A DNA stretch of 64,000 nucleotides from an uncultured Candidatus Melainabacteria bacterium (GTDB taxonomy: Bacteria; Cyanobacteriota; Vampirovibrionia; Gastranaerophilales; Gastranaerophilaceae). Position numbers and translations under genes: made by a program. Every line of letters starts with the position of its first letter. Within the stretch, counting starts at the first letter, position 1. The stretch lies in the NCBI GenBank assembly GCA_947090755.1, contig CAMUPF010000008.1, positions 3,901 through 67,900 of the forward strand, in the 5' to 3' direction. The notes beneath the pieces are model-generated. The model made no database searches. It was not told where the DNA came from and saw nothing but the letters and a program-made list of their open reading frames with translations. Positions 1-64,000 of this stretch are shown piece by piece.

Positions 1-81
1 GAAATTGATATTGACATTGTTGTCCTTTCATTGCGTTATACCGGTGCATATCCGGTCAAATCCGGAAGCGTCTAAGCTTCT

Positions 82-1773
82 CTATACGTCAAGTCTTCTT
101 CCGCCGCGGCTGGCACTTACATCCTCTTGTGAATCCGGTGCTGCTGGCTTTTCTGCATAATGTTGAATGCTTTCTTTTGAAGATGCACAAACCGCTCTGA
201 CATTAGCCCATTCGCGAATCGCAAGAATCTGTTCCTTTTGAGTTTGTGAAAGCGGAACTGTGTTCGCAATAGCTTTTTCAAAATCCTCAAATTTTAATGC
301 GCGGTTTTCAAAAAAGGCGTCACAAAGCGCTGAAATTACGACCTGTTCGATTTCCGAACCGATAAAACCTTCGGTCATTTTCGCAAGAGTGGTAATAATT
401 TTTGTGTCATCCGGTTTTATTTCTGCACAAACTTCCGGATCTTTCAGACGTTTTAAAAGGTGAACTTTGAAAATTTCCTTACGTTCTTTTATAGTTGGCA
501 AATCAACGAAGAAAATCTCATCGAAACGCCCTTTACGCAATAATTCCGGCGGAAGTCTGTCGATATTATTCGCAGTAGCGATGACAAAAACCGGAGCGGT
601 TTTTTCCTGCATCCATGTGAGGAAGGTTCCGAAAATCCTTGACGAAACGCCGCTGTCGTTGCTTGAGGAAACACCGTTTAAGCCTTTTTCGATTTCGTCA
701 ACCCACAGAATTGCCGGTGCTACTGCTTCGACAGTTGCTATAGCTTTGCGCATATTTTCTTCGGAACTTCCGACTATGCCTGAGAAAATTTTACCTAAAT
801 CAAGGCGTAAAAGCGGCAGTTGCCAGATTGTACTCATTGCTTTTGCTGTTAAACTTTTACCGCAGCCCGGAACACCGGTCACAAGAACACCTTTAGGTGC
901 CGGAATACAATATTTTTTTGCGCGTTCAGACCAGGAATTGTTCCGTTTTAAAAGCCATTTTTTCAGGTTGTCTAACCCGCCGATATCGTTGATTCCAAGG
1001 TCGCTTTGAACATATTCAAGCATACCGGTTTTGCGGATAACCTGCATTTTTTCTTCTAAAATAATACTAATATCGCTTTTTTCAAGTTTCCCGTCGTTCA
1101 CCATCGCAAGCGCAAAAGCATTTTCAGCCTCCTGCATTGTTAGGCCCAGAGCGGCTTTGCACAGTTTTTCCTTGTCTTCTTCAGTAAGTTTTGAAGTGTC
1201 GATGCGTTTGTTTGTCGAAATCATTTTGTTTAAACGCTCTTTGATATCTTCAAGTTTTGGAAGCGGAAAATCGTAGATTACGATATCTTTTTGAAGCGTT
1301 TCGGGGATGGTTAAATCCGGTGAAATAAAGATGATATTTTTTCTGACGGCGCTTGTTTTTAATGTCGGGATTAAATCACGCAGTGAGCGTACGATTGTTG
1401 GGTCGGCAGGACGTTGCTTGTTGCCGAAGAACACGTGGAAATCGTACAATATAAACACTGAATCTTTATCATATTTTTCAATAAATTCGATTAATTTATT
1501 CGGACAGGTAGTATTGGGAAAGTCCTTATCGTCGGATTTTAGGCCGTTAGCCTGCGTCCAGACGAGTACTTCACGCGGAAATTTTATCTGCGTTTCGTCT
1601 GTGACTATTGTTTTTATAAACTTTGTTGCTCTGTCTTCTTCATAACTCGAAATGTAAATATATGGGAATCGCGCTCTTAAAAGGTGCGAAAGTTTTTTAG
1701 GATTTTCATTCATAACTTCTTTCTTAATCTCTGTTGACCTTTTAATGATAGCATATTTTTTACAATTCCGCAA
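82..1773 (-). CDS. AAA+ family ATPase (single AAA module with long N-terminal domain)
   Basis: 563-aa ORF. Walker A GVPGCGKS, Walker [28 protein letters not shown] region. Real start may be the internal Met at 1713 (MNENPKK). Confidence 0.8.
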
Positions 1774-1806
1774 TAGAAGAGGGGCAAATATCTTGCCCCT
1801 GTTGGA

Positions 1807-2947
1807 TTAGCGCTTGATACATCTTATAAGAGTTCCGCCGGATGTCCGTTCTTTAAGCATTCTGTCACCAGGCGCAAAGCCTATATAATAAGCTTTGTCC
1901 GCAGAAACGATTGTACTTGACCAGTATGAATTTGTGCCGTCCTCCAGTCCCCATAGTGTTCTGTTGAAAAACATTGAGGATAATTCTTCTATGTTTGGCA
2001 GCCTGCTTTCGCTGTCAAGTTGCTGGCACAATCGACCGGCATTTATTTGATTTCCCGCGGGAGCATTTTGAGGAAGCGGCAATGGCGCTACGACGACGGT
2101 ATCTGTCGGATAAAGCGCTGTAATTGCACCCATATCCTTGCCAAAAGTATTAGGGCCTTTGTTGCCGTTTAAGTCAAAAACAAAGTTTGCACACATCGTA
2201 GGCTGTGTGTATTCTCCGGTATTGGCAAGCCCCTGATTTGAGTTATGAAACCCGCAATTAGGATTATAGTAAACAACAATACTTTCGCCGTTTTGAGTTT
2301 CAAACGCCGCGGCTTTCGTATTTGTCTGGTTATACACGAAACTTGCTCCGTTAACGCTGTTTACGTGAGAACCCGAGAACATTGAATTTAAATCTGCCAG
2401 TGTTTTTGGAAACGATGAAATGGTTTGACCTTTTAGTGTTGTGAAAGTTGAGGTAATTCCGCAATCTGCGAGGTGTTCAGCGTCACATATATTGTTAATT
2501 TTAAGAACTTTTGCTAACCCTTCTGTAACGAAAGTTTCTGCGGCAGTGTCAGTTGTATCGTTTAATGTTCCGTAGCCGTTGAGTGATGGCATTAATGCGA
2601 TGGCCTGAGAGAATCTTGCATAAAGTGCCTTGCGTTGTGTGTTCCATGTGCGTTCGTTAATGTTACCCGTCAAACTAGGCAGCGTAATGGCCGCAACCAC
2701 GCCGATTATGGTTAAGGACAGCAGGATTTCGGCCATGGTAAAGGCCAAGCCGAGCAGAGCCACGGAGCAAGGCTTGCCTTGCGAAGAGACGAGCGTGCGA
2801 CGGTCAAGACCGCGCTCTTGACCGCTAACGCGAGCGGTGGCGTTTAACGCGAGGCGCAGTACCGGCGTTGCGTTAGCGTGCTCGGCTTGCCCCCCCCCCC
2901 CTACTGTACAGGCCCATATTACAAGGGGTTTCAGCTTTTGTGTTCAT
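1807..2947 (-). CDS. type IV pilin-like (prepilin) protein with DUF1566/Lcl-like C-terminal domain, paralog 1; frame broken at homopolymer tract
   Basis: ORF 1807..2763 carries A/FTMAEILLSLTIIGVVAAITLPSL (Phe+1, Glu+5 prepilin motif) and a C-terminal RLPNIEEL..YWSST..IRCIKR. SD GGAGG plus ATG at 2947 is one frame off and stops at 2873-2875. The pilin frame itself is open from 2943 downward. Confidence 0.7.
2764..2889. repeat. GC-rich hairpin-rich 126-nt block inside the leader-coding region of pilin paralog 1
   Basis: Stems gcaaggc/gccttgc (2767-2782), ggtcaaga/tcttgacc (2802-2823) and gctaacgc/gcgttagc (2824-2831 with 2870-2877). GC content is far above the flanks. No counterpart in paralogs 2 and 3. 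Confidence 0.6.
2890..2901. repeat. homopolymeric C12 (G12 on the coding strand) tract
   Basis: Counted directly: c at 2890, ten c at 2891-2900, c at 2901. Confidence 0.95.
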
Positions 2948-2976
2948 ATTATATACCTCCAAATTTTTATATTTTT

Positions 2977-3005
2977 ATTTTAAACTACGTTTTAGGCGCT
3001 GTCAA
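2977..3005 (-). promoter_or_regulatory. sigma70-like promoter for pilin paralog 1
   Basis: Minus strand reads TTGACA (3005-3000), 17-nt spacer, TAAAAT (2982-2977), about 30 nt upstream of the ATG at 2947. Confidence 0.5.
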
Positions 3006-3143
3006 GTAATTGATTAATTAGTGGCTTTTTTACATTTATTATGTTATATTGTTATTATCGCGTTGAACGCCGGAGGAACTTTTTACAAATCCATTCGTCA
3101 TAATGATTAAATGAATGGAAGTTGTGGAGGAAGAATTAAATTT

Positions 3144-4361
3144 ATGATGAAGAAAATGAAAACTACTAAATCTATTATTACATTGTTATTGGGATTGGCG
3201 TTAACGCTGCCATCAGCGGCTTTTGCTGACGCCCCTCAGGATTTATACGATTATGTTTGGAAAAATGTTAATTCTAAATATGTTGACCAGACTAATAACG
3301 AACAAAATTGGGCAAGATGGCGCCATAAGTACGACGCATCTATGAAAACACAGGAAGATGCTTACGTTGCTATCGCGACAATGCTTGCAAGTTTAAATGA
3401 CCCTTACACAAGATTTTTAGACCCGAAAGAATTTGCGGAGGAAACAAGTTCTATTCAAGGCTCTCTAAAAGGTATCGGGATTCAAATTGCGGTTAAAGAC
3501 GGCAAACTTATGGTAATTGCTCCGTTAGAAGGAACACCGGCTGAGCGTGCAGGGATTATCGCCGATGACGAAATTTTGGAAATCGACGGTGTAAGTACAA
3601 AAGGAATTACCGTTGATAAAGCGGCAGATAAAATTAGAGGTAAAGAAGGTACTTCTGTTAACCTTTTGATTAAACGTAAGGATAATGCGCCGAAAGTTTA
3701 CAGAGTTACCCGTGAAAATATTGAAATTAAATCAATTTCACAAAAAACTCCGCTTGATACTGTTGTTCCGCAAAATATGGGTTATATCAAGATTAGTTCA
3801 TTCTTGAGCCGTAATTTAACAAAAGAATTTACCAATGTTCTTGCGCATTCACTGGATAAGCAGGGTTATATTATTGACCTTCGTTCCAATCCGGGCGGAT
3901 TGCTGGATAATGCGATTAATATCTCGGATATGTTCTTACCGGGCGGTGTAATCGTAAGTACGGTCGACCGTGACGGTTACAAGGTTTCACAGCGCGCAGC
4001 AAGAACTGTGTATACAAGCAAACCGCTAGTAGTCTTGATTAACAAGGGCTCGGCGTCTGCAAGCGAAATCCTTTCCGGAGCGCTCAAAGATCACGGACGT
4101 GCTATAATCGTTGGTGAAAAATCTTTTGGTAAAGGCCTTGTTCAAGAGGTTAACCATCTGCCTATGAATTCAGGTATGAATATTACTATTCAAAAATATT
4201 TAACACCTAACGGAAGCGATATCCATAAAAAAGGTATCACGCCTGATGTGGTTGTTGAATTGACAGAGGATAATATTAAGAATAAAGACGACGTTCAATT
4301 GAAAAAAGCAATTGATGTCCTCGGAAATATGATTAAAGAGCAAGCTGTGGCAACCAGATAA
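3144..4361 (+). CDS. ctpA: C-terminal processing peptidase, family S41 (PDZ-containing)
   Basis: Signal peptide MMKKMKTTKSIITLLLGLALTLPSAAFA. PDZ region GIGIQIAVKDGKLMVIAPLEGTPAERAG. Catalytic GSASASEI and SFGKG motifs. The ORF is open from 3111, but the ATG at 3144 follows GGAGGA. Confidence 0.85.
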   Translation: MMKKMKTTKSIITLLLGLALTLPSAAFADAPQDLYDYVWKNVNSKYVDQTNNEQNWARWRHKYDASMKTQEDAYVAIATMLASLNDPYTRFLDPKEFAEETSSIQGSLKGIGIQIAVKDGKLMVIAPLEGTPAERAGIIADDEILEIDGVSTKGITVDKAADKIRGKEGTSVNLLIKRKDNAPKVYRVTRENIEIKSISQKTPLDTVVPQNMGYIKISSFLSRNLTKEFTNVLAHSLDKQGYIIDLRSNPGGLLDNAINISDMFLPGGVIVSTVDRDGYKVSQRAARTVYTSKPLVVLINKGSASASEILSGALKDHGRAIIVGEKSFGKGLVQEVNHLPMNSGMNITIQKYLTPNGSDIHKKGITPDVVVELTEDNIKNKDDVQLKKAIDVLGNMIKEQAVATR

Positions 4362-4364
4362 CCC

Positions 4365-4529
4365 GAAAAAATTTCGTTTGCGAAATTTTTGAGTGACATT
4401 TAGACAGCGCAGCCATGCGCGGCCCAAGGTTCAGCGCGAGCGAGCGGAGTGCGAAGGACGGAAGTCCGAAGGCACGTTTTCCGCGAGTCGAGCAAGACAG
4501 CGGGGCGAAAATGGCGGAGTACTGCTTTT
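4365..4529 (+). repeat. GC-rich repeat element, copy E2 (degenerate)
   Basis: AT hairpin gaaaaaatttcg/cgaaattttt (4365-4390), core tttgagtgacatttagacagcgcag (4388-4412), 3-prime end ggcggagtactgctttt (4513-4529). Shares these blocks with copies at 48750 and 50825. Confidence 0.65.
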
Positions 4530-4530
4530 C

Positions 4531-6894
4531 ATGAAATTCAAAGAGTGGATTTATAATAAAAACGCAAAAGAAGAAGTCGCTTTAACAAAGAGGCTTCTTC
4601 TTTCGCGCGGGTTAAAAGAGCCCGATGAAATCGAGGAGTTTTTAAATCCTCTTGAAATGAAATTAACCTCGCCTTATGACTTTACGGATATGCAAAAGGC
4701 CGTGGACAGGGTTGTTAAAGCTATTGTCAATCGTGAAAAAATAGTTGTTTACGGGGATTTTGACGCTGACGGGGTTACTTCCACCTCACTTCTTGTTAAA
4801 ACTCTTTCCCATCTGGAGGCGAATGTTGATTATTTTATACCACATCGTGAGAAAGAGGGGCACGGCCTTGATTCTGCGGCTCTGGTGAAAATTATCACTG
4901 CTAAAAAGCCGAAACTTATTATCACGGTTGATAACGGTATCAGCAATGTTAAAGAAGTTGCGTTTTTGAAGAGTTTTGGGGTCGAAACGATTATTACTGA
5001 CCACCACGAGGCAAAAGATGATTTACCGGCGGCACTTGCAATAATTAACCCGAAAGCGCCGAATGCTTTATCCGAATCGCTTTCTGCCAGAAAAATTAAG
5101 GAATTAACGTATCTTGCAGGCGTTGGAGTGGCGTTCAAACTTGCGCAGGCGTTATTAGAAAAATTTGATAAAGTGGAATTTGCGCTGAAAATTCTTCCGC
5201 TTGTTGCAGTCGGAACCGTTGCAGATTTAGTGCCGCTGCTTGGCGAAAACAGATGTTTCGTTAAGCGGGGATTGGAACTTATATTAAACCATGCAGGCCT
5301 GCGTGAACTGTTAAACAGTGCGGGCTATTCGCTTGAAAAACCTGTTACTTCCGAAATCGTTGCCTTTGGAATTGCACCGCGTCTAAACGCTTCAGGGCGT
5401 CTGGAAAGCGTTGATAATGCAATGAAACTCCTTTTGAGCGACAATCCTGCAGAAATTCAGATGGCAGTTCAATCCTTGAATGAATTCAATTCTATCCGTC
5501 AGACCCTTTGCAGCGATATCTTTGCTCAAGCCGACGAAATGTGGCAGAAAGAAGGCGCAAAAAGTTCTGCGGTCGTTCTGTTTCATCCTGAATGGCATAT
5601 CGGGATTATCGGAATTGTTGCGTCAAAATTTGTTGAAAAATACCATAAACCTGCATTTTTAATGACTTATTCAGAAGAAACCCAACAATATCGCTGTTCT
5701 GCGCGTGGTGTTAAAGGGTTAAATATTTTCGACATACTGGATGAAAATGCAGAACTTTTTGACGGTTTTGGCGGTCACGAACTTGCCGGCGGTTGTTCTT
5801 TTTCTAAAGAAAAATCCTCCTTTGAAGAAGTTAAATCGGCTATTAATAAAACTGTTAAAACAATGTTGAACGGTGAGGAATTAAAACCATTTATTGAAGT
5901 GGATTTGAAGCTTTCTCCTACAGATATTAATGAGGGGCTCCTCGAGCAATTAGAAATTTTCGAACCTTTCGGTGCATCTAACCCTAATCCGGTTTTTGCC
6001 GTAGAAAATCTTGTTATTAAAGATAAAAAGCTTATGGGGCAGGATAAAAACCATCTTAAAATTATTTGTGACGCCGGCGGGCATGAACTTACCTGTATAT
6101 GGTGGCAAAGAGGTGATGTGACGCTTGATATTGGCGACAGGCTTGATGCGCTTTTTCACCCTAACCTTAACGAATTTAACGGGAATAAGTATTTGCAATT
6201 AATCTTGCAGGATGTGCATTCCGAAGCAATTGAATACGAAAAAGATGCGGTTATACAAAATGAATTGAAATTTTTTGATCACCGCAAAAAAACAAATATT
6301 TTGCCGATGGTCAATGACTATGTTAAAACCTCAAAGTTTAATATACGAGTTTTTGCGGAAAGCAAAAACGTTATTGACACACTAAAGCCTTTTCCGGCTC
6401 TATCTGAGCGGGTTTTTAACCGTAATGGACTTGAAGCATGCGATTCTGTTATGTTATTTGATTATCCCGCTGACCGGCATGCGCTCGGCGAAATTCTTGA
6501 AAAAACCGGTGCGGGAACTATCCATCTAATGAATTATGATATTAAGCATTTTTCTCAGGAAGAACTGCTCCACACAGCATTTAAAATGTTAAAATATTCG
6601 GTAAACTATAACAATGGCGTTGTTGAGCTGTACAAATTTGCAAGTTTTTTAGGTAAATCATACGAGGTTTTAGGCCTTCTTTTTTCTGTTTTTGAGGAAA
6701 CCGGCCTTATTAAAATTATTTCAAAAACATCTCAGTCAATTACGATAACCCTTGACGAAACAGTAAATATTTCGGGAGTTCTTCACTGCACAAATTATCA
6801 AAGCCTTATGGAAACAGCCGTAGAATGTGAAGATTTCCAGACATTTTTGCTCATCGGTGACCTTGACAAGGTTCAGGAAGTATTTGCTATATAA
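4531..6894 (+). CDS. recJ: single-stranded-DNA-specific exonuclease RecJ
   Basis: DHH motifs DFDADGVTS and ITDHH, DHHA1 region GGHELAGG. ATG at 4531 (MKFKEW). The upstream 46 codons of the tracked ORF lie in the GC-rich repeat. Confidence 0.9.
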   Translation: MKFKEWIYNKNAKEEVALTKRLLLSRGLKEPDEIEEFLNPLEMKLTSPYDFTDMQKAVDRVVKAIVNREKIVVYGDFDADGVTSTSLLVKTLSHLEANVDYFIPHREKEGHGLDSAALVKIITAKKPKLIITVDNGISNVKEVAFLKSFGVETIITDHHEAKDDLPAALAIINPKAPNALSESLSARKIKELTYLAGVGVAFKLAQALLEKFDKVEFALKILPLVAVGTVADLVPLLGENRCFVKRGLELILNHAGLRELLNSAGYSLEKPVTSEIVAFGIAPRLNASGRLESVDNAMKLLLSDNPAEIQMAVQSLNEFNSIRQTLCSDIFAQADEMWQKEGAKSSAVVLFHPEWHIGIIGIVASKFVEKYHKPAFLMTYSEETQQYRCSARGVKGLNIFDILDENAELFDGFGGHELAGGCSFSKEKSSFEEVKSAINKTVKTMLNGEELKPFIEVDLKLSPTDINEGLLEQLEIFEPFGASNPNPVFAVENLVIKDKKLMGQDKNHLKIICDAGGHELTCIWWQRGDVTLDIGDRLDALFHPNLNEFNGNKYLQLILQDVHSEAIEYEKDAVIQNELKFFDHRKKTNILPMVNDYVKTSKFNIRVFAESKNVIDTLKPFPALSERVFNRNGLEACDSVMLFDYPADRHALGEILEKTGAGTIHLMNYDIKHFSQEELLHTAFKMLKYSVNYNNGVVELYKFASFLGKSYEVLGLLFSVFEETGLIKIISKTSQSITITLDETVNISGVLHCTNYQSLMETAVECEDFQTFLLIGDLDKVQEVFAI

Positions 6895-7065
6895 AAAAAG
6901 AAAGTCTCGTCAATAGACAAGACTTATAAATATACATTTACCCTAGACGAATAGTATCATGGACGATTCTTTTTGTCAACTTAATTGTTGTACAAAGTGT
7001 TAAGATTTTGTAATAATTTTGAACTTTTAATAATGTTTTTCGTTATATATATGCTTGCAGGCTGA

Positions 7066-7093
7066 TTGACATCGGTGTCTGCAATGGTATAAT
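7066..7093 (+). promoter_or_regulatory. sigma70-like promoter (extended -10)
   Basis: TTGACA 7066-7071, 16-nt spacer, TGgTATAAT with the hexamer at 7088-7093, about 30 nt before the 7124 start. Confidence 0.55.
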
Positions 7094-7123
7094 TTTATAG
7101 TTAGTGAAATTAAGGAGAAAATT

Positions 7124-7525
7124 ATGAAAAAATTATTTGCTTTATTCGCATTATTGGCATTTGCGTCAGCAGGCGCATCTTTTGCAGCCGGAACTTACAC
7201 CGAATCAGTGGTTAATAAATATACCTCAGGAGTTGCTAAAAAAGAACAGCAAATGAGAAATGACGCAGCAGCAAGACAAAAAGCTAACGATGCTAAAAAA
7301 GCAGAGTTCCAGAAGAAAGTAGAAGCTGATAAGGCAGCACGAGAAGCAAGACAGGCTGAATTTAACAAGAAAATTCAAGACCAGCACGCTGCAAATGAAG
7401 CTAAAAAGGCAGAGTTTCAGAAAAAAGTAGAAGCAGATAGAGCTGCACGTGAAGCGCAACAAAAAGCTAACCAACAAAAACTTCAACAAAAGAAAGATGC
7501 CTGGAATACATTAATGGGTAAATAG
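7124..7525 (+). CDS. small secreted coiled-coil repeat protein
   Basis: Signal peptide MKKLFALFALLAFASAGASFA. Two copies of AKKAEFQKKVEAD(K/R)AAREA. SD AAGGAG upstream. Confidence 0.7.
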   Translation: MKKLFALFALLAFASAGASFAAGTYTESVVNKYTSGVAKKEQQMRNDAAARQKANDAKKAEFQKKVEADKAAREARQAEFNKKIQDQHAANEAKKAEFQKKVEADRAAREAQQKANQQKLQQKKDAWNTLMGK

Positions 7526-7540
7526 GCTTTATTCATAGGG

Positions 7541-7566
7541 GCGGGGTATTTATACCTCGCTTTTTT
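7541..7566 (+). terminator. intrinsic terminator
   Basis: Stem gcggggta/tacctcgc with loop ttta, followed by tttttt. Confidence 0.7.
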
Positions 7567-7689
7567 AATAAAAACTTTTTCAAAAATAGGCCATGTGGCT
7601 AATAACAAATCTTAATATTTACTTTTATGCATGATTGTTTGTGATATTCTAATAATCATACAATTAGAGTTTCAGATAAGAGGATTTCA

Positions 7690-8631
7690 GTGTTAAAAGG
7701 GAAGCTGCAGATAATATTAATTACTTTCAACCGTGCAGAATGGTTGAAAAATACTCTTAACTCTGTTTTATCTGAGAATTCACCTGTTAAAGATTTTGAT
7801 ATTACGGTGGTTGATAATAATTCGACTGATAATACCGGTGATATTGTCAAGGGGTTTTGTGCGCGATTCCCTAATTTGAAGTATAAAAAAAATCGCTATA
7901 ATATTGGCGGTAACGCTAATATCGCCAGAGCTTTTGAAATGCCGGAAAAAGAGTATTTCTGGATTCTTTGCGATGATGATTTGTATGACTGGTCAGCTTG
8001 GAGTGAAGTTGAGAAGGCCATTGAGTCAAACCCTGATGTGGTAATAGTTTCACGTGAACAGTTGAAAAAACAAATAAATTTGGGCACGATTACAAAACAG
8101 CTTACGTTTTTACCGTCAGGTATTTATAAGACTGCGAATATTACTGATGATGTGATTCATGATGCACAGTTTAATATACCATTTTTATTCCCGCATTTAT
8201 CAATTGTTTGTGCTCTAATCAACAGTAAAAAAATAGATAACAGAGTGGTTGTTTCCAAAGATATTGTAATCCCTGATAATCTTAATCGTAAATATTTACG
8301 GGGAATAAATTCATCAAACGCTATGGCACGTAATACTCTTTGGATAACAGGTTTTATTAATTCTATCCAGCTTGTTGAAGATTCTAAAACCAGAAAATAT
8401 ATTCTGGATCATCTTCTGGTGCGTCCTCTGGGCTTTTTCTCAATTATAAGTGCAGAATTCAAATATAACCGTCTTTACTGCGGAAATTCTTTTAAAAACA
8501 TTTGTGATGTGTTCTGCGGAATAAGTATAGGGCAGAAATTTCAGTTTTTATTAGCACTTGTCTGGCTGGATGTTATCTATTTTATTAAAAAGTTTATTTT
8601 GCGCAATAAAAAATACATAGGAGAGAAATAA
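7690..8631 (+). CDS. family 2 glycosyltransferase
   Basis: GTG start after AAGAGGA. ITFNRAEWLKNTLNSVL..VVDNNSTDNTGDIV is a GT2 N-terminal signature. Confidence 0.75.
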   Translation: MLKGKLQIILITFNRAEWLKNTLNSVLSENSPVKDFDITVVDNNSTDNTGDIVKGFCARFPNLKYKKNRYNIGGNANIARAFEMPEKEYFWILCDDDLYDWSAWSEVEKAIESNPDVVIVSREQLKKQINLGTITKQLTFLPSGIYKTANITDDVIHDAQFNIPFLFPHLSIVCALINSKKIDNRVVVSKDIVIPDNLNRKYLRGINSSNAMARNTLWITGFINSIQLVEDSKTRKYILDHLLVRPLGFFSIISAEFKYNRLYCGNSFKNICDVFCGISIGQKFQFLLALVWLDVIYFIKKFILRNKKYIGEK

Positions 8632-9428
8632 TGAAAGTCGTAATCCTTGCAGGTGGGCTGGGAACCCGATTAAGTGAAGAAACAAAACTTGTGCCGAAAC
8701 CAATGGTTGAAATCGGCGGAAAGCCTATTTTATGGCACATAATGAAGATTTATTCTCATTACGGGTTTAACGAATTTATTATTTTAACGGGTTATAAATC
8801 TCACGTTATAAAAGATTATTTCGTCCATTACTACCAGCAATATTCTGATATAACTGTTGATATGCTGAATAATTCCGTTGAAATTCATCGTATAAAAACA
8901 GAACCTTGGAAAGTTACAATGCTCTATACCGGCCAAAATACCATGACCGGCGGACGTATAAAAAAAGCGCAGGAATATATCGGAAACGAACCATTCCTTT
9001 TGACTTACGGTGACGGGGTTTCAGATGTTAACATTGATGAATTGATTAGAAATCACAAAGCGTCAGGCAAAATCGCTACGATGACAGCGGTTCAACCGTC
9101 CGGCCGTTTCGGCGCGCTTGTTATCAAAGACGACAATATGATTACATCGTTTATGGAAAAACCAAAAGGCGATGAATCCTGGATTAACGGCGGCTTCTTT
9201 GTTTGTGAGCCTGAAGTATTTGACTATATTCCAAAAGGTGATGATGTAATTTTCGAACGCGCACCGCTGGAAAATCTTGCGAAAGACCACAAGTTAAACG
9301 CCTACAAGCACGATGGTTTCTGGCGTCCGATGGATACGCTTAAGGACAAAAACGATTTGACAGAAATGTGGGAAAGTTCCAACGCCCCTTGGGCTGTATG
9401 GCAAAATCGCGAGGTGGCTAATGTTTAA
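8631..9428 (+). CDS. rfbF: glucose-1-phosphate cytidylyltransferase
   Basis: MKVVILAGGLGTRLSEETKLVPKPMVEIGGKPILWHIMKIYSHYG is the characteristic RfbF/DdhA N-terminus. 265 aa. Confidence 0.9.
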   Translation: MKVVILAGGLGTRLSEETKLVPKPMVEIGGKPILWHIMKIYSHYGFNEFIILTGYKSHVIKDYFVHYYQQYSDITVDMLNNSVEIHRIKTEPWKVTMLYTGQNTMTGGRIKKAQEYIGNEPFLLTYGDGVSDVNIDELIRNHKASGKIATMTAVQPSGRFGALVIKDDNMITSFMEKPKGDESWINGGFFVCEPEVFDYIPKGDDVIFERAPLENLAKDHKLNAYKHDGFWRPMDTLKDKNDLTEMWESSNAPWAVWQNREVANV

Positions 9429-10503
9429 TAACATTTATGCCGGAAAACGTGTATTTTTAACCGGCCATACCGGATTTAAAGGAAGCTGGCTTGCACTCTG
9501 GCTTACAAAACTCGGCGCTGATGTTTGCGGATATTCACTTGCTCCAAACACCGAGCCTTCAATGTTTAAAGAATTGGGTATTGCGGATAAGATTTCTAAA
9601 TCCGTAATCGGAGATATACTTGATGATGCATCCATAGAAAAAGCGATGCAGGATTTTCAACCTGAAATCGTTTTCCACCTTGCTGCGCAGCCGCTCGTAA
9701 GACTTTCATACTCCGAACCTGTTTTGACTTATAAGACCAATGTTATAGGAACATTAAATGTCCTTGAAGCGGCCAGAAAATGTTCTTCTGTAAAAGCATT
9801 TGTAAATATTACGACCGATAAATGCTACGAAAACAAAGAAATTAACCGTGGTTATCGCGAAGATGAACCTATGGGAGGGCATGATATGTATTCATCATCA
9901 AAAGGATGTGTCGAAATTATGTCATCATCTTTCAGACGTTCATTCTTGCAAGAAGGTTATGCAATGGCAACTGCGCGTGCCGGGAATGTTATTGGCGGCG
10001 GAGACTGGGCTTTGGACAGATTAATTCCGGACTGTGTTAAATATATCAACGCAGGTCAAAAAATTGAAATCCGTAACCCTGTTGCCGTTCGTCCGTGGCA
10101 GCATGTTCTGGAACCGTTGTCAGGCTACTTGCTTTTAGGACAAAAACTTCTTGAACATGGTATTCATTTTGCGGATGGTTTCAATTTTGGCCCTAATGAA
10201 GACAGTGTTTTAAAAGTTGCAGAAGTTGCCCAAAAAGTTACTGAATTTTACGGCCGCGGAGAAGTCGTTGTGCATAAGCGCGATGATTTGCACGAAGCAA
10301 ATTTGTTAATGCTTAATATCGAAAAAGCAGAAAAAGTTCTTGGCTGGACGCCAACTTATACCGCTAATCAGGCTATAGAAAAAACTGTTGAATGGTACAG
10401 ACACTTCTATGCGCATGATACGGGTATGTATAACTTTACAATTAATCAAATCGAAAATTATGAGGAAAGCATAAAATGGAACAAGAATTACGCAACAAAG
10501 TAA
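9421..10503 (+). CDS. rfbG: CDP-glucose 4,6-dehydratase
   Basis: GHTGFKGSWLALWL Rossmann motif, YSSSK catalytic motif, 360 aa, overlaps rfbF. Confidence 0.9.
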   Translation: MFNNIYAGKRVFLTGHTGFKGSWLALWLTKLGADVCGYSLAPNTEPSMFKELGIADKISKSVIGDILDDASIEKAMQDFQPEIVFHLAAQPLVRLSYSEPVLTYKTNVIGTLNVLEAARKCSSVKAFVNITTDKCYENKEINRGYREDEPMGGHDMYSSSKGCVEIMSSSFRRSFLQEGYAMATARAGNVIGGGDWALDRLIPDCVKYINAGQKIEIRNPVAVRPWQHVLEPLSGYLLLGQKLLEHGIHFADGFNFGPNEDSVLKVAEVAQKVTEFYGRGEVVVHKRDDLHEANLLMLNIEKAEKVLGWTPTYTANQAIEKTVEWYRHFYAHDTGMYNFTINQIENYEESIKWNKNYATK

Positions 10504-11819
10504 AAGAGGCTGCAAAGGAATATTATTCGGCAGTTTATGGCAAAAAGAGAGAGTTTGACTACATCCCGCCAAGCGGTAAACTTTTAGGCGAAGAAGAGTT
10601 GATGAATATGATTGACGCTTCTTTGGATATGTGGCTTACGGCCGGAAGATTCAATAAAGAGTTTGAAACAAAGTTTGCGAAATATCTTGGTGTAAAATTT
10701 GCGCTTTCAACAAACTCCGGTTCAAGTGCGAATCTTCTTGCTTTTTCCGCACTTACTTCTCACAAACTCGGCGAACGTGCATTGAAGAAAGGCGACGAAG
10801 TTATCTCTGTTGCTGCAGGGTTCCCGACTACAATAAACCCGATTCTTCAACACGGCATGGTTCCGGTTTTCGTTGACTGTGAAGTCGGAACTTACAATAT
10901 CGACGCAGATAAAATTGAAGAGGCTATAACGCCGAAAACAAAAGCGATTTTCCTCGCTCATACGCTTGGAAACAGCTATGATTTAGACAAAATCATGGCG
11001 CTGGCAGAAAAATATAATTTATGGGTTATTGAAGACAGCTGTGACGCTCTGGGCGGTGAATACAAAGGCCGTAAAATCGGTACCATCGGACATATCGGAA
11101 CATTTAGTTTCTATCCTGCACACCACCTGACAATGGGTGAAGGCGGGGCGGTTATTACAAATGACCCTCAATTATACAAAATTATAATGTCATTCCGTGA
11201 TTGGGGCCGTGATTGCTGCTGTCCTCCGGGCCGTGACGGTGTTTGCGGAAAACGTTTCTCACAACAGTTGGGTAACCTTCCTTACGGTTATGACCACAAA
11301 TACACTTATTCTCACATTGGTTTTAACCTTAAAATTACGGATTGGCAAGCGGCTCTTGGCTGTTCACAAATTGATAAACTCGACAGTTTCTTAGAAATTC
11401 GTCGTCGTAACGCAGCACTTTTGACAGAAAAACTGGCGGATTTAAAAGATTACCTGATTCTGCCTGAGGTTAGAGAAGGTGTAAAACCATCTTGGTTCGG
11501 CTATTTGATTTCTGTTAAAGAAAACGCTCCGTTCACAAAACAAGAAATGGTTGAATACATTGAAAAGAAAGGTATCGGAACGCGTCAATTATTTGCGGGC
11601 AATATCCTCAGACAGCCGATGATTGTAGATAATGATGTTAATTTCAGAATTGGAAATTCCGGTTTGATAAATTCAAAAGATTTGACCGAAGAACATTATA
11701 AATTATTACCGAAAACAGATTTTATAATGAATAATACGTTCTGGGTGGGAACATTCCCTGCGCTTGGAGAAGACGAAATTTCAAGAATCTCAGACGCAAT
11801 TCATGCGTGTGTAAAATAA
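10476..11819 (+). CDS. rfbH: CDP-6-deoxy-D-xylo-4-hexulose 3-dehydrase (E1), DegT/RfbH family
   Basis: 447 aa. FRDWGRDCCCPPGRDGVCGKRF..YGYDHKYTYSHIGFNLKITD matches the RfbH-type cysteine-rich region. Sits after rfbF-rfbG. Confidence 0.8.
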   Translation: MEQELRNKVKEAAKEYYSAVYGKKREFDYIPPSGKLLGEEELMNMIDASLDMWLTAGRFNKEFETKFAKYLGVKFALSTNSGSSANLLAFSALTSHKLGERALKKGDEVISVAAGFPTTINPILQHGMVPVFVDCEVGTYNIDADKIEEAITPKTKAIFLAHTLGNSYDLDKIMALAEKYNLWVIEDSCDALGGEYKGRKIGTIGHIGTFSFYPAHHLTMGEGGAVITNDPQLYKIIMSFRDWGRDCCCPPGRDGVCGKRFSQQLGNLPYGYDHKYTYSHIGFNLKITDWQAALGCSQIDKLDSFLEIRRRNAALLTEKLADLKDYLILPEVREGVKPSWFGYLISVKENAPFTKQEMVEYIEKKGIGTRQLFAGNILRQPMIVDNDVNFRIGNSGLINSKDLTEEHYKLLPKTDFIMNNTFWVGTFPALGEDEISRISDAIHACVK

Positions 11820-11839
11820 AAGGCAGGAGCTATAGCCTG

Positions 11840-12979
11840 ATGAGCGTTGCAAAAGGTCAAAATTGCAGTATTAATTTTTTGAGATTTCTTTTTACATTCG
11901 GGATTTGCTTTATGCATCTTGTTTGTCAGGTGATTTCTCCCTATATTGCATATCCGTTGAACTATGGTAATTTTGCGGCACCTTCTTATGCTGTTGAATT
12001 ATTCTTCATAATGGCCGGTTTTTTCTTGTTTTTCAATAAAAAGCCGCTGGAGGAATACATTTCAAACCGTATAATAAGATTGTGGCCGTTGCTGGTGTTT
12101 TCAACTATTATTGCAGGGATTTTGAGAGCTTTGCATATATCAGGTATGTCATTGAAGTTTGATGATATTCTTAACTGCCTGTTTTTACAGGGAACAGGTC
12201 TGATGCAAGGCGGGGCGACTAATGGACCGGCGTGGTTCGTGGGTGTTTTGTTCTGGGTTTCTGTAATATATTATTATTGCAAAAGAGTACTTGGCAAGAA
12301 ATCATTTATTGCATTAATGATTGTTATGGCGGGTATTGGTTTGATAGTATTCGGAACCACAGGCAAGGCAAATCCGTTTGAAGGAGTCAGAGGATTCATT
12401 CTTCCCGCATGGGGGGGGGGGGGGATCTCTATGATGATGTTACGCGGTTTTACGGCTATAGGCATCGGATGTATTCTGGGAAAATTTCAGGAAATTTTTG
12501 CCGGAAGTCATGCTGCGCAGACCCTGCAAAGTGTTTCGGGCTCAAAGAAGCTTTTCACGGCTTTAGAAGTGATATTTTTCGTCGGACTGTGCGCAGTCTT
12601 ACTGGGAGGCAGCCTGATGAATATATATAGTTCTTATTTATTGGCTATGGGCTTATTTTTAATCGTGTTTTTCTTGTTTTTTAATAATTTAGGATATTTT
12701 TCCTCAAAAGTTCTAAACAGAAAAGTGTTTAATCTTCTCGGAGCTTATTCATACGCCATTTATATAATGCAGAATGTAGTATTTTATATTGTAGATTATT
12801 GTTTGAAAACTTACGAAAATCTAATTCCACATACAAATCTGGTTATAACAATTTCGATGATTTTATTTATTGTAATAGGAATTATTTCTTATTATCTGGT
12901 AAATTTCATCGTAGAAAAAACGGTACAGTTATACAATTTTATTCAAAGAGATAATATTTTAAAGGAGACAACTTTATGA
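11840..12979 (+). CDS. membrane acyltransferase family 3 (putative O-acetyltransferase), contains in-frame G14 tract
   Basis: Multi-TM ORF. The N-terminal FLRFLFTFGICFMH motif is typical of acyltransferase_3. ORF open from 11807, ATG 11840 follows AGGAG. The tract encodes WGGGG. Confidence 0.7.
   Translation: MSVAKGQNCSINFLRFLFTFGICFMHLVCQVISPYIAYPLNYGNFAAPSYAVELFFIMAGFFLFFNKKPLEEYISNRIIRLWPLLVFSTIIAGILRALHISGMSLKFDDILNCLFLQGTGLMQGGATNGPAWFVGVLFWVSVIYYYCKRVLGKKSFIALMIVMAGIGLIVFGTTGKANPFEGVRGFILPAWGGGGISMMMLRGFTAIGIGCILGKFQEIFAGSHAAQTLQSVSGSKKLFTALEVIFFVGLCAVLLGGSLMNIYSSYLLAMGLFLIVFFLFFNNLGYFSSKVLNRKVFNLLGAYSYAIYIMQNVVFYIVDYCLKTYENLIPHTNLVITISMILFIVIGIISYYLVNFIVEKTVQLYNFIQRDNILKETTL
12411..12424 (+). 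repeat. homopolymeric G14 tract (in frame, ON)
   Basis: Counted directly: 12411-12420 plus 12421-12424. Confidence 0.95.
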
Positions 12980-13794
12980 ATTCATTAGAAAAGAAAATGG
13001 TAGACACTCTCGTAGATTTGAAAGAAAATCATCACGTAGTCGGCATCAAAGCAGAATTTGAGGCTGAAGGTACAAGACTTGAAGAAGCTTTGAGATTAAA
13101 AGAAGTTGTAACAAAAGCCGGTCTTGAATTAACTATTAAAATCGGCGGATGTGAAGCTATTAAAGATATGTATGATGCAAGAACAATCGGCGTAAGCACA
13201 ATCGTTGCACCTATGATTGAAACACCTTACGCAATGAAAAAATATGTTCAGGCTACAAAATTTGTATTCCCTGAAGAAGAAAGAAAAGATGTTAAATTTT
13301 TAATTAATATCGAAACAATCACAGGTTATGCAAACCTTAAAGAAATGATTGCGTCCCCATATTTTGCTGAAATTGGCGGTATCGTTCTCGGCCGTGTTGA
13401 CATGACAGGTTCAATGGGCTTGACAAGAGAGGATATTAACTCTAAACAAATTTTTGATATTGCAAATACACTTTCTCAAGAAATGTTAAAAGTCAATAAA
13501 GATATGGTAATCGGCGGTGGTGTTTCTGCACAATCACTTCCGTTCTTTAAAGATTTGCCTGCTAACGCTTTATCAAGATTTGAAACAAGAAAAATCATCT
13601 TCGATGCGCAAAAAGCATTAAAAGACCCTAATGCTGACAAAGGTATTTTGAAAGCTGTTGGCTTTGAATTGATGTGGTTGAAAAACAAACGTGAATTCTA
13701 CGGAATGATATTCCAAGAAGACGCCGCACGTTTGACAATGCTTGAAGCAAGATACAAAAAGTTAATCGAAGAAGCAGGTGGCGTGTATGCGTAA
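12976..13794 (+). CDS. HpcH/HpaI aldolase / citrate-lyase-beta-like TIM-barrel protein
   Basis: IVAPMIETPYAMKKYV, FLINIETITGYANL and IVLGRVDMTGSMG resemble the three conserved strands of HpaI-type pyruvate aldolases. Assignment by motif resemblance only. Confidence 0.5.
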   Translation: MNSLEKKMVDTLVDLKENHHVVGIKAEFEAEGTRLEEALRLKEVVTKAGLELTIKIGGCEAIKDMYDARTIGVSTIVAPMIETPYAMKKYVQATKFVFPEEERKDVKFLINIETITGYANLKEMIASPYFAEIGGIVLGRVDMTGSMGLTREDINSKQIFDIANTLSQEMLKVNKDMVIGGGVSAQSLPFFKDLPANALSRFETRKIIFDAQKALKDPNADKGILKAVGFELMWLKNKREFYGMIFQEDAARLTMLEARYKKLIEEAGGVYA

Positions 13795-14446
13795 GGCTTT
13801 AGTGACAGGTGCCTCCCGCGGTATCGGAAAAGCCATAAAGAATTTATTTGAGGAAAGGGGCATAGTGGTTTATGCCCCTGCCCGCTCTGAAATGAATCTT
13901 TCTTCTAACGAAAGTATCAAGGCGTATGTTGAAAAGATTCCTGATGTGGATATTCTGGTTAATTGTGCAGGTATAAATGATTTAGGCTCTATTGAAGAAA
14001 TGACCGAAGAAAAGTTGCAGGAAATGATTCAGGTGAATCTTATTTCACAAACTATGCTTATCAAATATGTTTCTGAAAAGATGAAGGCTAATCGTTACGG
14101 AAGAATCGTTAATTTTGCGTCTATCTGGTGTGATTTTTCAAAAGAGCGCAGAATTATGTATTCAATAGCAAAAGCAGGAGTAAAAGGTCTGACAACAGCG
14201 GCGGCTGTTGAGCTTTCAAAATACAATGTCCTTGTTAACGCAGTAGCTCCGGGGTTTGTAAATACTGAAATGACTTCGCAAAATAACACCCCTGAACAAA
14301 TTGAGGCGCTTGCGCAGGCACTCCCTATTAAACGTATGGCAGAACCTGTCGAAATCGCTGAATTCGTTTATTTCCTTTCAAGTGAACAAAATTCTTTTAT
14401 TACCGGTCAAACAATTTTTGCAGACGGAGGTTTTTCATGTGTTTAG
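13787..14446 (+). CDS. short-chain dehydrogenase/reductase (FabG-like)
   Basis: TGASRGIGKAI cofactor motif, YSIAK catalytic motif. ATG overlaps the upstream stop (ATGCGTAA). Confidence 0.8.
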   Translation: MRKALVTGASRGIGKAIKNLFEERGIVVYAPARSEMNLSSNESIKAYVEKIPDVDILVNCAGINDLGSIEEMTEEKLQEMIQVNLISQTMLIKYVSEKMKANRYGRIVNFASIWCDFSKERRIMYSIAKAGVKGLTTAAAVELSKYNVLVNAVAPGFVNTEMTSQNNTPEQIEALAQALPIKRMAEPVEIAEFVYFLSSEQNSFITGQTIFADGGFSCV

Positions 14447-15516
14447 ATAAATTGACGGTTAAGTCTAATATAAAAAATTACGATGTGTTTTTTGAAAATG
14501 ACGCATCATTTCTGAAATCACTTTCTGAAAAAGAAAATAGCGTTTATGTCGTTGATGAAAATGTGTACGAAGCGCATAAAACAGGTTGTCTTTCAACTTT
14601 ACCGCAGGAAAGATTAATAATCCTTCCAATCGGCGAAGAAATGAAAAATATTGATTCTGTTTGCAGTTTGTATGAAAAAATCATGCGATTTGCACCTCGT
14701 AAAAACCTGAATCTAATTTCCATTGGGGGCGGTATTACTCAGGATGTAACGGGTTTTGTTGCATCGTCTTTGTATCGCGGTGTAAACTGGATTTTTGTTC
14801 CGACGACTTTACTTGCGCAGGTTGACAGTTGTATCGGCGCTAAGACTTCATTAAATTTCAACCATTACAAGAATCTAATAGGAACGTTTTATCCGCCATC
14901 AGAAATCCATATTTATCCTGAATTTTTGAAAACTTTAACAAAAGCGGATTTTTATTCAGGTGTTGGCGAAATGGCTAAATTACATTTGATGAACGGTGAA
15001 TCTGATACAAAAGTTTTTGTGGATTCTCTGGAAGCTATAGATAGACTTGAGCCGCAAACTTTATTGGAACGCACGCAAAACTGTCTTAAAATCAAAAAAT
15101 CATACATTGAGGATGATGAATTTGATACAGGCAAAAGAAATATGTTGAATTACGGTCATTGTTTTGGTCATGCGATTGAAAGTTCAACAGACTTTGCGAT
15201 TTCTCATGGTCAGGCGGTTGTTGTCGGTATGATTCTGGCAAACAAAGAGGCCTTAAGACGTGGAATTTTAAGCGCGGAAAACGAAAAGTATATCCGTGAA
15301 AATGTTTTAGAACCTGTATTAAAGGTGCAAGTTCCGGATGTAGATGCAGCAAAAACCGTTGCCGCAATGGGACAGGATAAGAAAAATCTTGGTAAAGGTT
15401 TAGCCCTTGTCATGATTCAAGATGGCTATGAAATGGTGAAAATCACTGATATGACTACACAAGAAGCTGGAGAAATATTGAAAGAATGTCAAAAATTAAA
15501 TTATCAGACTATATAG
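14437..15516 (+). CDS. 3-dehydroquinate synthase-like sugar-phosphate cyclase superfamily protein
   Basis: GGGITQDVTGFVASSLYRGVNWIFVPTTLLAQVDSCIGAKTSLNF parallels the AroB core, with HCFGHAIE metal-site histidines. Confidence 0.7.
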   Translation: MCLDKLTVKSNIKNYDVFFENDASFLKSLSEKENSVYVVDENVYEAHKTGCLSTLPQERLIILPIGEEMKNIDSVCSLYEKIMRFAPRKNLNLISIGGGITQDVTGFVASSLYRGVNWIFVPTTLLAQVDSCIGAKTSLNFNHYKNLIGTFYPPSEIHIYPEFLKTLTKADFYSGVGEMAKLHLMNGESDTKVFVDSLEAIDRLEPQTLLERTQNCLKIKKSYIEDDEFDTGKRNMLNYGHCFGHAIESSTDFAISHGQAVVVGMILANKEALRRGILSAENEKYIRENVLEPVLKVQVPDVDAAKTVAAMGQDKKNLGKGLALVMIQDGYEMVKITDMTTQEAGEILKECQKLNYQTI

Positions 15517-17261
15517 CAAAAAGATTGAAAGAATGTTATAATGTAGAACACTTTTTTATGGTTTCCGGAGGCGGTGCAATGCACTTAAACGACAGCCTTG
15601 GAAAATACATCCCCTATACCGCAAACCATCACGAACAGGCTTGCGCTATTGCGGCGGAGGGTTATGCAAGGGTTAATCAGAAACTCGGCGTTGTAAATGT
15701 TACAACCGGCCCCGGAGGTTTGAACTGTCTAAACGGTGTTTTTGGCCAGTGGACAGATAGTGTACCTGTTTTGTATATTTCCGGTCAGGTAAAATTTACC
15801 ACAACAATGGCCTCTTGTCCGGAAGTTCCTCTGCGTCAGCTTGGTGATCAGGAGGTTGATATTATTTCCTGCGTCAAACCGCTTGTGAAGTATGCTAAAA
15901 TGGTAACTGAACCTAATGAAATAAAATACCACCTTGACAGAGCGATTTATGAAGCTACAACCGGTCGTATGGGACCTGTTTGGCTGGATATTCCGATGAA
16001 TGTTCAAGGCGCAATGATAGATGAAGATGAATTAAAAGGATTTACTCCGCCATCTGCTAAAGTGTATGATTTGAAAATTGCGCAGGTCGTTGAAAAATTA
16101 AAATCCGCAAAACGTCCGTTAATCGTTGCGGGTTACGGTTTAAGACTGGCTAAACAGGAAGAAAATTTCTTAAAACTTCTTGAAAACACTGATATTCCTG
16201 TGGTTACAACGTTTAACGGAATGGATTTACTCTCGTCAGACCATAAAAACTTCTGCGGTCGAATCGGTACAGTCGGTCAACGTGCGGGTAACTTTACGCT
16301 TCAAAACGCGGACGTGATTTTGTCCCTCGGAACCCGTAACAATATTCGTCAGGCTAGTTACAACTGGGAAAATTTTGCTAAAAATGCTTATAAAATGGTT
16401 GTCGATATTGACAGCGCTGAACTTGATAAACCGACAGTGGTTCCGGACTTGAAAGTTAACGCGGATTTGAAAGAATTTTTGCCTGCTCTTATAAAAGAAT
16501 TCCCGACGCTTGATGTTAAAGAATGGGCAAGTTTTTCTAAAAATTTACAGGCAAAATATACTTTTGAAAAAACAGAGCAATATCAGTCTAAAGACGGTGT
16601 TATCAATGTCTATGATTTTGTTCATACATTGAGTGAAGTTATGAGTGAAGGTGACATTGTTGTTGCCGGAAACGGCTCTGCCTGTGTTTGTACACATCAG
16701 GCGGCACATGTTAAGCCTGAACAGCGAATTTTCTGGAATTCAGGTGATGCATCAATGGGTTATGACCTGCCTGCGGCGCTTGGGGCCTGTTATGAAGCAA
16801 ATGGCAGAAATGTAATCTGTTTGACCGGCGACGGCTCAATAATGATGAATATTCAGGAACTTCAAACCGTTGCGTTTAATAAGTTACCGCTGAAAATTTT
16901 TGTTATTAATAATGCCGGTTATTCCTCAATAAGACAAACTCAAAGGAATTTCTTCAGCGGTCGTATGACGGGTTCAGGCGATGACAGCGGTGTGAGCGTT
17001 CCGGATTTTTGCAAACTCGCAGAAGGCTTTGGTCTTAATTCGGTAAGAGTTTCTAATCCTGTGACAATGAAAGAGGATTTGGCTGCGGTATTGAAAATGG
17101 ACGGCCCTGTGGTTTGTGAAGTAATGGTAGAAAAAGAATATGCGTTCTCTCCTAAATTATCTGCACGAAAACTGGACGACGGAACAATGGTTTCTCCTAG
17201 TTTGGAAGATATGTTCCCGTTCCTTGACAGGGAGGAATATGAAAGGAATTTGTTAAAATGA
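15486..17261 (+). CDS. thiamine-diphosphate-dependent enzyme, acetolactate-synthase-like (YerE-like candidate)
   Basis: 591 aa. The TPP-binding motif GDGSIMMNIQELQT..NN and the N-terminal HEQACAIAAEGYAR are typical of the ALS/YerE family. Confidence 0.8.
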   Translation: MSKIKLSDYIAKRLKECYNVEHFFMVSGGGAMHLNDSLGKYIPYTANHHEQACAIAAEGYARVNQKLGVVNVTTGPGGLNCLNGVFGQWTDSVPVLYISGQVKFTTTMASCPEVPLRQLGDQEVDIISCVKPLVKYAKMVTEPNEIKYHLDRAIYEATTGRMGPVWLDIPMNVQGAMIDEDELKGFTPPSAKVYDLKIAQVVEKLKSAKRPLIVAGYGLRLAKQEENFLKLLENTDIPVVTTFNGMDLLSSDHKNFCGRIGTVGQRAGNFTLQNADVILSLGTRNNIRQASYNWENFAKNAYKMVVDIDSAELDKPTVVPDLKVNADLKEFLPALIKEFPTLDVKEWASFSKNLQAKYTFEKTEQYQSKDGVINVYDFVHTLSEVMSEGDIVVAGNGSACVCTHQAAHVKPEQRIFWNSGDASMGYDLPAALGACYEANGRNVICLTGDGSIMMNIQELQTVAFNKLPLKIFVINNAGYSSIRQTQRNFFSGRMTGSGDDSGVSVPDFCKLAEGFGLNSVRVSNPVTMKEDLAAVLKMDGPVVCEVMVEKEYAFSPKLSARKLDDGTMVSPSLEDMFPFLDREEYERNLLK

Positions 17262-17971
17262 AAAGCATAATTTATGCAATGGTTCCTGCAAGAGTCGGAA
17301 GCACACGTTTAAAATTAAAGAATATTCGTTTGCTTCACGAGAAACCGTTAATCTGGTATGGGGTAAACGCCGCGCAAACCGCCGGATTTTTCGATAAAGT
17401 TTTTATAAATTCCGATGAAGGTCTGTGGGGTAAACTCGCGCAGGACTACGGGTGTGAATTTTATCATCGTAATAGCGAATTCGCTACCTCTATTTCTACT
17501 GCTGATGATGTTATATATGACTTTTTTAAGAATAATCCCGAATGTGATTTCCTTTTCTGGATAAATACAACAAATCCTTTCCAGCCGTATGAGGATTATG
17601 CAAAAGCATTTGAGTACTTTATTGATAATAATTTAGACGGGTTGATTACGACAACAAAGGATAAAATTCATACAAGGTTTATGGGTAAGCCTCTTAACTA
17701 TAATGCAAATGATAAATTACCTAAAACTCAGGATATTGAACCGGTAGAAGTTTTTGCTTTTCCGTTTAGTATCTGGAGAAGAGAAAGTTTTATAAGAAAT
17801 TATGAAAATCACGGTTATGCTTATCTTTGCGGTAATATAGGCTACTGGGAAGTCAATAAACTTGCAGCAGTTGAAATCGATGATGAGGAAGATTTTCTTT
17901 TCGCTAATGCAATTCTTTATGGACGTGATAATCCTTTGTGTTACAAAAAAGAATATGCAAAATTGGATTAA
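17258..17971 (+). CDS. acylneuraminate/ulosonate cytidylyltransferase family protein (CTP_transf_3)
   Basis: AMVPARVGSTRLKLKNIRLLHEKPLIWY matches the NeuA/KdsB-type N-terminal motif. Confidence 0.75.
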   Translation: MKSIIYAMVPARVGSTRLKLKNIRLLHEKPLIWYGVNAAQTAGFFDKVFINSDEGLWGKLAQDYGCEFYHRNSEFATSISTADDVIYDFFKNNPECDFLFWINTTNPFQPYEDYAKAFEYFIDNNLDGLITTTKDKIHTRFMGKPLNYNANDKLPKTQDIEPVEVFAFPFSIWRRESFIRNYENHGYAYLCGNIGYWEVNKLAAVEIDDEEDFLFANAILYGRDNPLCYKKEYAKLD

Positions 17972-17973
17972 TA

Positions 17974-18695
17974 ATGAAAAGATTTCTAAGAAAAATTTTG
18001 GGTAAAAATAAAACGCAATATTATGACATTTGCGGGGATAATAATAAATTAATTATTATTGAAAATGGTGTTGAGCGTCTGGCGAACAAGGAAACTATTC
18101 TCGGTTTGTGGGTTTCGATACACGGAAATAACAATACCGTAAAGTTAGAACTTCCGATTCATTTTGAAAATTCATCTATTATAATTTCGGATTCTGATGA
18201 GGCTGACATTTTTATCCGCAAGACTCAGCATCACGTTAAAAATTTTTCGGTAAATTCACGCCTGCATAGCGGCCATAAACTATTTATTGATGAAGATTTT
18301 TATTGCAACGGGGCAACAATTTTGCTAAGAGAAGAAAACGCGTCGGTAAAAATAGGTAAAGATTGTATGTTTTCGTGGGGAATAACTATATGGACTTCTG
18401 ACGGACATTGTATTTTTGATAATACAACCGGCGAACTGTTAAATGACCCATCCGGGGGGGGGGGGGCCTCATCGGTAATCATGTATGGGTAGGCTGCAAC
18501 GTTAATTTATTGAAAAATTCGAAAATCCCTGACAATTCGGTCGTTGCGTTAGGGGCAATTATTTCTAAAAGATTTGATGAGGAAAATATTTTGCTCGTTG
18601 GCACAAATGAAGTTAAGAAAAGAAATATTCGATGGACAAGAGATTTTATAACTGATTATAAAAGGAGTAAATGTGAAAGTATTAATAGATTCTGA
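17974..18695 (+). CDS. left-handed beta-helix (hexapeptide) acetyltransferase, split by G13 tract (OFF frame)
   Basis: The upstream ORF ends 26 nt after the tract. The other frame reads LIGNHVWVGCNVNLLKNSKIPDNSVVALGAIISK, a classic hexapeptide transferase C-terminus. 14 or 11 G would fuse the two parts. Confidence 0.75.
18454..18466 (+). repeat. homopolymeric G13 tract
   Basis: Counted directly: 18454-18460 plus 18461-18466. Confidence 0.95.
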
Positions 18696-20197
18696 TTATT
18701 TTTTTATAAGGGATATGTATTATCGTTCCTGCGGCCATACACTTAATACTATTAATATTTTGAAACGTTTTTTCGGCGAAGATTTATTAAAGGATTTCAG
18801 GTGTGTTATTTCTGAAACTGTTTATTACCAGTTAAATGAAGAAGAATTATCCGGTATTAATCCTGTAGTGATTTTTGACAGGGAATTGCGGGATATTTTT
18901 GAGGATAAATTTATATCGCACAATGAAATTGTCGAAAAGTTTTATTACGGCAATTTGACCCCTAACAATCTACAGGATTTGAAGGCGCTTTATTCTCGCA
19001 AACTGGAAGGTTTTGTGCCGGATTTAGTTATGCAATTTGAATATCATAATAAATGTTATGACGATATTTTCCCTAAGGCGTTTAAATTAACCTTTCAGGG
19101 CGGACTTTTTAAAAGGGGAATTGGGCCTGAAACTTATATTATTGACCCCTCAGGCAGCTTTAAGGATTCATCTTTAAATATCTTTCGTGATGAAATTAAC
19201 AATTTCGTAATTTCTGAACAACAAAACACACTGATTGATAACTTTAAACGCCGCCTTAGTAATCTTATAAAAGAGAATACATCTTTTATTTCTACCTTAT
19301 TAGCGCCTTATAAAGAGAAGTTTGATTATCTTGTTTTGCTTCCGTTACAAATGAGTAATCATTATGGTTTTGATACTGAAACAGGATTTAAAACGCAGTA
19401 TGACTATCTTGAATATGTACTGGATAATGTTCCTAAAAATGTCGGGGTAATCGTAACAGAACACGACCATGGCCGTTTTCTTGAAGAAGGAACCTTCGGA
19501 AAAGGCGGATTCTTAGAATGGTTTGAAAACAAGTATGAAAATTTGGTATACATTAAAGAACTGCGGGGGGGGGGGGGGGTATTCCTCTCCGTCAATATAT
19601 TTCTTGCCGGAGGTTGATGCTGTGATAAATGTTTCGTCCTCAGTCGCCCTGACTGCAACTTTATTCGATAAAAGAATAATATCACTTGGTAAAACTTATA
19701 ATAATTGTTTTAAGGATACTCAGGGATTAGAAAACATTATTGAAGTTTTAAGCAAACCGGTTAGAAATAAAAATTCGTTTTTATTCTGGTTTTTGACTAA
19801 ATATGTTTTTTTCGAAAAACAGTTGAATGATAAATCTTTTATGTACCAATATTTATGTGATTCCATAGAAAAATTCAAGAATGAAGGAGTAACTTTTGCT
19901 TACTTTACGCAAATGAATGGAATCGAAGAGGCTTGTGATTCTATTGCAGGGTATATTGAAAATGTTTTCATTACAGAGCGCCGCAGGCAGGAAGATGAAA
20001 GGCTTGCGCAAGAGGCAGAAAGGCTTGCAAGGGAAAAGGAAATAGAAGAAGCAAGACTACGCGAAGAGGAGCGAAAACGGCGGATTGATAAAAAACGTGA
20101 AAGATGTAACCGGTTCGGAATCTATTACGAGGCAAAACATATTATTATCGGCCTGTTCGGGCTTAAAATAAAATTTAGAAACTATTTGGAGGAATAA
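18673..20197 (+). CDS. capsule-synthesis (KpsC/KpsS-like, PF05159-like) protein with C-terminal charged coiled coil, split by G15 tract (OFF frame)
   Basis: YLVLLPLQMSNHYGFD and VIVTEHDHG before the tract. YSSPSIYFLPEVDAVINVSSSVALTATLFDKRIISLGK after it, in the -1 frame. 14 or 17 G would fuse them. Family call by motif resemblance. Confidence 0.55.
19565..19579 (+). repeat. homopolymeric G15 tract
   Basis: Counted directly: 19565-19570 plus 19571-19579. Confidence 0.95.
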
Positions 20198-20200
20198 TTT

Positions 20201-21265
20201 ATGAATACAATTTTAAAAGAAGATTTTGATTATATTCTTGGCGATAAGAATATTGATTGGTCAGAATTAGCAGGTACGACAATTCTGGTTTCCGGAGCAT
20301 CAGGATTCTTGCCCTCATATTTGATAAAAACGCTTTTATACCTGAATTCTCTCGGTGTCCAAAAACCCGTCAAAATCCTTGCACTTGTAAGAAATATTGA
20401 CAAAGCAAAAGCTAAATTTAAAGATTCACTCAATGACAGTAATTTAGTGTTCCTTGCACAGGATGTTACAAAACCGATAGAAGTTCCTGAAAAAATTGAT
20501 TATATTATTCACGCAGCAAGTCAGGCCAGCCCTAAATTCTTTTTCTCCGATCCTGTAGGAACTATCAATGCCAATACTCTGGGTACAAGTAATTTACTGG
20601 CTCTTGCAAAAGAAAAAGAGGTTAAAAGTTTCCTATATTTTTCATCCGGCGAAGTATGCGGTGACATTTTTGAACATAAAAATCTTGTATCAGAAGATGA
20701 TTACGGGATTGTTAACCCGTTAGATGTTAGAAATTGCTATTCAGAGAGTAAAAGAATGGGCGAAAATATGTGTTTTTGCTGGAATTACCAGTATGGTGTT
20801 CCGGTAAAAATCGTAAGACCGTCGCATACTTATGGCCCCGGATTTAGTTTTGACGATGGCAGAGCGTTTACAAGTTTTGTGGCCTCTGTGGTTAAGGGCG
20901 AAGATATTGTGTTAAAAAGTGACGGCAGTGCAAAAAGGTCTTTTGTCTATCTGGCAGATGCAGTAAGAGCGTATATTTTTGTACTTTTAAACGGTCAGAA
21001 CGGTGCCGCTTACAATGTTGGCTACGATGGTGAAATAAGTATTCTGGAACTGGCAAACCTTCTTGTTTCTCTGGCTGATAACAAAAATATTAAAGTTCGT
21101 CGTGAAATTTCAGGTAATGCCCCGAGCAGTAAAGTCGCAAACGGACTCCTCGATATCAGTAAATTAAAAGCTATGGGCTGGTATCCGAATATTTCAGAAG
21201 AAAAAGGGTTTAAAAGAACTATTGACTACTTTCTTCAGGAATTAGAATTGGAGACCGTGCACTAA
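20201..21265 (+). CDS. NAD-dependent sugar epimerase/dehydratase (extended SDR)
   Basis: VSGASGFLPSYL cofactor motif and YSESK catalytic motif. 354 aa. Confidence 0.8.
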   Translation: MNTILKEDFDYILGDKNIDWSELAGTTILVSGASGFLPSYLIKTLLYLNSLGVQKPVKILALVRNIDKAKAKFKDSLNDSNLVFLAQDVTKPIEVPEKIDYIIHAASQASPKFFFSDPVGTINANTLGTSNLLALAKEKEVKSFLYFSSGEVCGDIFEHKNLVSEDDYGIVNPLDVRNCYSESKRMGENMCFCWNYQYGVPVKIVRPSHTYGPGFSFDDGRAFTSFVASVVKGEDIVLKSDGSAKRSFVYLADAVRAYIFVLLNGQNGAAYNVGYDGEISILELANLLVSLADNKNIKVRREISGNAPSSKVANGLLDISKLKAMGWYPNISEEKGFKRTIDYFLQELELETVH

Positions 21266-21270
21266 AACTA

Positions 21271-21297
21271 AAAAAGAGGCTCGATGAGCCTCTTTTT
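21271..21297. terminator. bidirectional intrinsic terminator
   Basis: aaaaagaggctc-gat-gagcctcttttt between convergent genes. Confidence 0.8.
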
Positions 21298-22481
21298 TAT
21301 AATGAATATTTTGTCTTCTTTGCAGATCTGAACTTTTTACGTAAATCGCTTAATGTTATATTATGCAAAAGTCTGCGGATGAAAAGATATGCCATATCCC
21401 GTATTCTGAGATTTTTGACGGCTGTTGAATAAATTTTATTTTTATAGTTTTTGAATATGTTTTTTGTTTTCTTATAATGATTTTGTTTCATAAGTTTAAG
21501 GATATCTTCTCTGTATTCTTTGATTCCGTAACCAAAAACTTCTTCAAGATGTTTTCTTGATTCGTCATCATTCAATAAATCATCAATATATTCTGCAGAA
21601 TGACCTACAAAACGTTGTTCCATAAACAAACCGTGTGCGATAAAGAACGGTATATCTTTTTTGTCGTTTAATTTATCAACAAAAGGGCTTTCCGGAAAAA
21701 TTTCTTTTGCGATATTGATATCTTCAAGAGTCAAAAATGTTTTATAATAAGTTTTATGCTCGTACCAGTCGTATGCCGCAACTTTATCAATAGCGCCGAT
21801 TGCGGACGCTTGTGATTCGTGAATCCTGTAATTAGCGACTAATTTATTTATGTAACCTGCCTTGTAACCTTTACAGAAAAGTGCCAGCCATAAATTGATA
21901 TCAAAGCAATAAATATAAGTTTTATTGATTTTTACAGTTTTAAGTATATCAGCTTTAATTATAGCACCTGCCCAAGGTAGAAAACCGATTCCGCGTCCTA
22001 ACAGGCCTATACAATCAGCGGGAGTATTTTCTACGGAGAAAAATTCTCTTACATCAAAGTGATTTACATTTAAATCTTTTCCCTCTGAATTAATATATTC
22101 AACGTTACCAAAGGCGAAGTCAACATCCGGAGTGCTTTCCATATAGTTAACGAGGGTTTCAAGTCCGCCCTCTCTCAGTTCGTCATCTGCAGATACGACT
22201 TTGATATATTTCCCGCAAGATTGATCGAACATTTTTTGTAATAATAAACCGCTGCCGCCGCCGATATTTTCTTCCATATCAATATGTTTGATACGCGGAT
22301 CGTTATAAGAGCGTGCTATTTCTCTACAGGAATCTTCTGTTGCATGGTTAAGTAAAAATAACTCAAAGTTTTGATATGACTGTTTTAGAACTGATTCAAT
22401 TGAACATTTCAAAAACTTTTCATCGTTATAGTATGGTATCAAAATTGAAACTAAAGGGTTTCCCGTCGGTGTGTTTTGCAT
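21297..22481 (-). CDS. family 2 glycosyltransferase (paralog A)
   Basis: VSILIPYYNDEKFLKCSIESVLKQSYQNFELFLLNHATEDSCREI. 394 aa. Collinear similarity to the 22989..24149 product, including the C-terminal K..YSL. Confidence 0.8.
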   Translation of the reverse strand: MQNTPTGNPLVSILIPYYNDEKFLKCSIESVLKQSYQNFELFLLNHATEDSCREIARSYNDPRIKHIDMEENIGGGSGLLLQKMFDQSCGKYIKVVSADDELREGGLETLVNYMESTPDVDFAFGNVEYINSEGKDLNVNHFDVREFFSVENTPADCIGLLGRGIGFLPWAGAIIKADILKTVKINKTYIYCFDINLWLALFCKGYKAGYINKLVANYRIHESQASAIGAIDKVAAYDWYEHKTYYKTFLTLEDINIAKEIFPESPFVDKLNDKKDIPFFIAHGLFMEQRFVGHSAEYIDDLLNDDESRKHLEEVFGYGIKEYREDILKLMKQNHYKKTKNIFKNYKNKIYSTAVKNLRIRDMAYLFIRRLLHNITLSDLRKKFRSAKKTKYSL

Positions 22482-22509
22482 GCTTAATCCTTTCCTTTGT
22501 CGTGGCGTA

Positions 22510-22528
22510 TATGATATAAGATATCATA
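22510..22528. promoter_or_regulatory. palindrome in divergent intergenic region (candidate XRE operator)
   Basis: tatgatat-aag-atatcata, perfect 8-bp arms, between GT2 paralog A and the XRE gene. Confidence 0.35.
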
Positions 22529-22611
22529 AAATTTGCTAAGTTACAACTTAATATAGCATTTCCATTGTTATTGGTTGATTTTAGAATTATAAAGGAGTTT
22601 AAGGGATTTTA

Positions 22612-22953
22612 ATGGATAAGGCAGAAGTAAAAAAGAATGTGGGGCAAAAGGTTCGTACATATAGGTTGAATTTAAAGTTATCCCAGTTCGCACTTGGTGA
22701 AAAAGCGGATATTAATCAAAGACAAATCGCCCAAATAGAATCCGGAAAATCTTTGCCTTCTCTTAACACTTTGCTTAAATTCTGTGAAATTTTTCACTGT
22801 GAAATCGGTGAATTTTTTGAACAAAATATCGTCAAAACCAGAGAAGAACTTAAGCAGGAGATTATTAACATTATTGATGACTTTAACTTTGGCCAATTAG
22901 AGTTTATATATTTGTATATCCGCAATTTTTCTATGGTTAGGTCAAAAAAATAA
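22612..22953 (+). CDS. XRE-family helix-turn-helix transcriptional regulator
   Basis: VGQKVRTYRLNLKLSQFALGEKADINQRQIAQIESGKSLPSLNTLLKFCEIF is a Cro/C1-type HTH. Confidence 0.8.
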   Translation: MDKAEVKKNVGQKVRTYRLNLKLSQFALGEKADINQRQIAQIESGKSLPSLNTLLKFCEIFHCEIGEFFEQNIVKTREELKQEIINIIDDFNFGQLEFIYLYIRNFSMVRSKK

Positions 22954-22988
22954 ATAGGCCTAGGCATTTAATAGAAAGGAATTTGATT

Positions 22989-24149
22989 ATGAATAGTCCG
23001 TTAGTATCACTATTTATACCGTATTATAATGATAAAACTTTTTTAAGGGTTTCTATAGAGTCTGTATTGTCACAAACTTATAAAAACTGGGAGTTGATTT
23101 TGGTAAACCATGCATCAACTGATTCAAGTCGTGAGATAGCTCATTCATATAATGACAGTAGAATTAAACATGTTGACGTTAGCTGTAATTTAGGGGTTGG
23201 CGGTGGCGGGCTGCTAATGACAAAATTTCTGGAACAGGCTAAGGGCAAATATGTTAAATTTTTATGCGCTGATGATATGTTGCTTGATGATGGATTATCA
23301 ATTCTCGTTGATTATATGGAAAGTCATCCTGATATAGATTTTGCATTTGGCAATTTGAATTATATTAATGAAAACGGCAGGTCTCTGGGGAAAGATTTTT
23401 TCTCGAATAGAGAATATTTTTCTGTTGATAATACTGAAGCTGACTGTATACGTCTTTATTCTAAAGGATATAGTTTTTTACCGTATATTGGCAGTATTGC
23501 GAAACGCCAAATTTTCAATAATATAACAATAAACAAAACGATTATTATGACATTTGATATGTCTTTATGGCTTTCGCTGCTGTGTAAGGGATATAAAATC
23601 GGTTATATTGAACAACTTATCGGAAATTATAGAATTCATAAAGAACAGGCCTCTGCAATACAAAAAAGAAGACAGGCTGAAATGTTAAGTTCGCATGAAT
23701 GGGGAATATTTTGGAAGATTTTTCTTACTATTGAAAGCGTAGATTTGGCAAAAGAGGTATGGCCCGAGAGCGATTTAGCAGAGAAACTTACCCGTAAAGA
23801 AGATATCCCTTTTTTTGTAGCATATATGCTATTTGATTTCTGGATAATTTCGCAGGAAATATATGCTTATATCGCCTCCTTACTTGATGACGATTGCAAG
23901 CGTCAATACTTAATCGAAACATTCGGTTTTGGTGTCAGAGAGTTGAGGAAAGCCTGTCTGAATAAGTTACAAACTAATAATTCAGCGAAAATGAATTCCT
24001 TGAAAAAATATAAAACTAAACTTTATATGAAAGGCGTTAAGGATTTAAATTTACTGGATATGATTTATCTTGCGTTTAGAAAATTTATCAACTTAATTAC
24101 TTTGCGCCCTTTATTTAAACTGTTCAAAAAGAAAAACTATTCGTTATAG
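22989..24149 (+). CDS. family 2 glycosyltransferase (paralog B)
   Basis: VSLFIPYYNDKTFLRVSIESVLSQTYKNWELILVNHASTDSSREI. ATG 22989 after AAAGGA; the tracked ORF starts at TTG 22983. Confidence 0.8.
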   Translation: MNSPLVSLFIPYYNDKTFLRVSIESVLSQTYKNWELILVNHASTDSSREIAHSYNDSRIKHVDVSCNLGVGGGGLLMTKFLEQAKGKYVKFLCADDMLLDDGLSILVDYMESHPDIDFAFGNLNYINENGRSLGKDFFSNREYFSVDNTEADCIRLYSKGYSFLPYIGSIAKRQIFNNITINKTIIMTFDMSLWLSLLCKGYKIGYIEQLIGNYRIHKEQASAIQKRRQAEMLSSHEWGIFWKIFLTIESVDLAKEVWPESDLAEKLTRKEDIPFFVAYMLFDFWIISQEIYAYIASLLDDDCKRQYLIETFGFGVRELRKACLNKLQTNNSAKMNSLKKYKTKLYMKGVKDLNLLDMIYLAFRKFINLITLRPLFKLFKKKNYSL

Positions 24150-24686
24150 AATAAAGTTCATATAGCTTTCGTCGATTTTATCCTGTTCTATTCCGATGTA
24201 TCTTAGAGTTATTGAGGTTGAGGAATGGTTCAGGATTTTTTGTAGAAGCGCGATATCGTTAAACCGGATATAATGGTGATAACCAAACGTTTTTCTTAGC
24301 GAATGGGTACCAACTTTATATTTTATTCCCACTGTTGTGCAAGCCTTATTAATAATCCTGTATGCCTGATGCCTGTCGAGCCGGTTGTTATAAACCGTAG
24401 TAAACAGCGGCTCTTTGTCTTTTTTGCCTTCGATATGACGAATTATTAGTTGTTGTAATTTTTGATTTATCGGGAATCTTTTGTGTTTATGAGTTTTCTT
24501 TTCTGTTATACAAATATGGGTTTTGCCGCGAACATCCCCGACGTTGAGGCCCAGAATATCGGATATTCTGAGTCCGCTGTTTGTTCCCATAACGAAAAAC
24601 AGTAAATCTCTTAAACTTTGCTTTTCAAGAGTGTGTTCAATGCGTTTCAAATCATCTTTGTTTCTAATCGGTTCTACAATGTTCAT
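24144..24686 (-). CDS. small tyrosine recombinase (catalytic domain only, 180 aa)
   Basis: GLRISD (Arg), HSLRKT (His-x-x-Arg), NHSS and LRYIG (Tyr) catalytic residues. No N-terminal SAM-like or arm-binding domain. Confidence 0.8.
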   Translation of the reverse strand: MNIVEPIRNKDDLKRIEHTLEKQSLRDLLFFVMGTNSGLRISDILGLNVGDVRGKTHICITEKKTHKHKRFPINQKLQQLIIRHIEGKKDKEPLFTTVYNNRLDRHQAYRIINKACTTVGIKYKVGTHSLRKTFGYHHYIRFNDIALLQKILNHSSTSITLRYIGIEQDKIDESYMNFIL

Positions 24687-24750
24687 AGTGCCCGCCTTTC
24701 TATGTAAAATTTCTAAATGAGTGCTTTTTTACATAGATAAAAACGAAACT

Positions 24751-24778
24751 AAAAAAGACTCCTTTAGGAGTCTTTTTT
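24751..24778. terminator. bidirectional intrinsic terminator
   Basis: aaaaaagactcc-ttt-aggagtctttttt. Confidence 0.75.
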
Positions 24779-24854
24779 AGTTTGGGTTCGCGCTCGAACC
24801 AATGACAAAGCTCCGCTTTGTTGTGGTTCGTAAAATGCAACGCATACTCATGAT

Positions 24855-24888
24855 AAAAATGGAAATAACAAAAGTTATTTCCATTTTT
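24855..24888 (-). terminator. intrinsic terminator after tRNA-Tyr
   Basis: aaaaatggaaataac-aaaa-gttatttccattttt, a 15-bp stem, immediately 3-prime of the tRNA on the minus strand. Confidence 0.75.
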
Positions 24889-24891
24889 ATT

Positions 24892-24974
24892 TGGGCAGGG
24901 GTGGATTCGAACCACCGTAGGCTCGCACCGACAGATTTACAGTCTGTTCCCTTTAGCCACTCGGGCACCTACCC
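24892..24974 (-). tRNA. tRNA-Tyr (anticodon GTA), class II long variable arm
   Basis: Manual cloverleaf: acceptor GGGTAGG/CCTGCCC, anticodon arm ACAGA-CTGTAAA-TCTGT, T arm GGTGG-TTCGAAT-CCACC. CCA not encoded. Confidence 0.85.
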
Positions 24975-25172
24975 ATATTAAATTTTAGTTTCTTTCCTGC
25001 TCTCTAATGTGTTCCGCCAGTGTCCGTAACCTGCCTAGTGCTCTTTTTCGGCTAATTACTTGTTTTATTTCCTGATGCTATTCATATTCCTTATGGTTGC
25101 GGACCGGCCACACACATTTTTGAGTTTTTATATCAGATTGGTATCTCTGATTAAGTTCGAGATAACGCAATA

Positions 25173-25244
25173 TGCCCTTGACGAGATTTGAACTCGTGGC
25201 CTCTCCCTTACCAAGGGAGTGCGCTACCCCTGCGCCACAAGGGC
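25173..25244 (-). tRNA. tRNA-Thr (anticodon GGT)
   Basis: Acceptor GCCCTTG/CAAGGGC, D arm GCGC-AGGGGTA-GCGC, anticodon arm CTCCC-TTGGTAA-GGGAG, T arm ACGAG-TTCAAAT-CTCGT. Confidence 0.85.
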
Positions 25245-25419
25245 TTGCCTTCTGGTTTGCCGCACTTTGTAATTCTGAAGGGAACCAAGGGAGTGCTGCT
25301 ACCCTCCTCCACTCAAACGATATTCTAATCGTTTTCGCGGAGTCCTTGCCACAAGGGCTCTTTTGGACGCCTCTAGCGTTACGAGCCAACCCGTAAACCC
25401 TTTCCGGCACCCGAGAAAT

Positions 25420-25491
25420 AGCCGGCAATAGGAATCGAACCTACAACCTACGGTTTACAAAACCGTTGCTCTACCGTTGAGCTATGCCGGC
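25420..25491 (-). tRNA. tRNA-Thr (anticodon TGT)
   Basis: Acceptor GCCGGCA/TGCCGGC, anticodon arm ACGGT-TTTGTAA-ACCGT, T arm GTAGG-TTCGATT-CCTAT. Confidence 0.85.
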
Positions 25492-25539
25492 GCGTGAGAA
25501 AATTGTATAATGAACATATTTTAATGTCAAGCCCATTTT

Positions 25540-26517
25540 TTAATTACTTAAAATTTTATTTTCTCCGAACACAAACGCCCGAAACTCTTGCTTGATAGGC
25601 TTGTAGAACTCTTTGACAAGCACATGACGCGTCTGGATGCAGTTGTATTTTCTGGCATGGAGATAATCTTCGTATTCCTGTGCAAATTTCAAGCTTTTTC
25701 TTTGTTCCAAATACGCTTTGAATCCGCTGTTGCGTTTACGTTTTATGCTCTGCAGCGCGAATGAAATCAGAGCGTCATAATTTATATTATACCCGTTGTT
25801 TTTGACCAGCGTAATTATGAAATTGTTATTATCATTAGTTTTAACGCTCAGATAAACTATTGCCTGCTCTTTTTCCATTAAAACGTAGTTGTTTTCACAC
25901 TGATTGTCAAAAAGTTTTAATAAAGGTTCTTTGAATTCATTTTCTGATTGTAAAAGCGCAGGTTTATAGTGGGCGATTAGTTCGTTGTTGATTAAATCCG
26001 CAATCGCGCTGCTGTGCGAATCGTTAGCACTCACAAGGGGGGAGGGTTCAAGGTTCAGAAAATAGTTAATATCGTGCGTGATATCCCATAAATTTTCGTA
26101 AGAGCAGCATCTGAAGCCGCAGCCTTCCATAAATAGTTGTTCTAAATCTTTCTGGGTGTTGTCAACAACAACTTTGAAATTTTTTGCGCCGCGTTCACCA
26201 TAGTGCCGGATGATAAACTTAATCAATTTTTTGCCTGTAAGATAGTCGTTATTTTCAAACAGCAGACGTTTAATATTGATTTGTTCGGCGTTGCCCTGAG
26301 TTGTTGCAGTGCTAATCATGCCTTTTATCGTGCTGTCTTCGGATAGTACAAAGGATTCGGGCATAAATTTAAAGTGTAAGGGCAGAAGGCTTTGCAGCGG
26401 ACTGGCACATTCTTTAAGGATATTATATTTAAAGTAGTCCTGATTCAGACCTGAAATATCTACGATTTTTTTCAGGCGCGATTTGTCAAAAATGTTTAGC
26501 CTTCTAATATTACTCAT
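25540..26517 (-). CDS. hypothetical protein (possibly tandem GNAT-like folds)
   Basis: 325-aa ORF with no diagnostic motif. GAKNFKVVVDNTQKDLEQLFMEGCGF loosely resembles a GNAT core. Confidence 0.5.
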   Translation of the reverse strand: MSNIRRLNIFDKSRLKKIVDISGLNQDYFKYNILKECASPLQSLLPLHFKFMPESFVLSEDSTIKGMISTATTQGNAEQINIKRLLFENNDYLTGKKLIKFIIRHYGERGAKNFKVVVDNTQKDLEQLFMEGCGFRCCSYENLWDITHDINYFLNLEPSPLVSANDSHSSAIADLINNELIAHYKPALLQSENEFKEPLLKLFDNQCENNYVLMEKEQAIVYLSVKTNDNNNFIITLVKNNGYNINYDALISFALQSIKRKRNSGFKAYLEQRKSLKFAQEYEDYLHARKYNCIQTRHVLVKEFYKPIKQEFRAFVFGENKILSN

Positions 26518-26560
26518 AAATTTATTATAACGTTTTCGGTGAAAATCGGCAAGTAGGTAT

Positions 26561-26592
26561 TAAAAAAGGCGCCGCGCAGCGCGCGGCGCCTT
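26561..26592 (-). terminator. intrinsic terminator of rubrerythrin gene
   Basis: ggcgccgcgc-agc-gcgcggcgcc, a 10-bp GC stem followed by a T run on the minus strand. Confidence 0.85.
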
Positions 26593-26607
26593 CCTGTAAA
26601 CATTAAA

Positions 26608-27147
26608 TTAGTTAAAGTATCTTTTTAAAAGACCGTCGAAGCCTCTGCCGTGGCGTGCTTCATCTTTAGCCATTTCGTGAACTGTGTCGTGAATAGCGTC
26701 GTAGCCGAGTTCTTTAGCGCGTTTTGCAAGCATAAGTTTACCTTCGCAAGCACCTTGTTCAGCGCCGGCTCTCAATTCTAAGTTTTTCTTAGTTGAGTTT
26801 GTTACGACATCACCGAGAAGTTCCGCGAATTTTGCAGCGTGTTCAGCTTCTTCAAACGCGTATCTTTTGTAAGCTTCAGCGATTTCAGGGAATCCTTCGC
26901 GTTCAGCCTGTCTGCTCATAGCGAGGTACATACCAACTTCGCAGCATTCGCCGTTGAAGTTCGCGAGTAAGCCGTCCATAATTTCTTTATCATCAACTTT
27001 GCCGTCACCGATTTTGTGTTCGCAGGCATAAACTTTTTCGCCGCCAGCTTCTTGTGCTGTGAAAGTAGTTGCGCCGCAAATAGGGCATTTAGCCGGTTGA
27101 ACGTCAGCTTCTGTAGTCCAGCCGCATACTGTACAAATGTATTTCAT
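26608..27147 (-). CDS. rbr: rubrerythrin, reverse domain order (N-terminal rubredoxin-like, C-terminal ferritin-like)
   Basis: N-terminal CTVCGW..CPICG. Diiron ExxH motifs EEAEHAAKF and DEARHGRGF. Confidence 0.85.
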
Positions 27148-27220
27148 AATTCTCTCCTTTACTAATCTTACCGCTAATATTTTATAATATAACTGTTAAA
27201 ATGTAAATATGTAAGTTACA

Positions 27221-27248
27221 AAAAACGGCTCCAAAAGGGGCCGTTTTT
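27221..27248 (-). terminator. intrinsic terminator after groEL
   Basis: aacggctcc-aaaa-ggggccgtt flanked by A/T runs. Confidence 0.75.
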
Positions 27249-27270
27249 AAATGTTTTGAAGGATGAACGG

Positions 27271-29215
<1,945 letters not shown>

Positions 29216-29296
29216 ATATTGCTCCTTCTTTTCTTACACATATCATAATATAACGAAAATCACAAAATATGTATATCCTTAATGAAAAATTAAGGA

Positions 29297-29325
29297 TTGA
29301 CTAAAGTGAAAAAATAATACATAAT
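29297..29325 (+). promoter_or_regulatory. sigma70-like promoter of pilin paralog 2 (conserved with copy at 63933)
   Basis: TTGACT 29297-29302, 17-nt spacer, CATAAT 29320-29325. The same architecture and downstream leader recur at 63933..64000. Confidence 0.6.
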
Positions 29326-29396
29326 AATTAATAAAGAAAGGCAGGCTGATCCTGTTCTACAATCGAACCCGAGTGAAACTTGGGAGAAAGGAAATT

Positions 29397-30415
29397 ATGA
29401 AAAACAATATTGTAAACATTTTGACAGGGGGGGGGGGCCTCTCTTAACAGGCTTCACTATGGCGGAGATACTTCTGTCATTAACAATAATCGGTGTGGTT
29501 GCGGCGATAACGCTTCCGTCGCTGACAGGCAACATTAACGAACGCACATGGAACACCCAGAGAAAAGCACTTTATGCCCGTATGAGTCAGGCGATTGCCC
29601 TAATGCCGGCGTTGAACGGTTACGGAACTTTGACAGAGGGCAACGAATCAACGTCAGCCGTCGACACCGCTGCCGAAACTTTCGTCACGGAAGGCCTTTC
29701 AAAAGTTCTCAAAATTAATAATATTTGTGACTCCGACCACCTCGCGGATTGCGGTATACCTACCCAATTTAATAATATCGGTGGAGATGTTGTATCTACC
29801 TGGCCTCAAACTTTTGTTGCTTTGAACGGGATGTTTAACGGTTCCTATGAAAACTATGATGGTTCAAGTGTAAATGTTATTTGGACTTATTCACAAACAG
29901 ATACGAAAGTCGCGGCATTTGAAACCGCAAATGGAGAAAGCGTTGCTGCGTATTATAATCCTTATTGTGTAGGTAATTTTAATGAAACAAATGAATATTA
30001 TATTCAACCTAAAGTTTGTGCAAATTTTATATATGACTTGAATGGATCTAAAGGACCTAATACTGTTGGGAAGGACATTGGGTTTATGACGGTATTTTAT
30101 CCTACTGATTCAGTTGTAGTTGCGCCTCATCCTTCGGTTAGACTTGCGACAAACCAGCGGGTTGTGCAGGCTGAGGCAGGGGCGGCCTGTTTCGCGCTGG
30201 ATAATGAAACAAGAGTTCCCAATATTCATGAGATTGCGTCTATGTTTACGAATAGGCTGTTAATGAAATCTACAATCACTGAAACAGGAACTAATGGGAT
30301 TTGGTCGGGTTCAAAATATTCTGCGTCTTATGACTGGTTATTCAACTGGGCTTGTGGAAAATGTATGTTGAAAGACCATGCTTGGACAGGAAATGTTTGG
30401 TGTATAAATCGTTAA
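29397..30415 (+). CDS. type IV pilin-like (prepilin) protein with DUF1566/Lcl-like C-terminal domain, paralog 2; leader interrupted by G11 tract (OFF frame)
   Basis: RBS GGGAGAAAGGA, ATG 29397, MKNNIVNILT, then G11, then TAA at 29445. With 12 G the frame reads GGGGPLLTG/FTMAEILLSLTIIGVVAAITLPSL and joins ORF 29459..30415. C-terminal RVPNIHEI..IWSGS..VWCINR. Confidence 0.8.
29427..29437 (+). repeat. homopolymeric G11 tract
   Basis: Counted directly: 29427-29430 plus 29431-29437. Confidence 0.95.
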
Positions 30416-31045
30416 TTACATTGCAACTGAGCGCAGAACCATATAATACTTGTAATCGCCCCAGTATAAAATTACTACAACAAAATTATCGTCTAAGTCC
30501 TCCGCTTCCAAGAATGTCTTTGGCATTTCAGGTCGTTGTGAGGACTTAAATTTTCCTACGAATTTCAACAAGCGTAAGTGTTGTTTTTGCGACCACGTGG
30601 TCTTTTCTTCCGGCAAGTTGTCTTTGTAAAATCCCATTGGAACGATTTTTTTATCGTAAATCGGGATAATATATTTAACTTTTCCGGCTTCTTTGAACAA
30701 CATGTACCAGTTTCCGGCCTGCTGGCGCGGGGTTAGCAGATAGTACCCCGGTTGAATTGTTATTGTTTTGAAATATAACGGCGCTGTGAGGCGGAACAAC
30801 GAATACGGTGACCATGCGGCATTTTGGGTGTCTATATATTCTTCAGGGTCTAAGTCGTGAACATAGCGGAATGTCGGCACTTCAAGGCTTCGATAGATTT
30901 CGGGGATATCCATATCTTCGAGGTCTTTGTATTCATAATCCTGTGCCGCCTGATCGCGTGGAATTTCTTCGATTTGTACATCTTCGCATAAACCGGCGCT
31001 GCCCAGAAATATTCCCAATAATACCGCTAATAAAATTTTCTTCAT
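30416..31045 (-). CDS. secreted hypothetical protein
   Basis: Signal peptide MKKILLAVLLGIFLGSAGLC. 209 aa, no recognisable motif. Confidence 0.6.
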   Translation of the reverse strand: MKKILLAVLLGIFLGSAGLCEDVQIEEIPRDQAAQDYEYKDLEDMDIPEIYRSLEVPTFRYVHDLDPEEYIDTQNAAWSPYSLFRLTAPLYFKTITIQPGYYLLTPRQQAGNWYMLFKEAGKVKYIIPIYDKKIVPMGFYKDNLPEEKTTWSQKQHLRLLKFVGKFKSSQRPEMPKTFLEAEDLDDNFVVVILYWGDYKYYMVLRSVAM

Positions 31046-31049
31046 AAAT

Positions 31050-31634
31050 CTATTTTAATTGTTTTTTGTCAAAAAGCAAGCGTTGAAAACATTCTTCAAG
31101 CGCTTTGGGGCAAATTCCGATAATATTTTCAAGGTTACCGCTGTAAGATTTTACGTAGCCGGCAGGAAGTTCTTGTATGCCGTAGGCTCCGGCTTTATCT
31201 AGCGGCTTGAAATTGTTGACGTAAAAGTCAATCATTTTGTCAGTAAGGTTGTTGAAAATAACCTTTGATGTTGTTGATTTGATAACATGGCGGCCTGTGA
31301 TTGTGTTAATTAGCGCAATGCTTGTGACGACTTGATGTTCGCGGCCGGAAAGACTTTTGAGCATACGTTTGGCGTCCTCACTGTTGTGGGGCTTTTCAAG
31401 AATTTTGCCATCCAGTACGACAACTGTGTCTGCGCCGATAATATTACAATCGCCTTTAACCAGCGGCACAACGGCTTTTGCCTTATTGTAGGCAAGATTT
31501 TCTACGTACTCATAAGAAAAAACCGTCGTCGCATGAATTTCCTCATACGGGGACGGCACAATTTCAAAAACATATTTGTCTTTTAGAATTTCTGCCCTTC
31601 TTGGAGAAGAAGAGGCAAGAATATTTTTTCCCAT
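31050..31634 (-). CDS. maf: Maf-like nucleoside-triphosphate pyrophosphatase
   Basis: ILASSSPRRAEIL N-terminal motif, GADTVV, GAYGIQ. Confidence 0.9.
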   Translation of the reverse strand: MGKNILASSSPRRAEILKDKYVFEIVPSPYEEIHATTVFSYEYVENLAYNKAKAVVPLVKGDCNIIGADTVVVLDGKILEKPHNSEDAKRMLKSLSGREHQVVTSIALINTITGRHVIKSTTSKVIFNNLTDKMIDFYVNNFKPLDKAGAYGIQELPAGYVKSYSGNLENIIGICPKALEECFQRLLFDKKQLK

Positions 31635-31704
31635 TATGCGCTCCTTTTCCGCTATTATACCAGAAAAGAAACTTAAAATGAGTTTTTACATCTAAATACT
31701 TAAA

Positions 31705-31941
31705 TTAGTATCTTGATGTTTTGGTGTATCTTGCAGCTTTTGCATTGATTGCGTAGCATGCAATGTTTAGACGTTGTTTGATAGCTATCATATTACGGTA
31801 CATTTCTGCTTGATCTTTCATTGCGTCAAGCATTTTTTCAGGTTCGACAAGCGATTCTAAGTTATCGTGGTTGTCAACCTTTTCTTCTGCGTATTTTTTA
31901 ACCAGTAATTGATCAATGTAGTCTTCTGCGCCGATTGCCAT
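31705..31941 (-). CDS. hypothetical small protein
   Basis: 78-aa ORF, no motif. Confidence 0.4.
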   Translation of the reverse strand: MAIGAEDYIDQLLVKKYAEEKVDNHDNLESLVEPEKMLDAMKDQAEMYRNMIAIKQRLNIACYAINAKAARYTKTSRY

Positions 31942-32077
31942 TAAATAGCCTCCAAGAGTTTAGTGTGTTAATTCCTTAGAAAAATAAATATCCTATTTTA
32001 TTCCTATGTATATATAAAGTATTTAACTTTTGCAGAATTGCGTTTTTAGTTGGGTCGTGTTTAACAAAACTTAACAC

Positions 32078-32161
32078 ATGAAAAACGCGGACACCGCTGC
32101 AGGAACCTTTGTCACAGAAGGGCTTTCCAAAGTACCTAAAATTTCTGGCAAAAATGAGTGA
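32078..32161 (+). pseudogene. remnant of a pilin-family gene
   Basis: 27-codon ORF MKNADTAAGTFVTEGLSKVPKISGKNE. The DNA aligns with paralog 2 (29668-29720, DTAAETFVTEGLSKVLKI) with mostly synonymous differences. It lacks the FTMAE segment and the C-terminal domain. Confidence 0.6.
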
Positions 32162-32256
32162 AAGTTGAATGAAAAATTTGTCGGATTTTCTTTTGTTGGT
32201 TCCGGTAGCAGTCATATGTATTAAACGTTAAAAAAACGGCGGGGAACCGCCGTTTT

Positions 32257-32760
32257 TTAGTATCTTTTGTTTAAATCTTTCGGATTGCCGACGCCGAAAA
32301 CATCTTTCAATAACGAGATTCCGCCGTAAGCGCCCAGCAGCCAGCCGCCGGCTTTTGCTATTGAATTTTTACTTGCAAGCACTGTTAAAAGTCCAAGACC
32401 AAGAGGAACAACATTTGAAACCAGCGACATCCCGATACCTTTAAAATATCCCACGGTTGAGTTTACAAAACTTCGCCAGTTTTGTTGTTCTTCCAGATGA
32501 AGCATACTTTTTTTCAGGCTTGCATTTATTGCACTCGGCTGGGAAAGATACATTGTATCGGTTGCGCGTGCGATACAGGCCTCTGCGTCGCGTGTTTTTG
32601 AATAGCTGTCGGACTGTAAAAGCCCCAGAATATGTGCGTCATAGCCAATCATGCCTAAGGCCCCGACACCAACAGTTTTGGCAAGATATTTACCGTAGTT
32701 GCCTTTGATATTTGTTATGCAGTTTGTGTAACCTGTTTTGATTTTTGAAAAGATTTTCAT
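32257..32760 (-). CDS. hypothetical membrane protein
   Basis: 167 aa, Gly-rich hydrophobic segments (VGVGALGMIGY, LGLGLLTVLA, GGWLLGAYGG). Confidence 0.5.
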   Translation of the reverse strand: MKIFSKIKTGYTNCITNIKGNYGKYLAKTVGVGALGMIGYDAHILGLLQSDSYSKTRDAEACIARATDTMYLSQPSAINASLKKSMLHLEEQQNWRSFVNSTVGYFKGIGMSLVSNVVPLGLGLLTVLASKNSIAKAGGWLLGAYGGISLLKDVFGVGNPKDLNKRY

Positions 32761-32773
32761 ATACTACATAATC

Positions 32774-33559
32774 CTACTTTTTATCGGCCTTCTGGGAGTT
32801 TTTAACTTCGAATTCTTTTTCTACAGTCTGGCCGGACATTTTCAACAGGATGTCTGAGGCCATCAGAGAATCCTGACCGTAGCCGGAACTTGAGTTTTGA
32901 ATTTGCGTTAAGAGTTGGACGGTGAGCGGATCACCTGTTGCCATTCGTGATTGAAGTGCTGCCATCGCTAAGAATTTTACTTTTGAATAAGGGTCTTGAA
33001 GCATTTTGTTTATAAGCGCATTAAGCGCTTTGTCGTCTTTTCTTGATTCATCTTCTTCAAGTCGGGCTACTACTTCTTTGGCACCCATAAATCTTAATTC
33101 TTTATCCTGACTGTTTAAATAGTTTTCAAGATTTCTTATATAATCGTCTGTAAGTTCAACGATTTTGCGCTTTTCTGTTTTTTTAGAAGAATTTTCCGTG
33201 TTATTTACGATGTTATTTGTTGTGTTTGTGATATTTTTTGACTCATCAGCCGGTTTTGCAAGCTGTTGGGTGTAGTAGTTTGCAGGATAACTTTGTGCCG
33301 GAGCGGTTTGATAAGAAGGTGCATTTACGTTATAAACAGGCGCGTTCGCTCCCGGAGGCGTAACTGACGGGTTAAAGATTTGAATATTTACACCTGAGTA
33401 GTTAGGAACCTGCACGGATTGTTGCTGCGGTTGGGGTGCAGTTTGGTAAGAAGTCGCCTGTTGAGGCACATTCTGTTGAACCGGCTGTTGTTGAACCGGC
33501 TTGGTATATGCAGATGGAACCGCCTGCGGTATCTGATTTTGTCTTACTGAATTTTGCAT
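32774..33559 (-). CDS. hypothetical protein, Q/P-rich N-terminus and HEAT-like C-terminus
   Basis: 261 aa with a low-complexity QQPVQQNVPQQ N-terminal half. The C-terminal helical repeats are a weak call. Confidence 0.5.
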   Translation of the reverse strand: MQNSVRQNQIPQAVPSAYTKPVQQQPVQQNVPQQATSYQTAPQPQQQSVQVPNYSGVNIQIFNPSVTPPGANAPVYNVNAPSYQTAPAQSYPANYYTQQLAKPADESKNITNTTNNIVNNTENSSKKTEKRKIVELTDDYIRNLENYLNSQDKELRFMGAKEVVARLEEDESRKDDKALNALINKMLQDPYSKVKFLAMAALQSRMATGDPLTVQLLTQIQNSSSGYGQDSLMASDILLKMSGQTVEKEFEVKNSQKADKK

Positions 33560-33666
33560 AAATATAACCTACTATGAATATAAAGTGTTTTGGGGACGGA
33601 ATATTGCTATTTGTTAAAGAAATGTAACGATTTTTCATTGACCTGATTATAAAGTATAATGTTTGT

Positions 33667-34227
33667 ATGGTTGAGATTCTGGGAGAGAAAAAGATTTGTA
33701 AAAAATGCGGGAAGTGTTGCCGCTTGATTTCTTCTACAAAGTCGTATGAGCAGTTGTGCGAAGAGGCGAAAACGGGTGATAGCGTCGCGATAAATTTTTT
33801 AAAACTTTTTTTACCCTATGAATCAATTGCGGATGCGATAAAGATTGATTCCCAACTTGTGGATTCTGTTGTAGAGATGAATAAGCGCGTTTACGGGCCG
33901 GATGTGCAAACGTATTTTTATCACTGCCGTTATATTAATTTCGAAAACGAGTGTATGGCTTATGATATGCGTCCTAAACTTTGCCGTCAGTATCCAAAAA
34001 ATGAGTTTGTTCCGGTTCCGTCCGACTGCTCTTATGAAGGATATTCTTTTGCTGCACGTGAAAAAGTTAAGGCCAAAGTTCGCAAGGCAAAAGAGGATTT
34101 ACTTGATATAAAAGTTATGCGCGAAAAGGCTGTTGAACGCGGTGTGATTGAGAAATTCAACAAGCTTGAAGGAAAATTAACCGCTCTTGTGGAGAATTAC
34201 AAAGCTTTTGGCTCTTACGATTGGTGA
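33667..34227 (+). CDS. YkgJ-type cysteine-cluster (CxxCxxCC) protein
   Basis: CKKCGKCC motif near the N-terminus and a second Cys group (HCRY..ECMAY..LCRQYP). Confidence 0.6.
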   Translation: MVEILGEKKICKKCGKCCRLISSTKSYEQLCEEAKTGDSVAINFLKLFLPYESIADAIKIDSQLVDSVVEMNKRVYGPDVQTYFYHCRYINFENECMAYDMRPKLCRQYPKNEFVPVPSDCSYEGYSFAAREKVKAKVRKAKEDLLDIKVMREKAVERGVIEKFNKLEGKLTALVENYKAFGSYDW

Positions 34228-35591
34228 TTCAGAGCGTCTTGAAGCTTTTCCATTTTTTCTTTAGAGGTGGTTTCAAAATAGATTCTTAAAAGTGGCTCTG
34301 TTCCGCTCGGGCGGGCAAGAATCCAGCTTTCTCCGTCATCAAAAAATAGCTTTACGCCGTCTGTAAGGTCTGTTTTTATAACCTTTAATCCCGCAAGTTC
34401 TTTGAGTGAGCGGATTTTATCAAGGAAAGGTCTTATTTCATCAAAGTTTTCAAGACGCTTATCGATTCTGTCATTAATAAATTCGACTCCGATTAGGGCC
34501 TTTAATTCTTGTTGAAGTTCGACTAAAGTTTTGTTTTCATAGGCCATTGCTTCTAACACCAGAAGGTTAGCGAGGATTCCGTCTTTTTCCGGAATATGGT
34601 TTTGAATGCTAAGTCCGCCGCTTTCTTCGCCTGCTATAATCGGGTTAAATTTTCTCATCGCCGCGCCCACATGTTTGAATCCGACGGCCGTTTCAATTAA
34701 TTCTACACCGAGTTTTTCGGCCAGAATATTTAGCATAAGGCTTGCACCGACTGTTTTTACAAGTGCTCCGGTGTAATTCTTATGTTTTTTCAGGTGTAAA
34801 AGCAGTATTGCAATAATTTCGTTAGGGGTTACGTATTCACCTTTTTCGTTTATTACGCCGAAGCGGTCGCCGTCACCATCATTTGCAAAACCTACAGCGC
34901 CATTACAACAACTGATAAGTTCTTTTAAATATTTAGGTTTAGGTTCAGGCATTCCGCCGCCAAAATTTATATCATGGTGGAGGTGAAGAGACTCGAACTT
35001 TATTCCGTGATTATTCAATAGTTTGTCAAAATAGCCGATTGTTGCGGAATAAAGCCCGTCAAAAATGATTTTTGGCCTGTGAGATTTAATTTTTTGAAAG
35101 TCAATTAGGCTTTCCAGATGTTTAAAATATTCCGGCGCGAAATCCACTTTCTTAATTGTACCGGTGCCAAACGATGTGAAATCCAAACCGAGATTTGCGG
35201 TTATTGTATCCGTTATATCGCTTGTTGCAGGGCCTGCGTAATCAGGAATGAATTTTAGCCCGAGATATTCCGGCGGGTTGTGCGACGCTGTGAACATAAG
35301 CGCGCAGGCGTTGAGTTCTCTGGCCTGAAACGCGAGTACAGGTGTCGGAATGATTTTTTCACTCAACAAAACCTGAAATCCCAAACCGCTTAAAAGTTCG
35401 GCGCTCTCTTTTGCAAAAACATCAGCTTTGTATCGAGGGTCATAGCCGATAATAATTTTTTTATCCGCCCCGAATTCTTCGTAAACATATTTTGCGATTG
35501 CCGTTACCGCACATTTTACGTTTTCGTGTGTGAAATCTTTATCCGTTATGGCTCTCCAGCCGTCTGTTCCGAATGTTATTACGCTTTTCAT
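34215..35591 (-). CDS. phosphoglucomutase/phosphomannomutase family protein
   Basis: Active-site TASHNPPEYLG, metal loop FANDGDGDR. ATG 35591 after GAGGG; the tracked ORF starts at 35606. Confidence 0.9.
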   Translation of the reverse strand: MKSVITFGTDGWRAITDKDFTHENVKCAVTAIAKYVYEEFGADKKIIIGYDPRYKADVFAKESAELLSGLGFQVLLSEKIIPTPVLAFQARELNACALMFTASHNPPEYLGLKFIPDYAGPATSDITDTITANLGLDFTSFGTGTIKKVDFAPEYFKHLESLIDFQKIKSHRPKIIFDGLYSATIGYFDKLLNNHGIKFESLHLHHDINFGGGMPEPKPKYLKELISCCNGAVGFANDGDGDRFGVINEKGEYVTPNEIIAILLLHLKKHKNYTGALVKTVGASLMLNILAEKLGVELIETAVGFKHVGAAMRKFNPIIAGEESGGLSIQNHIPEKDGILANLLVLEAMAYENKTLVELQQELKALIGVEFINDRIDKRLENFDEIRPFLDKIRSLKELAGLKVIKTDLTDGVKLFFDDGESWILARPSGTEPLLRIYFETTSKEKMEKLQDALNHQS

Positions 35592-35628
35592 ATTGCCCTC
35601 TTTCATAAATTCTATTATAATACAAAAT

Positions 35629-36507
35629 ATGAAATCGGGATTGAATTTAGAAAATATTCAAAATATAGCATTTTTAGGGCCTGCCGGTTCTTATTCAGAG
35701 ATGGCGATGGATTTTTTTGTGCACAATTATGAGATAAGAGCGCATGCAACAGAGCAAAAAACAATAAGGCAGGTTGCGGAATTCGTTGATTCTACGCCGG
35801 ATACACTGGGGGTATTGCCTGTAGAGAATTCTATTGAAGGCGCTGTAAGGGAAACGCTCGATAATCTTATCAGACTTAAAAATCCTAATATAAGAATTTT
35901 ATCAGAAGTTTTAATGCCGATTGAACATTGTTTACTGGCGCGAACAACAGAATTTTACAGCATTACCAGCGGCGTAATCTCTCACCCGCAGGCACTTGCA
36001 CAGTGTCAAAACTTTATACATACAGAACTTCCGTACGGGATTCAGACAATGGAGGCCTCAAGTACTGCAGAAGCCGCACGCAGTCTTGCAAATTACAACC
36101 TTACATACGCTGCGATCGGAAGCAAAAAAACGGCCGATATCTACAGACTTAATGTTTTGCGTGAAAATATTAACGACGATAAATCCAATTGTACACGTTT
36201 TATTCTTATAGGTGACGTGGAATCAGAATTCGTCAAAGGAATGCAGTCTTTACTGGCGTTTTCAACAGAAAACAAACCCGGCGCGCTCCTTGATGTTCTG
36301 GAAATATTCCGCAATAATAAAATAAACCTTTCCTATATTTCTTCGCGGCCTTCCAAGCATAAGTTCGGAGAGTACATATTTTATGTGAATTTTGACGGAC
36401 ATACCTCACATTCACAAATTCTTAAAACTGTCGAAGAAATAAAATCTAAGACAACGTTTTTGAGATTTTTGGGCTCTTATGAAAAGAATGTGGTCGAAAA
36501 TGTGTAG
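35629..36507 (+). CDS. pheA: prephenate dehydratase
   Basis: IAFLGPAGSYSE, TRF motif (NCTRFILIG), ACT domain with SRPSK..YIFYVNFDGH. ATG 35629; the upstream part of the tracked ORF overlaps the divergent gene. Confidence 0.9.
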   Translation: MKSGLNLENIQNIAFLGPAGSYSEMAMDFFVHNYEIRAHATEQKTIRQVAEFVDSTPDTLGVLPVENSIEGAVRETLDNLIRLKNPNIRILSEVLMPIEHCLLARTTEFYSITSGVISHPQALAQCQNFIHTELPYGIQTMEASSTAEAARSLANYNLTYAAIGSKKTADIYRLNVLRENINDDKSNCTRFILIGDVESEFVKGMQSLLAFSTENKPGALLDVLEIFRNNKINLSYISSRPSKHKFGEYIFYVNFDGHTSHSQILKTVEEIKSKTTFLRFLGSYEKNVVENV

Positions 36508-36609
36508 GCAAATTTGTGTCAGCAAATTTGCCGGCTTGACTCAGTCGTGAAAAATTGCTAAAAATTAATTACGCATTCTTGTTTCGTTAAATTAGTCAGA
36601 AAGGTTTTT

Positions 36610-37980
36610 ATGGCTAATTCTTTGATACCTTATTCCTTTGTCCCCGGTACAAAAGCCATGGCAAGTGAAGTTAATGCAAACTTCATAGCGCTGGCAAATT
36701 CTGTAGAGGAGGGCAAACAATTTACTAACAAGGCAATCGAAAATTTTAATACGGAATTTGAAACGCGGCTTGATGAATTTGACGGAAAAGTCGGAGATAA
36801 ACTGGAGTTTAATATGTCAAACTCTGTGAATGTTTCAAACTGTATCGTAGAAGTTCCGCAGAATATAAAAGTAGAGTTTAATAACGGGACCGTAACTTTA
36901 AAGGCGGGTTCTGTGGTAACGGTTCCTGACGGGTTTGAAGAGGACGGTGTTACTGCAAAATTTACTTATCATACCGTTGAAAATGATGTTTCCGTGTCAA
37001 CATCAGGCGTAGGGGGAAGTTATGAGGATTTATTTACCTGTTATAATGTAACGACCGGTGATTTCGGAACATTGCGTGCGATGAGTACGGAAGGGGTTAG
37101 CGGCAATACGTTTACGCCTCCGGGGAGCGGCTTCGCTTTTTGGTTTGATAGGGCCTCCAATCTGGTTAAATATGTATCAGGCGGTGCTGTACAGTCCGGA
37201 AAATATTCACTGCCGCTTTTTACATTAAGAAATTCTGCCGCAAATTTGCTCGGTATAAATCAGGTGTTTAACGGTATAGGTTATATCGGCCAGACAACAT
37301 GGCTTGAAAAAGGTGTGAAATGTTTGTTTGCAGACGGAAGAAATTCTGACGGAACATTTAAAAATATTAGTGTTACCCAGCCGGCTATTACGTTAACAGA
37401 TTTGTACAATCAAACCAGCCAGATAGGGCAAATTATTTATAGTCAGACAACGAAACGAATACGTGTTTATGGTTATGGTCCGACGACGTATTTTATACAG
37501 GACAAAGTTCCTACCGGATTCGGGCAATATGCGCTCTGGTACAATTCACGGGAAAATATATTTTATGCAACTGCGGATTCAGGTTCTAACTGGGTTAAAG
37601 ACTATAGAATTATTTTACCGAAACTTACTAAAGCAAGTGAGAATGGAAATATTTCAGGGTTATCAGAAATTCATTCTTTATCAATTTGGGCACAGGCATA
37701 TATTACGAAAAGTTATGTAAATGGAACCTCCGGATATATTGTTTACAGTAACGGCTTCTGTGAACAATGGGGAAGAACGGGTGCTTCAGCCCAAACTGTA
37801 AGTTTGTTAATACCGCATAGAGATGTTAATTTCTCTGTAGTTGCGAGTTCCCGCGGTGGTGCTGCCACCCACACAGCCGGTAACCCTTCGGTAAATATTG
37901 TATCTAACGGGTCAATTACAGTAATTAACAATACAAATGATTATAATTCTGCGTTCTGGCAAACAAAGGGTTATATTTAA
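36610..37980 (+). CDS. phage tail-fibre-like protein (gp53-like C-terminal domain)
   Basis: The N-terminus YSFVPGTKAMASEVNANFIAL is typical of tail-fibre proteins. The C-terminus GFCEQWGRTGA..FSVVAS..FWQTKGYI resembles the gp53-like tip domain. Confidence 0.55.
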   Translation: MANSLIPYSFVPGTKAMASEVNANFIALANSVEEGKQFTNKAIENFNTEFETRLDEFDGKVGDKLEFNMSNSVNVSNCIVEVPQNIKVEFNNGTVTLKAGSVVTVPDGFEEDGVTAKFTYHTVENDVSVSTSGVGGSYEDLFTCYNVTTGDFGTLRAMSTEGVSGNTFTPPGSGFAFWFDRASNLVKYVSGGAVQSGKYSLPLFTLRNSAANLLGINQVFNGIGYIGQTTWLEKGVKCLFADGRNSDGTFKNISVTQPAITLTDLYNQTSQIGQIIYSQTTKRIRVYGYGPTTYFIQDKVPTGFGQYALWYNSRENIFYATADSGSNWVKDYRIILPKLTKASENGNISGLSEIHSLSIWAQAYITKSYVNGTSGYIVYSNGFCEQWGRTGASAQTVSLLIPHRDVNFSVVASSRGGAATHTAGNPSVNIVSNGSITVINNTNDYNSAFWQTKGYI

Positions 37981-37991
37981 GGAGAAAAATT

Positions 37992-38333
37992 ATGAGTTAT
38001 AAACTGGACAAACCATATACAGAGGAAAGCAGGCTTGATTTTATAGTTACCTACAACCATAATCAGGGCTTGTTAATAGAAGAAACAGAAGACGCATTGT
38101 ATGCACTTGAGGCAAATGAGGTTATGCAAGAGGGGGTGCCTGTTGTGGATTCAAATTATGAAACCCGATTGGCACGCGCACAGGCTGATGTGGAAATTGC
38201 AGAAATTAAGGAGCAGCTTGCGGAAATTGATTTGAAATCAATTCGTGCATTGCGTGCCGGAGAGAAAGATTATCTGCAGGAATATGAGGCCGAGGCCGTT
38301 GAATTGCGAAACCGGCTGGAGGCGTTGGAATAG
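37992..38333 (+). CDS. hypothetical protein (possible tail-fibre accessory/chaperone)
   Basis: 113 aa, coiled-coil C-terminus, placed 11 nt after the tail-fibre-like gene. Function inferred from position only. Confidence 0.35.
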   Translation: MSYKLDKPYTEESRLDFIVTYNHNQGLLIEETEDALYALEANEVMQEGVPVVDSNYETRLARAQADVEIAEIKEQLAEIDLKSIRALRAGEKDYLQEYEAEAVELRNRLEALE

Positions 38334-38354
38334 TTTAATTACTAAGGGCGCTGT

Positions 38355-40157
38355 TTATTCAGCGTCCTTTCCTTTAGGCGGTGTTAAAATTATCATTTCA
38401 CAGTTTTGGCAGTCAAACTTTAGGGGAAATTTTATACCTTTTTCATCCTCAAGGAAAAGGTTAACCGGTTTTTGACATAATCCGTGTGCAAATTTAAGGC
38501 AGTGCTTTGTCTTCATAAGTTCAACCTGACGCTGTGGTTGTTCTTTTTCAAACGCCGGCTCTGTGATTTCGCAATAGTGGTCAAAATAGAATTTCTTCGC
38601 GCTGTCGTTTAGAACATTTGCTCTATAGTCCATTTCCTGTACAGGGAATATTGTTTCTTTTAACGGCCGCTGGATTTTTCGCGGGTAATTTTTTAGGCGT
38701 TCCTGCATAAGAGCGTCGAGAGCGTTGCGGCGAAATTCATTTATTATTGAAACCGGCAGGAAAGGCAGGTTACAATTGATATAAAGGTGTTCAATTTCAA
38801 AATCCGATTCGCCGGTCTTTTTAAACTGGTTGAGGAATGTTTCATTAGCCCGCTGCTGGTTTTTAGGCTCTTCACCCTGTGGGAGCGTAATTTTAATGCG
38901 ATTTTCGTCTTCGTCGGTGAGCGTAAGGCCTTCAGAAGTAATTTCGGCATTAACCCTGATTTTGCGCTGGAATCTGGCGGATTCGATTTCTTTTTCGTAT
39001 GCGGAATCTAAATTACGGAAGATTGTGTCACCGGTTTTTATTGCCGGCATGCGGTTCGGGAAGATTTTACGGCCGGCAGTTTTGTTTACCATAAAACCGT
39101 TCAATTCTTCGCGCATAAAGCATAAGCCGTCCTGCGGGTTTAAAGTTACAGCAGTGTCCAATTCAAAATAATCTTTGCCAACAAATTTCACTTTGCCCAG
39201 TTTTTCACCGATTGATTTCGGTGTATTGAAGTTGTAGCATTCGTGGCGTTTTTGAAGAAAATAATCCGTAAATCCGCGGTTGAAACTTTTTTCTAAAACA
39301 GGCGTGAAATCGGTTTTGACTATTCCGGAGGAGGTTTTGTGCGAATATTTGTCAAGTTCACTGCGGTAGTAACTTACGACTGTTTTGATGTAGGTTTCGT
39401 CTTTTAGCCTGCCTTCGATTTTGAAGGATTTTACACCGGCGTCACAAAGTTTTTTAAGATGTTTTGAGGCGTTGAAATCTTTTAACGACAAAAGGTGTTT
39501 GTTTCTGGCTAAATAATTGCCTTTTTCATCAACGAGTGAATATTTTTTGCGGCAAGGCTGTGCGCATTCGCCTCTGTTTGCGGAACGTCCGCCGATGTAT
39601 TGGCTTAAATAGCACTGGCCGCTGTAACTTACGCATAACGCACCATGGACAAAAACTTCTATTTCAGTGTTTTTGAGTGTTTTTGTGATTTGCTCTATTT
39701 GTTCAAGCGATAGTTCGCGTGCAAGAATTATTCGTTTAAGCCCCAGTTCTTTGAAAAAGTTGACTTTTTCAATGTCCCTGTTGTTGCACTGTGTGCTGGC
39801 ATGAAGCGGTATTGGCGGTAATTCGCCGTTTTTTGCAAGTTCCAGAATTCCGAAATCCTGCACAATTATTGCGTCAACACCAATTTCGTAGAGTTTGTGG
39901 ATAAGTTCTTTTGCCTGTAAAAGTTCTTCATCCGTGAGAATTGTATTTAAGGTTACAAAAACTTTTACGTAAAATCTATGTGCATAATCAACTATTTCTC
40001 TGATATCTTCAAGCGAATTGGGCGCGTTTTTTCTGGCGCCAAAGTTTGCCGCGCCGATATAAATCGCGTCAGCACCGCAATTGATGGCGGTGAAGGCGGT
40101 TTGTTTATTTTTTGCCGGTGCAAGAAGTTCTGTTTTCATAGGGTAAATATAACTCAA
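38355..40157 (-). CDS. peptidase U32 family protein
   Basis: EVFVHGALCVSYSGQCYLSQYIGGRSANRGECAQPCR is the U32 signature. 600 aa. Confidence 0.9.
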   Translation of the reverse strand: MSYIYPMKTELLAPAKNKQTAFTAINCGADAIYIGAANFGARKNAPNSLEDIREIVDYAHRFYVKVFVTLNTILTDEELLQAKELIHKLYEIGVDAIIVQDFGILELAKNGELPPIPLHASTQCNNRDIEKVNFFKELGLKRIILARELSLEQIEQITKTLKNTEIEVFVHGALCVSYSGQCYLSQYIGGRSANRGECAQPCRKKYSLVDEKGNYLARNKHLLSLKDFNASKHLKKLCDAGVKSFKIEGRLKDETYIKTVVSYYRSELDKYSHKTSSGIVKTDFTPVLEKSFNRGFTDYFLQKRHECYNFNTPKSIGEKLGKVKFVGKDYFELDTAVTLNPQDGLCFMREELNGFMVNKTAGRKIFPNRMPAIKTGDTIFRNLDSAYEKEIESARFQRKIRVNAEITSEGLTLTDEDENRIKITLPQGEEPKNQQRANETFLNQFKKTGESDFEIEHLYINCNLPFLPVSIINEFRRNALDALMQERLKNYPRKIQRPLKETIFPVQEMDYRANVLNDSAKKFYFDHYCEITEPAFEKEQPQRQVELMKTKHCLKFAHGLCQKPVNLFLEDEKGIKFPLKFDCQNCEMIILTPPKGKDAE

Positions 40158-40202
40158 TCTTGTGTAATAATCAATATTGTGTTATGTTATACAGTGAAAT
40201 AT

Positions 40203-40276
40203 GTGCTTGTAGCTCAGCCGAATAGAGCGTTGGTCTCCGAAGCCAAAGGTCACGGGTTTGAATCCCGTCAGGCACA
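40203..40276 (+). tRNA. tRNA-Arg (anticodon CCG)
   Basis: Acceptor GTGCTTG/CAGGCAC, anticodon arm TTGGT-CTCCGAA-GCCAA, T arm ACGGG-TTTGAAT-CCCGT. Confidence 0.85.
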
Positions 40277-40282
40277 ATTTAA

Positions 40283-40356
40283 GGGCTCGTAGCTCAGTAG
40301 GATAGAGCAACGGTTTCCTAAACCGGAGATCGCGAGTTCGACTCTCGCCGGGCCCA
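40283..40356 (+). tRNA. tRNA-Arg (anticodon CCT)
   Basis: Acceptor GGGCTCG/CGGGCCC, anticodon loop TTCCTAA, T arm GCGAG-TTCGACT-CTCGC. Confidence 0.8.
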
Positions 40357-40363
40357 TTCTCTA

Positions 40364-40392
40364 TTGACCCGTTAGCCAATAAGTGGTATAAT
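40364..40392 (+). promoter_or_regulatory. consensus sigma70 promoter of pilin paralog 3
   Basis: TTGACC 40364-40369, 17-nt spacer, TATAAT 40387-40392. Confidence 0.65.
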
Positions 40393-40430
40393 AAAAACGG
40401 TATTATTTATAACGAGGGTATATTAAAAAG

Positions 40431-41408
40431 ATGAAAAGATTTTTTACGGTGAAATCTGCCGCTTTTACTATGGCCGAAATTCTGTTGTCTTTGACAATCA
40501 TCGGTGTTGTTGCGGCGATTACGTTACCGTCTTTGACCGGTAACATTAACGAACGAACATGGGCGACTCAAAAGAAAGCGCTTTATGCACGTATGTCACA
40601 GGCAATTCCGTTGCTTGATTCTATGAATACTTATGATGACGCCGAGTCTTTCATAGCAGGCGCATTGAATAAAGTTACTAAAATCAATAACGTTTGCGCG
40701 CAAGACCATTTGGAAGATTGCGGTATTAACAAAGATTTGTTAGGAAGACTTGCTGACGGTACGACAACTTCTTTCCCTGAAACCTGGTCTGCTTTAGGTA
40801 TTGATAAGCAATTCTCTTATGCTTCAGCAGCGGATGATACGGCAGAAGCAACTTCAAACAAAAAATTGAGTGCTAATCAGGCAATGGTTGCAGCATTTGA
40901 AACCGGAAACGGTGAATCAATTGTTCTTTATTACAACCCTGATTGTACTGCCGATCAGGAACAGGCGCCAAATGCCATTGTCGACGGTTCCGGTACAAAC
41001 TACATAGACATGTTTGATCACGTATGTATCAATATGATTTATGACTTGAATTCAAACAAAGGACCAAACGCAGTTGGTAAAGATATTGGATTTATGACTG
41101 TATTCTATCCTTCAGACGCAACGGTTGTTTCTCCGGTTCCTTACGTTCAGTCATCAAGCTCTGCGACTTGTGACAGCGAATACAGATTGCCTAACAGATT
41201 CGAAGCTGCGGCATTCGCTCTTAACTCTACTTTAATCAGCGCTACGGCAGAAGGCCCGTATTTAACATCAACTAAGGCGTCAACCGGTAATGATACTTAT
41301 GTTTATATTCAAGATAAAAATTCAAGCGGTGAAATCAAAGCTTATACTAAAAAGATAACCGACGGCGCCTCTGCAGGTGTTTCATTCTCCAGATGCGTAA
41401 AACGTTAG
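40431..41408 (+). CDS. type IV pilin-like (prepilin) protein with DUF1566/Lcl-like C-terminal domain, paralog 3 (no homopolymer tract)
   Basis: MKRFFTVKSAA/FTMAEILLSLTIIGVVAAITLPSLTGNINERTW. C-terminal YRLPNRFEAAAF..SRCVKR. Confidence 0.8.
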   Translation: MKRFFTVKSAAFTMAEILLSLTIIGVVAAITLPSLTGNINERTWATQKKALYARMSQAIPLLDSMNTYDDAESFIAGALNKVTKINNVCAQDHLEDCGINKDLLGRLADGTTTSFPETWSALGIDKQFSYASAADDTAEATSNKKLSANQAMVAAFETGNGESIVLYYNPDCTADQEQAPNAIVDGSGTNYIDMFDHVCINMIYDLNSNKGPNAVGKDIGFMTVFYPSDATVVSPVPYVQSSSSATCDSEYRLPNRFEAAAFALNSTLISATAEGPYLTSTKASTGNDTYVYIQDKNSSGEIKAYTKKITDGASAGVSFSRCVKR

Positions 41409-41434
41409 TATTTATCTCAAACACATCTAACAAG

Positions 41435-41464
41435 AAAAGCTGTCACTTTATGTGGCGGCTTTTC
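41435..41464 (+). terminator. intrinsic terminator
   Basis: agctgtcac-ttta(t)-gtggcggct stem with G-U pairs, followed by ttt. Confidence 0.55.
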
Positions 41465-41512
41465 TATTTACAAATATAATTTAATGGTGTAAAATTTTAA
41501 CAGAGGAAGATT

Positions 41513-43237
41513 ATGGTAAAAGCGTGCGAGAAAAATAAAAAGGATATTTTGAGAATTATCTCATTGTTAACTGATAGAGAGGCGGCAGAAGCACTCGTCG
41601 CGATTAAGAATCTTTCTGACGATTTGCACGCGCACAATTGCAGTGAATTGAACTCTGAATGTATGAGTTTGCTGGGGTTCGCAAATTATCTTGCCGATAA
41701 AAATAATTTTAAATCTTCACTTGAAACCATAAATGAAGCGGCGTTTCTGGCCTCTTATAACAAGAATCTTTCCGCAAAACTGCTTAATGAATTTGTCCTT
41801 GGAGAGTTGAATTTTGCTGAAGGTGAAGCAAAAGTTGCACTAAAACATTATCAAAACGCTAAAGAGCTTTCATCAGAAAAAAATATTGAATACGATATCA
41901 CAGATATGCTTACGATTCGAATGAGCCAGATTAATAACGGATTGGATTTTTCACACCCCGTAAAGGCTGATCCGCTTGTTTCACTGGTTAAAATCGGCCG
42001 TTCAATTACCGCGCTTACTGATATTAAGGTGCTTTTAAAGGTTATAGCGGAAGAAACAAAAAATGCTATTCAGGCCGACAGATGTACTGTTTTTTTGTGG
42101 GATAAAGAAACCGATGAACTCTGGTCAATGGTGGCGCTGGGAATGGACAGCGAAGAAATTCGTTTCCCTGCAAGTAAAGGTCTGGCGGGGTTTGTTGCGA
42201 AAACCGGCGAAAGTGTAAATATTAAAGACGCCTATAACGATTCCCGTTTTAACCCTGAAGTGGATTTGAAAACGGGCTATAAGACAAATACGATTTTATG
42301 CCTTCCGATTAAGAATAATAATCAGGAAATAATCGGGGTTTTTCAGGTTTTAAACAAATTAAAGGGAACATTTACAAAAAGCGATGAGGATTTGCTGGTT
42401 GCAATCGGAGGCAGTGCGAGTATTGCTCTTGAAAATGCCCAATTATTTGCGCAGCAAGAACAGCTTTATAAAGAACAAAAAGAACTTTTTGAAAGTTTTA
42501 TTGATACGCTTGCGGCTTCTGTCGATGCTCGTGACAAGATTACGGCCGGTCATTCTTTGCGGGTAAAATTATATTCAGTTTTAATTGCGCGTAAGATGGA
42601 ATTGCCTGAAAAAGACATCGCCTTGATTGAAAAAGCGGCGATTCTACATGATATCGGCAAAATCGGAATTATGGATTCTGTCCTTCAAAAAGAAGGCAAG
42701 CTTACACCTGAGGAATATGCACATATTCAGGAACACGCCAGAATTACGCATGATATCTTAGATAAAATTCACATGTCAAAAGATTTTAAGGTTATCACTG
42801 AAATTGCTTGTTCCCACCATGAAAAATATAACGGTGCAGGCTATTATCGGGGCTTAAAGGGTGAAGAGATTCATTTAGGCGGAAGAATACTTGCTGTTGC
42901 GGATGTGTTCGATGCTATAACGTCTAAGCGTCATTATCGTGACAGAATGCCGATTTTTAACGTTATTAATATCCTTCTAAAGGATTCCGGAACACATTTT
43001 GATAAAGCGATTGTCGATGTGTTTATGTCCGTGCCTTTACTTGGGTTGATTCAGGTGTTTTTGAGCGAAAACCCTGAAAAAATGCTTGCGGCAAAAGACG
43101 TAAAAGTTCTTGCTGAAAACAATCTTGCGGATTTGTATGAAGCCGGAAATTGCGAAAAACAGACGACAAAACAGAAAAAATTGATTGAAGTTTTTGAAAG
43201 CTATTATGCATGCAAAAATGGAGCGGGTGCTGAATAA
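41513..43237 (+). CDS. GAF-domain HD-GYP-type phosphohydrolase (putative c-di-GMP phosphodiesterase)
   Basis: GAF region, then HDIGKIG and HHEKYNGAGYYRGLKG. The GYP motif reads GYY here. Confidence 0.8.
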   Translation: MVKACEKNKKDILRIISLLTDREAAEALVAIKNLSDDLHAHNCSELNSECMSLLGFANYLADKNNFKSSLETINEAAFLASYNKNLSAKLLNEFVLGELNFAEGEAKVALKHYQNAKELSSEKNIEYDITDMLTIRMSQINNGLDFSHPVKADPLVSLVKIGRSITALTDIKVLLKVIAEETKNAIQADRCTVFLWDKETDELWSMVALGMDSEEIRFPASKGLAGFVAKTGESVNIKDAYNDSRFNPEVDLKTGYKTNTILCLPIKNNNQEIIGVFQVLNKLKGTFTKSDEDLLVAIGGSASIALENAQLFAQQEQLYKEQKELFESFIDTLAASVDARDKITAGHSLRVKLYSVLIARKMELPEKDIALIEKAAILHDIGKIGIMDSVLQKEGKLTPEEYAHIQEHARITHDILDKIHMSKDFKVITEIACSHHEKYNGAGYYRGLKGEEIHLGGRILAVADVFDAITSKRHYRDRMPIFNVINILLKDSGTHFDKAIVDVFMSVPLLGLIQVFLSENPEKMLAAKDVKVLAENNLADLYEAGNCEKQTTKQKKLIEVFESYYACKNGAGAE

Positions 43238-43240
43238 AAG

Positions 43241-44743
43241 ATGAAGAAAATTTTCCTTACAAGTTTAATATTATTGACGGCGGCCCCTGTAATGTCTGAG
43301 GATTTGTATTCGCAGCTGCAGCTGGTAGACCCTGTTATGCAAAATGTTCTGAATTTGTCGCAGGATGCCCCAAAGAAAGTAGCAATCAGTTATGACAGCC
43401 CTTTTGCTCTGTATAATATTGCGTTTGAACGGTTTAAAAACTGCAATATTAAGCCGGCTTATGACGACTTTAAAAACCTTTTTGAAAATGCAAATGCCAG
43501 TGATTATTTCTACATGAAAATGGCTGAAGAAATGGCTAAAATAGGGTTTTATTCACTTTCAGACCTTGCAATGAGTAAGATTAAAGAAAAAGATATTGCT
43601 AATATTGTTGTCGAAGACATCAGGCATTATTATTTTCCGGCGCAGCAAATGCGCCAGAAAAAAGAATTATATCTGGCAGAACTTTATTCGAATATTGTTT
43701 ATAACGAACAAACAAGTGAGGTTATTACAGAACTCAATCAGGCTGACGATTCTTTAGACGGCATAGATTATGCGAATTATCTTCTGGCGTTTGCCTTTGT
43801 CCAGAACAATGATTTTGAAAAAGCTAAAACCTTTATTGATAAGGCCGTGTATTTGAATCCTGACAACCTGAATTATCAGGCGTTGCAGGTCGAGATTCTT
43901 GCTGAAACAAATCAGCCTAAAGACGCGTTAAAGATAATTAATAAACTCAAAAAACAGCAGATTTATTCTATAACCTTTACAAATAAAATAAATTCTCTGG
44001 AACAATACGTTCAATACAAACTTGCGAAAAAAGATTCTGTAAAGGCGTATCATTTAGGCTACTATTACTACTGGGAAAAGGCTTACGAAAAAGCAATAAG
44101 AACGCTTTCTGCAATTGAAAAGAAAAATAAAGACGTAAATGCGCTTCTTTCACGAATTTACTATGATACGCAGGATTTTGACAAAGCCTTTGGGTTTGCG
44201 TCAAAAGCGAAATCTTCCGCCCTTGCAAATGAGGTTCTGGGCGATTATTATACCGATAAAAAAGAGTTTAATCTTGCTCTGAAATGCTATTCAAAAGCGT
44301 GCTCTTTAGATAAGAAACAATTAAAATACCGCGAGAAATTGGCTCAGGCTTACCTTGCTCTGGGGAATACCGGTAAGGCCAAAAATCTTTTTGAAGATGT
44401 GATTATGAATTCAAGTAATGCGTATCTGTCATATTATAATCTGGCGCAGATTGACAGCACAAAAGAAATGGCATATTTGCGCAAAAGTGTTGCTATAAAT
44501 ATGATGTTTTCTGACGGCTGGCTTTCGCTTGCAAATAGCGAGTTGAAAAAAGAAAACCTTGACAGTGCTGGCAAGTATTTGAAAATTGTAAAATCTATTG
44601 ACGAAAATAATTTTAAATATTATTATTATCTGGGGTTATTATGTAACAAACAGGGGCAAAAGCGTGATGCAGAACAGAATTTCCAAAAAGCTCTTCTGTT
44701 AAACCCTGATTTTGAACCGGCAAAAGAGGCGTTGAGTATATGA
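43241..44743 (+). CDS. secreted tetratricopeptide-repeat protein
   Basis: Signal peptide MKKIFLTSLILLTAAPVMS. Multiple TPR-like A..Y...G....A repeats. Confidence 0.7.
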   Translation: MKKIFLTSLILLTAAPVMSEDLYSQLQLVDPVMQNVLNLSQDAPKKVAISYDSPFALYNIAFERFKNCNIKPAYDDFKNLFENANASDYFYMKMAEEMAKIGFYSLSDLAMSKIKEKDIANIVVEDIRHYYFPAQQMRQKKELYLAELYSNIVYNEQTSEVITELNQADDSLDGIDYANYLLAFAFVQNNDFEKAKTFIDKAVYLNPDNLNYQALQVEILAETNQPKDALKIINKLKKQQIYSITFTNKINSLEQYVQYKLAKKDSVKAYHLGYYYYWEKAYEKAIRTLSAIEKKNKDVNALLSRIYYDTQDFDKAFGFASKAKSSALANEVLGDYYTDKKEFNLALKCYSKACSLDKKQLKYREKLAQAYLALGNTGKAKNLFEDVIMNSSNAYLSYYNLAQIDSTKEMAYLRKSVAINMMFSDGWLSLANSELKKENLDSAGKYLKIVKSIDENNFKYYYYLGLLCNKQGQKRDAEQNFQKALLLNPDFEPAKEALSI

Positions 44744-45393
44744 AATTAAATATTTTAATTGTTGAGGATCACGAATTAACACGTTTTGGTCTGAAAACTA
44801 CATTTGAAGGCGTAGATTATGTTAATACAATTTTCGAGGCCGAATCCGCTGAAAAAGCATTAGAAATTTTTGATTCAAATCAGATTGACGTGATTATTAT
44901 GGATTTAGGGCTTCCCGGCATGAACGGAATCGAGGCGACTCAAAAAATTCGTTCACGTAAAAAAGACGTTAAGGTTATCATGTTAACCTCTCATAACGAT
45001 GAAAAAGAGGTCATAAGCAGTCTGAAAGCCGGTGCAAATGCCTACTGTTCCAAAGAAATTAATCCGCAAAGACTAATCAGTGTCGTTCAATCCGTTGCGG
45101 ATGGTGCGGCGTGGTTTGACCCGAGCATTGCGCACATCGTTTTAAAAGCTAGTTGTCAGGCGCAGGTTCAGGAGGACAATTCCGCTGAGAACGCTAAAAA
45201 ATACGACCTTACAGCCCGTGAATCTCAAATATTAAAACTAATGACAGAAGGCTACAGTAATATGGAAATTGCTCAAATTCTGGTCATAAGTATAAATACT
45301 ACAAAAGCCCATGTCGCAAATATTTTACAAAAATTAGAGGTTGACGATAGACTTCAGGCGGCCCTGAAAGCTTTAAAAAATAAAATAGTATAA
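44740..45393 (+). CDS. response regulator, NarL/LuxR family
   Basis: Receiver ILIVEDHELTR..IIMDLGLPGMNG. LuxR HTH LTARESQILKLMTEGYSNMEIAQIL. Confidence 0.9.
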   Translation: MKLNILIVEDHELTRFGLKTTFEGVDYVNTIFEAESAEKALEIFDSNQIDVIIMDLGLPGMNGIEATQKIRSRKKDVKVIMLTSHNDEKEVISSLKAGANAYCSKEINPQRLISVVQSVADGAAWFDPSIAHIVLKASCQAQVQEDNSAENAKKYDLTARESQILKLMTEGYSNMEIAQILVISINTTKAHVANILQKLEVDDRLQAALKALKNKIV

Positions 45394-45402
45394 TGTGGAA
45401 TT

Positions 45403-45987
45403 ATGACAAAAGTTTTACTTGTTGATGATAACTCAAAATACTTGAAAGACGCGCTTCCGTTTTACGGTTATGAAGTAACGTGTGCTTGTGATGGCGTTCA
45501 GGCATTAAAAACACTTGCAAAAAATTCTGATTTTGATATTATACTTTTAGATGTAATGATGCCGAATATGAACGGATGGGAAACCCTTCGTAATATCAGG
45601 CAGAATTCATTGACAGAACACTTGCCGGTAATAATGCTTACGGCCGTAAACGATGAGCAAAAAATGGTTCTGGGATTGAAAAATGGAGCCGATGATTATA
45701 TAGTAAAACCCTTTATGCTCCCGAATCTTTTGGCCAGAATGGAGGCGGTTCTCAGACGTTCTAAGCCGAAAAGCCCAAAGATACAAAATACAGCAGTAAA
45801 TAATTTGACAAATAAAGAAAAGGAAGTTCTGTCAATGCTTGCAAAAGGCGCAAGCAATAAGGAAATCGCCGATAAAATGGTTGTCAAAGAAGTTACTATT
45901 AAGACTCACTTAAATTCTATTTATAAAAAACTTAATGTAACAGGCAGAACACAGGCCATTTTACTCGCTGTAAATATGAAATTTTAA
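45403..45987 (+). CDS. response regulator with LuxR-type HTH output
   Basis: Receiver VLLVDDNSKYL..ILLDVMMPNMNG..DDYIVKPF. HTH LTNKEKEVLSMLAKGASNKEIADKM. Confidence 0.9.
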   Translation: MTKVLLVDDNSKYLKDALPFYGYEVTCACDGVQALKTLAKNSDFDIILLDVMMPNMNGWETLRNIRQNSLTEHLPVIMLTAVNDEQKMVLGLKNGADDYIVKPFMLPNLLARMEAVLRRSKPKSPKIQNTAVNNLTNKEKEVLSMLAKGASNKEIADKMVVKEVTIKTHLNSIYKKLNVTGRTQAILLAVNMKF

Positions 45988-46004
45988 AAGGAGAAATTAT
46001 AAAA

Positions 46005-46538
46005 ATGATAGATTATACAAGAGAAGAATTAGTTGAATTGCTAAGAAAGAATCCTGAAAGGTTTAACGAATGGAAACAACAGCAGGATGAAGAAATTAAT
46101 TTGAGTGAAATGGACTTTTCAGGTTTAAATCTGAATGAAATTGATTTCAGCGATGTTAATCTTAATTCAAGTTCGTTTGCGGATTGTAGTCTGTCATTAG
46201 TAAACTTTACCAATACTGATTTGACATCAGTTGATTTTACCCGTTCACATATTATAGAGTGCGATTTCTCCGAAAGTTTGATGACCGGAACCGATTGCAG
46301 TTATTCTGTCTTAAGTTATTGTAATTTTACAGATACTGATCTTGCGGGATGTATATTCTGCGAGGCGGATTTAAGCAATTCAGACTTTACTTCGTCGGTT
46401 AACCTTCATGCCTCAAGATTTGATGAAGATACTGTCTGGCCGGATCCTGAGTATTTGCCGGAAGATTTTGATGCTGTATACAGTAAAGACCTTTCTTCGC
46501 TTGAAGATGACGATGATACAGTTATTTCGGATTACTAA
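46005..46538 (+). CDS. pentapeptide-repeat protein
   Basis: Long run of A(D/N)LxX repeats (DFSGLNLNEIDFSDVNLNSSSFADCSLS...). Confidence 0.85.
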   Translation: MIDYTREELVELLRKNPERFNEWKQQQDEEINLSEMDFSGLNLNEIDFSDVNLNSSSFADCSLSLVNFTNTDLTSVDFTRSHIIECDFSESLMTGTDCSYSVLSYCNFTDTDLAGCIFCEADLSNSDFTSSVNLHASRFDEDTVWPDPEYLPEDFDAVYSKDLSSLEDDDDTVISDY

Positions 46539-46577
46539 GAAGTAGCAAATTTATTTTTTAGTGATTTTAAAACTGTT

Positions 46578-47117
46578 ATGAATGTTAGCAGGCCCGAAAA
46601 TTATTCATTGCAAAATTTTTGTGCGTTGCCAAAATGGCAAAGTATCGTTGACGACCGTCTTGTTCGAGGGCCGCGTGTATCTTGTCCGTGGCGGCTTTAT
46701 GAAATGAAGCAGGAAGGTATAAATCAGATTATTGATTTAAGAAATTGTTCTTATTTTAAACGCCCTATGGAAAAGTTTTTTTGTAAGCTTTTGGGAATAA
46801 AATATGTAAATTATCGCTATTCCCATAAAGACGTTAATTTGCCTTCCCATGATTTTTTTGTACGTGTTAATAATACAATTTTAGAGAATGACGGAAAAAC
46901 TTATATTCACTGTATGAAAGGGAAAAGACGCACAGGGATGTGTGTGGCTTTCTATGAAAAGTTTCATACAGAAAAAAGCGATGCCGAGATTGTAGGGAAT
47001 ATGCTTGATAAGGGCTTTCAGGATATTTATGGGCCATATAAATCTAAAAAGATTGTAAGAATGCGCAACATATATGGAAAATTTGTCGAAAAATATTTTC
47101 CGTCTGTTAAAAGTTGA
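46578..47117 (+). CDS. Cys-based protein tyrosine/dual-specificity phosphatase-like protein
   Basis: HCMKGKRRTG matches the HCx5R(S/T) P-loop. Confidence 0.7.
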   Translation: MNVSRPENYSLQNFCALPKWQSIVDDRLVRGPRVSCPWRLYEMKQEGINQIIDLRNCSYFKRPMEKFFCKLLGIKYVNYRYSHKDVNLPSHDFFVRVNNTILENDGKTYIHCMKGKRRTGMCVAFYEKFHTEKSDAEIVGNMLDKGFQDIYGPYKSKKIVRMRNIYGKFVEKYFPSVKS

Positions 47118-47207
47118 AATTTGTAACAAAATTATTAAGTATTTGTTATCGTGTCAGTAGTGGATTAAAATATTCTTAGGAGAGAGTGTCTTCTTGACAG
47201 GTGACAA

Positions 47208-48374
47208 ATGAGTACTCAAAGTGTAAATTTAATAAATTCTAAGGATTTATCGTATCAGTACGACTGGTTTCAAAAAACATTTCCGCCGGTCGTACAGGAA
47301 GTTTTTGATAACTTTTTCGGGCAGAATTTCACGTTTACTCTTCTTGGCGTTTGTAAAAATGTCAATGCGGTTTCTGATAAGGATGCGTATTTTGTCACCA
47401 AAATTAAAATTGATAAACAGCATGATATCTTTTTCCGTATATCAGAAACCTCTATCTCGCTTATACTTGAGAGGGTTCTGGGCAGGCCAAACGGTGCGTT
47501 TGATTTGAATAAGCTTACTGAATTGGAAACTAAGATTATTACAACCTTTAATGATTGTCTTTACAGGTCTGTTGTTAACTTCCTGAAGCCTGCGCCGCCG
47601 ACTCTGGCAAGAACAAATTTTGATGTCGTATATCTGGTATTTATTCTGACCGATGGTGAAACAGGTAAATCCGGAAGGTTTGTTGTTACGCTCCCCGATG
47701 TCTTACTGGAGCCAGAATCTATTGAGGCTCAGGGCGAGTTTTCGGTAGAACATTTTGAAAAAAGTACAATTCAGGCCCGTTTAGAGGTTGGCAGGACTAT
47801 ATTTAAACTGCACGATTTGAAACACCTCGAAATTGATGATATGGTGGTGTTTGAAAATAGTAATACGGATAGATTAAAGTTGTATTTCAGGGATTATGAA
47901 ACGGATGTGTTGTTGAAACCTAATTTAAGTTTGGTGGTACCGGTTGATAATGATGGAGGTTCTGAGGTGTCAGAAAATGAAAATATAAATATTTGGGATA
48001 GTATTGAGGTTGAGATGGTCGGCCACTTTGATGCTGTTGATATTACGCTTGGTGAATTGAAGAAGATTCAGGCCGGAATGGTGGTTGATTTGACTTCAAT
48101 TTATCAAAACAGAGTGACGTTAACCGTTGAGGATAAACAGATTGCGTCCGGCGAACTTGTTATCATTAACGATAAGTACGGCGTGAAGATTACAGAAGTT
48201 TACGCTCCAAAAGCGGCGGATGAAATCGCTCAGGCTCCTGTATCGGAGGGTGTGCCTGCTTCTGATACGGTGGGAGCAGTGGATGATATCCCTGAGGTTT
48301 CAACCGGTGGAGATGGTGTCGGAGATGATGAAGAATTCGATTATAGCGATTTCGATTTAGAGGAGGATATTTAA
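47208..48374 (+). CDS. flagellar motor switch protein, FliM-like with C-terminal FliN/SpoA domain and acidic tail
   Basis: LILERVLGRPNG..LTELETKI (FliM middle-domain-like). The C-terminal LGELKKIQAGMVVDLTS..VEDKQIASGELVIINDKYGVKITEV is a SpoA/FliN fold signature. Confidence 0.7.
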   Translation: MSTQSVNLINSKDLSYQYDWFQKTFPPVVQEVFDNFFGQNFTFTLLGVCKNVNAVSDKDAYFVTKIKIDKQHDIFFRISETSISLILERVLGRPNGAFDLNKLTELETKIITTFNDCLYRSVVNFLKPAPPTLARTNFDVVYLVFILTDGETGKSGRFVVTLPDVLLEPESIEAQGEFSVEHFEKSTIQARLEVGRTIFKLHDLKHLEIDDMVVFENSNTDRLKLYFRDYETDVLLKPNLSLVVPVDNDGGSEVSENENINIWDSIEVEMVGHFDAVDITLGELKKIQAGMVVDLTSIYQNRVTLTVEDKQIASGELVIINDKYGVKITEVYAPKAADEIAQAPVSEGVPASDTVGAVDDIPEVSTGGDGVGDDEEFDYSDFDLEEDI

Positions 48375-48375
48375 G

Positions 48376-48849
48376 GTGACTTCTTATCTTTTGACTTTTA
48401 CGGTTTATACAATGGCTATGGTTGGCATGATTTTTCTTGCGCTGTTTGCTTATAAAAAGTTTTCTGTGCAAAATAATCGTGTTTCGCAATCAAATTTTCT
48501 TGAAGTTGAAGATTGCGTGACTCTCGGTATGCGTAAACAGTTGTATGTTGTAAGAGCAGGAGAAGAAAAATTTTTAATTGCGTCTGATGCAGAAAGAACG
48601 ACATTCCTTTCAAAACTTCAAAACTCAGAAACTCCACGAAAAGAAATTAGTTCCTTCGAGGCTATCGGACATTTTTACCCTGAGGAAGAGCGCGAAAATG
48701 TAAGGAAGGACGCTACGGCAGTTTTGAGAAATATAATAAGCACCCCGAGAAAATTTCGCGAAGAGCGAAATTTTGGAGTGGGGTATGAGACAGCGAAGCC
48801 GGGTACGGCCCGCGGTTCAGCGGGGCGGAGCGGCGAAGAACTGCTTTAG
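48376..48849 (+). CDS. fliO: FliO-like flagellar export protein; C-terminal tail encoded by the GC-rich repeat
   Basis: GTG start after AGGAGGA. Single N-terminal TM segment (TFTVYTMAMVGMIFLALFAY). Position between fliM-like and fliP. Confidence 0.6.
   Translation: MTSYLLTFTVYTMAMVGMIFLALFAYKKFSVQNNRVSQSNFLEVEDCVTLGMRKQLYVVRAGEEKFLIASDAERTTFLSKLQNSETPRKEISSFEAIGHFYPEEERENVRKDATAVLRNIISTPRKFREERNFGVGYETAKPGTARGSAGRSGEELL
48750..48848 (+). repeat. GC-rich repeat element, copy E3
   Basis: Hairpin aaaatttcgc-gaaga-gcgaaatttt (48750-48774), core ttggagtggggtatgagacagcgaag (48773-48798), end ggcgaagaactgcttta (48832-48848). Confidence 0.7.
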
Positions 48850-48862
48850 GAGAAAGAAGATA

Positions 48863-49504
48863 ATGGATAGTGTAATAAAAGATATAAACCCTGTTTTACA
48901 GTTACTTGTTGTAATGACGGTATTTTCGCTAATCCCGTTTATTTTCTGCTGTATGACGAGTTTTTTAAGATTTGCGATAGTGTTTTCAATGCTTAAAACC
49001 GCGATGGGAACCCAACAGGTTCCGCCGAGTATTGTAATTATCGGGTTATCAATGGTTTTGACGTTCTACACAATGGGTGGAACATTCCAAAAAATGTATG
49101 AAATGGGGTCTGTACCTTATCAACAGAGCCAGAATATTGTGGCTGCGATTGACGAGGGTTCTAAGCCCTTAAAAGAATTCATGATGAAACAGACGCGTGA
49201 AAGCGATTTGGCGTTTTTTGTCGAGTTGTCGCAGAAAACTCCGCCTAAAAGCCCTGAGGAAATAACAATATGGCAGGTGGCACCCGCATATATTATGAGC
49301 GAATTGAAAACAGCGTTTGAAATCGGGTTTATAATCTTTGTTCCGTTTATTGTATTAGACCTTGTAGTCGCGAACATTTTGCTGGCTCTGGGGATGTTTA
49401 TGCTGTCGCCGACGATTATTTCGCTGCCGTTTAAACTGCTGATATTTATCGCGGTAGACGGCTGGGGATTGATTGTACAGGGGCTTGTGACAAGTTATAA
49501 CTAA
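48863..49504 (+). CDS. fliP: flagellar export apparatus protein FliP
   Basis: ATG 48863 after AGGAGAAAG. FLRFAIVFSMLKTAMGTQQVPP and AFEIGFIIFVPFIVLDLVVANILLALGM are FliP signatures. Confidence 0.9.
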   Translation: MDSVIKDINPVLQLLVVMTVFSLIPFIFCCMTSFLRFAIVFSMLKTAMGTQQVPPSIVIIGLSMVLTFYTMGGTFQKMYEMGSVPYQQSQNIVAAIDEGSKPLKEFMMKQTRESDLAFFVELSQKTPPKSPEEITIWQVAPAYIMSELKTAFEIGFIIFVPFIVLDLVVANILLALGMFMLSPTIISLPFKLLIFIAVDGWGLIVQGLVTSYN

Positions 49505-49529
49505 CCGGAAAGCGTGGAGGTGTCGAGTT

Positions 49530-50024
49530 ATGGAACTTATGGTTGAATATTTAGCAAAAGGCTTTCTGGTAATGCTTTCGATTTCAATGCCGTGTGTATT
49601 AGTTGCGGCCGGAATCGGTCTTGTCGTCGGTATTTTGCAGGCGGTTACACAGGTTCAGGAACAAACTATCGCCGCGGCGCCGAAAATTCTCGGTGTATTC
49701 CTGATAATTATTATCGGCGGTTACGCATTTATGAATAATTTAAGTAACTTTTTTATTCAGGGGATGGGCTTAGCGTTCAATGTTTTGCCTAAGAATGACA
49801 GTTTTGTACTTTCTTCTGATTATTACAAATACACAACACCGTTTCAGGGTGAAATGGATGCTGATAAATTCAAAAATGTTCCTGATATCAATGAAATTAT
49901 GAAAAATCCGGGAAAGGTTCCATATATTGATAAATATGAACGTGCAAAATATCATCCGTCAGCGCGTACACCGATGCCGCGTCCTAATCTGATTGAAACG
50001 AATCAGATTTTAAGAGGTCAATAG
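49530..50024 (+). CDS. fliQ: flagellar export apparatus protein FliQ with ~75-aa C-terminal extension
   Basis: The first ~88 aa match FliQ (GILQAVTQVQEQTIAAAPKILGVF). The ORF continues for about 75 further residues. Confidence 0.85.
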   Translation: MELMVEYLAKGFLVMLSISMPCVLVAAGIGLVVGILQAVTQVQEQTIAAAPKILGVFLIIIIGGYAFMNNLSNFFIQGMGLAFNVLPKNDSFVLSSDYYKYTTPFQGEMDADKFKNVPDINEIMKNPGKVPYIDKYERAKYHPSARTPMPRPNLIETNQILRGQ

Positions 50025-50028
50025 ACAG

Positions 50029-50814
50029 ATGAACGGGTTTGATTTTCTGACTGAACTTGTGAAGATTTTTCCGGAATTGGATAAATGTCTGATTGTCGGA
50101 ATCTTGATATTCTCAAGGTTGATGGGATTTTCACGATTTGCGCCAATTTTGAACAGAAAAGAAATTCCGGGGATGGTGAAACTTTGTCTTATTTTTATTT
50201 TGACTGTAACGATTACTATGGTTGCAAAGCCTGATGGACAGTTACTTCAGGATTCGTTGTTGTTGTCGATTGTTTTAAATTTCGTCGTCGGCGGACTTCT
50301 GGGGTATGTTGCTCAGGTAATTTTGATTGCGATAGAAGCGGGCGCTGATATGATTAATATGCAAATGGGGCTTTCTTCAGCTATGGTTCTTGATCCGACG
50401 ACTTCAAGTCAGGTGTCGATTCTGGGTAAATGCTTTTCGCTCTTTGCGCTGTGTATTTTTATACATATCGGCGGGTTTTATTGGATGATGAATGCGTTTA
50501 TGAAAAGTATGGAGGTCTTCCCGATTTACGCTACATCTATCCCGCTGGAGAAGATTGTAAACCTTGATTATCTGGTGAAAATTACGTCAAATGTGCTGTA
50601 TATGGGCCTTCAACTTGCGTCACCAGTGCTTCTGGCGACACTCGGACAGGATATTATTCTTGGCGTAATTTCAAAAACTGCGCCGCAGGTAAACGTTTTC
50701 CAGTTAAGCTTTCTTTTTAAACCTGTACTTGGCGCGGCGATAATGGTTTGGATTTTGCCGATGCTGTTTAATATAATTCAGGATTATCTGACGTCATACA
50801 GCCGAATATTTTAA
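50029..50814 (+). CDS. fliR: flagellar export apparatus protein FliR
   Basis: 261 aa, multi-TM, FSRLMGFSRFAPIL and GLQLASPVLLATL motifs. Follows fliQ. Confidence 0.85.
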   Translation: MNGFDFLTELVKIFPELDKCLIVGILIFSRLMGFSRFAPILNRKEIPGMVKLCLIFILTVTITMVAKPDGQLLQDSLLLSIVLNFVVGGLLGYVAQVILIAIEAGADMINMQMGLSSAMVLDPTTSSQVSILGKCFSLFALCIFIHIGGFYWMMNAFMKSMEVFPIYATSIPLEKIVNLDYLVKITSNVLYMGLQLASPVLLATLGQDIILGVISKTAPQVNVFQLSFLFKPVLGAAIMVWILPMLFNIIQDYLTSYSRIF

Positions 50815-50824
50815 CTGTCCGAGC

Positions 50825-50933
50825 AAATCTCGCGATAAGGAACGTGAGCGAGATTTGGGAGTGGCGTATGAGACAGCGCAGTCGCGGGTTGACTCGCGTG
50901 AGCGAGGCAAGCAGGCGACGGAGAACTGCTTTA
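50825..50933 (+). repeat. GC-rich repeat element, copy E4
   Basis: Hairpin aaatctcgc-(14 nt)-gcgagattt (50825-50856), core ttgggagtggcgtatgagacagcgcag (50855-50881), end ggcgacggagaactgcttta (50914-50933). Confidence 0.7.
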
Positions 50934-51887
50934 TTCTAAAACTATTGCCGCGATGAGGATTATTGACATATACATCATAATATTGCGTGATAAAAGCAGG
51001 CGAAAATAGAAGCTTTCAGCGCCGTCTTTTACAACTTGTGTCCAGTTGTCCAGCGGAAAATTAAGTTTATTTATACGTGGAATTACAGTTTTATCGGCGT
51101 TGAATTGAAGTAATTCTTTGAAAAGCCAGACGATGTAAGGTAAAGTTATAAATCCTGCAAGATAAAGCCGGTTGTGGCTCATAAGCGTAAGCGCTATGAG
51201 TGAAAGGAAGCCGATATCAAAGAAGATTGCCAATAATATAAGCGCTTTATTTTTATCACCAATGCGGCAGGCAAGAGTTTTCTTGTGCGAAACCATATCG
51301 CCGTCGTAGTCCAAAACTGTATGTGTGTAAAGGAATTGTTCAGAAAACATCACGCTGACAAGCGAAAGAATAAGAACTTCAAGTGAAAAATTTCCGGTCA
51401 TAACATAATATGTTCCTTCGAACATCAACGGGCCGTATACGATTCCGACGGCAAGTTCACTGCAGCCGATAAGCGAACATTTCTGATAAAATAAAACTGC
51501 TGCCGCGCCGATTGCCATTAACCACCATACGTGCGGGCCGCTCAGGAAAAACAGGGTTATACCGATTAGTGATGCAAGTGAACAAAGGATTATAATTGCG
51601 ATTCCGATTTGCTTGTGGCTGATGATGTTTTGACAAATAAGTCTGCATTTACCCTTTTGAACGGTGTTGTGAAAATTCCGGTCGCGCAGGATGATTTTGT
51701 AATCGAGGTAATCATCGACAAGGTTTGTCGCAAGGTGCGCAAGTTCTATGCCAAGGCCTGCAAGGAGCCCGAGCCAGATGTTTCCGCCCATTTTAACCCC
51801 GTAGGCAAAAATTACAGCCCACGACATAACCGTAATCGGGATTGAATAGGCTCTCACACATTCTAACCAGTTTTTAACAATACTCAT
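50931..51887 (-). CDS. UbiA-family aromatic prenyltransferase (MenA-like)
   Basis: Multi-TM, Asp-rich NLVDDYLDY motif. 318 aa. Confidence 0.75.
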   Translation of the reverse strand: MSIVKNWLECVRAYSIPITVMSWAVIFAYGVKMGGNIWLGLLAGLGIELAHLATNLVDDYLDYKIILRDRNFHNTVQKGKCRLICQNIISHKQIGIAIIILCSLASLIGITLFFLSGPHVWWLMAIGAAAVLFYQKCSLIGCSELAVGIVYGPLMFEGTYYVMTGNFSLEVLILSLVSVMFSEQFLYTHTVLDYDGDMVSHKKTLACRIGDKNKALILLAIFFDIGFLSLIALTLMSHNRLYLAGFITLPYIVWLFKELLQFNADKTVIPRINKLNFPLDNWTQVVKDGAESFYFRLLLSRNIMMYMSIILIAAIVLE

Positions 51888-52105
51888 TGGCGAAGTAATC
51901 CCTCTTTGCTTTTGACGGCTTCGTAACTAGCGCCGGCCTCCAGAACTTCTTCCGCGCTCATACCGAACAACGTTATCAAGTTATCCGCGTCGCGGTCGTT
52001 TGTTTCCAAAAGTTTTACGACTGTTTTTACAGCTTCCTCGCGGCTCAGGCTGGAAAACTGGTTATAAATCCCGAGTTGGAAACTTCTTTTCTTCGCTTTA
52101 CCCAT
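51884..52105 (-). CDS. hypothetical small protein
   Basis: 73-aa ORF, overlaps both neighbours by 4-8 nt (operon-like). Confidence 0.45.
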   Translation of the reverse strand: MGKAKKRSFQLGIYNQFSSLSREEAVKTVVKLLETNDRDADNLITLFGMSAEEVLEAGASYEAVKSKEGLLRQ

Positions 52106-52964
52106 TGTTTTTCATTGCCTCCAAGGCCAGCAGACCCGCGCCAATCATTCCTGAATAGTTACCGGCGCTTGCGTGACGGATTTTTAACGGTTGGGTTACG
52201 ATTTCTTTGTTGACTTCGCGCTCTAAATATTCAGCGTCAAGAAATTCGCCCAGAGAGCCTGAAAGAACGATTACGTCAGGATCAAAAAGGTTCGCAAGCC
52301 CGATTAAACCGGTCAGAACATCGTTTTGCCAGCGGTTAATTATATCGGTCATTTTGCCCTCTATAACGTCGTAAGTCGTAATATCAGGGTTGCCGCTCAT
52401 TTCTTCGGCCGTAATCTTCAAACCTGTGCCGGATGTGTAGATTTCAAAACAATCCCACGAACCGCAGGTGCATTTGCGCCGTTTGTCAGGATACATTTTG
52501 AAATGCATTTCGCCTGCGGCGCCGCTTTTACCTTTGTAGAGTTTGTTGTTGAGGATAATTCCACCGCCGACACCGGTGCCAAAAGTAAGCATTATTGAAT
52601 ACGGAAAACCTTTTGATGCACCGATTACGTGCTCTGCCCACGCCGCTGCGTTCGCGTCGTTCTCAACGAAAACCTTTTTGTTGGAGAGCGCCTGAAAATC
52701 CATTGTCGGGTATTCGGCTGCAATGTTTCCGGTTGAACCAAGAATCCCTGTGTTCTCGTTGTTTACCGCACCGCACGTTGCAATTCCGATAACATCAACA
52801 TCGTTTTCGTGTTTGCGCACAATTTCTTCAAGCGTTGATTTTATTTGTGCGAAAGTTTTTGGCGTCGAATGCTTTTCGATTTCTGCGATAATTTCGCCGT
52901 TTTCGTTGATGATAGTGTTATAAATTTTTGTTCCGCCAATATCAATAACCAGTGCCTTTTTCAT
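52098..52964 (-). CDS. ROK-family sugar kinase (N-acetylmannosamine kinase candidate)
   Basis: DIGGTKI, ENDANAAAW and the zinc motif CTCGSWDC. Directly downstream of nanE. Confidence 0.8.
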   Translation of the reverse strand: MKKALVIDIGGTKIYNTIINENGEIIAEIEKHSTPKTFAQIKSTLEEIVRKHENDVDVIGIATCGAVNNENTGILGSTGNIAAEYPTMDFQALSNKKVFVENDANAAAWAEHVIGASKGFPYSIMLTFGTGVGGGIILNNKLYKGKSGAAGEMHFKMYPDKRRKCTCGSWDCFEIYTSGTGLKITAEEMSGNPDITTYDVIEGKMTDIINRWQNDVLTGLIGLANLFDPDVIVLSGSLGEFLDAEYLEREVNKEIVTQPLKIRHASAGNYSGMIGAGLLALEAMKNNG

Positions 52965-53651
52965 TTAAACTCCACGATTTTGTACGAATCTTTTTGTAAT
53001 CAACTGCGGGCGGGTTATCGCTGAACCTATTACCACGCAGTGCGCGCCCAGCCTGAACGCTTCTTGAACCTGTTCTGTTGTCCAGATTCTGCCCTCCAGA
53101 ACAACAGGAACTTTCACGGTTTTAACAAGGTTTTCTAAAAGTTCAAAATCAGGCCCTTCGCCCTCGTTTGGTGAATTTTGTGTGTAACCGGAAAGCGTTG
53201 TTGAAATCAGGTCTGCGCCGGCTTTTTCTGCGAAAATCCCTTCTTCAAGCGTAGAAATATCAGCCATCGCAATGCGTTTATTGATATGAATGTATTTGAT
53301 AATTTCTTCCACGGTGCAGTCTTCGTGCGGCCTCATAGTACCGTCAAATGCTACGATATCTGCGCCAGCTTTAATAAGTTCCAGCGTGTCCTTTATTGAC
53401 GGGGTGATATAAACTATTTCTTTCCAGTTTGACGGGATTACGGCAGGTTTTGTAAGCCCGATTACAGGCACATCAAAAAGCCCTTTTGCGTTTCTGACAT
53501 CCCGTGCTCCGGCAACTCTCAATGCTCCTGCGCCGCCTTTGATAACTGATTTCATCATTGCAATCATACAAATTTCATTGTAAAAAGGCTCATTTGGCAT
53601 AGCCTGACAGGACACAACAACTTTGTTTTTTAAACGATTAACCATTTCCAT
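52965..53651 (-). CDS. nanE: N-acetylmannosamine-6-phosphate 2-epimerase
   Basis: VVSCQAMPNEPF, PVIGLTK and DISTLEEG regions typical of NanE. 228 aa. Confidence 0.85.
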   Translation of the reverse strand: MEMVNRLKNKVVVSCQAMPNEPFYNEICMIAMMKSVIKGGAGALRVAGARDVRNAKGLFDVPVIGLTKPAVIPSNWKEIVYITPSIKDTLELIKAGADIVAFDGTMRPHEDCTVEEIIKYIHINKRIAMADISTLEEGIFAEKAGADLISTTLSGYTQNSPNEGEGPDFELLENLVKTVKVPVVLEGRIWTTEQVQEAFRLGAHCVVIGSAITRPQLITKRFVQNRGV

Positions 53652-53724
53652 TCCATAAATTATAATCCAAAAAAATTTGTTTGCGGTATAATATTTTTAA
53701 TTGTAAAGAACCTCGGGGGAGATT

Positions 53725-55062
53725 ATGAAAAAAAGTTTTGTTGAATATCCGTACCTAACAGAGAAAGTAGAGATTTTTGAACGTGAAAACGGGCATAAAA
53801 TCGTTCTTGCGCACAAAGAGGGTGAACTTGTTAATGTTTCAAGCTGGGTGAAAACCGGCTCTATTAACGAGGACGATACGAACAACGGAATCTCGCATTT
53901 CCTTGAACACTTGATGTTCAAAGGCACCGGAAGATTTAAGGTCGGGGAGTTTGACAGAATTTTGGAGGCAAAAGGCGGTATCGTAAACGCTGCAACCTGG
54001 AAGGATTACACTTTCTACTACGTAACTTTGCCAAAAGGTGAGAATGATGAAAATCTTTACCTTGCAATTGATTTGCACTCAGATATGATGACCGGCGCGA
54101 TTTTACCGGAAGAGGAAATCGGCGCGCCGTTTAATTTAAACGATACAGCGGTAACTGACAAGCGCGAACGCCATGTTGTTATCGAAGAAATCAGAATGCG
54201 CAAAGACCAGAACTGGACAAAGGTTTATAATGCGTGCAATTACAATATGTACACGCAGCACCCGTACAAACGCGACGTTATCGGAACTCCGGAAATTATT
54301 TCGCAGGTGACGCAGACGCAAATTATGGATTACTACAAAACCCACTACACGCCTGAAAATATTACCACTATTGTCGTTGGTGACTTTGATAAAGAAAAGG
54401 TTCTTGCGGCCGTTGAAAAAGGTTTTGATTTTTCCGGCACCCGTAAGGCTCCGAAACGTGAAAACACAATCGACACACCTGTCAGCGAAACAAAAGTTAT
54501 CGAAAACACGACAAATGCAAACACCGGTTATGCAATGTTCGGGTTCCTCGGGCCAAAAGCCAGCGAATTAAAAGACAATATCGCGCTTGATTTAATCAGT
54601 ATAATCCTTGGCGAAGGCACCAGTTCAAGACTTTATCAAAACTTAATCGAAAAACAGCCTGAACCGATTGTGAATTACGCAGATTCTACCCATTATCAGT
54701 TTAAAGACGGCAACAATTTCTTTATTCAGGCAAACTTCCGCCCTGAAAAGAAAGATACTGTTATTGAGATGTTGAAAGCCGAACTTGAAAAGCTTTTGAG
54801 TGAGAAAATTACGGATAAGGAACTTTTGAAGGCTAAAAAGAAAACCAAATCCCGTTTCGCCGAAAACGCAGAAACCGTAAGTGAAATCGGAGAAACAATC
54901 GGTTATTACATGACGGTTTGTGATGATTTGAAACTTGTCGAAGAATACTTGCGTGATTTGGAAAACATCACGATTGCCGACCTTGAGGCGGCGGTTCGTA
55001 AATACTTGAACATCCAAAACGCAGTGATTTCGGTGCTTATGCCGCAAGGACTTGACAAATAG
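53725..55062 (+). CDS. M16 (pitrilysin/insulinase) family zinc peptidase
   Basis: HFLEHLMFKGT inverted zinc motif (HxxEH). Confidence 0.9.
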   Translation: MKKSFVEYPYLTEKVEIFERENGHKIVLAHKEGELVNVSSWVKTGSINEDDTNNGISHFLEHLMFKGTGRFKVGEFDRILEAKGGIVNAATWKDYTFYYVTLPKGENDENLYLAIDLHSDMMTGAILPEEEIGAPFNLNDTAVTDKRERHVVIEEIRMRKDQNWTKVYNACNYNMYTQHPYKRDVIGTPEIISQVTQTQIMDYYKTHYTPENITTIVVGDFDKEKVLAAVEKGFDFSGTRKAPKRENTIDTPVSETKVIENTTNANTGYAMFGFLGPKASELKDNIALDLISIILGEGTSSRLYQNLIEKQPEPIVNYADSTHYQFKDGNNFFIQANFRPEKKDTVIEMLKAELEKLLSEKITDKELLKAKKKTKSRFAENAETVSEIGETIGYYMTVCDDLKLVEEYLRDLENITIADLEAAVRKYLNIQNAVISVLMPQGLDK

Positions 55063-55093
55063 TTTTAAATCGTAAATAATATAAATACAGGGC

Positions 55094-55117
55094 GAGAGGA
55101 TTGCCGTCCTCTCTTTA
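55094..55117 (+). terminator. intrinsic terminator
   Basis: gagagga-ttgccg-tcctctc followed by ttt. Confidence 0.6.
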
Positions 55118-55277
55118 ATTGCCCCTAATGTATTAGTTTAAGCACTAAAAGTATTAGTAATAATATGATTAGTGCTTTTTCGCTTACTGCGAAATACATC
55201 GTGCATCACCTCCTCTCTTAAAGCCTTGATGCCGAAAACATCAGTTGAGAGGCTGTGCGGGGCGTACCCATGTAATT

Positions 55278-55496
55278 TTATAATTCTTTATTGTTAATAA
55301 TACCAAGATTTAATTCTAAAACTTCTGCGATTTTGTAGAGATTTTTCAATGTAATATTGCCTACTCCCTGTTCAAGCGTGCGAATCGTGTTAATGCTCAC
55401 GCCGGATTTTTCGGATAATTGTTCTTGAGAAAGCTCCTTTAAATCTCTAGCATACTTTATTTTGTATGCCAATTTCAGTAAATCTTCTTTTTTCAT
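55278..55496 (-). CDS. XRE-family HTH protein (72 aa)
   Basis: LSQEQLSEKSGVSINTIRTLEQG is a Cro/C1 HTH. Confidence 0.8.
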   Translation of the reverse strand: MKKEDLLKLAYKIKYARDLKELSQEQLSEKSGVSINTIRTLEQGVGNITLKNLYKIAEVLELNLGIINNKEL

Positions 55497-55590
55497 AATT
55501 TAATTATATGTTATTGACAAATTTTCAACAAGTCTTTATAATGGTTGTATAACCAATATATTGTTTTAAACGATTATAAAAGGAGTGATT

Positions 55591-55776
55591 ATGGCACCGG
55601 ATTTGAAAAAGATTGAACAGATGGCAGAAAAAATTCTTAAGATTATTATCGTTATGCGATATTATTGCAAGCAAAGCGAAGACGAGTATGAAATGGGGAA
55701 TGTCATACCGCTTATTGATATTTTATGGAAAGAATCTGACAATTTGGTTTGTGAAATTTGCGGGTTTAATGATTAA
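55591..55776 (+). CDS. hypothetical small protein
   Basis: AAAGGAG RBS, ATG 55591, 61 aa. Divergent from the XRE gene, with TTGACA-17-TATAAT in the spacer. Confidence 0.5.
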   Translation: MAPDLKKIEQMAEKILKIIIVMRYYCKQSEDEYEMGNVIPLIDILWKESDNLVCEICGFND

Positions 55777-57251
55777 AGTTCTTCGTAAATTTCAATCGGG
55801 GCGTAGAAGGAAACTTCTTCGCGCGCAAGAACACTGACTTCATTGAAATAGCTTGATAGCATTTTGAATATCAGGTGGCGGAATTCAAGCGGAACAATTA
55901 TTGTACGGCAATTGTATTTCGTCATTAGTTTTTCAAGCTTTTTAGCCAGTTGATCAGCGTATTTTGCGTCGATTTTGATGATTTCTTCGTCTTCCTCTTC
56001 TTCAACGGCTGTTTCGCAGACGTTTAGGAGCGAATCTTCTGTGATTTCGATTGCAGGGATTACGCCGTCTTCGTTTACAAAATTCCTTGTAATCTGGCGG
56101 CCGATTGAAAGACGCAGTTTGCGCAAAATGTCTGATTTGTCGCAATCGTTCGCAAAATCATTAATTTTTTCTAAAATAAATGTGATGTCTTTTATTGAAA
56201 CTCTTTCATTGATGAGGCTTGTCAGAATGTATCTTAAATCTGCAAGGGTTAAAAATTCAGGGATTAGGTTTTCGATTAAGTAGGAGTTGTTTTCATCAAC
56301 GACTTCGATGTAGTTGTCAAGTTCGTTGTAGTCTAAGATTTCGTCAACAAATTTTACAGCGATAAATTCCAGCGCGCGGGTTATGCATTGAGCGCCGGAA
56401 AGTCCTTTTTCCCAGAAGTCTTTGCATTTTGTTTTTGGAACCCATACGATTTTTTTGCCTGAAATGGCGTCATCGTCATAGATTGCGTCTTTAATTTTTT
56501 TGTCGGTAAGGATATTGTCAGCGAAAAACATCAGATGATTAGGGTAGACGATTCCTCTAAAGACTTCCAGCCCGCGGATTTTTATGGTGTATTCGTAAGG
56601 GCTCAGGGTTTCGTCGTCCTTAAAAACGATTTTAGGGATTACGTAACCCAGTTCTTCGGTGAGTTTAAGGCGAAGTTTGACGGTTTCTGCGATAAGTTCT
56701 TCTTCGTCGATATCCTGTTCTGCGTCGATGTAGCCGAGGATTTCTTCGCTTAAAGTTATGGCAAGCTTGTCTTCGTGAAGTTTTTTGTACATACCTTCGG
56801 GCGAAGTGGTTTCCGCAAGCTGGCGCTTGAGTTCTTCAAGTTCGCGCAAACCCGTTGATATTCTGTCGTTAAGGCGTTTGCGGCCAAGTGAGGCAGGCGC
56901 TTCGTTTTCGAGTTCTTTTTTTGCGCGTGCAACTTTGTTTTTAACTTCTTTGATTTTGTGTTGGATTTCAAGGCACGCTTCATAGGGTGTAAGTGTAGGG
57001 GATAGAAGTTTTTCCATCTGGCTTTTGAAGTTAGAGATGTTTATTTCGTCCGTGTTTCGGGTGTAATTTTCGTCTTCGGATTCTTTCATAAAAATGCAGT
57101 TGTACTGATAGCCTTCATCCATTTCGACTTCGTTGATGGTGTAGAGTTCCCAGCCGTTCATAGACATTTCGTTCAACAGGTTTTGAAGAGCCTGTGTGTC
57201 TTCGCTTGAACAGGTTTTGATAACATATTGCATTTTCTTGTTTTTAAACAT
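55773..57251 (-). CDS. soluble protein with DUF4177-like N-terminus, coiled coil and FlhA C-terminal (FHIPEP cytoplasmic) domain; no transmembrane region
   Basis: LTEELGYVIPKIVFKDDETLSPYEYTIKIRGLEVFRGIVYP and LTSLINERVSIKDITFILEKINDFA closely parallel conserved FlhA-C blocks. The N-terminus NGWELYTINE.. is DUF4177-like. Confidence 0.65.
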   Translation of the reverse strand: MFKNKKMQYVIKTCSSEDTQALQNLLNEMSMNGWELYTINEVEMDEGYQYNCIFMKESEDENYTRNTDEINISNFKSQMEKLLSPTLTPYEACLEIQHKIKEVKNKVARAKKELENEAPASLGRKRLNDRISTGLRELEELKRQLAETTSPEGMYKKLHEDKLAITLSEEILGYIDAEQDIDEEELIAETVKLRLKLTEELGYVIPKIVFKDDETLSPYEYTIKIRGLEVFRGIVYPNHLMFFADNILTDKKIKDAIYDDDAISGKKIVWVPKTKCKDFWEKGLSGAQCITRALEFIAVKFVDEILDYNELDNYIEVVDENNSYLIENLIPEFLTLADLRYILTSLINERVSIKDITFILEKINDFANDCDKSDILRKLRLSIGRQITRNFVNEDGVIPAIEITEDSLLNVCETAVEEEEDEEIIKIDAKYADQLAKKLEKLMTKYNCRTIIVPLEFRHLIFKMLSSYFNEVSVLAREEVSFYAPIEIYEEL

Positions 57252-57402
57252 ATCTGACTCCTATATATGTATAATTATAACATATTTTTGAACCTCCGCC
57301 TAGTGCGAAATGATGAAATTATTTTTACAAAAATTCACATATTTGCCACGCAATAATTTTTTTCAGGTGTTTTTGATATAATGAAAAACAAGGAAATTTT
57401 AT

Positions 57403-58254
57403 ATGGCGGTTGAAAAATCTATTATGGAAAAAGTTAGTTTGTTGTCAGCAGAAAAGGCATTACATAGCGTGGAAGGACCTATCTCTCATGTTTTACCTCT
57501 CGAAATGTTTAGAAAACATGAAGATATGAAATCTCTTTTAAAGTTTAATAATTCTATTGAAAATCCGGTTTTCGTTTCTTTGAAATCGGATTTTTTGTAT
57601 AAAATGCAGAGGTTGTTGAAGCAGGACAGACCTATAATGATTGCGATTACGGGTGAGAGCGCGAGCGGTAAGTCTTGTTTTACGCAGAATTTGAAACAAT
57701 CTATTCTTGATATGGGTGTTGAATGCTCCTTTATCAGCTGCGACAATTTCTATCAGGATATTTCCTGCTACTATGAAAAATACGGAAATTACGGAAACGC
57801 ACTTGCGGCCGGTGTTGATTTGGAAGGCCCGAGCGCATTTGATTTGGAAGAACTTGAAAAATCGCTGGATGAAATTTCGCACGGCAAAGATATTTGTATT
57901 CCGAAAATGAATTTAAGCAACGGGGTTTGCATTAAAAACCAGACACCTGTAAAAAGTGCAAAAGTCGTTCTTGTTGAAGGTATTGCTTCAATGTGGAACG
58001 GGCTGGACAAAAAGTTTGATGTAACCATTTACGTAGATTTGGACGAAGCGACCCGTAAAGCGCGTCACGTTGAACGTGCGGCCAGCCGCAACAAGTCTAA
58101 AGAAGAAGCGTTGCAAATGTGGAAATATATGAGTGCGTCTGCAGAACTTCATATTCAACCGCACAAAGAAAAATGTGATATCGTTTTGAACGGTAACTAT
58201 TACAAAGAAGATTTGTTTAAAATGTTTGATAAAATGAAAATGTTATTTTCATAA
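57403..58254 (+). CDS. uridine kinase / phosphoribulokinase family protein
   Basis: P-loop IAITGESASGKS. 283 aa. Confidence 0.7.
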   Translation: MAVEKSIMEKVSLLSAEKALHSVEGPISHVLPLEMFRKHEDMKSLLKFNNSIENPVFVSLKSDFLYKMQRLLKQDRPIMIAITGESASGKSCFTQNLKQSILDMGVECSFISCDNFYQDISCYYEKYGNYGNALAAGVDLEGPSAFDLEELEKSLDEISHGKDICIPKMNLSNGVCIKNQTPVKSAKVVLVEGIASMWNGLDKKFDVTIYVDLDEATRKARHVERAASRNKSKEEALQMWKYMSASAELHIQPHKEKCDIVLNGNYYKEDLFKMFDKMKMLFS

Positions 58255-59046
58255 AGGTTTCGGACGGTTCTTATTGTTGATTAAATAAGTTCTTATATTG
58301 TCTGAAATATGGACGTTTTGTAGCGCCATGTGGTGTTTGCGCATCAGGGCGATTCGCTCCTGCTCTTCTTCAAGGTTGCGTTCGGGCGCCGGTTTGATGG
58401 ACTTTTTCACTTCTTCAAAACCGGATTTATTTTGTTTGTTGATGATTTTCTGTGCGATTTCATCAATGTTTGAGCCGCTGGTGCCGTACTTGCTTGCAAC
58501 TTCTGCAGGCGTTGCACCCTGCGGAAAATTGTAAAGCCATTTCAAAGTTAATTTGTCGTTTGTGGAAAGATTTTTAATACCCTTCTGGTGCGGGGTGTAC
58601 ATAATATCAGTTTTATACGGGCTGTGACCTAATCCCAGCGCGTGGCCGATTTCGTGCAAAATCGTGTGGTAAACCTCGTCTTCATCCATGTACTGCGCGT
58701 GAACCAGCCCCTCGGTCAGCCCGATTTGAACCTCGGCGCTATAAAGCCGGTTATTCGGGTCGTATTGGAATGTACAGTATCCGAGTGCCTGCCTGTCTAC
58801 GCGTTTCCACTCAATGTTTACGTTGGATTCCAGAAGTGTGCCGACGATTTTGAAAGAAATCTTGCCGCCTGACGCCCTTTGCCACGCTTCAAGCGCCTGT
58901 TTTACCATCGCGCGGTATTTGTAATCCTCTCCCTGTTTTGAATAAAATTTCATCGGCGCAATATAAACCTTCAACGGCATAAATGTCCAGCGCATCAGTC
59001 GGCCGTTTTTTAAAGATTCTGACAGATATGTTCTTCCATTTTCCAT
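58249..59046 (-). CDS. matrixin-like (M10/metzincin) zinc metalloprotease
   Basis: HEIGHALGLGHS zinc-binding consensus. Confidence 0.85.
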   Translation of the reverse strand: MENGRTYLSESLKNGRLMRWTFMPLKVYIAPMKFYSKQGEDYKYRAMVKQALEAWQRASGGKISFKIVGTLLESNVNIEWKRVDRQALGYCTFQYDPNNRLYSAEVQIGLTEGLVHAQYMDEDEVYHTILHEIGHALGLGHSPYKTDIMYTPHQKGIKNLSTNDKLTLKWLYNFPQGATPAEVASKYGTSGSNIDEIAQKIINKQNKSGFEEVKKSIKPAPERNLEEEQERIALMRKHHMALQNVHISDNIRTYLINNKNRPKPL

Positions 59047-59104
59047 ATTTTTATTATATAATAAGATTAGGTATTAGGGAAGACTAATTAGGAGGATATG
59101 TATA

Positions 59105-59443
59105 ATGAATATTATGCAAATGATGAAGCAGGCGCAGGGCTTGCAAAAAAGATTAAAAGATACACAGGCTGAACTTGCTAATCTTGAAGTGGTCGGCGAA
59201 AAAGGCGGCGTTAAAGTCGTTTGCGACGGTCAGGGCAAGTTTAAGTCAATTTCAATTTCAGCAGAAGCTGTAAACCCTGAAAATCCGTCTGCTGTTGATA
59301 AAGACACTTTAGAAATGTTGGAAGATGTCGTATCTGCTGCTATTAAACAGGCCGGCGACAAAGCTAATAAAGAAATGGAAACAAGAATGACTGCTGTTAC
59401 AGGCGGTTTGAATATTCCGGGATTGCAAGGCTTATTTTCATGA
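59105..59443 (+). CDS. ybaB: nucleoid-associated protein YbaB/EbfC
   Basis: MQMMKQAQGLQKRLKDTQAEL..GGGVKV. 112 aa, upstream of recR. Confidence 0.9.
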   Translation: MNIMQMMKQAQGLQKRLKDTQAELANLEVVGEKGGVKVVCDGQGKFKSISISAEAVNPENPSAVDKDTLEMLEDVVSAAIKQAGDKANKEMETRMTAVTGGLNIPGLQGLFS

Positions 59444-60036
59444 TATACCCTAAATCTATTGCAACGTTAATAGAGTATTTTCAGAAATTCCCGTCAATCG
59501 GGCCGAAATCCGCACAGAGAATGGCGTTTTATCTTTTGAGAATGCCGGTTACGGAAGTGGAAAAATTTTCACAGGCGATGTTGGAGGCGAAAAATAATAT
59601 TAAAAACTGCGAAATTTGTTTTAATATTTCGACCTCTACGCCTTGTGAAATTTGTGCGTCTACAAGCCGCGACCGCTCAACAATCTGCGTAGTTGCCGAA
59701 ACCAAAGACCTTATTGCTATTGAAAAAACCAATGAATATAAAGGACTTTATCACGTTTTGCAAGGCCTGATTTCGCCCATGGACAGTATCGGTGCGGACG
59801 ATATCAGAATCAAGGAACTTTTGAGCCGGCTTGTGAACGATGAGGTTAAAGAAGTTATTCTTGCACTTAGCCCCTCAGTTGAGGGCGAGGCAACCAGCCT
59901 TTACTTGACCAGATTGATTAAGCCGTTTAATATAAAAGTTTCGCGAATTGCCTTCGGCTTGCCGATTGGTTCGGATTTGGAATACGCTGACGAAATTACT
60001 CTTGCCAGAGCAATCGAAGGGCGTCGGGAAATTTAG
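59440..60036 (+). CDS. recR: recombination protein RecR
   Basis: Zinc finger CEICFN..CEIC and Toprim region ICVVAETKDLIAIEKT. Confidence 0.95.
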   Translation: MIYPKSIATLIEYFQKFPSIGPKSAQRMAFYLLRMPVTEVEKFSQAMLEAKNNIKNCEICFNISTSTPCEICASTSRDRSTICVVAETKDLIAIEKTNEYKGLYHVLQGLISPMDSIGADDIRIKELLSRLVNDEVKEVILALSPSVEGEATSLYLTRLIKPFNIKVSRIAFGLPIGSDLEYADEITLARAIEGRREI

Positions 60037-60067
60037 CCAACCTTGGCATTACAGAAAGTGTGAAAAA

Positions 60068-60823
60068 ATGATAAACAGAAAATCAAGAGATGATATAAAA
60101 CGTATGCGCCACGCGGGCCATATTGTGGCGCTGGTACATCAGGAAATGAAACGCGTCGTAGAACCTGGGATTTCTACAAAAGAACTTGACAATATTGCAA
60201 TGAAAGTTATTAAAGAAAACCGTGCGATACCTACATTCTTAGGATATAACGGGTTCCCCGGATGTATTTGCACATCAATTAACGAACAGGTTGTCCACGG
60301 GATTCCGAACGAAAACGTTATCCTGAAAGAGGGCGATGTCATAAGTATTGACGTTGGCGCGACTTACGGCGGTTTCGTTGGCGACAGCGCGTGGACTTAC
60401 GGCGTCGGAAAAATCAGCGACGAAGTTCAAAATCTCTTGAAATTTACAGAAGAAGGCTTATGGGCCGGTATTGCAAAAATGCACGAAGGTAATGTTTTGG
60501 ACGATGTTTCTGCGGCAATTGAGGCGGTTGCTAACCGCGAAAACCTCGGAATCGTTCGTCAATACGGCGGTCACGGAGTAGGCCGCGCAATGCATGAAGA
60601 GCCGTTCTTATTTAATTATTCGGTCGGTGACAGAACACAGTTAAAAACCGGCATGGCAATTGCGATCGAGCCTATGTTTATCTTAGGCGGTGTGGATGAG
60701 GTTGAAGTCGCTGATGATGATTGGACGGTAAGTTCTGTTGGCAAAATGCCTGCGGCACACTTTGAACATACGGTTGTTGTTACGGATAATGAACCGATAA
60801 TTACAACTAAATTGATGCTTTAG
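60068..60823 (+). CDS. map: type I methionine aminopeptidase
   Basis: ATG 60068. HGIP, DVGA..GFVGD, GHGVG and EPM metal-site motifs. Confidence 0.95.
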   Translation: MINRKSRDDIKRMRHAGHIVALVHQEMKRVVEPGISTKELDNIAMKVIKENRAIPTFLGYNGFPGCICTSINEQVVHGIPNENVILKEGDVISIDVGATYGGFVGDSAWTYGVGKISDEVQNLLKFTEEGLWAGIAKMHEGNVLDDVSAAIEAVANRENLGIVRQYGGHGVGRAMHEEPFLFNYSVGDRTQLKTGMAIAIEPMFILGGVDEVEVADDDWTVSSVGKMPAAHFEHTVVVTDNEPIITTKLML

Positions 60824-60825
60824 TA

Positions 60826-60847
60826 TGGCGCGGCGCACGCGCCGCGC
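60826..60847 (+). terminator. GC hairpin after map (no clear T run)
   Basis: ggcgcggcg-cacg-cgccgcgcc, 9-bp stem. Confidence 0.45.
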
Positions 60848-60871
60848 CTCCTAACTTATAAAAGGAGCTTT

Positions 60872-61504
60872 ATGAATTATTATGTAGGTTTATCGCTGAC
60901 AGCAGGGTCAACAATGGACACGGGACTCGCTGTTTTAGACGAAGATTATAACCTTATTATGGTAGACAAACTCTATAAAATGAGCGATGTGATTTTCTTT
61001 TTTGAAAATTTTTCGTCACTTAAACAATCAAAACTCTGCGTATCTTTGCCGTGGGATAGAACGCTTTTGAACGGTAAATGGCGAATTTTGTCAAAGCCAT
61101 ACCAACTTGTTGCGACAAATCCGCATATTAAAAATATTGATAACTGGACACAAAGATATTCAACGCGCGGCTGCGACTTCTTTAACGGCTTGATAGAACA
61201 GGGGGTTGAAGTAAATCGTTTTGAACTATACCTGACACGTCAAAGTCTGCATTTGAATTCGTGCTTCCGCGAAAGAACCCCTGCGGATTGCAAGTTTTTA
61301 CAACAGGTTCTGACGAACGAATGGGGAATAAATTTGCCTGTAAATATGATGCCGATGTCGCAATTGGAAGCTATAGTTGGCGCGATTCTGGCAATGGAAA
61401 ACGCGAAAAATCCTGACAATATCAAGGAACTTTTCACCTTCCGCGGCCAGCGCGTAATTGATGTTAAAGACAGGGCAAACGTTAAAAATCTTATTTGCGT
61501 TTAA
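60872..61504 (+). CDS. hypothetical protein
   Basis: 210-aa ORF after AAAGGAG, no diagnostic motif. Confidence 0.5.
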   Translation: MNYYVGLSLTAGSTMDTGLAVLDEDYNLIMVDKLYKMSDVIFFFENFSSLKQSKLCVSLPWDRTLLNGKWRILSKPYQLVATNPHIKNIDNWTQRYSTRGCDFFNGLIEQGVEVNRFELYLTRQSLHLNSCFRERTPADCKFLQQVLTNEWGINLPVNMMPMSQLEAIVGAILAMENAKNPDNIKELFTFRGQRVIDVKDRANVKNLICV

Positions 61505-61517
61505 CGAAAATGATAAT

Positions 61518-61548
61518 AATAAACGCCCCGATTTTCGGGGCGTTTATT
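61518..61548. terminator. bidirectional intrinsic terminator
   Basis: aataaacgccccg-atttt-cggggcgtttatt between convergent genes. Confidence 0.8.
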
Positions 61549-61784
61549 TATGTATTAATTTCTCTTTTTTCTGATATCTCAAGGTCTTTGTTTTTGATGT
61601 TATTGACCACCGCGTCTACCAGAAGACTGAAGGATTTGGAGTTTTCAATGCCCGGAAATTCCGCTTTTAACTGCGAAATAACTTCACGCTCAAGCTTCGC
61701 TTCCATTTCGTGGAAACTCATCCGCTCAATGCCGTTTACGTCGCTCATATATTTTGATTTGTTTTCTTTATCTTTGTCAAGCAT
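61548..61784 (-). CDS. hypothetical small protein
   Basis: 78-aa ORF, charged/helical. Confidence 0.4.
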   Translation of the reverse strand: MLDKDKENKSKYMSDVNGIERMSFHEMEAKLEREVISQLKAEFPGIENSKSFSLLVDAVVNNIKNKDLEISEKREINT

Positions 61785-61881
61785 TTTTCTGCTCCTACTT
61801 TTTAACCTTCTTTGTACTATTTTAAAGCATCCTCAAGGGAAATATTTCCTTTTTTAAGCACTTTGTTACAAAAATGTTACA

Positions 61882-63870
61882 TTACAATTTCGCGAAATTC
61901 GTAAGGTGGTTGTACTTATCCCTTAATAGGCTTAAAAGCGCCAGACGGTTGGTTTTTACGGCTTCGTCTTTGTCCATTACAAGTACGTCCTCAAAGAATT
62001 TTACAACTGCCGGATTGATTGCGACGAGTTGTGCCAGATATGCAGTATAGTCAACGTTTTCGTTGATTTTTGTGACTTGCGCGAAGAGTTCTTTTTCTGC
62101 CGTTTCTTTTAACAGGTTTACATTAACACTGCGGTTTTCAATCTCTTTTGTGATTCTCAACACTCTGTTTGCGCTTTCTAACAATTCAGGATTATCGAGC
62201 GTTGAAACAACTTTTACGCGTTCAATGTAGTCGTTAAGGTTAGATAATGCTCTTTCAGCGCACGCCTCTAGTACTGTCTTTTTATATGTGTCGTTTAAGA
62301 AAATGATTAAACGTTGGATGAAAAACTCTCTGATTTCATCTGCGCAATCGCGTTTGATTGGCAGAAGTTCAAGAGATTTGTAGATTAAAGCGTTGATATC
62401 GATTTTTAGGCCATATTCAAGTACGGTTCTTATAATACCAAGTGCCGCACGTCTTACGCCCAGCGGGTCAGAGGAGCCGGTTGGCTTCTTACCGTCAACA
62501 AAAACTGCACAAATATTGTCGATTTTGTCTGCAATACCTGCGATTTGGCCTTCGATTGATTTTGCGGTTTCGCTTTCTGCGTTAAGCGGGAAGTAATGTT
62601 CTTTAATACCTTCGCAAACTTTCGCGTCTTCGCCCGAAACTCTTGCGTAATCCGCACCGATAAAGCCTTGAAGTTCGGTGAATTCAAAAACTAATTTCGT
62701 TGTCAAATCCGCTTTTGCAAGCAATGCCGCGCGTTCAATTGTAGCAGAAGTTTGGCCGAGTTCTGACATCAAGTGTTTGCTTAAAGCAACCATTCTTTGC
62801 GCCTTGTCGTACATTGACCCCATTCCTTTTTGGAACGTAATACCCTTTAAGTCCTCAACATAATCACTAAGCGGTTTTGCTGTATCTTCGTTAAAGAAGA
62901 ACACGGCGTCGTCAAGTCTTGCTTTGATTACGCGAACGTTACCGGCCGCAATGTTTGCGAACTCATCGCCAAGGTAGTTTGTCATTGTAATAAATTTGTT
63001 GATAAGTTTACCGTCTTTGTAAAGCGCGAAATAACGCTGGTGAACAGCCATAACGGTTACGGTTACTTCTTCCGGAATCTCTAAATATTTCGGGTCAAAG
63101 TCGCAAACAGCAGGAACCGGATATTCTGTGATGAAAGTTACTTCATCAAGCAAATCGTCTGTGTAGTGTGGTGTTGCGCCGAGTTTTTCAGCTTCTTTTT
63201 TCGCTAATTCGATGATTCTTGCACGGCGTTCGTTCTGGTCTGCGATTACGTAATGTTTTCTCATCAGGTCTAAATATTCGTCAGGGTGAGAAATTTTGAA
63301 GGATTTTTCCGGCGCGAATCTGTGGCCGCGTGAAATGTTTGATGATTCTTTGTCAATAATTTTGATTTTCACTTCTTCACCATCAAGAATTGAAACAATC
63401 CATCTAATAGGACGTGAGAATTTTTCATCGTTTGCGCTCCAGCGCATAAAGTGAGAACCTTGCAGCTTCAAAATTAACGACGGAATATTTGATTGTAAAA
63501 CTTCAACAGCTGATTTCCCCTTGATTGAAATCTTTGCGTGAACATAATTGTCTTCAACGTACAAATCTTTCGGGTCGATTCCGTTTTTCTTGCAGAAGCC
63601 TTCGCCGGCTTTTGTTACGTTGCCGTTTTCATCATACGCTACATTTTTGATAGGGCCTTTAACGATTTTAACTTCATCCTTGCCTTCTTTTGAAAGCCCG
63701 TCCAAAATTACTGCTAAACGACGCGGGGTCGCATAAACCTTAATGTCTGAATAGTCGATTTTGTTTGTTGTTAAAAGCGTTTCAAAACTTTTTTTCAATT
63801 GCTCTATTGCGCTTGGTATAAATCTATATGGTAATTCTTCTGTTCCTATTTCTAATAAATATTTACTCAT
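61882..63870 (-). CDS. glyS: glycine--tRNA ligase beta subunit
   Basis: MSKYLLEIGTEELP N-terminus. 662 aa from ATG 63870 (after GGTGAG). Anticodon-binding C-terminal region. Confidence 0.9.
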   Translation of the reverse strand: MSKYLLEIGTEELPYRFIPSAIEQLKKSFETLLTTNKIDYSDIKVYATPRRLAVILDGLSKEGKDEVKIVKGPIKNVAYDENGNVTKAGEGFCKKNGIDPKDLYVEDNYVHAKISIKGKSAVEVLQSNIPSLILKLQGSHFMRWSANDEKFSRPIRWIVSILDGEEVKIKIIDKESSNISRGHRFAPEKSFKISHPDEYLDLMRKHYVIADQNERRARIIELAKKEAEKLGATPHYTDDLLDEVTFITEYPVPAVCDFDPKYLEIPEEVTVTVMAVHQRYFALYKDGKLINKFITMTNYLGDEFANIAAGNVRVIKARLDDAVFFFNEDTAKPLSDYVEDLKGITFQKGMGSMYDKAQRMVALSKHLMSELGQTSATIERAALLAKADLTTKLVFEFTELQGFIGADYARVSGEDAKVCEGIKEHYFPLNAESETAKSIEGQIAGIADKIDNICAVFVDGKKPTGSSDPLGVRRAALGIIRTVLEYGLKIDINALIYKSLELLPIKRDCADEIREFFIQRLIIFLNDTYKKTVLEACAERALSNLNDYIERVKVVSTLDNPELLESANRVLRITKEIENRSVNVNLLKETAEKELFAQVTKINENVDYTAYLAQLVAINPAVVKFFEDVLVMDKDEAVKTNRLALLSLLRDKYNHLTNFAKL

Positions 63871-63932
63871 CTTTCTCACCTTTTAATATCTGTACTCCAA
63901 TTATAAAAAAGACATGCTGTGATGTAAAGCTA

Positions 63933-64000
63933 TTGACGAAAAAAGAAAGATGATACATAATGGTTATATAAAGAAAGGCAGGCTGATCCTGTTCTACAAT
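63933..64000 (+). promoter_or_regulatory. second copy of the pilin-family promoter and 5-prime leader (gene continues beyond the window)
   Basis: TTGACG 63933-63938, 17-nt spacer, CATAAT 63956-63961, then ataaagaaaggcaggctgatcctgttctacaat, identical to 29331-29363. Confidence 0.6.

Follow-up and report, generated by a model that had tools for sequence, protein, structure and literature searches.

A poly-G tract in the leader of a prepilin-like gene of a gut Gastranaerophilales bacterium as a probable translational phase-variation switch

Organization of the locus

The 64,000-nucleotide stretch of DNA analyzed here (hereafter called the window) has a GC content of 39% and belongs to a member of the Gastranaerophilales, widespread, uncultured and nonphotosynthetic relatives of Cyanobacteria in human and animal guts whose dealings with their hosts are almost unexplored. 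Directly upstream of the gene under study, on the opposite strand, lies groES-groEL; elsewhere, the window carries flagellar export genes, pentapeptide-repeat and two-component genes, and a 16-kb glycan-biosynthesis locus. Three copies of one gene family are found within it, the window gene itself, paralogue A and paralogue C (Table 1), the last of which has its own promoter-like box and is located downstream of two tRNA-Arg genes.

Table 1. Features of the window gene and of its paralogues A and C, numbered from the first nucleotide of the window
Feature	Position	Strand	Remarks
Sigma-70-like promoter, TTGACT-N17-CATAAT	29297..29325	+	10/12 matches
Shine-Dalgarno region, GGGAGAAAGGA	29382..29392	+	GAAAGGA-type, 7-9 nt 5' of the ATG; conserved across family loci
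ATG and first 10 leader codons, MKNNIVNILT	29397..29426	+	MK(K/N)xxV start conserved in homologues
Poly-G tract, 11 G	29427..29437	+	Codes for the leader Gly run (codons 11-14); in frame at 12 or 9 G
Linker PLLTG (pilin frame)	29438..29452	+	Last residue is Gly-1 of the prepilin cleavage site; PLLTG/SRLTA-type linker in many homologues
TAA closing the 16-codon out-of-frame product MKNNIVNILTGGGGLS	29445..29447	+	
Mature pilin-like protein, Phe+1 to stop	29453..30415	+	Annotated ORF begins at an internal Met, 29459
Paralogue A	1807..2947	-	ATG 2947, leader MNTKAETPCNMGLYSR, Phe+1 codon 2742, stop 1807
Paralogue A tract, poly-G12 (C12 on the + strand)	2890..2901	-	In frame at 11 or 14 G
Paralogue A insert, 144 nt, palindromic	2746..2889	-	In frame
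Promoter-like box of paralogue A, TTGACA-N17-TTTAAAAT	2977..3005	-	
Paralogue C	40431..41408	+	Without poly-G; short classical leader MKRFFTVKSAA/FTMAEILL

A preliminary description of the window gene had placed a good ribosome-binding site and an ATG in front of the leader MKNNIVNILT, counted eleven G residues behind it and predicted an early stop, and each of these features is present in the sequence, with the count of eleven exact. As assembled, the leader frame reads GGGGLS after MKNNIVNILT and then ends at the TAA at 29445. The same description had proposed that a tract of 12 or 9 G would join the leader to the downstream ORF. Translation bears this out: one additional G (12) or two fewer (9) yields the continuous reading MKNNIVNILTGGG(G)PLLTG/FTMAEILLSLTIIGVVAAITLPSL, which runs into the 318-codon ORF at 29459-30415, so that MKNNIVNILTGGGG-PLLTG/FTMAEILL is fused to this ORF. 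The protein repaired in this way has 339 amino acids, and its leader, MKNNIVNILTGGGGPLLTG, comprises 19 amino acids with a single Lys.

Could a tract of this length have arisen by chance? The window contains five G or C runs of at least 11 nucleotides (C12 at 2890, G14 at 12411, G13 at 18454, G15 at 19565 and G11 at 29427), compared to 0.002 G runs and 0.0003 C runs (0.0025 together) expected from base composition, and the longest A or T run reaches only 8 nucleotides, though A and T are by far the commoner bases. The G11 tract of the window gene is far beyond chance. Three of the four other tracts sit in the glycan-biosynthesis locus, where the G14 tract is in frame in an acyltransferase gene and the G13 and G15 tracts are out of frame. 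The four other tracts show that the organism makes wide use of long G/C tracts, and the three in the glycan locus fit an organism that depends on contingency loci.

At the RNA level, no Rfam family matched the window tract, and the 93 nt on its 3' side fold no better than shuffled sequences (z = -1.3). The tract holds a G GGG GGG heptamer but is not followed by a stable structure, and it thus falls outside the definition of a programmed -1 frameshift site.

Predicted protein product

The repaired frame contains the prepilin cleavage motif that had been proposed for it, PLLTG/FTMAE, with Gly at -1, Phe at +1 and Glu at +5, and the cleavage site is followed by FTMAEILLSLTIIGVVAAITLPSL, a hydrophobic N-terminal helix stretch of the kind by which type IV pilins are recognized. 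The repaired protein scored 16.7 against the NCBIfam model TIGR02532 (IV_pilin_GFxxxE; cut-off, 16.3) and 13.5 against Pfam N_methyl, which is under the cut-off of 21.2.

The AF2 model (pLDDT 77 overall, low over residues 1 to 45) predicts helices at residues 22-39 and 47-68 and a layout composed of an N-terminal helix, a beta-rich middle domain and a C-terminal Lcl_C/C-type-lectin-like domain. The top Foldseek match is 8q4e, the C-terminal domain of Legionella Lcl (E = 1.5e-4; TM, 0.62; rmsd, 2.0 A), superposed over about 100 C-terminal residues of the model, and C-type lectin-like folds come next. Pfam Lcl_C (PF07603, DUF1566) gave a weak C-terminal match (16 bits versus a cut-off of 34.9), and precomputed annotations place PF07603 on several homologues. 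Homology to PilC/PilY1 was found for the window protein neither in Pfam nor in NCBIfam nor by Foldseek. Judging from the model, the window protein is best described as a pilin-like adhesin; with ~320 amino acids and a lectin-like C terminus, the predicted protein resembles a minor or tip pilin or an adhesin more than a major subunit.

A scan of ~60 window ORFs recovered no gene for prepilin peptidase (PilD) or for the pilus machinery; pilA, pilB, pilC, pilT and pilD have been reported for a Gastranaerophilus genome (PMC5877343). Many members of the family carry Ala in place of Gly at position -1, and leaders extend up to ~150 residues, both of which are atypical for prepilins.

A large gene family with a conserved leader tract

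A database search with the repaired window protein returned 2387 homologues. Most of the best 120 protein matches start with MKxxxVxxxxGGGG, followed by a variable linker and then by FTMAEILL with Gly or Ala in front of it. When the family alignment was used to scan one genome per species, it matched only gut MAGs of Gastranaerophilales/Melainabacteria, with at least 450 copies spread over a few Gastranaerophilales species. The complete 2.02-Mb HiFi MAG OZ007029.1 contributes at least 16 copies among the best matches. One matched gut MAG is labelled "Fusobacterium sp.," evidently wrongly. Among paralogues, the first ~50 mature residues (FTMAEILLSLTIIGVVAAITLPSLTGNINERTWNTQRKALYAR) are near-invariant, and the remainder of the protein is 45 to 70% identical.

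The tract is conserved along with the protein. In the DNA sequences, a tract of at least 7 G precedes Phe+1 in 61 of 82 copies (range, 7 to 16; most, 11 to 13), and the tract-less copies lie mostly at contig ends. Tracts of 12 and 13 G are the modes among the relatives (18 and 22 copies, respectively), with 9 copies at 11 G, 4 at 14, 2 at 15 and 1 at 16; the copies counted are paralogues and orthologues with common ancestry, which makes these counts partly dependent. Of 68 family loci, 48 carry a near-consensus TTGAC(A/T)-N17-ACATAAT box 80 to 270 nt 5' of the tract. Since the tract lies 3' of both the conserved promoter and the SD-ATG, it is inside the message and inside the ORF, where it acts on translation and not on promoter spacing. 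A role of the tract as a promoter spacer was considered and rejected, with the -35/-10 box 80 to 270 nt upstream and the SD-ATG between box and tract.

The linker between the tract and Phe+1 varies from 10 to >550 nt and often consists of GC-rich palindromic modules. Among the 39 linkers of at least 90 nt, 34 are free of stops in the pilin frame, compared to 0 and 1 in the two remaining registers, and the linker length differences between orthologues (18, 93 and 105) are multiples of 3. Together, these features strongly indicate that translation proceeds from the tract across the linker and into the pilin. A conserved alternative peptide encoded by the out-of-frame reading was also considered and discarded, as the differences between orthologues fall on synonymous positions in the pilin frame.

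Might these genes simply be decaying? A permanent frameshift in a redundant paralogue, or a silent cassette that serves as a recombination donor like Neisseria pilS, would agree with the finding that most copies are out of frame (see below), and the near-identical mature N termini, together with the occurrence of the same body behind different leaders, suggest gene conversion or recombination among copies. Yet the mature ORF of the window gene runs unbroken for 320 codons and can be aligned with the family along its whole length, the window copy retains its promoter, SD and ATG with the tract as its sole lesion, and the linkers are open only in the pilin frame. Decay or a silent cassette is thus a very improbable explanation of the window gene.

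Phase states across the family

For each copy, the phase was called from the SD-ATG start, with ON+1 denoting one G too many (+1 frame) and ON-1 one G too few (+2 frame). The 65 copies comprise 19 in frame, 42 in ON+1 and 4 in ON-1 (chi-square test, P = 4.5e-8), and the 42:4 split between the two out-of-frame states has a binomial P of 5e-9. Independent metagenome contigs gave 6 in frame, 8 ON+1 and 0 ON-1, and the same asymmetry is seen in the HiFi genome and in several Illumina MAGs. Within the window, paralogue A with its G12 tract is out of frame in the common ON+1 state, and the window gene with G11 is in the rare ON-1 state. Tract length follows each gene's start offset and linker length in a way that preserves the ON+1 phase: context 0 goes with 13 G, context 1 with 12 G, and context 2 with 11 or 14 G.

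About half of the class-1 leaders have an ATG or GTG at position -5 of the tract (ATGCA-Gn), whose frame matches that of the pilin in the ON+1 state. No SD accompanies the -5 ATG, and the window gene lacks this codon (TTGACA-G11). Because this ATG is in frame at ON+1, gene callers report "MQGGGG" products, which start at the ATG five bases 5' of the tract and correspond to one G more.

Tract-length differences between orthologous loci

Differences of a single G occur at the orthologous loci of paralogues. At a locus in which the pilin gene lies between fbaA and alaS, two ENA assemblies with flanks 99.5% identical carry G13 and G12 (L080 and L081, respectively), and at G12 the SD-ATG is in frame with the pilin. 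At a second locus, between a rarA-like gene and a gene for a 234-aa protein, 17 contigs were read: 12 have G13, 4 have G12 and 1 is garbled. Three of the G12 places, which stand for five contigs, are in frame, and in the fourth the linker is longer by 14 nt; neither G11 nor G14 occurs among the 17 contigs. Furthermore, single 90% protein clusters contain both MK..GGGG and MQGGGG forms (10 versus 56, 6 versus 17 and 9 versus 24 contigs). At single loci in independent assemblies, in-frame alleles make up 14 to 35% of the contigs. One-G differences between near-identical orthologous loci toggle the frame of the pilin.

The window locus itself is represented by one copy. An exact DNA search of metagenome contigs with the window leader and tract gave no match, which leaves the window locus without an allele series, and an exact look-up of the 318-aa product in the contig index gave no record. 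Two loci were tried and rejected as orthologues of the window tract, one sharing the upstream groES (L056) and the other the downstream gene for a 209-aa protein (L086); both have different leaders. The ON/OFF switch put forward in the preliminary description gains its support at the level of the family, by comparison of tract conservation, open linkers and one-G differences between orthologues (G12 versus G13), and is a probable one at the window locus.

Homopolymers of 11 to 13 G are error-prone in sequencing, and part of this polymorphism could be technical. If the true window tract were G12, the gene would be intact, and some or all of the length differences elsewhere could likewise be homopolymer errors. 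Assemblies are strained at these tracts: in koala MAG loci, all seven two-base N gaps (7/7) fall inside tracts, many metagenome contigs break at the 5' edge of family genes, and one locus is garbled (L163). Moreover, the ON-1 state of the window gene is shared by only 4 of 65 copies, and with ON-1 so rare elsewhere, an undercount of an in-frame G12 is a real possibility for the window gene, though a small one. However, random errors of plus or minus one would produce a symmetric scatter, whereas the observed states are strongly asymmetric and alike in HiFi and Illumina data, and G12 and G13 alleles of one locus turn up repeatedly in independent samples, many in number, with a coverage of 7-18x for those contigs whose names state it. 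Taken as a general account, assembly miscounting appears improbable to us. The switch interpretation would in any case survive a miscounted G11; only the claim that the gene is currently OFF would change. This claim agrees with the early stop in the G11 frame, but it was read from a single assembled consensus in the rare ON-1 state.

Proposed mechanism and the bias between phases

The window gene probably carries a slippage-driven translational phase-variation switch in the leader of a prepilin-like surface protein with a lectin-like C terminus, a conclusion that draws on sequence comparison. In the proposed mechanism, the gene would be transcribed from its own strong promoter and translated from the SD-ATG at 29397 through the G tract, which codes for the leader's run of Gly. 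During replication, slipped-strand mispairing would change the tract by one G and thereby put the pilin body in or out of frame. At G11, the ribosome would halt after 16 codons, leaving the gene off or leaky at most, and G12 would switch it on. Prepilin peptidase (PilD) would then cut between Gly-1 and Phe+1; since the tract lies upstream of this site, the mature protein would be identical at any in-frame length. As each genome has dozens of paralogues, every one under a separate promoter and with a separate tract, the majority out of frame and few in frame, the outcome would be a combinatorial and reversible repertoire of adhesins, presumably displayed in filaments or otherwise at the surface, with few variants per cell and with host immunity or phage as the presumed selective agent.

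The phase bias is unlike the prediction of a simple symmetric slippage switch, and some further constraint acts on these tracts. Four explanations of the bias were set aside, the promoter role and the dual coding discussed above among them. Of the other two, a purely length-dependent mutational equilibrium is at odds with ON lengths that range from 9 to 15 and a common OFF state that is always ON+1, and a rarity of ON-1 brought about by re-initiation at Met+3 is at odds with early stops in both OFF registers (medians, 17 and 25 nt). Two readings of the bias remain. According to the first, the genes do switch, and ON-1 would be rare for never being the optimal state; it could, for instance, be leaky while ON+1 is tight. 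In the second, which the data argue against, the family is built for ON+1 and relies on recoding for expression, with in-frame copies being undercounted.

Recoding would make the tract a fixed site at which ON+1 is normal and the pilin is produced by +1 ribosomal frameshifting or RNA polymerase slippage. The 42 of 65 copies in ON+1 and the covariation of tract length with context, by which phase is held, look like selection for phase. In addition, Belland in 1989 (cited in PMC3960869) reportedly described low-level ribosomal frameshifting of out-of-frame gonococcal P.II genes in Escherichia coli. Nevertheless, in-frame alleles at 14 to 35% of contigs at single loci are too frequent for consensus errors, the fold after the window tract is insignificant, and the window gene would require a -1 and not a +1 shift. 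Tracts of 9 to 15 G in Neisseria, Campylobacter and Helicobacter also give clean ON/OFF phenotypes, and strong rescue by slippage is not the norm. On balance, we regard a fixed recoding site as quite unlikely.

Returning to real switching, a more speculative version is that the tract works as a three-position device, with in-frame as full ON, ON+1 as tight OFF and ON-1 as leaky, in the service of a very large repertoire for immune or phage evasion; we offer it tentatively and think it rather unlikely in this full form. The leak in ON-1 would come from -1 ribosomal slippage on the G GGG GGG heptamer or from RNA polymerase adding one G, and a leaky state that is never the fittest would be almost absent in nature, as ON-1 is (4 of 65). 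If this were true, gut Melainabacteria would run tens of lectin-pilins as ON/ON+1 toggles that are switched independently, and palindromic, MITE-like in-frame inserts would be tolerated in the disposable leader, where they may tune slippage or recombination.

Comparison with known contingency loci

How does this arrangement compare with known phase-variable adhesins? Its nearest counterparts are pilC and opa of Neisseria. In the Neisseria pilC genes, a G tract (9-20 G) lies in the signal-peptide region, and frameshifts in it switch expression (PMC5354566; PMC5953494). The likeness is close in one respect, as both cases place a homopolymeric G tract in the leader-coding region of a pilus-associated protein and leave the mature protein unaltered. 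PilC, however, is no pilin but a tip adhesin of the PilY1 family, exported by the Sec pathway and present in one or two copies, whereas here the pilin-like protein itself has the tract in its class III leader, and the paralogues, without sequence homology to PilC, number in the dozens and belong to a lineage related to Cyanobacteria. The resemblance of the window protein to PilC is one of switch mechanism only. The phase variation of pilC1 and pilC2 in Neisseria gonorrhoeae and Neisseria meningitidis was reportedly described by Jonsson et al. in 1991.

In the opa (P.II) genes of Neisseria, CTCTT repeats are situated close to the 5' end (PMC5354566), and the gonococcus has up to 12 opa paralogues (PMC5953494). 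They share with the present family a set of many paralogues, each with its own 5' repeat tract, independent switching, and expression of few copies out of many; they differ in that the repeat is the pentamer CTCTT instead of a homopolymer and in that their products are beta-barrel outer-membrane adhesins. The opa repeats lie in the part of the gene that encodes the signal peptide, and each opa gene has its own promoter. To our knowledge, neither OFF phase of opa has been reported to predominate strongly over the other. Thus, the placement of the tract in the leader, for which the preliminary description had praised the design, holds in every structural detail but is not new in principle: Neisseria pilC and opa already provide examples of a repeat in a cleaved leader, and what is new here is the lineage, the scale, the location in a prepilin leader and the phase bias.

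Campylobacter jejuni and Helicobacter pylori have moderately AT-rich genomes with many intragenic tracts of 8-15 G or C, concentrated in surface-glycan genes, and the window too has three tracts in a glycan locus. We know of no tracts reported in pilin leaders and of no large pilin family in these two species. In lic1 and lic2 of Haemophilus influenzae, several ATGs in two frames lie 5' of the repeat and result in strong, weak or no expression. The -5 ATG or GTG in about half of the class-1 leaders here is a putative second start frame of the same kind, but it differs in being without an SD and in being missing from the window gene. Legionella pneumophila Lcl (8q4e) shares the C-terminal fold with the model of the window protein, with the difference that here the domain would be joined to a prepilin N terminus plus a beta-rich middle domain in place of a collagen-like repeat.

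A literature search for Gastranaerophilales or Melainabacteria together with phase variation or homopolymeric tracts found no publication linking them. If the switch reading is correct, a 2-Mb genome spends dozens of loci on individually switchable lectin-like pilins, in addition to switched glycan-modifying genes, which would imply strong and fluctuating selection on the surface by IgA, phage or variable host glycans. The phase of each tract is directly readable from metagenomes and would then be a marker of within-host adaptation, and the bias toward one OFF phase, beyond standard slippage models, could expose recoding or leakiness relevant to contingency loci generally. On the practical side, family genes are systematically misannotated, with starts at an internal Met or at "MQGGGG," and they break assemblies.

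Tract phase and translation starts

Tract phases across the pilin-like family, most copies of which carry a poly-G tract in the leader upstream of Phe+1, are strongly nonrandom. Taking the SD-associated ATG as the start, 42 of 65 loci (L001 to L161 and the window) have one G too many (ON+1), 19 are in frame, and only 4 have one G too few (ON-1). Tract length co-varies with the start offset and linker length of each gene in a way that preserves the ON+1 phase, the linker being the stretch between the tract and Phe+1. At one locus sampled on 17 contigs, the tract was either G12 or G13 only. Simple slippage models do not explain the phase bias and the length co-variation.

About half of the class-1 leaders contain the sequence (A/G)TGCA-Gn (L002, L018, L024, L030, L033, L050, L077, and L080, among others). 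It supplies an ATG or GTG that begins 5 nt before the tract and belongs to the +1 frame, so that an in-frame start is available in two of the three tract phases. Gene callers annotate proteins from this codon as "MQGGGG...". No SD sequence precedes it in class-1 leaders, and the codon itself is not present in the target gene of the window.

Linker architecture

In many loci, the linker that leads from the poly-G tract to the pilin cleavage site contains GC-rich palindromic elements, similar to MITEs or REPs. These are inserted in frame and free of stop codons, recalling the palindromic elements found inside genes of Rickettsia, and they extend leaders to as many as ~150 residues. The example in the window has perfect 11-nt terminal inverted repeats, CAAGCCGAGCA. 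In addition, different linkers precede one and the same mature pilin. Just 5' of the SD of the target gene lies CTGATCCTGTTCTACAATCGAACCCGAG, whose translation in the pilin frame, ADPVLQSNPSE, is similar to the "AEPVLQLNPS" module in linkers of other family members; this stretch appears to be left over from a linker element and is no longer part of the ORF.

The leader arrangement differs in the Gastranaerophilus MAG JAZUCM01 (L003, L042, L053, L056, and L069). Here, a start reading MNYTKYN...SSI, located directly after a -10 box and without an SD, precedes a G11 tract, and a second SD-ATG is found in the linker ~90 nt downstream of the tract. From this second start, the related protein P0005 reads MNMIKKAG up to the cleavage site and FTMAEILL after it. 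Pilin translation in this species may be independent of the tract.

Assembly, annotation, and taxonomy

Both assembly and annotation fail systematically at genes of the pilin family. In loci of MOYE01, the koala MAG Zag_221, each of the seven two-base N gaps falls inside a poly-G tract (L008, L010, L019, L022, L041, L055, and L072), the tract region of L020 is replaced by a single 100-N gap, and the conserved 5' end of family genes is the exact end point of many metagenome contigs. JAMPIJ01, recorded at NCBI as "MAG: Fusobacterium sp. isolate NALB_7963_5," contains many copies of this Gastranaerophilales-specific family (L009, L020, L026, L034, L036, L046, L059, L071, L073, and L074), and its label is probably taxonomically wrong.

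Other features of the window

A surface-glycan biosynthesis locus (~7.7 to 24 kb) contains three further long poly-G tracts, which look like phase-variable glycan modification of the Campylobacter style. At the end of this locus, a short ORF of the phage integrase family adjoins a tRNA cluster, and the two may mark the border of an island that was acquired horizontally or undergoes recombination.

Elsewhere, an FHIPEP (FlhA-like) ORF matches only positions 310 to 653 of the 657-position model. The adjacent sequence, where the expected N-terminal membrane part was not found, is taken up by a uridine-kinase-like gene on the opposite strand.

Coordinates of linker elements, glycan-locus tracts, and neighboring features (window positions unless a locus is named)
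Feature	Position	Strand	Details
Palindromic element	2746-2889	minus	144 nt; fold z = -2.85
Linker with palindromic element	L080 1745-1950
G14	12411-12424		within Acyl_transf_3 ORF 11807-12979; in frame
G13	18454-18466		splits hexapeptide-acetyltransferase-like ORF (17938-18492 plus downstream frame); 14 or 11 G needed
G15	19565-19579		between ORFs 18673-19617 and 19523-20197; fusion at 14 or 17 G
Phage-integrase-family ORF	24144-24686	minus	180 aa
tRNA-Tyr/Thr/Thr cluster	24891-25491
Possible linker remnant	29345-29380
FHIPEP ORF	55773-57251	minus	492 aa

Follow-up and report, generated by a model that had tools for sequence, protein, structure and literature searches.

The gene at positions 40431-41408 raises the question of what kind of protein it encodes and how this protein relates to two similar genes in the same DNA. 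The window analysed, a stretch of 64,000 nucleotides from the uncultured gut genus Candidatus Gastranaerophilus, was originally predicted to carry three dispersed paralogs in which a type IV prepilin N-terminus is fused to a DUF1566/Lcl-like C-terminal domain, and reading of its open reading frames located all three at the predicted places; they are referred to below as g1, g2 and g3, the last being the gene at 40431-41408. The best reading of g3 is a modular type IV pilin-like protein of four parts, which would comprise a signal peptide of the prepilin type (class III), the invariant alpha1 assembly helix, a disulfide-bonded family-specific head and a C-terminal module derived from DUF1566/Lcl_C. 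The features of this locus are the following:

40364-40392, plus strand: promoter-like site TTGACC-17 nt-TATAAT with extended -10 TG, 11/12 matches
40414-40418, plus strand: Shine-Dalgarno-like GAGGG, 12 nt before the ATG (sequence reading)
40431-41408, plus strand: g3, complete gene including the stop codon, 325 aa (sequence reading)
40431-40463, plus strand: leader peptide MKRFFTVKSAA, 11 aa, basic, with Ala at -1 (sequence reading)
40464-40598, plus strand: mature N-terminus (alpha1 assembly helix), first 45 mature residues (alignment, AlphaFold2 (AF2), PDB profile matches)
40599-41135, plus strand: family-specific globular head, residues about 57-235 (alignment, AF2)
41136-41405, plus strand: C-terminal module, residues about 236-325 (YRLPNRFE...YLTS...RCVKR; hhalign, AF2)

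The three proteins share 42-58% pairwise identity, with E-values of 1e-66 to 1e-123 in tblastn and blastp searches, which found no fourth full-length copy within the window. The near-identical N-terminus and the conserved central block expected of these dispersed paralogs were recovered in the alignment, where the string FTMAEILLSLTIIGVVAAITLPSLTGNINERTW(N/A)TQ(R/K)KALYAR and the block AAFET.NGES..YYNP.C...C.N...DLN..KGPN..GKD.G form invariant columns. Beyond the window, tblastn confirmed at least 449 family loci and 2264 related proteins were found at E<=1e-3; the family is lineage-wide and not a set of three genes, and its size had been understated. The best 80 of the at least 449 loci come from six metagenome-assembled genomes (MAGs), which are labelled Gastranaerophilus, Gastranaerophilales or Melainabacteria except for one labelled Fusobacterium sp.; two single genomes of ~2 Mb contribute at least 20 copies each. 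Mature family proteins measure 295-338 residues, and the outer domains are the variable parts among paralogs in the alignment. The family is best read as confined to Gastranaerophilales, a ~2 Mb genome carrying at least 20 complete genes that each have their own promoter. Literature on Gastranaerophilales or Melainabacteria combined with pilin, phase variation, homopolymeric tracts or poly-G yielded nothing on this family.

The assignment of the N-terminus to type IV prepilins holds, as judged by its defining sequence features, by matches to helices in the PDB and by the predicted structure, together with HMM scores just below the cut-offs. The cleavage region of g3 (MKRFFTVKSAA/FTMAE, the slash marking the predicted cleavage site) combines a short basic leader with Ala at -1, Phe at +1 and Glu at +5; the corresponding regions are ...GGGGPLLTG/FTMAE in g2 when read in frame and ...LLGLA/FTMAE in g1, and position -1 is Ala or Gly across paralogs. 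A hydrophobic stretch of about 20 residues with Gly14 and Pro22 follows, reading FTMAEILLSLTIIG(14)VVAAITLP(22)SL in g3. Matches of the family to PDB sequences are confined to pilin or pseudopilin N-terminal helices (geopilin, PilA, GspG), and AF2 predicts a 48-residue N-terminal helix for g3. The g3 protein scored 14.4 bits against TIGR02532 (cut-off 16.3) and 16.0 bits against PF07963 (cut-off 21.2), reaching neither threshold; PF07963 was matched by 32/65 relatives at E<=0.01, and the names given to relatives by NCBI include 'prepilin-type N-terminal cleavage/methylation domain-containing protein'. Identity with GspH, ComGE or GspG was rejected: the best NCBIfam matches cover the N-terminal helix only and lie far below the cut-off, TIGR01708 (GspH) reaching 17 bits on g3 against a cut-off of 80 bits over residues 12-58 only, and no GspH-domain match was obtained in Pfam.

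The full-length AF2 model of g3 (pLDDT 89, pTM 0.83) has a helix over residues 14-61 and beta strands after it, with pLDDT around 90 or above in the head. The head contains four conserved cysteines (C89, C97, C172 and C199) and the central block in the form FET.NGES..YYNP.C...C.N..YDLN..KGPN..GKD.G. It had no PDB sequence or fold match, and a Foldseek search with the full-length model gave no PDB fold at E<0.05 (best E 0.05, TM about 0.1). Residues 60-325, that is the head and the C-terminal module together, matched 384 clusters at 50% identity among 1.84 billion representatives. The same g3 protein is present in identical form on at least 7 contigs, and syntenic orthologs share 70-72% amino-acid identity and 76-79% nucleotide identity over about 6 kb.

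The DUF1566/Lcl-like nature of the C-terminus, the second half of the predicted fusion, stands at the level of the family and of g1 and g2, and is weaker for g3. PF07603 (Lcl_C) was matched at 19.2 bits by g1 (E=0.0015) and at 16.5 bits by g2 (E=0.011), both below the gathering threshold of 34.9, whereas neither PF07603 nor any other Pfam family matched the C-terminus of g3. Among relatives the domain was found in 18/65 at E<=0.01 (best E 5e-8), and it also appears in precomputed annotations; we take DUF1566/Lcl_C to be IPR011460. A profile of g1/g2-type C-termini (A4, with g2 a member) aligned to residues 98-163 of the solved Lcl C-terminal domain (Lcl-CTD, PDB 8Q4E) with E=1.2e-5 over 67 positions, including the core motifs RLP..EL, YWSS, W, G and vR.V. 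The C-terminus of g3 aligned to DUF1566-type paralogs with an hhalign probability of 98.8% over the first 63 columns only; the module is bracketed by the invariant C247 and C322 and retains YRLPN..E and RCVKR, while YWSS and W of the core motifs are gone. AF2 modelled this domain alone with pLDDT 82, and the expected C-type-lectin-like fold did not emerge, since Foldseek returned neither that fold nor Lcl or any other PDB fold for the model (best E 0.4). The C-terminal module of g3 may accordingly be read, with less assurance than in g1 and g2, as a divergent DUF1566/Lcl_C derivative, and the module would bind a ligand, probably a glycan. Diversity-generating retroelements, of which DUF1566 and C-type-lectin folds are known targets, were also considered; the window showed no template-repeat-like copy of the C-terminal regions.

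The other two paralogs differ from g3 in their leaders, and their features are given here, first for g2 and then for g1:

29297-29325, plus strand: g2 promoter-like site TTGACT-17-CATAAT
29397-29426, plus strand: g2 leader head MKNNIVNILT with the true start codon, after GGAGAAAGGA (sequence reading)
29427-29437, plus strand: g2 poly-G tract, G11, in the leader-coding region; OFF as sequenced, in frame at G12 or G9
29453-30415, plus strand: g2 mature pilin-like coding region from Phe+1 with stop codon; C-terminus DUF1566-type
29459-30415, plus strand: g2 mature-frame ORF, with the upstream ATG at 29397 in another frame (ORF reading)
32090-32146, plus strand: relic of a family member, corresponding to g2 residues 69-87 with 81% nucleotide identity
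2977-3005, minus strand: g1 promoter-like site TTGACA-17-TAAAAT
2902-2947, minus strand: g1 true start (ATG 2947-2945, GGAGG before it) and leader head MNTKAETPCNMGLYS(R)
2890-2901, minus strand: g1 poly-G tract, G12 (C on the plus strand); OFF as sequenced, in frame at G11 or G14
2743-2889, minus strand: g1 inserted element of 147 nt from the tract to the Phe+1 codon; 65% G+C, palindrome-rich
1807-2742, minus strand: g1 mature pilin-like coding region with stop codon; DUF1566-type C-terminus (SRLPNIEEL...YWSS...RCIKR)
1807-2763, minus strand: g1 mature-frame ORF, with the upstream ATG at 2947 in another frame (ORF reading)
1780-1800, minus strand: terminator-like hairpin directly 3' of g1

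In each of the two genes the poly-G tract separates the upstream ATG from the FTMAEIL codons, and each is OFF in this sequence. With one G more (or two fewer), g2 would read through as MKNNIVNILTGGGGPLLTG/FTMAEIL, and its type of leader head, MK(N/K)x(x)V..L(T/S/A), is repeated in paralogs elsewhere. Removal of one G from g1 gives a leader of 68 aa ending in LGLA/FTMAEIL, within which the inserted element, open in the pilin frame, would be translated. Copies of this element occur in other pilin leaders in both orientations; no structured RNA was detected in the insert, and Rfam matched only tRNAs on the window. The exact g2 protein does not figure among called genes, the next-best among 5.8 billion proteins being 67% identical, and a second assembly of g1 or g2 was looked for and not found.

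The poly-G arrangement is general in the family, where 66/81 paralogs with readable upstream sequence carry a tract of G8-G16 with a modal length of 12-13, and most copies are out of frame when only the MK... start codon is counted. One related gene has G13 in loci L085-L088 and G12 in L089-L091, from different metagenomes, with flanks and 900 nt of gene body 99.3-100% identical; the orthologs L015 (G13) and L023 (G14) show no other difference across 280 nt, and tract-length variants also occur within 90% clusters. One-base differences between assemblies could in part be homopolymer sequencing or assembly error. The prediction that two of the three genes are phase-variable is supported by the position of the tracts, the frame arithmetic, their recurrence among paralogs and the G12/G13 polymorphism of a relative, natural length polymorphism having been seen in related family members and not in g1 or g2 themselves. 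The window, at 39.4% G+C, contains five G/C runs of 11-15 bases, against an expected number of about 0.002 estimated from base composition. Three more poly-G genes of the window lie in a glycan/sugar-modification cluster, so that poly-G switching would be used generally by this organism.

The leader of g3 has no homopolymer tract, and the leaders of its orthologs read MKNIFSKAFGA or MRKLFSKTSAA. Its near-consensus promoter, already pointed out from the sequence, is real as a pattern and loses its value as a distinguishing mark, because good promoter-like sites precede g1 and g2 as well; what sets g3 apart is the missing tract. The region upstream of g3 is conserved in the orthologous loci L006-L010. 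Since the tract is absent, the promoter is close to consensus and synteny is conserved, g3 is read as the putatively constitutive, non-phase-variable and syntenically conserved member of the family.

The identity of the N-termini reflects selection. Over 45 residues the helix is 97% identical in amino acids among copies, while third-codon-position identity is 0.43-0.49 against the 0.45 expected from column composition, and no within-genome pair exceeds 0.80 at third positions. Since the amino acids do not vary whereas the synonymous sites are random, purifying selection maintains the helix, and gene conversion was rejected as the source of the identical N-termini. The reading frame is also kept through the long leaders: where 80-552 nt separate the tract from Phe+1, the frame of the pilin is open in 37/39 loci and each of the two other frames in 0/39, which indicates that these leaders are translated. 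Their inserts are GC-rich and palindromic. Prepilin peptidase substrates with leaders of up to ~190 residues have no known precedent.

It is reasonably probable, in our judgement, that the family consists of modular type IV pilins expressed combinatorially through slipped-strand phase variation. Slipped-strand mispairing would alter the length of the tract and bring the pilin in or out of frame, so each cell would express a stochastic subset of the family. Because the first ~45 mature residues are the same in all copies, one prepilin peptidase could process all of them and all could fit the same filament core. A prepilin leader stays in the cytoplasm and is then cut off, and for this reason it could carry a run of Gly residues, or even long in-frame elements, with the mature protein unaffected. 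After cleavage the proteins would be assembled into type IV pili and displayed at the surface, although with 300-340 mature residues they are large for subunits of a filament body. Scans of the window and of about 0.56 Mb from related loci, with the Walker A and Asp-box motifs of PilB/GspE, the GxGDxK motif of PilD and, on 30 window ORFs, Pfam, detected neither a prepilin peptidase nor an assembly ATPase, a platform protein or a secretin. The case for a pilus assembly machinery comes from one paper on a congener, Ca. Gastranaerophilus termiticola, for which pilA, pilB, pilC, pilT and pilD were reported (PMC5877343).

More tentatively, and as a possibility that falls somewhat short of probable, these observations may point to a hitherto undescribed kind of combinatorial display on pili, in which dozens of poly-G-gated pilin genes, each complete and with its own promoter, share one rigidly conserved helix, g3 supplies the constant subunit and the leader offers a safe harbour for elements. 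A population would then keep sampling different sets of lectin-like pilus surfaces. Small palindromic mobile elements would enter at the codons of the cleavage site, with duplication of AFTMA, and be carried in frame; they could extend prepilin leaders to as many as ~190 residues that would still require processing.

Rather less likely is that the proteins serve as alternative major (body) subunits, which would give antigenic variation of the whole pilus and escape from IgA or pilus-specific phages. Variation would then resemble that of Neisseria PilE, achieved by switching whole genes on and off and not by recombination with silent cassettes, and g3 would be the default major pilin. The 45-residue invariant region passes from the hydrophobic alpha1-N into the amphipathic, neighbour-contacting part, which suits interchangeable subunits; variability is confined to the outer domains, g3 combines a near-consensus promoter with being the sole syntenically conserved copy, and a smaller canonical pilin was not seen in the window or the related loci. 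However, mature proteins of 295-338 residues are about twice the size of typical type IVa major pilins, and the C-terminal module is of a fold class that binds ligands. The body-subunit and adhesin readings are compatible with each other.

Improbable is the suggestion that the class III signal serves for export or membrane anchoring only, the products being binding proteins that do not polymerise or form a short pseudopilus. Precedents are the pseudopilus set of type II secretion or competence and, as an analogue, the 'bindosome' of archaea, whose sugar-binding proteins have signals of the prepilin type. Several relatives are named 'type II secretion system GspH family protein' by the NCBI pipeline, the best NCBIfam matches (ComGE, GspG and GspH, over the N-terminal ~50 residues only and far below cut-off) point the same way, and the genes are dispersed with none adjoining a pilus operon. 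Against this, neither the GspH body domain nor any other pseudopilin body is matched, Gly14 and Pro22, the helix-breaking hallmarks of polymerising type IVa pilins, are both present, and anchoring alone is hard to square with extreme purifying selection over the 45 N-terminal residues. That g1 and g2 are decaying pseudogenes whose poly-G runs are artefacts or mutational debris and switch nothing is very improbable: although both genes are out of frame, some assemblies break or have Ns at the tracts, homopolymer lengths are error-prone and the relic at 32090-32146 is genuine, the ORFs 3' of the tract are intact over >300 codons in essentially all copies, the tract occupies the same place in 66/81 paralogs from independent short-read and long-read assemblies, the long leaders keep frame in 37/39 loci, one otherwise identical gene occurs both in frame and out of frame, each state in several independent samples, and there are five tracts of at least 11 bases where about 0.002 would be expected by chance.

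Combinatorially expressed modular pilins would matter in several respects. Gastranaerophilales are widespread uncultured gut relatives of Cyanobacteria, and a strongly selected, stochastically controlled family that occupies dozens of genes in a ~2 Mb genome is likely to be central to attachment (to mucus, food particles or cells) or to evasion of IgA or phages. If true, this family would provide a natural test of how far type IV filaments tolerate interchangeable bulky subunits and of how long a prepilin leader may be. Poly-G contingency loci, best known in Campylobacter, Neisseria and Haemophilus, would be extended to a commensal of a different phylum. For metagenome annotation, the tracts cause family genes to be systematically mis-started (MQGGGG starts), split or mis-named ('GspH family').

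Among known switching systems, a pilin family gated by poly-G is not known from Campylobacter. In Neisseria, Opa and PilC have simple-sequence repeats in the signal-peptide-coding region, the repeat of PilC being poly-G. The window family would resemble Opa in being a separately promoted family of surface adhesins with a translational switch set by leader repeat length and with most copies OFF. Opa proteins form beta-barrels in the outer membrane and have a Sec signal peptide, their repeat being CTCTT, whereas the window family is pilin-like, has its switch in a cytoplasmic class III leader and belongs to a gut relative of Cyanobacteria and not to a proteobacterial pathogen. Neisseria PilE has a constant N-terminus of ~53 residues and a variable C-terminus; as would hold for the window family, the assembly helix stays the same while exposed parts vary, and pilus diversity arises in one lineage. 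PilE uses one expression locus, silent pilS cassettes and RecA-dependent gene conversion; unlike it, every variant of the window family is a complete gene, synonymous sites are without recent conversion, and copies would be selected by frame switching. Background on Opa is given in PMC3745409, and the context of PilE antigenic variation in PMC4877100 and PMC4569582. The Campylobacter jejuni poly-G 'phasome' is similar in that a low-G+C genome has many G/C tracts, concentrated in genes for surface structures; phylum and target genes differ. Papers on this phasome include PMC6321876 and PMC8355987.

On the side of protein architecture, the Lcl-CTD of Legionella pneumophila (8Q4E) is C-type-lectin-like and binds sulphated glycosaminoglycans (PMC11162425), and the g1/g2-type C-termini align with it through conserved core motifs. 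Lcl is a trimeric collagen-like protein exported by type II secretion with a CTD devoid of disulfides (PMC11162425); unlike it, the window family has the domain bracketed by two invariant cysteines and joined to a pilin. Modular pilins have been defined as an N-terminal pilin module plus an extra domain that is not restricted to pilus biology (Raynaud et al. 2021, PMC8179133), and the window family, with its pilin module and added C-terminal domain, falls within this definition. Catalogued architectures include IPR012902-IPR011460 in 7 proteins and IPR012902-IPR011871 in 40 proteins (PMC8179133). There is a close likeness in design to PilB (vWA module) and PilC (lectin module) of Streptococcus sanguinis, in which a pilin module made of a class III signal peptide, alpha1 and a small head likewise bears a C-terminal ligand-binding graft (PMC8179133). 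S. sanguinis has one or two modular minor pilins, located inside the pil operon and not phase-variable, in contrast to the window family with its at least 20 dispersed monocistronic copies per genome, invariant 45-residue N-terminus and mostly poly-G-gated expression. Modular pilins are already established as a concept; what differs here is the many dispersed copies and the poly-G gating in the prepilin leader.

Three prepilin-like paralogs of the window (g1, g2 and g3) are best read as modular type IV pilins of one family: a pilin module would be joined to a DUF1566-derived module, slipped-strand phase variation within the leader would diversify expression, and g3, the gene under study, would be the constitutive core member. 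All three open reading frames of the original prediction were found, together with a short family relic:

40431..41408, plus strand: g3, intact, 325 codons
29397, plus strand: ATG start of g2, followed by ten codons and then the tract
29427-29437, plus strand: g2 tract, a run of 11 G
29453..30415, plus strand: g2 pilin-like frame, different from that of the ATG at 29397
2947, minus strand: ATG start of g1, upstream of the tract
2890-2901, minus strand: g1 tract, a run of 12 G
2743-2889, minus strand: g1 post-tract insert, 147 nt, 65% G+C
2742..1807, minus strand: g1 pilin-like frame, out of register with the ATG
32090-32146, plus strand: family relic, 57 nt, 19 residues, detected by tblastn

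Pairwise protein identity among the three genes is 42-58% (E 1e-66 to 1e-123), and the nearest relative of g2 found anywhere by protein search reaches only 67% identity. The relic, 81% identical to g2 codons 69-87, sits in a 27-codon ORF (MKNADTAAGTFVTEGLSKVPKISGKNE); tblastn revealed no fourth full copy in the window. The predicted common N-terminus and central block both reappeared as invariant columns of the family alignment, which also contains six conserved cysteines, exactly six being present in 75 of 87 relatives.

In all three genes a short leader ending in Ala or Gly immediately precedes FTMAEILLSLTIIGVVAAITLPSL, and the mature N-terminus reads Phe+1, Glu+5, a hydrophobic stretch of about 20 residues, Gly14 and Pro22, the pattern of type IVa pilins. 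Scores fell just under the cut-offs for TIGR02532 (14.4 vs 16.3) and PF07963 (16.0 vs 21.2), and NCBIfam matches to ComGE, GspG and GspH were confined to the first ~50 residues. In the PDB, a 65-member family profile had no matches other than N-terminal helices of pilins and pseudopilins. AlphaFold2 modelling from the 65-member alignment was confident (pLDDT 89, pTM 0.83) and placed a helix at residues 14-61 ahead of a mixed alpha/beta body; Foldseek found no PDB structure resembling this model.

The proposed DUF1566 domain, now Lcl_C (PF07603), holds for the family as a whole and for g1 and g2, and is only partly demonstrable for g3. Pfam matches to Lcl_C were below threshold on g1 (E 0.0015) and g2 (E 0.011), absent on g3 and present in 18 of 65 relatives (best E 5e-8). 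A profile built from 18 C-termini of the g1/g2 type matched 8Q4E, the C-terminal domain of Legionella pneumophila Lcl (E=1.2e-5), with the RLP..EL, YWSS, W, G and vR.V positions aligned; this domain has been described as C-type-lectin-like and glycosaminoglycan-binding (PMC11162425). The C-terminus of g3 represents a sub-type, carrying YLTS(T/S)K in place of YWSS and a divergent second half; it aligned to the DUF1566-type profile with 98.8% probability only over the first 63 columns, and its domain-only model (pLDDT 82) had no fold match in the PDB. The DUF1566-derived module is probably glycan-binding.

The claim that g1 and g2 are phase-variable was borne out by the tracts in their leaders, both out of frame, and by the wider family. 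Of 81 paralogs searched as far as 700 nt 5' of Phe+1, 66 contained a G8-G16 tract (modal length 12-13), the simple gene form, as in g2, being MK(N/K)x(x)V..L(T/S/A)-(G)n-PLLTG followed by FTMAEIL. Counting only MK starts preceded by a Shine-Dalgarno sequence, any single assembly has the majority of copies out of frame. A 90%-identity cluster of one related gene comprises 382-aa forms beginning MKNRRNVSMYAGGGG, 373-aa forms from a spurious MQGGGG, and shorter forms. DNA of the same gene from different ENA samples has G13 in four contigs (L085-L088) and G12 in three (L089-L091), the 70 nt before the tract, 153 nt after it and 900 nt of body being 99.3-100% identical; between two other orthologs (L015 and L023), G13 versus G14 is the sole difference in 280 nt. 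These are direct evidence that the tract length of the related gene varies in nature; one-base homopolymer differences may be technical errors, though each state recurs in several independent assemblies. In some paralogs (L028, L035, L041, L045, L053, L085-L088 and others) the leader head runs into the tract through ...(Y/H)A (TAT GCA GGG...), and this junction contains another, overlapping ATG in the +1 frame (t ATG CAG GGG), from which gene callers annotate MQGGGG... proteins at one of the two tract lengths that count as "off". If this ATG is used, the switch would have three levels.

In 39 paralogs the tract is separated from Phe+1, as in g1, by 80-552 nt of G+C-rich DNA with many short palindromes. 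The g1 leader element (~145 nt, palindrome-rich) has no Rfam match and recurs in both orientations in leaders of other paralogs in other genomes (L024, L028, L033, L063, L070). The pilin frame lacks stop codons in 37 of the 39 long leaders and each other frame is stop-free in none; the long stretches are therefore maintained as coding sequence. They would be translated as leader and then removed on cleavage, which is plausible because in prepilin topology the leader remains on the cytoplasmic side. Several relatives (loci L029, L037, L054, L074; proteins P0060, P0064, P0115, P0377) have a second AFTMA (or AFTMT/ASTMA) just upstream of the true site, followed by (D/A)RLSR... and then A and FTMAEIL, which suggests that small hairpin elements have inserted into the codons of the cleavage site (around CCATGG, a palindrome), duplicating ~15 nt of target sequence and leaving the frame intact. 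Three G+C-rich islands of ~110-140 nt were also observed at gene boundaries (about 4390-4530, 48745-48860 and 50820-50930), with a common layout of an A/T-rich hairpin (…aaatttcgc…gcgaaattt…), then gagtgg..atgagacagcg.agcc… and a gaactgcttt end. One of them overlaps sequence resembling the leader inserts. None matches Rfam; the islands may represent a repeat element or an RNA.

A sugar-nucleotide/glycan biosynthesis cluster at ~7.1-21.3 kb (DegT aminotransferase, acyltransferase_3, cytidylyltransferase, epimerase) has three further tracts, one in frame and two out of frame; an acyltransferase carries one, and two ORFs lacking annotation carry the others:

12411-12424, G14; 18454-18466, G13; 19565-19579, G15: tracts
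11807..12979: acyltransferase ORF, in frame
17938 (start): ORF, OFF; product of 252 aa if one G is added
18673 (start): ORF, OFF; one G fewer gives a 507-aa protein, without Pfam match

The organism therefore uses the poly-G mechanism broadly. By eye, the 252-aa product resembles a hexapeptide-repeat acetyltransferase.

Across 87 paralogs, identity over mature residues 1-45 is 97%, partly by construction at residues 1-8 and 26-33, which served to find the genes, and not at the other positions. Recent gene conversion as the source of identical helices is excluded, since third-position identity in identical, degenerate codons 9-45 (0.49 within genomes, 0.43 between) is as expected from column composition (0.45) and no within-genome pair exceeds 0.80. 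Very strong constraint acts on the helix protein sequence itself. A search with the globular part only recovered 139 new representatives, 54 with exactly FTMAEILLSLTIIG and another 42 with other N-terminal variants, some in several clusters (e.g., FTMAEILISLTIIGVIAAITLPSLRANINE). We infer that the helix is fitted to one common processing and assembly apparatus per lineage.

The family's two most conserved peptides located at least 449 confirmed loci in a scan of species-representative genomes, and protein searches returned more than 2000 relatives. All of the best 80 loci belong to six MAGs whose labels read Candidatus Gastranaerophilus, Gastranaerophilales or Melainabacteria, with "Fusobacterium sp." as the NCBI label of one; at least 20 different copies among these 80 come from the closed chromosome OZ007029.1 (2.02 Mb), and at least 20 from the MAG CALUQY01. 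JAMPIJ01 ("Fusobacterium sp. isolate NALB_7963_5"; L010-L012, L020, L022 and others), with at least 15 members and a syntenic g3 ortholog, is almost certainly a mislabelled Gastranaerophilales genome. A divergent member at L059 (5134-6078, plus strand), 1.2 kb downstream of a standard copy, shares the head and DUF1566-type C-terminus and has a different N-terminus, MNIRVGLLDRAKKRA followed by FTLVEVVIALTVVGVVTVLTLPAL.

The g3 globular part alone matched just 384 clusters among 1.84 billion cluster representatives, and the body is therefore lineage-specific. Orthologs of g3 (70-72% identity) occupy the same genomic position, between a U32 peptidase with two tRNA-Arg genes and a GAF-HD gene, in a region of 76-79% nucleotide identity over ~6 kb; g3 is the conserved member of the family. 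The tRNA-Arg pair directly 5' of g3 (40202-40356) is inverted in three of five orthologous loci (L006, L009, L010), the flanks still being collinear. Two ORFs at 36610-38333 (plus strand; 456 and 113 aa, without Pfam match) adjoin g3 in other contigs of the strain too; to the eye, the first has a phage tail-fibre-like N-terminus (MANSLIPYSF..ASEVNANF).

The three genes are monocistronic and dispersed, each with its own sigma-70-like site, and a terminator-like hairpin follows g1. The consensus-like promoter predicted for g3 was found as TTGACC-17-(TG)TATAAT, the sites of g1 and g2 being TTGACA-17-TAAAAT and TTGACT-17-CATAAT. Pilus machinery was absent from the window and from ~0.56 Mb of related loci; the evidence for it consists of pilA, pilB, pilC, pilT and pilD reported in Ca. 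Gastranaerophilus termiticola (PMC5877343) and a complete set of type IV pilus genes in Vampirovibrio. An FlhA-like ORF (FHIPEP; 55773-57251, minus strand) matches only profile positions 310-653, with the ~300-residue N-terminal membrane part not in frame upstream, and is possibly a flagellar export gene in decay, though 47208..48374 holds a FliN-domain gene.

If the proteins polymerise, variable members might be displayed at the pilus tip, as proposed for modular pilins (PMC8179133), or in place of g3 along the filament, and switching could provide adhesin choice, or antigenic and phage escape. Each single ingredient is already known. What was not found in the literature searched is the combination: complete pilin genes by the dozen in each small genome, a 45-residue helix that selection keeps invariant, poly-G gating within a class III leader and in-frame inserts lengthening that leader; its weight rests on cleavage, assembly and binding, all predicted. 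Modular pilins are established, the catalogue holding seven proteins with prepilin-plus-DUF1566 architecture (IPR011460, presumably DUF1566/Lcl_C) and 40 with prepilin-plus-IPR011871 (PMC8179133). The present family has the same architecture, a pilin module with a grafted module. Repeat-mediated switching acts in the signal-peptide regions of Neisseria Opa and PilC, whereas here the poly-G gate lies in a class III leader; PilE combines a constant helix with a variable head, and here the 45-residue helix is invariant. The poly-G phasomes of Campylobacter have their counterpart in the poly-G gating seen here, and the glycan cluster of the window resembles the phase-variable glycan loci of that genus.

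Follow-up and report, generated by a model that had tools for sequence, protein, structure and literature searches.

A dispersed family of small, GC-rich and probably mobile DNA elements in gut Melainabacteria

Results and Discussion

Three copies of a small, GC-rich, non-coding element, designated E2, E3 and E4, were identified in the window (the whole 64-kb stretch of Melainabacteria DNA that was analysed); with a probability of roughly 70% they belong to a previously undescribed family of non-autonomous mobile DNA whose movement depends on structure. The family is dispersed and multi-copy, with a modular architecture that is conserved as structure and lacks terminal inverted repeats. Insertion is clean, without target-site duplication or loss of host bases, and usually occurs directly 3' of TGT (loosely Y-G-Y). 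Elements are placed at the tightest gene junctions and sometimes within reading frames, where they are simply translated or provide a new stop codon, and whether a given site is occupied varies patchily between related species. Within the scope of the searches, the family is confined to the Gastranaerophilales (Melainabacteria/Vampirovibrionia). It would be a well-defined addition to the few small mobile repeats of bacteria lacking both inverted-repeat ends and target duplications and, as far as a literature search shows, the first repeat family described for gut Melainabacteria.

Copies in the window and their effect on gene ends

The features concerned are as follows (CM, covariance model):

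4363-4529, plus strand: E2, third copy in the window, CM score 64.8 bits
48376-48849, plus strand: fliO, native part to 48744, residues 123-156 (PRKFREERNFGVGYETAKPGTARGSAGRSGEELL) encoded by E3
48745-48848, plus strand: E3, complete element of 104 nt, CM score 104.5 bits
48750-48774, plus strand: E3 hairpin P1, AAAATTTCGC-GAAGA-GCGAAATTTT
48776-48795, plus strand: E3 conserved core, GAGTGGGGTATGAGACAGCG
48798-48834, plus strand: E3 GC-rich hairpin P2, short type, GGTTCA loop
48835-48848, plus strand: E3 3' module, GAAGAACTGCTTTA
50816-50818, plus strand: TGT, host trinucleotide 5' of E4, the preferred target
50819-50933, plus strand: E4, complete element of 115 nt, CM score 127.5 bits
50824-50857, plus strand: E4 hairpin P1, CAAATCTCGC - GATAAGGAACGTGA - GCGAGATTTG
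50859-50878, plus strand: E4 conserved core, GAGTGGCGTATGAGACAGCG
50881-50919, plus strand: E4 GC-rich hairpin P2, long type, TCGC-GGG-TTGACTCGC-GTGA-GCGAGGCAA-GCAG-GCGA
50920-50933, plus strand: E4 3' module, GGAGAACTGCTTTA

E3 and E4 were found at almost the coordinates originally predicted and with the sequences described there; the limits of E3 were set by comparison with empty sites and those of E4 by analogy. The proposed core, GAGTGG(G/C)GTATGAGACAGCG, was matched exactly on the plus strand of both copies, giving them a common stretch of 20 nt which no shuffle reproduced (0 of 100 dinucleotide-preserving shuffles, even with 3 mismatches allowed). The entry hairpins were confirmed as perfect 10-bp inverted repeats (48750-48759/48765-48774 and 50824-50833/50848-50857), both copies finish in GA(A/G)AACTGCTTTA, the conserved end that had been proposed, and GC content (0.57-0.59) was, as claimed, well above that of the surroundings (about 0.39-0.42). 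E2 was missed by the exact-core search because its core is GAGTGACATTTAGACAGCG; this core has no ATG, and an extra insert of ~62 nt lies within its P2. Another GC-rich block, E1 (2735-2900), belongs to a different family. The original prediction had set further copies and covariation against a chance similarity of two local GC-rich spacers: both were found, and with no match in the shuffles and ~50 copies of the same architecture in other genomes, chance similarity of E3 and E4 is already refuted.

All three copies alter the ends of neighbouring genes. E3 is inserted behind the fliO codon ACC (Thr122; 48742-48744), which corresponds to the TGT preceding E4, and separates it from what was once the tail, GGA-GAA-AGA-AGA-TAA. 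The native GERR* terminus of FliO is replaced by 34 E3-encoded residues, and the new stop codon TAG (48847-48849) consists of the last TA of E3 and a host G. It had been predicted correctly that one frame of E3 ends fliO (ORF 48376-49849 region), although the length of the added tail is 34 residues and not the ~25 proposed. E4 lies between the fliR stop (50812-50814) and a convergent UbiA-like gene (50931-51887, minus strand), whose stop codon TAA is the reverse complement of 50931-50933 and therefore comes from inside the element. E2 separates a ctpA-like stop (4359-4361) from the recJ ATG (4531), uncoupling the two genes.

Filled and empty sites

The fliO/fliP junction without an element was found in four related lineages (L055, L059, L063 and L058), where it reads AGCACC/GGAGA (AGCACC/GGAGAGAGAAGATAATGG in full, a slash marking the insertion point), while in the window it reads AGCACC/CCGAG...CTGCTTTA/GGAGAAAGAAGATAATGG. 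E3 is therefore a clean 104-nt insertion without target duplication: the comparison of AGCACC/element/GGAGAA with the empty AGCACC/GGAGAG gives zero duplicated bases. The E2 site was empty in three relatives (L066, L068 and L069), L071 retained a relic of 53 nt, and no more than a single ambiguous C could be duplicated at this site. No element was present at the E4 site in L055, L059 and L063, where 4-12 nt are shared by fliR and the UbiA-like gene; owing to ~15 additional bases on the right in the window, however, this site cannot be compared cleanly. In L055 and L063 the empty E4 site already has the TGT (TAATGT/CGCG).

Distribution was patchy at two sites. The window shares E3 with the more distant L056/L057, but the intermediate clade lacks it; E2 occurs in the window and L071 but not in the closer L066. 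One MAG without E3 and E4 carries a copy elsewhere (L015). In L058 a degenerate copy lies inside fliO, in frame and in the opposite orientation, with another copy after fliP; the 40-residue in-frame insert of FliO P0013 corresponds to a CM hit on the opposite strand (L058 5337-5458). Copies decayed to relics were observed in L071, in L034 and as this internal copy of L058. Recent activity is not proven, since no within-species insertion polymorphism was seen.

Architecture and folding

Elements are about 100-170 nt long and consist, in order, of 5' CCGAR, the AT-rich hairpin P1, the core GAGTGGCGTAT(T/G)AGACAGCG, the GC-rich hairpin P2 and 3' GGAGNNCTGCTTT(W). The two hairpins lie near both ends and are unlike each other; P2 occurs in three or more types of variable length (short, long and nested), and GNRA-like tetraloops (GTGA, GAGA, GGGA) are seen on it. 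Terminal inverted repeats were absent from E2, E3 and E4, in which the only inverted repeats are the P1 arms, and the 5' CCGAG... and 3' ...CTGCTTTA ends are not complementary.

Within the stems 96.9% of cells were paired; the corresponding values were 86% for shuffled sequences and 32-48% when the partners were slid. The stems covary strongly, with double changes in 16 of 26 stem pairs across the family (9 of 10 pairs in P1), while core and internal loops stay conserved from species to species; in the alignment, the 5' helix and P1 are separated by a tandem G-A/G-A internal loop. Under DNA parameters, z for folding of the top strands was -4.4 to -4.6. Mismatches in the stems were G.T in 9 cases and A.C in 1, so that folding of the top strand is favoured. 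Two further pairings are predicted, one of the GAGTGG part of the core with the 5' end of the element and its flank, and one of the AG.CAG part with the 3' CTGCT. Evidence for the core-flank pairing comes from conserved bases and from one compensatory case, in which flank C-2 of E3 is matched by a unique G in its core; E2 lacks this pairing.

Distribution of the family

Pattern scans and the covariance model yielded ~50 further copies, all in Gastranaerophilales genomes and gut metagenomes, while the phage, plasmid and Rfam collections searched gave no copy. Ten genome matches were judged genuine, in Ca. Gastranaerophilus phascolarctosicola, two other Gastranaerophilales MAGs and one 'Fusobacterium' MAG, which is actually Gastranaerophilales-like. 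Among the metagenome loci, mostly from human gut, about 32 of 39 were genuine. With the covariance model, 52 good hits were obtained from 475 kb, and copies were dispersed rather than in arrays.

Target and orientation

The 5' flank was TGT at 25 of 37 distinct loci (background 1.6%). Information content was 1.0-1.5 bits at flank positions -3 to -1 and equal to background from -4 outwards, and the three flank bases were host-derived at the E3, E4 and L058b sites. Orientation relative to flanking genes was random (9 co-oriented and 10 anti-oriented copies in tandem-gene contexts). The top strand lay on the locally G-rich strand at 19 distinct loci and on the other at 10 (p about 0.14, |z|>2 only); E2, E3 and E4 are all on the G-rich strand.

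Coding capacity and RNA function

It had been suggested that the element may encode a small Arg-rich peptide (MRQRSR...) with its own Shine-Dalgarno sequence. Both E3 and E4 do have GGAG, a spacer of 6-7 nt and ATG; the 23-codon ORF of E4 was given correctly as MRQRSRGLTRVSEASRRRRTALF*, and in E3 the MRQRSR frame runs on into fliP, as stated (ORF 48773-49504). Among 41 distinct copies, however, the triplet at this position was ATT in 23, ATG in 14, TTT in 3 and GTT in 1 (counts which include one scan that required ATG, with ATT still the commonest), GGAG was found in only 8, the frame from ATG to the 3' end was split 9 to 5, and stop positions lay in the host flank and varied. The mini-ORF idea fails because ATT replaces the ATG in most copies and no reading frame is conserved; within the window itself, E2 is without ATG. 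For the family as a whole a peptide gene is thus refuted, and we give it next to no credence.

A structured RNA had also been proposed. Such a reading would make the element a non-coding family (small RNA or cis-acting motif, possibly catalytic) whose genes have multiplied. The helices that this requires were borne out by the strong covariation in P1 and P2, and the conserved unpaired core and internal loops, the GNRA-like tetraloops on P2, the preference for G.U over A.C on the top strand and the RNA folds of E3 (z about -4) are in keeping with it; strong helix covariation fits folded single-stranded DNA equally well. The remainder of the evidence points the other way. With the covariance models of Rfam 15 (riboswitches, ribozymes, sRNAs and IS605/IscB-associated RNAs among them) only tRNAs reached the gathering score in the window, and at E<=10 nothing but a snoRNA hit by chance, away from the elements, was obtained for the region 48600-51100. 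Neither promoter-like nor terminator-like sites were detected in or at E2, E3 or E4; an intrinsic terminator has a T-run immediately behind its GC-rich hairpin, whereas here P2 and CTGCTTT are separated by GGAGAA. The upstream flank is conserved no further than 3 nt, half of the copies in tandem contexts are antisense to the surrounding genes, one is antisense within a coding region (L058), flipped P1 loops are tolerated among copies, and clean filled and empty sites are the behaviour of DNA. Given the random orientation, the absence of promoter and terminator and the lack of an Rfam match, a general RNA function is unlikely, and an RNA family as the explanation of the element is improbable.

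Comparison with known elements and possible mechanism

The suggestion of a MITE/REP-like element held for the dispersed copies and the filled and empty sites, and failed for the features of a classical MITE. The element resembles such MITEs, which derive from DDE transposons, in being short, non-coding and multi-copy with filled and empty sites, but differs in having neither terminal inverted repeats nor, at the E3 and E2 sites, target-site duplication. It is most like IS200/IS605-derived or REP-like elements and is a candidate member of that group: like PATEs and REP/REPIN sequences (mobilised by the Y1 HUH transposases TnpA and RAYT) it has no terminal inverted repeats or target-site duplication, is inserted directly 3' of a short specific host sequence, has hairpins near both ends with the top strand apparently the folded one, and shows a patchy distribution that fits seamless excision. 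IS200/IS605 ends carry similar subterminal imperfect hairpins recognised by one TnpA, and these elements usually show a strong replication orientation bias, with the top strand on the lagging-strand template. In contrast, the two hairpins described here are unlike each other, the possible guide is 3' and not 5' of the left hairpin, the target is only ~3 nt and the replication-strand bias is weak. RAYT-associated REPs are imperfect palindromes of 20-40 nt with a conserved 5' GTAG; the element is longer, with two different hairpins and 5' CCGAR in place of GTAG.

Other repeats share single traits. Rickettsia palindromic elements (RPEs) are hairpin formers of ~100-150 nt which occur between genes and translated inside reading frames, and the element is alike in size, hairpins and in-frame translation (the FliO tail from E3 and the FliO P0013 insert); RPEs, however, come from a different phylum and do not take the form of GC-rich islands containing a conserved unpaired core. 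Pneumococcal BOX (boxA-boxB(n)-boxC), ERIC and Correia elements are similarly modular, with pairable 5' and 3' modules and a middle of variable length, here the P2 types and the extra ~62 nt of E2. The ends of BOX, RUP and Correia elements are inverted repeats, with a TA duplication that is linked to DDE transposases, and neither feature was found here. Fungal mitochondrial GC clusters and double-hairpin elements are short GC-rich hairpins in an AT-rich genome, also in frame in genes, whose mobility was inferred from presence and absence, but they are organellar, much shorter and have no sequence in common with the family. An integron attC site, in which R''/R' core sites (RYYYAAC ... GTTRRRY) close a single imperfect hairpin, was also considered and rejected, given the ends CCGAR and CTGCTTTW, the two separate hairpins and the dispersed copies.

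As non-autonomous mobile DNA, the element would be moved by a putative trans-acting recombinase recognising the folded top strand and not inverted-repeat ends. By pairing with the 5' end and adjoining host bases on one side and with the 3' CTGCT on the other, the core would draw the two junctions close to each other, and excision would probably be seamless. The closest known mechanism is the single-strand 'peel and paste' of HUH/Y1 transposases (IS200/IS605 TnpA, RAYT). A tblastn search of ~0.6 Mb of Gastranaerophilales DNA with IS200 TnpA and E. coli RAYT (approximate query sequences) gave nothing significant, and none of the recurrent neighbouring genes was recombinase-like. If found, such an enzyme would represent a seamless, TGT-targeting and structure-recognising system of interest to transposon biologists.

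Conservation in place

Orthologous E3 copies in the window and L056/L057 were 90-91% identical, the first 38 nt (5' end and P1) being identical, while the flanking DNA was 67% (fliO) and 84% (fliP) identical; such conservation in place is unexpected for a purely selfish, decaying insert. In addition, five FliO variants with identities of 68-88% elsewhere show almost no variation in the 13 residues PRKFREERNFGV(A/G) that the element encodes. These data would fit an exapted REP-like element, once mobile, with copies now maintained by selection because the folded module serves the host; it could bind a protein, for instance, or act in mRNA processing or stability in operons such as fliO-fliP, and the core and internal loops conserved across species while the stems covary, with the tandem G-A/G-A loop, would agree with this. 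We nevertheless regard exaptation, and with it such a role, as unlikely: orientation is random relative to transcription, copies decay to relics, many related genomes thrive without a copy at a given site, and the conservation argument comes from one cross-species orthologous pair. Also unlikely is a 'self-guided' mobile unit of a new kind, with the invariant 20-nt core as a bridge inside the element. One half of the core would pair with the 5' end and the three adjoining host bases and the other with the 3' CTGCT, so that both junctions are held for seamless excision and for integration directed by TGT; catalysis could be the work of an enzyme or, conceivably, of the folded nucleic acid, and copies would be kept by selection in place, as the greater conservation of the element than of flanking coding DNA might suggest.

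Consequences for assembly and annotation

Contigs were found to start or stop within copies in L001-L006, L058 and L063-L065, and an N-gap was present in L056; short-read assemblies of Gastranaerophilales genomes are broken by the element. ORF callers are also misled (e.g. ORFs 4393-6894 and 48773-49504), and the element might be used as a strain marker for Gastranaerophilales.

Copies of the repeat in the window

The sequences described for E3 (48745-48848) and E4 (50819-50933), two copies of a hairpin-forming repeat, were present as claimed in the original prediction, with the exact 20-nt core occurring twice on the + strand of the window (48776-48795 and 50859-50878). No core match was obtained in any of 100 dinucleotide-preserving shuffles with up to 3 mismatches permitted. 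Both copies start with a perfect 10-bp inverted repeat and end in GA(A/G)AACTGCTTTA. A third copy, E2 (4363-4529; core GAGTGACATTTAGACAGCG), was identified between a ctpA-like S41 peptidase gene and recJ using a GC-rich island scan and a relaxed pattern. The GC content of the copies is 0.57-0.59, compared to a window average of approximately 0.40. A covariance model trained on 40 distinct copies, run with all filters off, returned E2, E3 and E4 as the sole copies in the window. A separate GC-rich block, E1 (2735-2900), does not belong to the family.

Genes surrounding E3 and E4
47208-48374, fliY/N
48376-48849, fliO
48864-49504, fliP
49530-50024, fliQ, between fliP and fliR
50029-50814, fliR
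50931-51887, minus strand, UbiA-like gene, convergent with fliR

The copies alter the genes beside them. Through E3, FliO acquires an Arg/Gly-rich tail of 34 residues and ends at a new TAG, 14 nt 5' of the fliP ATG; E4 provides the UbiA-like gene with its TAA stop. E2 parts ctpA from recJ, genes that adjoin or overlap each other in relatives, and places its GGAG 11 nt 5' of the recJ ATG.

Structure of the element

Copies from the window and from related loci (genome and metagenome contigs, designated by L numbers) were aligned (alignment A3) on the strand reading from CCGAR to CTGCTTTW, referred to here as the top strand.

Anatomy of the element (^ marks a junction with host DNA)
5' end: invariant CCGA(R) (A3)
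P1 hairpin: 10-bp AT-rich stem; loop short or a recurrent 14-nt GATAAGGAACGTGA (A3)
Core: one base after P1, then GAGTGGCGTAT(T/G)AGACAGCG, then (C/A)AG (A3)
P2 hairpin: GC-rich, at least 3 length/sequence types; outer 4-5-bp helix, internal loop, inner 8-9-bp helix
3' end: GGAG(A/G)(A/T)CTGCTTT(W) (A3)
Element ends: 5' module TGT^CCGAR-P1-GAGTGG..., 3' module ...GGAGNNCTGCTTT

Standard pairs occupied 96.9% of the paired cells in A3, compared to 86% in column shuffles and 32-48% when partners were slid, and changes on both sides were seen in 16 of 26 pairs (P1, 9/10; outer P2, 3/4; inner P2, 3/3); a purine-purine mismatch is frequent in the inner P2 helix. Two further helices are predicted, both of invariant bases: one joins the 5' CC and the two preceding host bases to core G(T)GGC, and the other joins core AG(A)CAG to the 3' CTGCT. 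Together these predicted helices would bring the 5' and 3' ends of the element to the core. A symmetric internal loop, GA(R)/(N)GA, lies between the first of them and P1 and is invariant in A3.

Both strands folded better than shuffles; with DNA parameters the top strand gave -28 kcal/mol (z -4.5) and the bottom strand -20 kcal/mol (z -2.8), and the stem mismatches of the top strand were G.T in 9 cases and A.C in 1. The 14-nt P1 loop was found exactly inverted (TCACGTTCCTTATC) at two loci, differing between samples, in three independent assemblies (L033 5786-5896 versus L026 3842-3952 and L051; L028/L035 versus L044). No particular orientation of the loop is required, and its flipping is the outcome expected of strand-switching at a DNA hairpin. 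In P2 of E2, an extra GC-rich segment of approximately 62 nt (about 4437-4498), bordered on both sides by CAGCG, was noted relative to the type found in L016, L031 and L071; this may have arisen by nested insertion or by duplication within the element.

Filled and empty sites

In close relatives FliO (84-90% identical, 128-131 aa) ends in ...LRNIISTGERR, while the 157-aa FliO of the window ends in ...LRNIIST-PRKFREERNFGVGYETAKPGTARGSAGRSGEELL. At the DNA level the site was empty in four lineages (AGCACC^GGAGAGAGAAGATAATGG) and filled in the window (AGCACC^CCGAG...CTGCTTTA^GGAGAAAGAAGATAATGG). E3 is thus an exact 104-nt insertion with zero host bases duplicated or deleted, and the former GERR-TAA-ATG(fliP) junction is intact immediately downstream of it.

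The E2 site was empty in L066 and L068 (CAGATAG-T-ATG) and in L069 (CAGATAATG), while L071, from a more distant species, carries at the ctpA-recJ junction a 53-nt 5'-truncated relic (7222-7274; 3' half only) which shares the right junction of E2 (CTGCTTTT^CATG). No copy is present at the E4 site of L055, L059 or L063; in these, fliR overlaps the UbiA-like gene by 4-12 nt. The E4 comparison was not clean, as the flanks have diverged and approximately 15 extra window bases lie on the right, so that it yields no exact boundary. In L058, from a related strain, a degenerate copy of opposite orientation (5337-5458, minus strand) lies in frame inside fliO as a 40-residue insert, which makes FliO 170 aa long (P0013), and another copy (6152-6255, plus strand), inside which the contig end falls, directly follows the fliP stop. 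Short-read contigs repeatedly start or stop inside copies, and L056 has an N-gap at the expected position of E4.

Presence of the copies is patchy: besides the window, the more distant L056 and L057 have E3, which was absent from the intervening clade (L055, L058, L059, L063), and E2 was found in the window, as a relic in L071 and not in the closer L066. Where E3 orthologues of two species could be compared they were 90-91% identical, with the first 38 nt identical, against 67% for the fliO flank and 84% for fliP. An insert that was purely selfish would be expected to diverge no more slowly than synonymous sites; this one pair could be explained by in-place selection, by conversion involving other copies or by independent site-specific insertion.

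Target site

The three bases 5' of CCGA were TGT in 25 of 37 distinct loci, a trinucleotide with a frequency of 1.6% in the window. Positions -3 to -1 carry 1.0-1.5 bits, less than the invariant end of the element and more than the background level, which is reached from -4 outward. The flanking bases were host-derived wherever this could be checked (three sites), namely ACC at E3, AAC at the L058 fliP site, and TGT at E4, which is already present in the empty site of L055 and L063 (TAATGT^CGCG). Position -1 was always a pyrimidine able to pair with the opposite core purine in the predicted 5' helix (40/40). The C at -2 of E3 and the core G facing it are both unique, and the L056 orthologue of E3 has G and C there, one compensatory case which is suggestive, not proof.

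Distribution of the family

The core pattern was found at 9 loci in contigs from one genome per species, 8 of which were full elements. "Ca. Gastranaerophilus phascolarctosicola" Zag_221 holds five exact-core copies with two variant copies close by; the remaining full elements were in two other Gastranaerophilales MAGs and, as one copy, in a MAG labelled Fusobacterium (GCA_023662905.1, JAMPIJ01; L015, L055). As the fliY-fliOPQR-ubiA block and neighbours of the latter are syntenic with the window at 78-88% identity, its label (or its binning) is almost certainly wrong. A looser pattern gave 39 metagenome loci, approximately 32 of them genuine and chiefly from the human gut, and the covariance model gave 52 good matches in 475 kb of DNA examined. 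Viral contigs, phage records and plasmids (contig scan and BLAST) yielded no element match, and nothing relevant was found in the literature searched on repeats or MITEs of Gastranaerophilales or Melainabacteria. The repeat is a real family of small, structured mobile elements of gut Melainabacteria that had not been described before, and within these searches it is restricted to one lineage.

Seven loci (L012, L023, L024, L030, L037, L040 and L052) had the core string alone in unrelated, higher-GC DNA and were set aside as chance or unrelated matches. Two shorter, AT-richer sequences (L007 3939-4015 and L058 3568-3654) share just the 5' module TGT^CCGA-hairpin-TGAGTRNC, their 3' parts being different; that module may represent the most ancient or the essential component of a broader superfamily. 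Identical or near-identical copies with one flank in common and the other not (L010 versus L025; L028 versus L035 versus L033) result either from copies recombining with each other or from chimeric assemblies at the repeat.

Nature of the repeat and possible mode of movement

The original prediction had offered a small-peptide gene (MRQRSR), a structured RNA and a MITE/REP-like element as candidates. The peptide reading failed: among 41 distinct copies the supposed ATG was ATT in 23, ATG in 14, TTT in 3 and GTT in 1, GGAG was present in 8, and the frame to the 3' end was split 9 versus 5. A structured RNA is unlikely, given mixed orientation to genes, promoter and terminator scans that detected no sigma-70-like promoter and no intrinsic terminator within or beside the copies, and the lack of any Rfam match at the gathering score or at E<=10. 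Nor is the repeat a general cis-acting mRNA element, because in tandem-gene contexts 9 copies were co-oriented and 10 anti-oriented, with a further 7 in convergent and 8 in divergent contexts. Hammerhead, HDV-like, group I-like, attC, sigma-54 promoter and CsrA-site readings were rejected by eye, their defining motifs being absent or out of register; E2 and E3 lack the P1 loop that bears AAGGAA. The MITE/REP-like reading was broadly right; unlike a classical MITE, the copies have neither terminal inverted repeats nor a target duplication.

Single-strand HUH/Y1 systems (IS200/IS605, RAYT/REP) have ends without inverted repeats, each with a hairpin close by, insert 3' of a short motif in the host DNA without duplication, and fold as the top strand. 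As the element displays this same combination, we propose that it may move as single-stranded DNA in a similar manner. Seamless excision would be compatible with the patchy distribution of E3 and E2, for which repeated insertion at the identical nucleotide is another possible explanation. However, the two hairpins are unlike each other, and the top strand lay on the locally G-rich strand in 19 cases versus 10 (local GC skew), a trend only. A tblastn search of approximately 0.6 Mb of related DNA with IS200 TnpA and E. coli RAYT (approximate query sequences) gave no significant match, and clustering of ORFs near copies revealed no recombinase, the recurrent families being response regulators and prepilin-like proteins. 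For these reasons the element, while probably working like HUH/Y1 systems, is not assigned to them. No head-to-tail CTGCTTT...CCGA arrangement, as at a circle junction, was seen in the DNA examined. The element is of moderate interest, which would be greater if a mobilising enzyme or a bridging role of the core were shown.

Neighbouring features

FliQ (49530-50024) is 164 aa long in the clade of the window, with a C-terminal extension of approximately 75 residues; its customary length is approximately 89 aa. An extra 110-aa ORF lies between fliQ and fliR in L055 and L059 and is absent from the window and L063.

E1 (2735-2900; approximately 70% GC) is an unrelated second repeat with an 11-bp terminal inverted repeat (CAAGCCGAGCA...TGCTCGGCTTG) and lies in the leader-peptide region of a minus-strand prepilin-like gene (ATG near 2947; mature part ...AFTMAEILLSL). 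A G12 tract within it (2881-2892) sets the ATG frame and the pilin frame off by one base, indicating either a phase-variable tract or a fault in the assembly. Relatives of E1 were found at L007 5042-5177 and, at another locus and 87% identical, at L056 16388-16496. Prepilin-like proteins with the FTMAEIL motif were the second most recurrent family in the DNA examined (26 ORFs at 21 loci), some having long GC-rich coding leaders (e.g. L007 201-1310).

Follow-up and report, generated by a model that had tools for sequence, protein, structure and literature searches.

A stand-alone, soluble FlhA-C paralogue of Gastranaerophilales as a probable accessory of a flagellar-type secretion machine

The minus strand of the window (the whole 64-kb stretch of DNA analysed here) encodes a soluble paralogue of FlhA in which an entire FlhA cytoplasmic domain (FlhA-C), at residues ~140-481, is headed by a family-specific N-terminal module. 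The protein belongs to a strongly conserved family and probably acts as an accessory of a flagellar-type secretion machine. A search of the literature for soluble FlhA-C paralogues or for DUF4177 function returned nothing relevant, and in the literature searched a soluble FlhA-C paralogue with an N-terminal module has no earlier description. The gene and its parts are as follows.

55773..57251, minus strand: complete coding sequence of the soluble FlhA-C paralogue, stop codon included (open reading frame and FHIPEP match)
57274-57282, minus strand: extended -10 element TGtTATAAT upstream of the gene (read directly from the sequence)
57258-57262, minus strand: Shine-Dalgarno sequence AGGAG (likewise read directly), which together with the -10 element spans 57258..57282
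57081..57251, minus strand: N-terminal beta-alpha-beta-beta domain, aa 1-57, specific to the paralogue family (AF2)
56988..57080, minus strand: variable acidic spacer, mostly disordered with one short helix, aa 58-88 (AF2)
56805..56987, minus strand: charged two-helix hairpin or coiled coil, aa 89-149 (AF2)
56763..56804, minus strand: FlhA_L-like segment with the motif TSPxxM[YF], aa 150-163 (alignment)
55776..56762, minus strand: FlhA-C body, subdomains D1-D4, with remodelled hinge and D1-D2 pocket, aa 164-492 (Foldseek, alignment)

The reading frame begins with ATG, comprises 492 aa and contains both sequence blocks in which the earlier note had seen a similarity to the FlhA cytoplasmic ring domain, a similarity that was borne out by profile search and structure comparison alike. 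Pfam FHIPEP (PF00771) matches the paralogue with E=1.3e-46, aa 140-481 corresponding to positions 310-653 of the 657 in the profile; the match thus covers the cytoplasmic C-terminal half only, and the N-terminal polytopic membrane domain (FHIPEP positions 1 to ~300) is absent. Sequence comparison with the PDB matches B. subtilis FlhA-C (3mix; E=4e-23, and E=9e-50 with the family profile). The AF2 model, which has moderate confidence over its full length (pLDDT 69.8), contains all four FlhA-C subdomains (D1-D4) and was matched by Foldseek in the PDB to Salmonella FlhA-C (6ch2) with E=1.7e-19 and a TMt of 0.76 over ~350 aligned columns, the TMt to FlhA-C structures ranging from 0.74 to 0.78. SctV (TIGR01399) is not a better match, as hrcV reaches 86 bits compared with 149 bits for FlhA, and PDB matches to SctV are 1e-9 or weaker compared with 4e-23 for FlhA. 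The score with the NCBIfam FlhA model TIGR01398 (149.3 bits) lies below the equivalog cutoff of 772.1, and there is a weak match to NCBIfam NF004571 (E=4e-15). A Kyte-Doolittle scan revealed no TM segment in the paralogue, with a highest 19-residue mean of 1.28 and no window above 1.6, whereas a canonical FlhA has 79 such windows; together with the reading frame, this upholds the description of a soluble 492-aa protein.

The N-terminal domain is modelled by AF2 with strands at residues 7-15, 35-44 and 47-57 and a helix at 19-31 (pLDDT 86-90), and its residues L26, N27, W34, E41 and F54 are invariant across the family down to 31% identity. It had been described as DUF4177-like, but any resemblance to this family is weak: DUF4177 (PF13783) scores 13.5 bits (E=0.089) against a gathering threshold of 25 bits, and of 22 members of the paralogue family 13 have E<=0.1, with 0.0032 as the best value, but none of the 22 attains the Pfam cutoff. 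No fold in the PDB matched the domain in Foldseek at E<=1e-3, and a sequence search with aa 1-158 retrieved fragments of the same paralogue family only. The spacer, with pLDDT values below 50 at aa 60-81, differs in sequence and length across the family. In the hairpin, helices 89-116 and 122-149 are modelled with a pLDDT of 85-92, 41% of the residues are charged, and K99, K111 and N128 are conserved. The ~100-aa coiled coil noted previously was therefore roughly right, although the helical residues number ~60-85 and form a two-helix hairpin in AF2. Next follows a putative counterpart of the flexible linker FlhA_L, as judged by alignment, in which T149, S150, P151 and M154 are invariant in 47 family members. 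A hand alignment anchored on G368 and R391 places it against Salmonella E351-S362, with M154 opposite W354 and the motif TSPxxM[YF] at E351-N355; the canonical FlhA of the lineage reads NPNxMYERL at this site.

Within the FlhA-C body, 18 core positions are common to the paralogue and all FlhA-C, among them R194 (=R391), W270 (=W465), D355 (=D553) and R380 (=R579), and R655 is likewise kept. Ten positions are specific to the paralogue family, including S168 (=G368), W280 and D307-Y308. The hinge glycine G368 of the GYXLI motif is Ser in 22 of 23 family members and Gly in 29 of 29 other FlhA-C. At the dimple, D456 is retained in 20 of 23 members; F459 has become T/S in 20 of 23, T490 is R in 13 of 23 and otherwise another residue, H491 has given way to A or a different residue, and position P457 varies. 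The canonical FlhA of the lineage retains these dimple residues (D-P-x-Y/F and T-H). The roles of G368 as hinge and of F459 in the chaperone-substrate binding dimple have been described (PMC9431611).

The family is conserved across Gastranaerophilales, which are non-photosynthetic Melainabacteria of the gut and relatives of cyanobacteria. A full-length paralogue occurs in 80 or more species genomes, nearly all of which bear Gastranaerophilales or Melainabacteria in their titles, and complete genomes carrying one include CP017245.1 (MEL.A1; locus L029) and OZ006972.1. The 83 orthologous reading frames measure 484-500 aa, and the family forms ~17 clusters at 50% identity, with length and architecture constant down to 31% identity. 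In 15 close pairs, dN/dS was 0.018-0.039 (~0.03) and equally low in the N-terminal module and the C-domain. A clear bit-score gap separates the family (at least 242) from any other FlhA (at most 153). The family was monophyletic (100/100 bootstraps) in an NJ tree of FlhA-C, and its C-domain was sister to the Melainabacteria-type full-length FlhA clade (100/100 bootstraps), the tree being a simple one in which long-branch effects are possible; the C-domain is about 26-27% identical to that of canonical Melainabacteria FlhA. This sister position to the lineage's own full-length FlhA points, as far as sequence data go, to an old internal duplication of flhA rather than to a split FlhA.

The genomic surroundings contain one further set of flagellar genes.

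47208..50814, plus strand: genes for a FliN-like protein (388 aa), FliO, FliP, FliQ (164-aa reading frame) and FliR (Pfam)

The Pfam matches of this run are FliMN_C, FliO, FliP, Bac_export_3 and Bac_export_1. As the earlier note had stated, the run lacks flhB and flhA and is followed by a convergent gene, identified here as UbiA; neither flhB nor flhA occurs in the 64-kb window, and published surveys locate both elsewhere in Gastranaerophilales/Melainabacteria genomes. The supposed link between this truncated operon and the paralogue, which lies ~5 kb away on the opposite strand, is coincidental and the proximity specific to a lineage, since among ~85 loci the paralogue lies less than 10 kb from fliPQR only in the window, in L001 (a 91% relative) and in L075. 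Across these loci it was never seen inside a flagellar operon, and in most of them it stands alone among housekeeping genes. No synteny is conserved: HTH_3, a uridine-kinase-like gene, an M16 peptidase and fliPQR each occur in few loci. Because the housekeeping neighbours vary by lineage, genomic context provides no functional link to a T3SS.

The lineage also has canonical FlhA. Four such proteins, of 696-708 aa, are encoded in fliE-fliF-X-fliH-flhA operons at loci placed in Gastranaerophilales on the basis of phylogeny and a weak overlap in gene content; one of them (P0466, 696 aa) covers FHIPEP positions 2-656 of 657 with 715 bits. For protein X, which occupies the fliG position upstream of fliH, sequence searches of Pfam and the PDB gave no match. 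The same clade includes seven fusions of the N-domain-TM-FlhA-C type without FHIPEP positions 1 to ~255, whose N-domain shares ~50% identity with the N-terminal part of protein X. Tandem FlhA-C with HEAT repeats is a further non-canonical FlhA-C architecture. No contig common to the paralogue and the canonical FlhA clusters was found; their presence in one genome is indirectly supported by the gene list of Di Rienzi 2013 and by locus L029. According to Di Rienzi 2013, all four Melainabacteria genomes contain two 'flhA' orthologue groups, one of which sits between fliH and fliI, and MEL.A1 is without filament, cap, junction proteins and L/P rings; it retains the paralogue despite these losses. 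In a published survey, ~75% of Gastranaerophilales genomes had a partial flagellar set only, including flhB, fliI and flgG, and roughly 25% had full sets.

Considering these features together, we tentatively favour, with a little less than even confidence, a model in which the paralogue, derived from a duplicated flhA 3' half, serves the flagellar-type export apparatus as a static adaptor or regulator in the cytoplasm. In this hypothetical scenario, (i) the 3' half of the lineage's flhA, FlhA_L included, would have been duplicated; (ii) the eight-helix membrane domain would have been swapped for a small domain of alpha/beta type, followed by a spacer that is acidic and flexible and by a charged hairpin of helices; (iii) through the retained linker and fold-core residues, the paralogue may form a ring of the FlhA-C type beneath the export gate by self-assembly, or attach to such a ring; and (iv) the N-terminal module, standing where the membrane tether was, could serve as an oligomerisation or partner-binding device. 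Given the substitutions at hinge and dimple and the newly acquired invariant residues at the surface (W280, D307-Y308), the paralogue probably neither runs through the open/close export cycle nor binds FliS/FlgN/FliT-type chaperones in the canonical manner. It would more likely be a static adaptor or regulator with a different ligand, and such a role might persist where the filament has been lost but a reduced flagellar export apparatus is retained. The adaptor idea of the earlier note thus remains viable. We regard as doubtful a related proposal, which concerns gut Melainabacteria, most of them without a filament: a cytoplasmic ring of the paralogue, either free or stacked under the membrane-tethered FlhA ring, would be the substrate-sorting platform of a flagellum-derived protein secretion system with a new, non-motility role, whose other remodelled parts could include the 388-aa FliN-like protein, the 164-aa FliQ, protein X and the N-domain-TM-FlhA-C fusions.

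The strongest competitor of the adaptor model, although unlikely, is that the FlhA-C fold was exapted to scaffold some other process in the cytoplasm, with no contact to the export apparatus. The paralogue's stand-alone position among housekeeping genes and its occurrence in far more species than the ~25% with full flagellar sets would fit such a role, as would the replaced hinge and chaperone-pocket residues and the appearance of family-specific invariant ones; FlhA-C is moreover modular, as the tandem HEAT-repeat proteins and the TM fusions illustrate. Against this, the FlhA_L-like motif and R391, W465, D553, R579 and R655 remain invariant, export-apparatus genes are still present in non-flagellated relatives, and the window itself carries the fliN-like gene and fliOPQR. 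Sequestration of FliS/FlgN/FliT-type complexes in the cytoplasm by a free FlhA-C copy that tunes export, i.e. the decoy for export chaperones suggested by the earlier note, is weakened by our data and seems improbable. The entire D1-D4 fold and, in most members, dimple residue D456 are kept, and regulation through competition at FlhA-C is known: FlaG competes against FliS-flagellin at FlhA-C in C. jejuni, as reported in PMC11536152. However, the replacement of F459, T490 and H491 and the variable P457, all kept in the lineage's canonical FlhA, together with the altered hinge, make a simple chaperone decoy unlikely, and the paralogue persists in MEL.A1, which lacks the filament, cap and junction proteins that are the cargoes of those chaperones.

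Two readings that treat the gene as part of an ordinary flhA fare worse. Pairing of the paralogue, as the C-terminal half of a split FlhA, with a separately encoded membrane half might be suspected from the FlhA_L-like linker just before D1 and from a 64-kb window without flhA, but we consider it very improbable: a full-length FlhA with a complete C-domain is encoded beside fliH in the sister clade, no FHIPEP N-terminal sequence (and no TM-only FHIPEP gene adjoining the paralogue) was found within 10 kb in ~85 loci, the 150-aa N-terminal module is itself under purifying selection, and the C-domains of paralogue and canonical FlhA are only ~27% identical. The probability that the gene is a decaying remnant or a mis-called flhA fragment is negligible, even though automatic annotation labels relatives 'FlhA' or 'FHIPEP family ... 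partial'. The constant length in 83 loci and the dN/dS of ~0.03 rule out the 3' part of a disrupted flhA, and the architecture is the same down to 31% identity. The gene is preceded by a -10 element and a Shine-Dalgarno sequence of its own, and the gap of just 151 bp to the divergent uridine-kinase-like gene upstream has no space for a lost 5' TM-coding part. The similarity to FlhA-C is hence not that of a broken flhA.

Every flagellar and injectisome T3SS relies on FlhA-C as its platform for docking and switching, and to our knowledge this domain has been studied only as part of a membrane protein. An order-wide, strongly constrained soluble FlhA-C with altered hinge and pocket is a natural variant for considering what the ring does when uncoupled from the membrane engine. 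The paralogue may, in addition, bear on the reason why a partial set of 'relic' flagellar genes is retained in most Gastranaerophilales, which are abundant but uncultured bacteria of the gut. As pipelines call the paralogue 'FlhA', orthology surveys may score flhA as present where only the paralogue exists.

Among known systems, FlhA-C of Salmonella (3a5i/6ch1) and B. subtilis (3mix) shares with the paralogue the four-subdomain fold (TMt ~0.76), a putative linker of FlhA_L type ahead of it and the core residues R391, G399, P403, W465, L544, E547, D553, R579, R655 and E676. In contrast to FlhA, the paralogue has a 150-aa soluble N-terminal module instead of a membrane domain, lies outside flagellar operons, carries Ser for G368 and replacements at F459, T490 and H491, and scores 149 bits, below the equivalog cutoff of 772. 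Canonical Melainabacteria FlhA has the sister C-domain (100/100 in the NJ tree) and shares the linker motif P-x-x-M-Y, but possesses the full FHIPEP membrane domain and keeps G368, an aromatic F/Y459, T490 and H491. Soluble C-terminal copies of T3SS components also arise in the SctQ-C/FliN type, from an internal translation start. The concept is the same, an extra free C-terminal domain working with the full-length protein, whereas the paralogue is a separate, long-diverged gene with an N-terminal module and involves no internal start in flhA. Relic flagellar T3SS genes include the orphan flagellar FlhA of Chlamydia (NF004571, ~584 aa), a case described in PMC2830194. Like the paralogue, it is an FlhA homologue retained where no full flagellum is assembled. 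The chlamydial protein has a membrane domain and is not known to be an extra copy beside a canonical flagellar FlhA. The N-domain-TM-FlhA-C fusions of the lineage itself are likewise non-canonical FlhA-C proteins without FHIPEP positions 1 to ~255, but they have 2-5 TM helices, keep G368 and are ~48% identical to canonical FlhA in the C-domain, compared with ~26% for the soluble paralogue.

The 492-aa product of an ORF on the minus strand of the window is a soluble, strongly constrained paralog of the FlhA cytoplasmic domain (FlhA-C), which retains a linker-like segment together with the fold core, no longer possesses the hinge glycine or the canonical chaperone pocket, and carries a new N-terminal module. 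The features concerned, and others noted in the window, are:

55773..57251 (-), coding sequence of the soluble FlhA-C paralog, 492 aa
47208-50814 (+), FliN-like, FliO, FliP, FliQ and FliR genes, a run ending at fliR
47208-48374 (+), 'fliM-like' gene of that run, 388 aa, FliMN_C at aa 265-331
49530-50024 (+), FliQ ORF, 164 aa, ~75 aa beyond the usual length
50815-50932 (strand not given), GC-rich element after fliR, with a similar stretch at 48763-48847
1807-2763 (-), 29459-30415 (+) and 40431-41408 (+), three type IV pilin-like paralogs, ~320 aa each
24892-25491 (-) and 40203-40356 (+), five tRNA genes by Rfam, three of them clustered and the other two paired
24144-24686 (strand not given), phage-type integrase-like ORF adjoining the first tRNA cluster

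The translated ORF contains both sequence blocks on which the earlier note had based its assignment to the FlhA cytoplasmic domain, and profile searches bear this assignment out. The Pfam FHIPEP match covers aa 140-481 (E=1.3e-46) and profile positions 310-653 of 657, and is thus confined to the cytoplasmic half of the profile; with the NCBIfam FlhA equivalog model the protein reaches 149 bits, where the cutoff is 772, and the SctV models score lower than this model. The closest solved structures are FlhA cytoplasmic domains, with E=4e-23 for B. subtilis 3mix and E=9e-50 for 3mix against the profile of the paralog family. The AlphaFold2 model (pLDDT 69.8 overall, mostly 80-90 within the C-domain) can be superposed on FlhA-C of Salmonella (6ch2) with E=1.7e-19 and a target-normalised TM of 0.76 over ~350 aligned columns, so that all four FlhA-C subdomains are present and the predicted fold is that of FlhA-C. 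The protein is also soluble as claimed: no hydrophobic stretch was found (maximum Kyte-Doolittle 19-residue mean 1.28), and a canonical FlhA used for comparison has 79 such windows above 1.6.

The N-terminal module consists of a predicted beta-alpha-beta-beta domain (aa 7-57, pLDDT 86-90), an acidic, variable and mostly disordered spacer (aa 58-88) and a charged helical hairpin (aa 89-116 and 122-149, pLDDT 85-92). No structural match to it was found in the PDB, sequence searches recovered it in the paralog family only, and its resemblance to DUF4177, for which a full-text literature search found no function, is sub-threshold. It is followed by an invariant TSPxxM[YF] segment (aa 149-155), which lines up with the C-terminal portion of the FlhA linker (Salmonella E351-N355, W354 facing M154); at this place the lineage's canonical FlhA reads NPNxMYERL. 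In the C-domain, 18 family-conserved positions are common to essentially all FlhA-C sequences, among them R391, G399, P403, W465, L544, E547, D553, R579, R655 and E676 (Salmonella numbering), and 10 are family-specific. Among the family-specific changes are hallmark residues of the export cycle. Gly-368 of the GYXLI hinge, on which the open-close motions of the FlhA domains critically depend (PMC9431611), is Ser in 22 of 23 paralog members versus Gly in all 29 other sequences. Phe-459, which lies in the conserved D1-D2 hydrophobic dimple recognising chaperone-substrate complexes (PMC9431611), is replaced by Thr/Ser in 20 of 23, Thr-490 and His-491 are unconserved and Pro-457 varies; canonical FlhA in the same clade retains G, D-P-x-Y/F and T-H. 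New invariant residues of the family are W280 on D2 and D307-Y308 on D3 (paralog numbering).

The paralog is a real, constrained gene. A protein search returned more than 120 clusters of 489-495 aa with 57-92% identity, and HMMER, run exhaustively against 1.8 billion cluster representatives, added ~17 full-length representatives of 476-507 aa, down to 31% identity with unchanged architecture; the family scores at least 242 bits and any other FlhA at most 153. The ORF measures 484-500 aa in 83 genomic loci, and dN/dS is 0.018-0.039 (15 pairs, 95-97% amino-acid identity), the N-terminal module (aa 1-158) being as low as the FlhA-C part. An AGGAG Shine-Dalgarno sequence and a TGtTATAAT extended -10 element precede the gene, and only 151 bp separate it from a divergent uridine-kinase-like gene, which leaves no lost 5' membrane-coding part upstream. 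Conserved length, low dN/dS, its own start signals and this short upstream space rule out a fragment of flhA, and a pseudogene is scarcely conceivable.

Outside the family, the nearest hits led to full-length FlhA proteins of 696-708 aa (P0466, P0417, P0498 and P0241; P0466 matches FHIPEP positions 2-656 of 657 with 715 bits, the others similarly), encoded in an operon fliE-fliF-X-fliH-flhA. In a neighbour-joining tree of C-domains, the soluble family is monophyletic (100/100 bootstraps) and sister (100/100) to a clade of canonical Melainabacteria-type FlhA and derivatives, with FlhA of other phyla and of Salmonella, Helicobacter and Bacillus falling outside this grouping. Judged from these sequences, the simplest history would be an old duplication of the 3' half of the lineage's own flhA. 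Di Rienzi et al. (2013) report two 'flhA' orthologue groups common to the four Melainabacteria genomes that they studied, one between fliH and fliI, and assign fliPQR and flhB to different contigs; since MEL.A1 carries the soluble paralog (locus L029), we infer that paralog and canonical flhA occur together in one genome. The suggestion that the protein is part of a split FlhA is therefore very unlikely, as a full-length FlhA with its own C-domain exists in the sister clade.

The neighbourhood is as the earlier note described. The fliOPQR run is followed by a convergent UbiA gene, then ROK, NanE and M16 peptidase genes, and neither flhB nor flhA was found across the window. The implied link between the paralog and this shortened operon did not hold, since fliPQR lies within 10 kb in only 3 of ~85 loci (the window, its 91% relative L001, and L075), a lineage-specific proximity rather than a conserved association. 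The paralog gene stands alone, and the adjoining housekeeping genes differ from lineage to lineage. The 'fliM-like' gene does belong to the flagellar run, but its product matches the FliN C-terminal domain only, with no FliM-specific domain detected; ~260 N-terminal residues lie outside any match and the tail is very acidic. FliQ comprises its domain (aa 5-75) and a hydrophilic C-terminal extension, and 164 aa are also called in L001. The GC-rich element shares 76% identity over 89 nt with the 3' end of the fliO ORF (fliO/fliP junction) and recurs in related loci (L001 18031-18115; L079 1153-1208). Elsewhere in the window, the ~320-aa paralogs have in common an N-terminus like that of type IV pilins (FTMAEILLSLTIIGVVAAITLPSLTGNINERTW) and a conserved C-terminal stretch, with no Pfam hit for the one of three searched, and a 116-aa ORF (25078-25428) overlapping the first tRNA cluster is not a gene.

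We tentatively propose that the protein is a static adaptor or regulator of the export apparatus. The linker-like segment and the retained core may still make FlhA-C-type contacts, by self-assembly or by docking on the FlhA ring, and the N-module would serve as an oligomerisation or partner-binding device in place of the membrane tether. The altered hinge and pocket would suit a different ligand and argue against a decoy for FliS/FlgN/FliT-type chaperones, which the earlier note had raised and which is improbable with Gly-368, Phe-459, Thr-490 and His-491 replaced. According to Di Rienzi et al. (2013), MEL.A1 has no filament, cap, junction proteins or L/P rings, yet it has kept the paralog. 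Complete flagellar sets occur in ~25% of Gastranaerophilales genomes, the others retaining genes such as flhB, fliI and flgG, postulated to serve secretion, and the paralog is present in far more species than this. Such persistence and wide occurrence fit a function connected with the export apparatus rather than with building the filament. Exaptation of the FlhA-C fold independently of type III secretion, in a gene that stands alone, is a less likely explanation than an adaptor or regulator.

Scanning GTDB at one genome per species yielded 493 stretches encoding a relative. The best 80 are all full-length copies from 80 assemblies, nearly all titled Gastranaerophilales, Gastranaerophilaceae or Melainabacteria, with a few evidently wrong bin labels, and include the closed chromosomes MEL.A1 (CP017245.1) and OZ006972.1. 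This distribution places the window in a gut-dwelling member of Gastranaerophilales, an order of non-photosynthetic Cyanobacteriota. Several paralog-bearing assemblies go under the names Fusobacterium sp., Clostridium sp. CAG:967 or CAG:768, Heliobacteriaceae or Muribaculaceae, probably through mislabelling or mis-binning of MAGs; the gene could act as a Gastranaerophilales lineage marker. Database entries for the relatives read 'FlhA' or 'FHIPEP family type III secretion protein', and annotation pipelines give the paralog as 'flagellar biosynthesis protein FlhA'. Surveys that assess flagellar completeness in Melainabacteria by KO or by name may hence score flhA as present with the soluble paralog alone.

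Two further sets of loci were noted in relatives:

L089:10001-12079 (P0264), with P0258, P0244, P0256, P0286, P0255 and P0259, second non-canonical FlhA-C family, 570-706 aa
L086:8134-9177, L092:8172-9212 and L100:6657-7709 (strand not given), protein X, 346-350 aa, in the fliG position

After a soluble, helical N-domain that is ~50% identical to the N-terminal portion of protein X, the second family has 2-5 TM helices and then FlhA-C. Its FHIPEP match begins only at profile position ~256-281, it is intermingled with the lineage's canonical FlhA in the tree, and it has the appearance of a fusion in which most of the FHIPEP membrane domain was lost. Protein X, in which no domain was recognised and for which neither a FliG Pfam domain nor a PDB sequence match was found, could be a highly divergent FliG or a substitute for it. 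P0236 (895 aa) and its cluster member P0375 (952 aa), unrelated to these, contain two FlhA-C domains, each followed by HEAT-like repeats, without a TM domain, and are another soluble use of the fold. Given these tandem and fusion architectures, FlhA-C behaves as a reusable module.

A full-text literature search found no paper describing a soluble FlhA-C paralog; the protein would be of interest to specialists in type III secretion and makes the function of the 'relic' flagellar genes of gut Melainabacteria easier to address. Compared with canonical FlhA, the fold is common to both; the paralog fails the features that define FlhA, falling short of the equivalog score and lacking the membrane domain, the GYXLI glycine, the dimple and a place in a flagellar operon.
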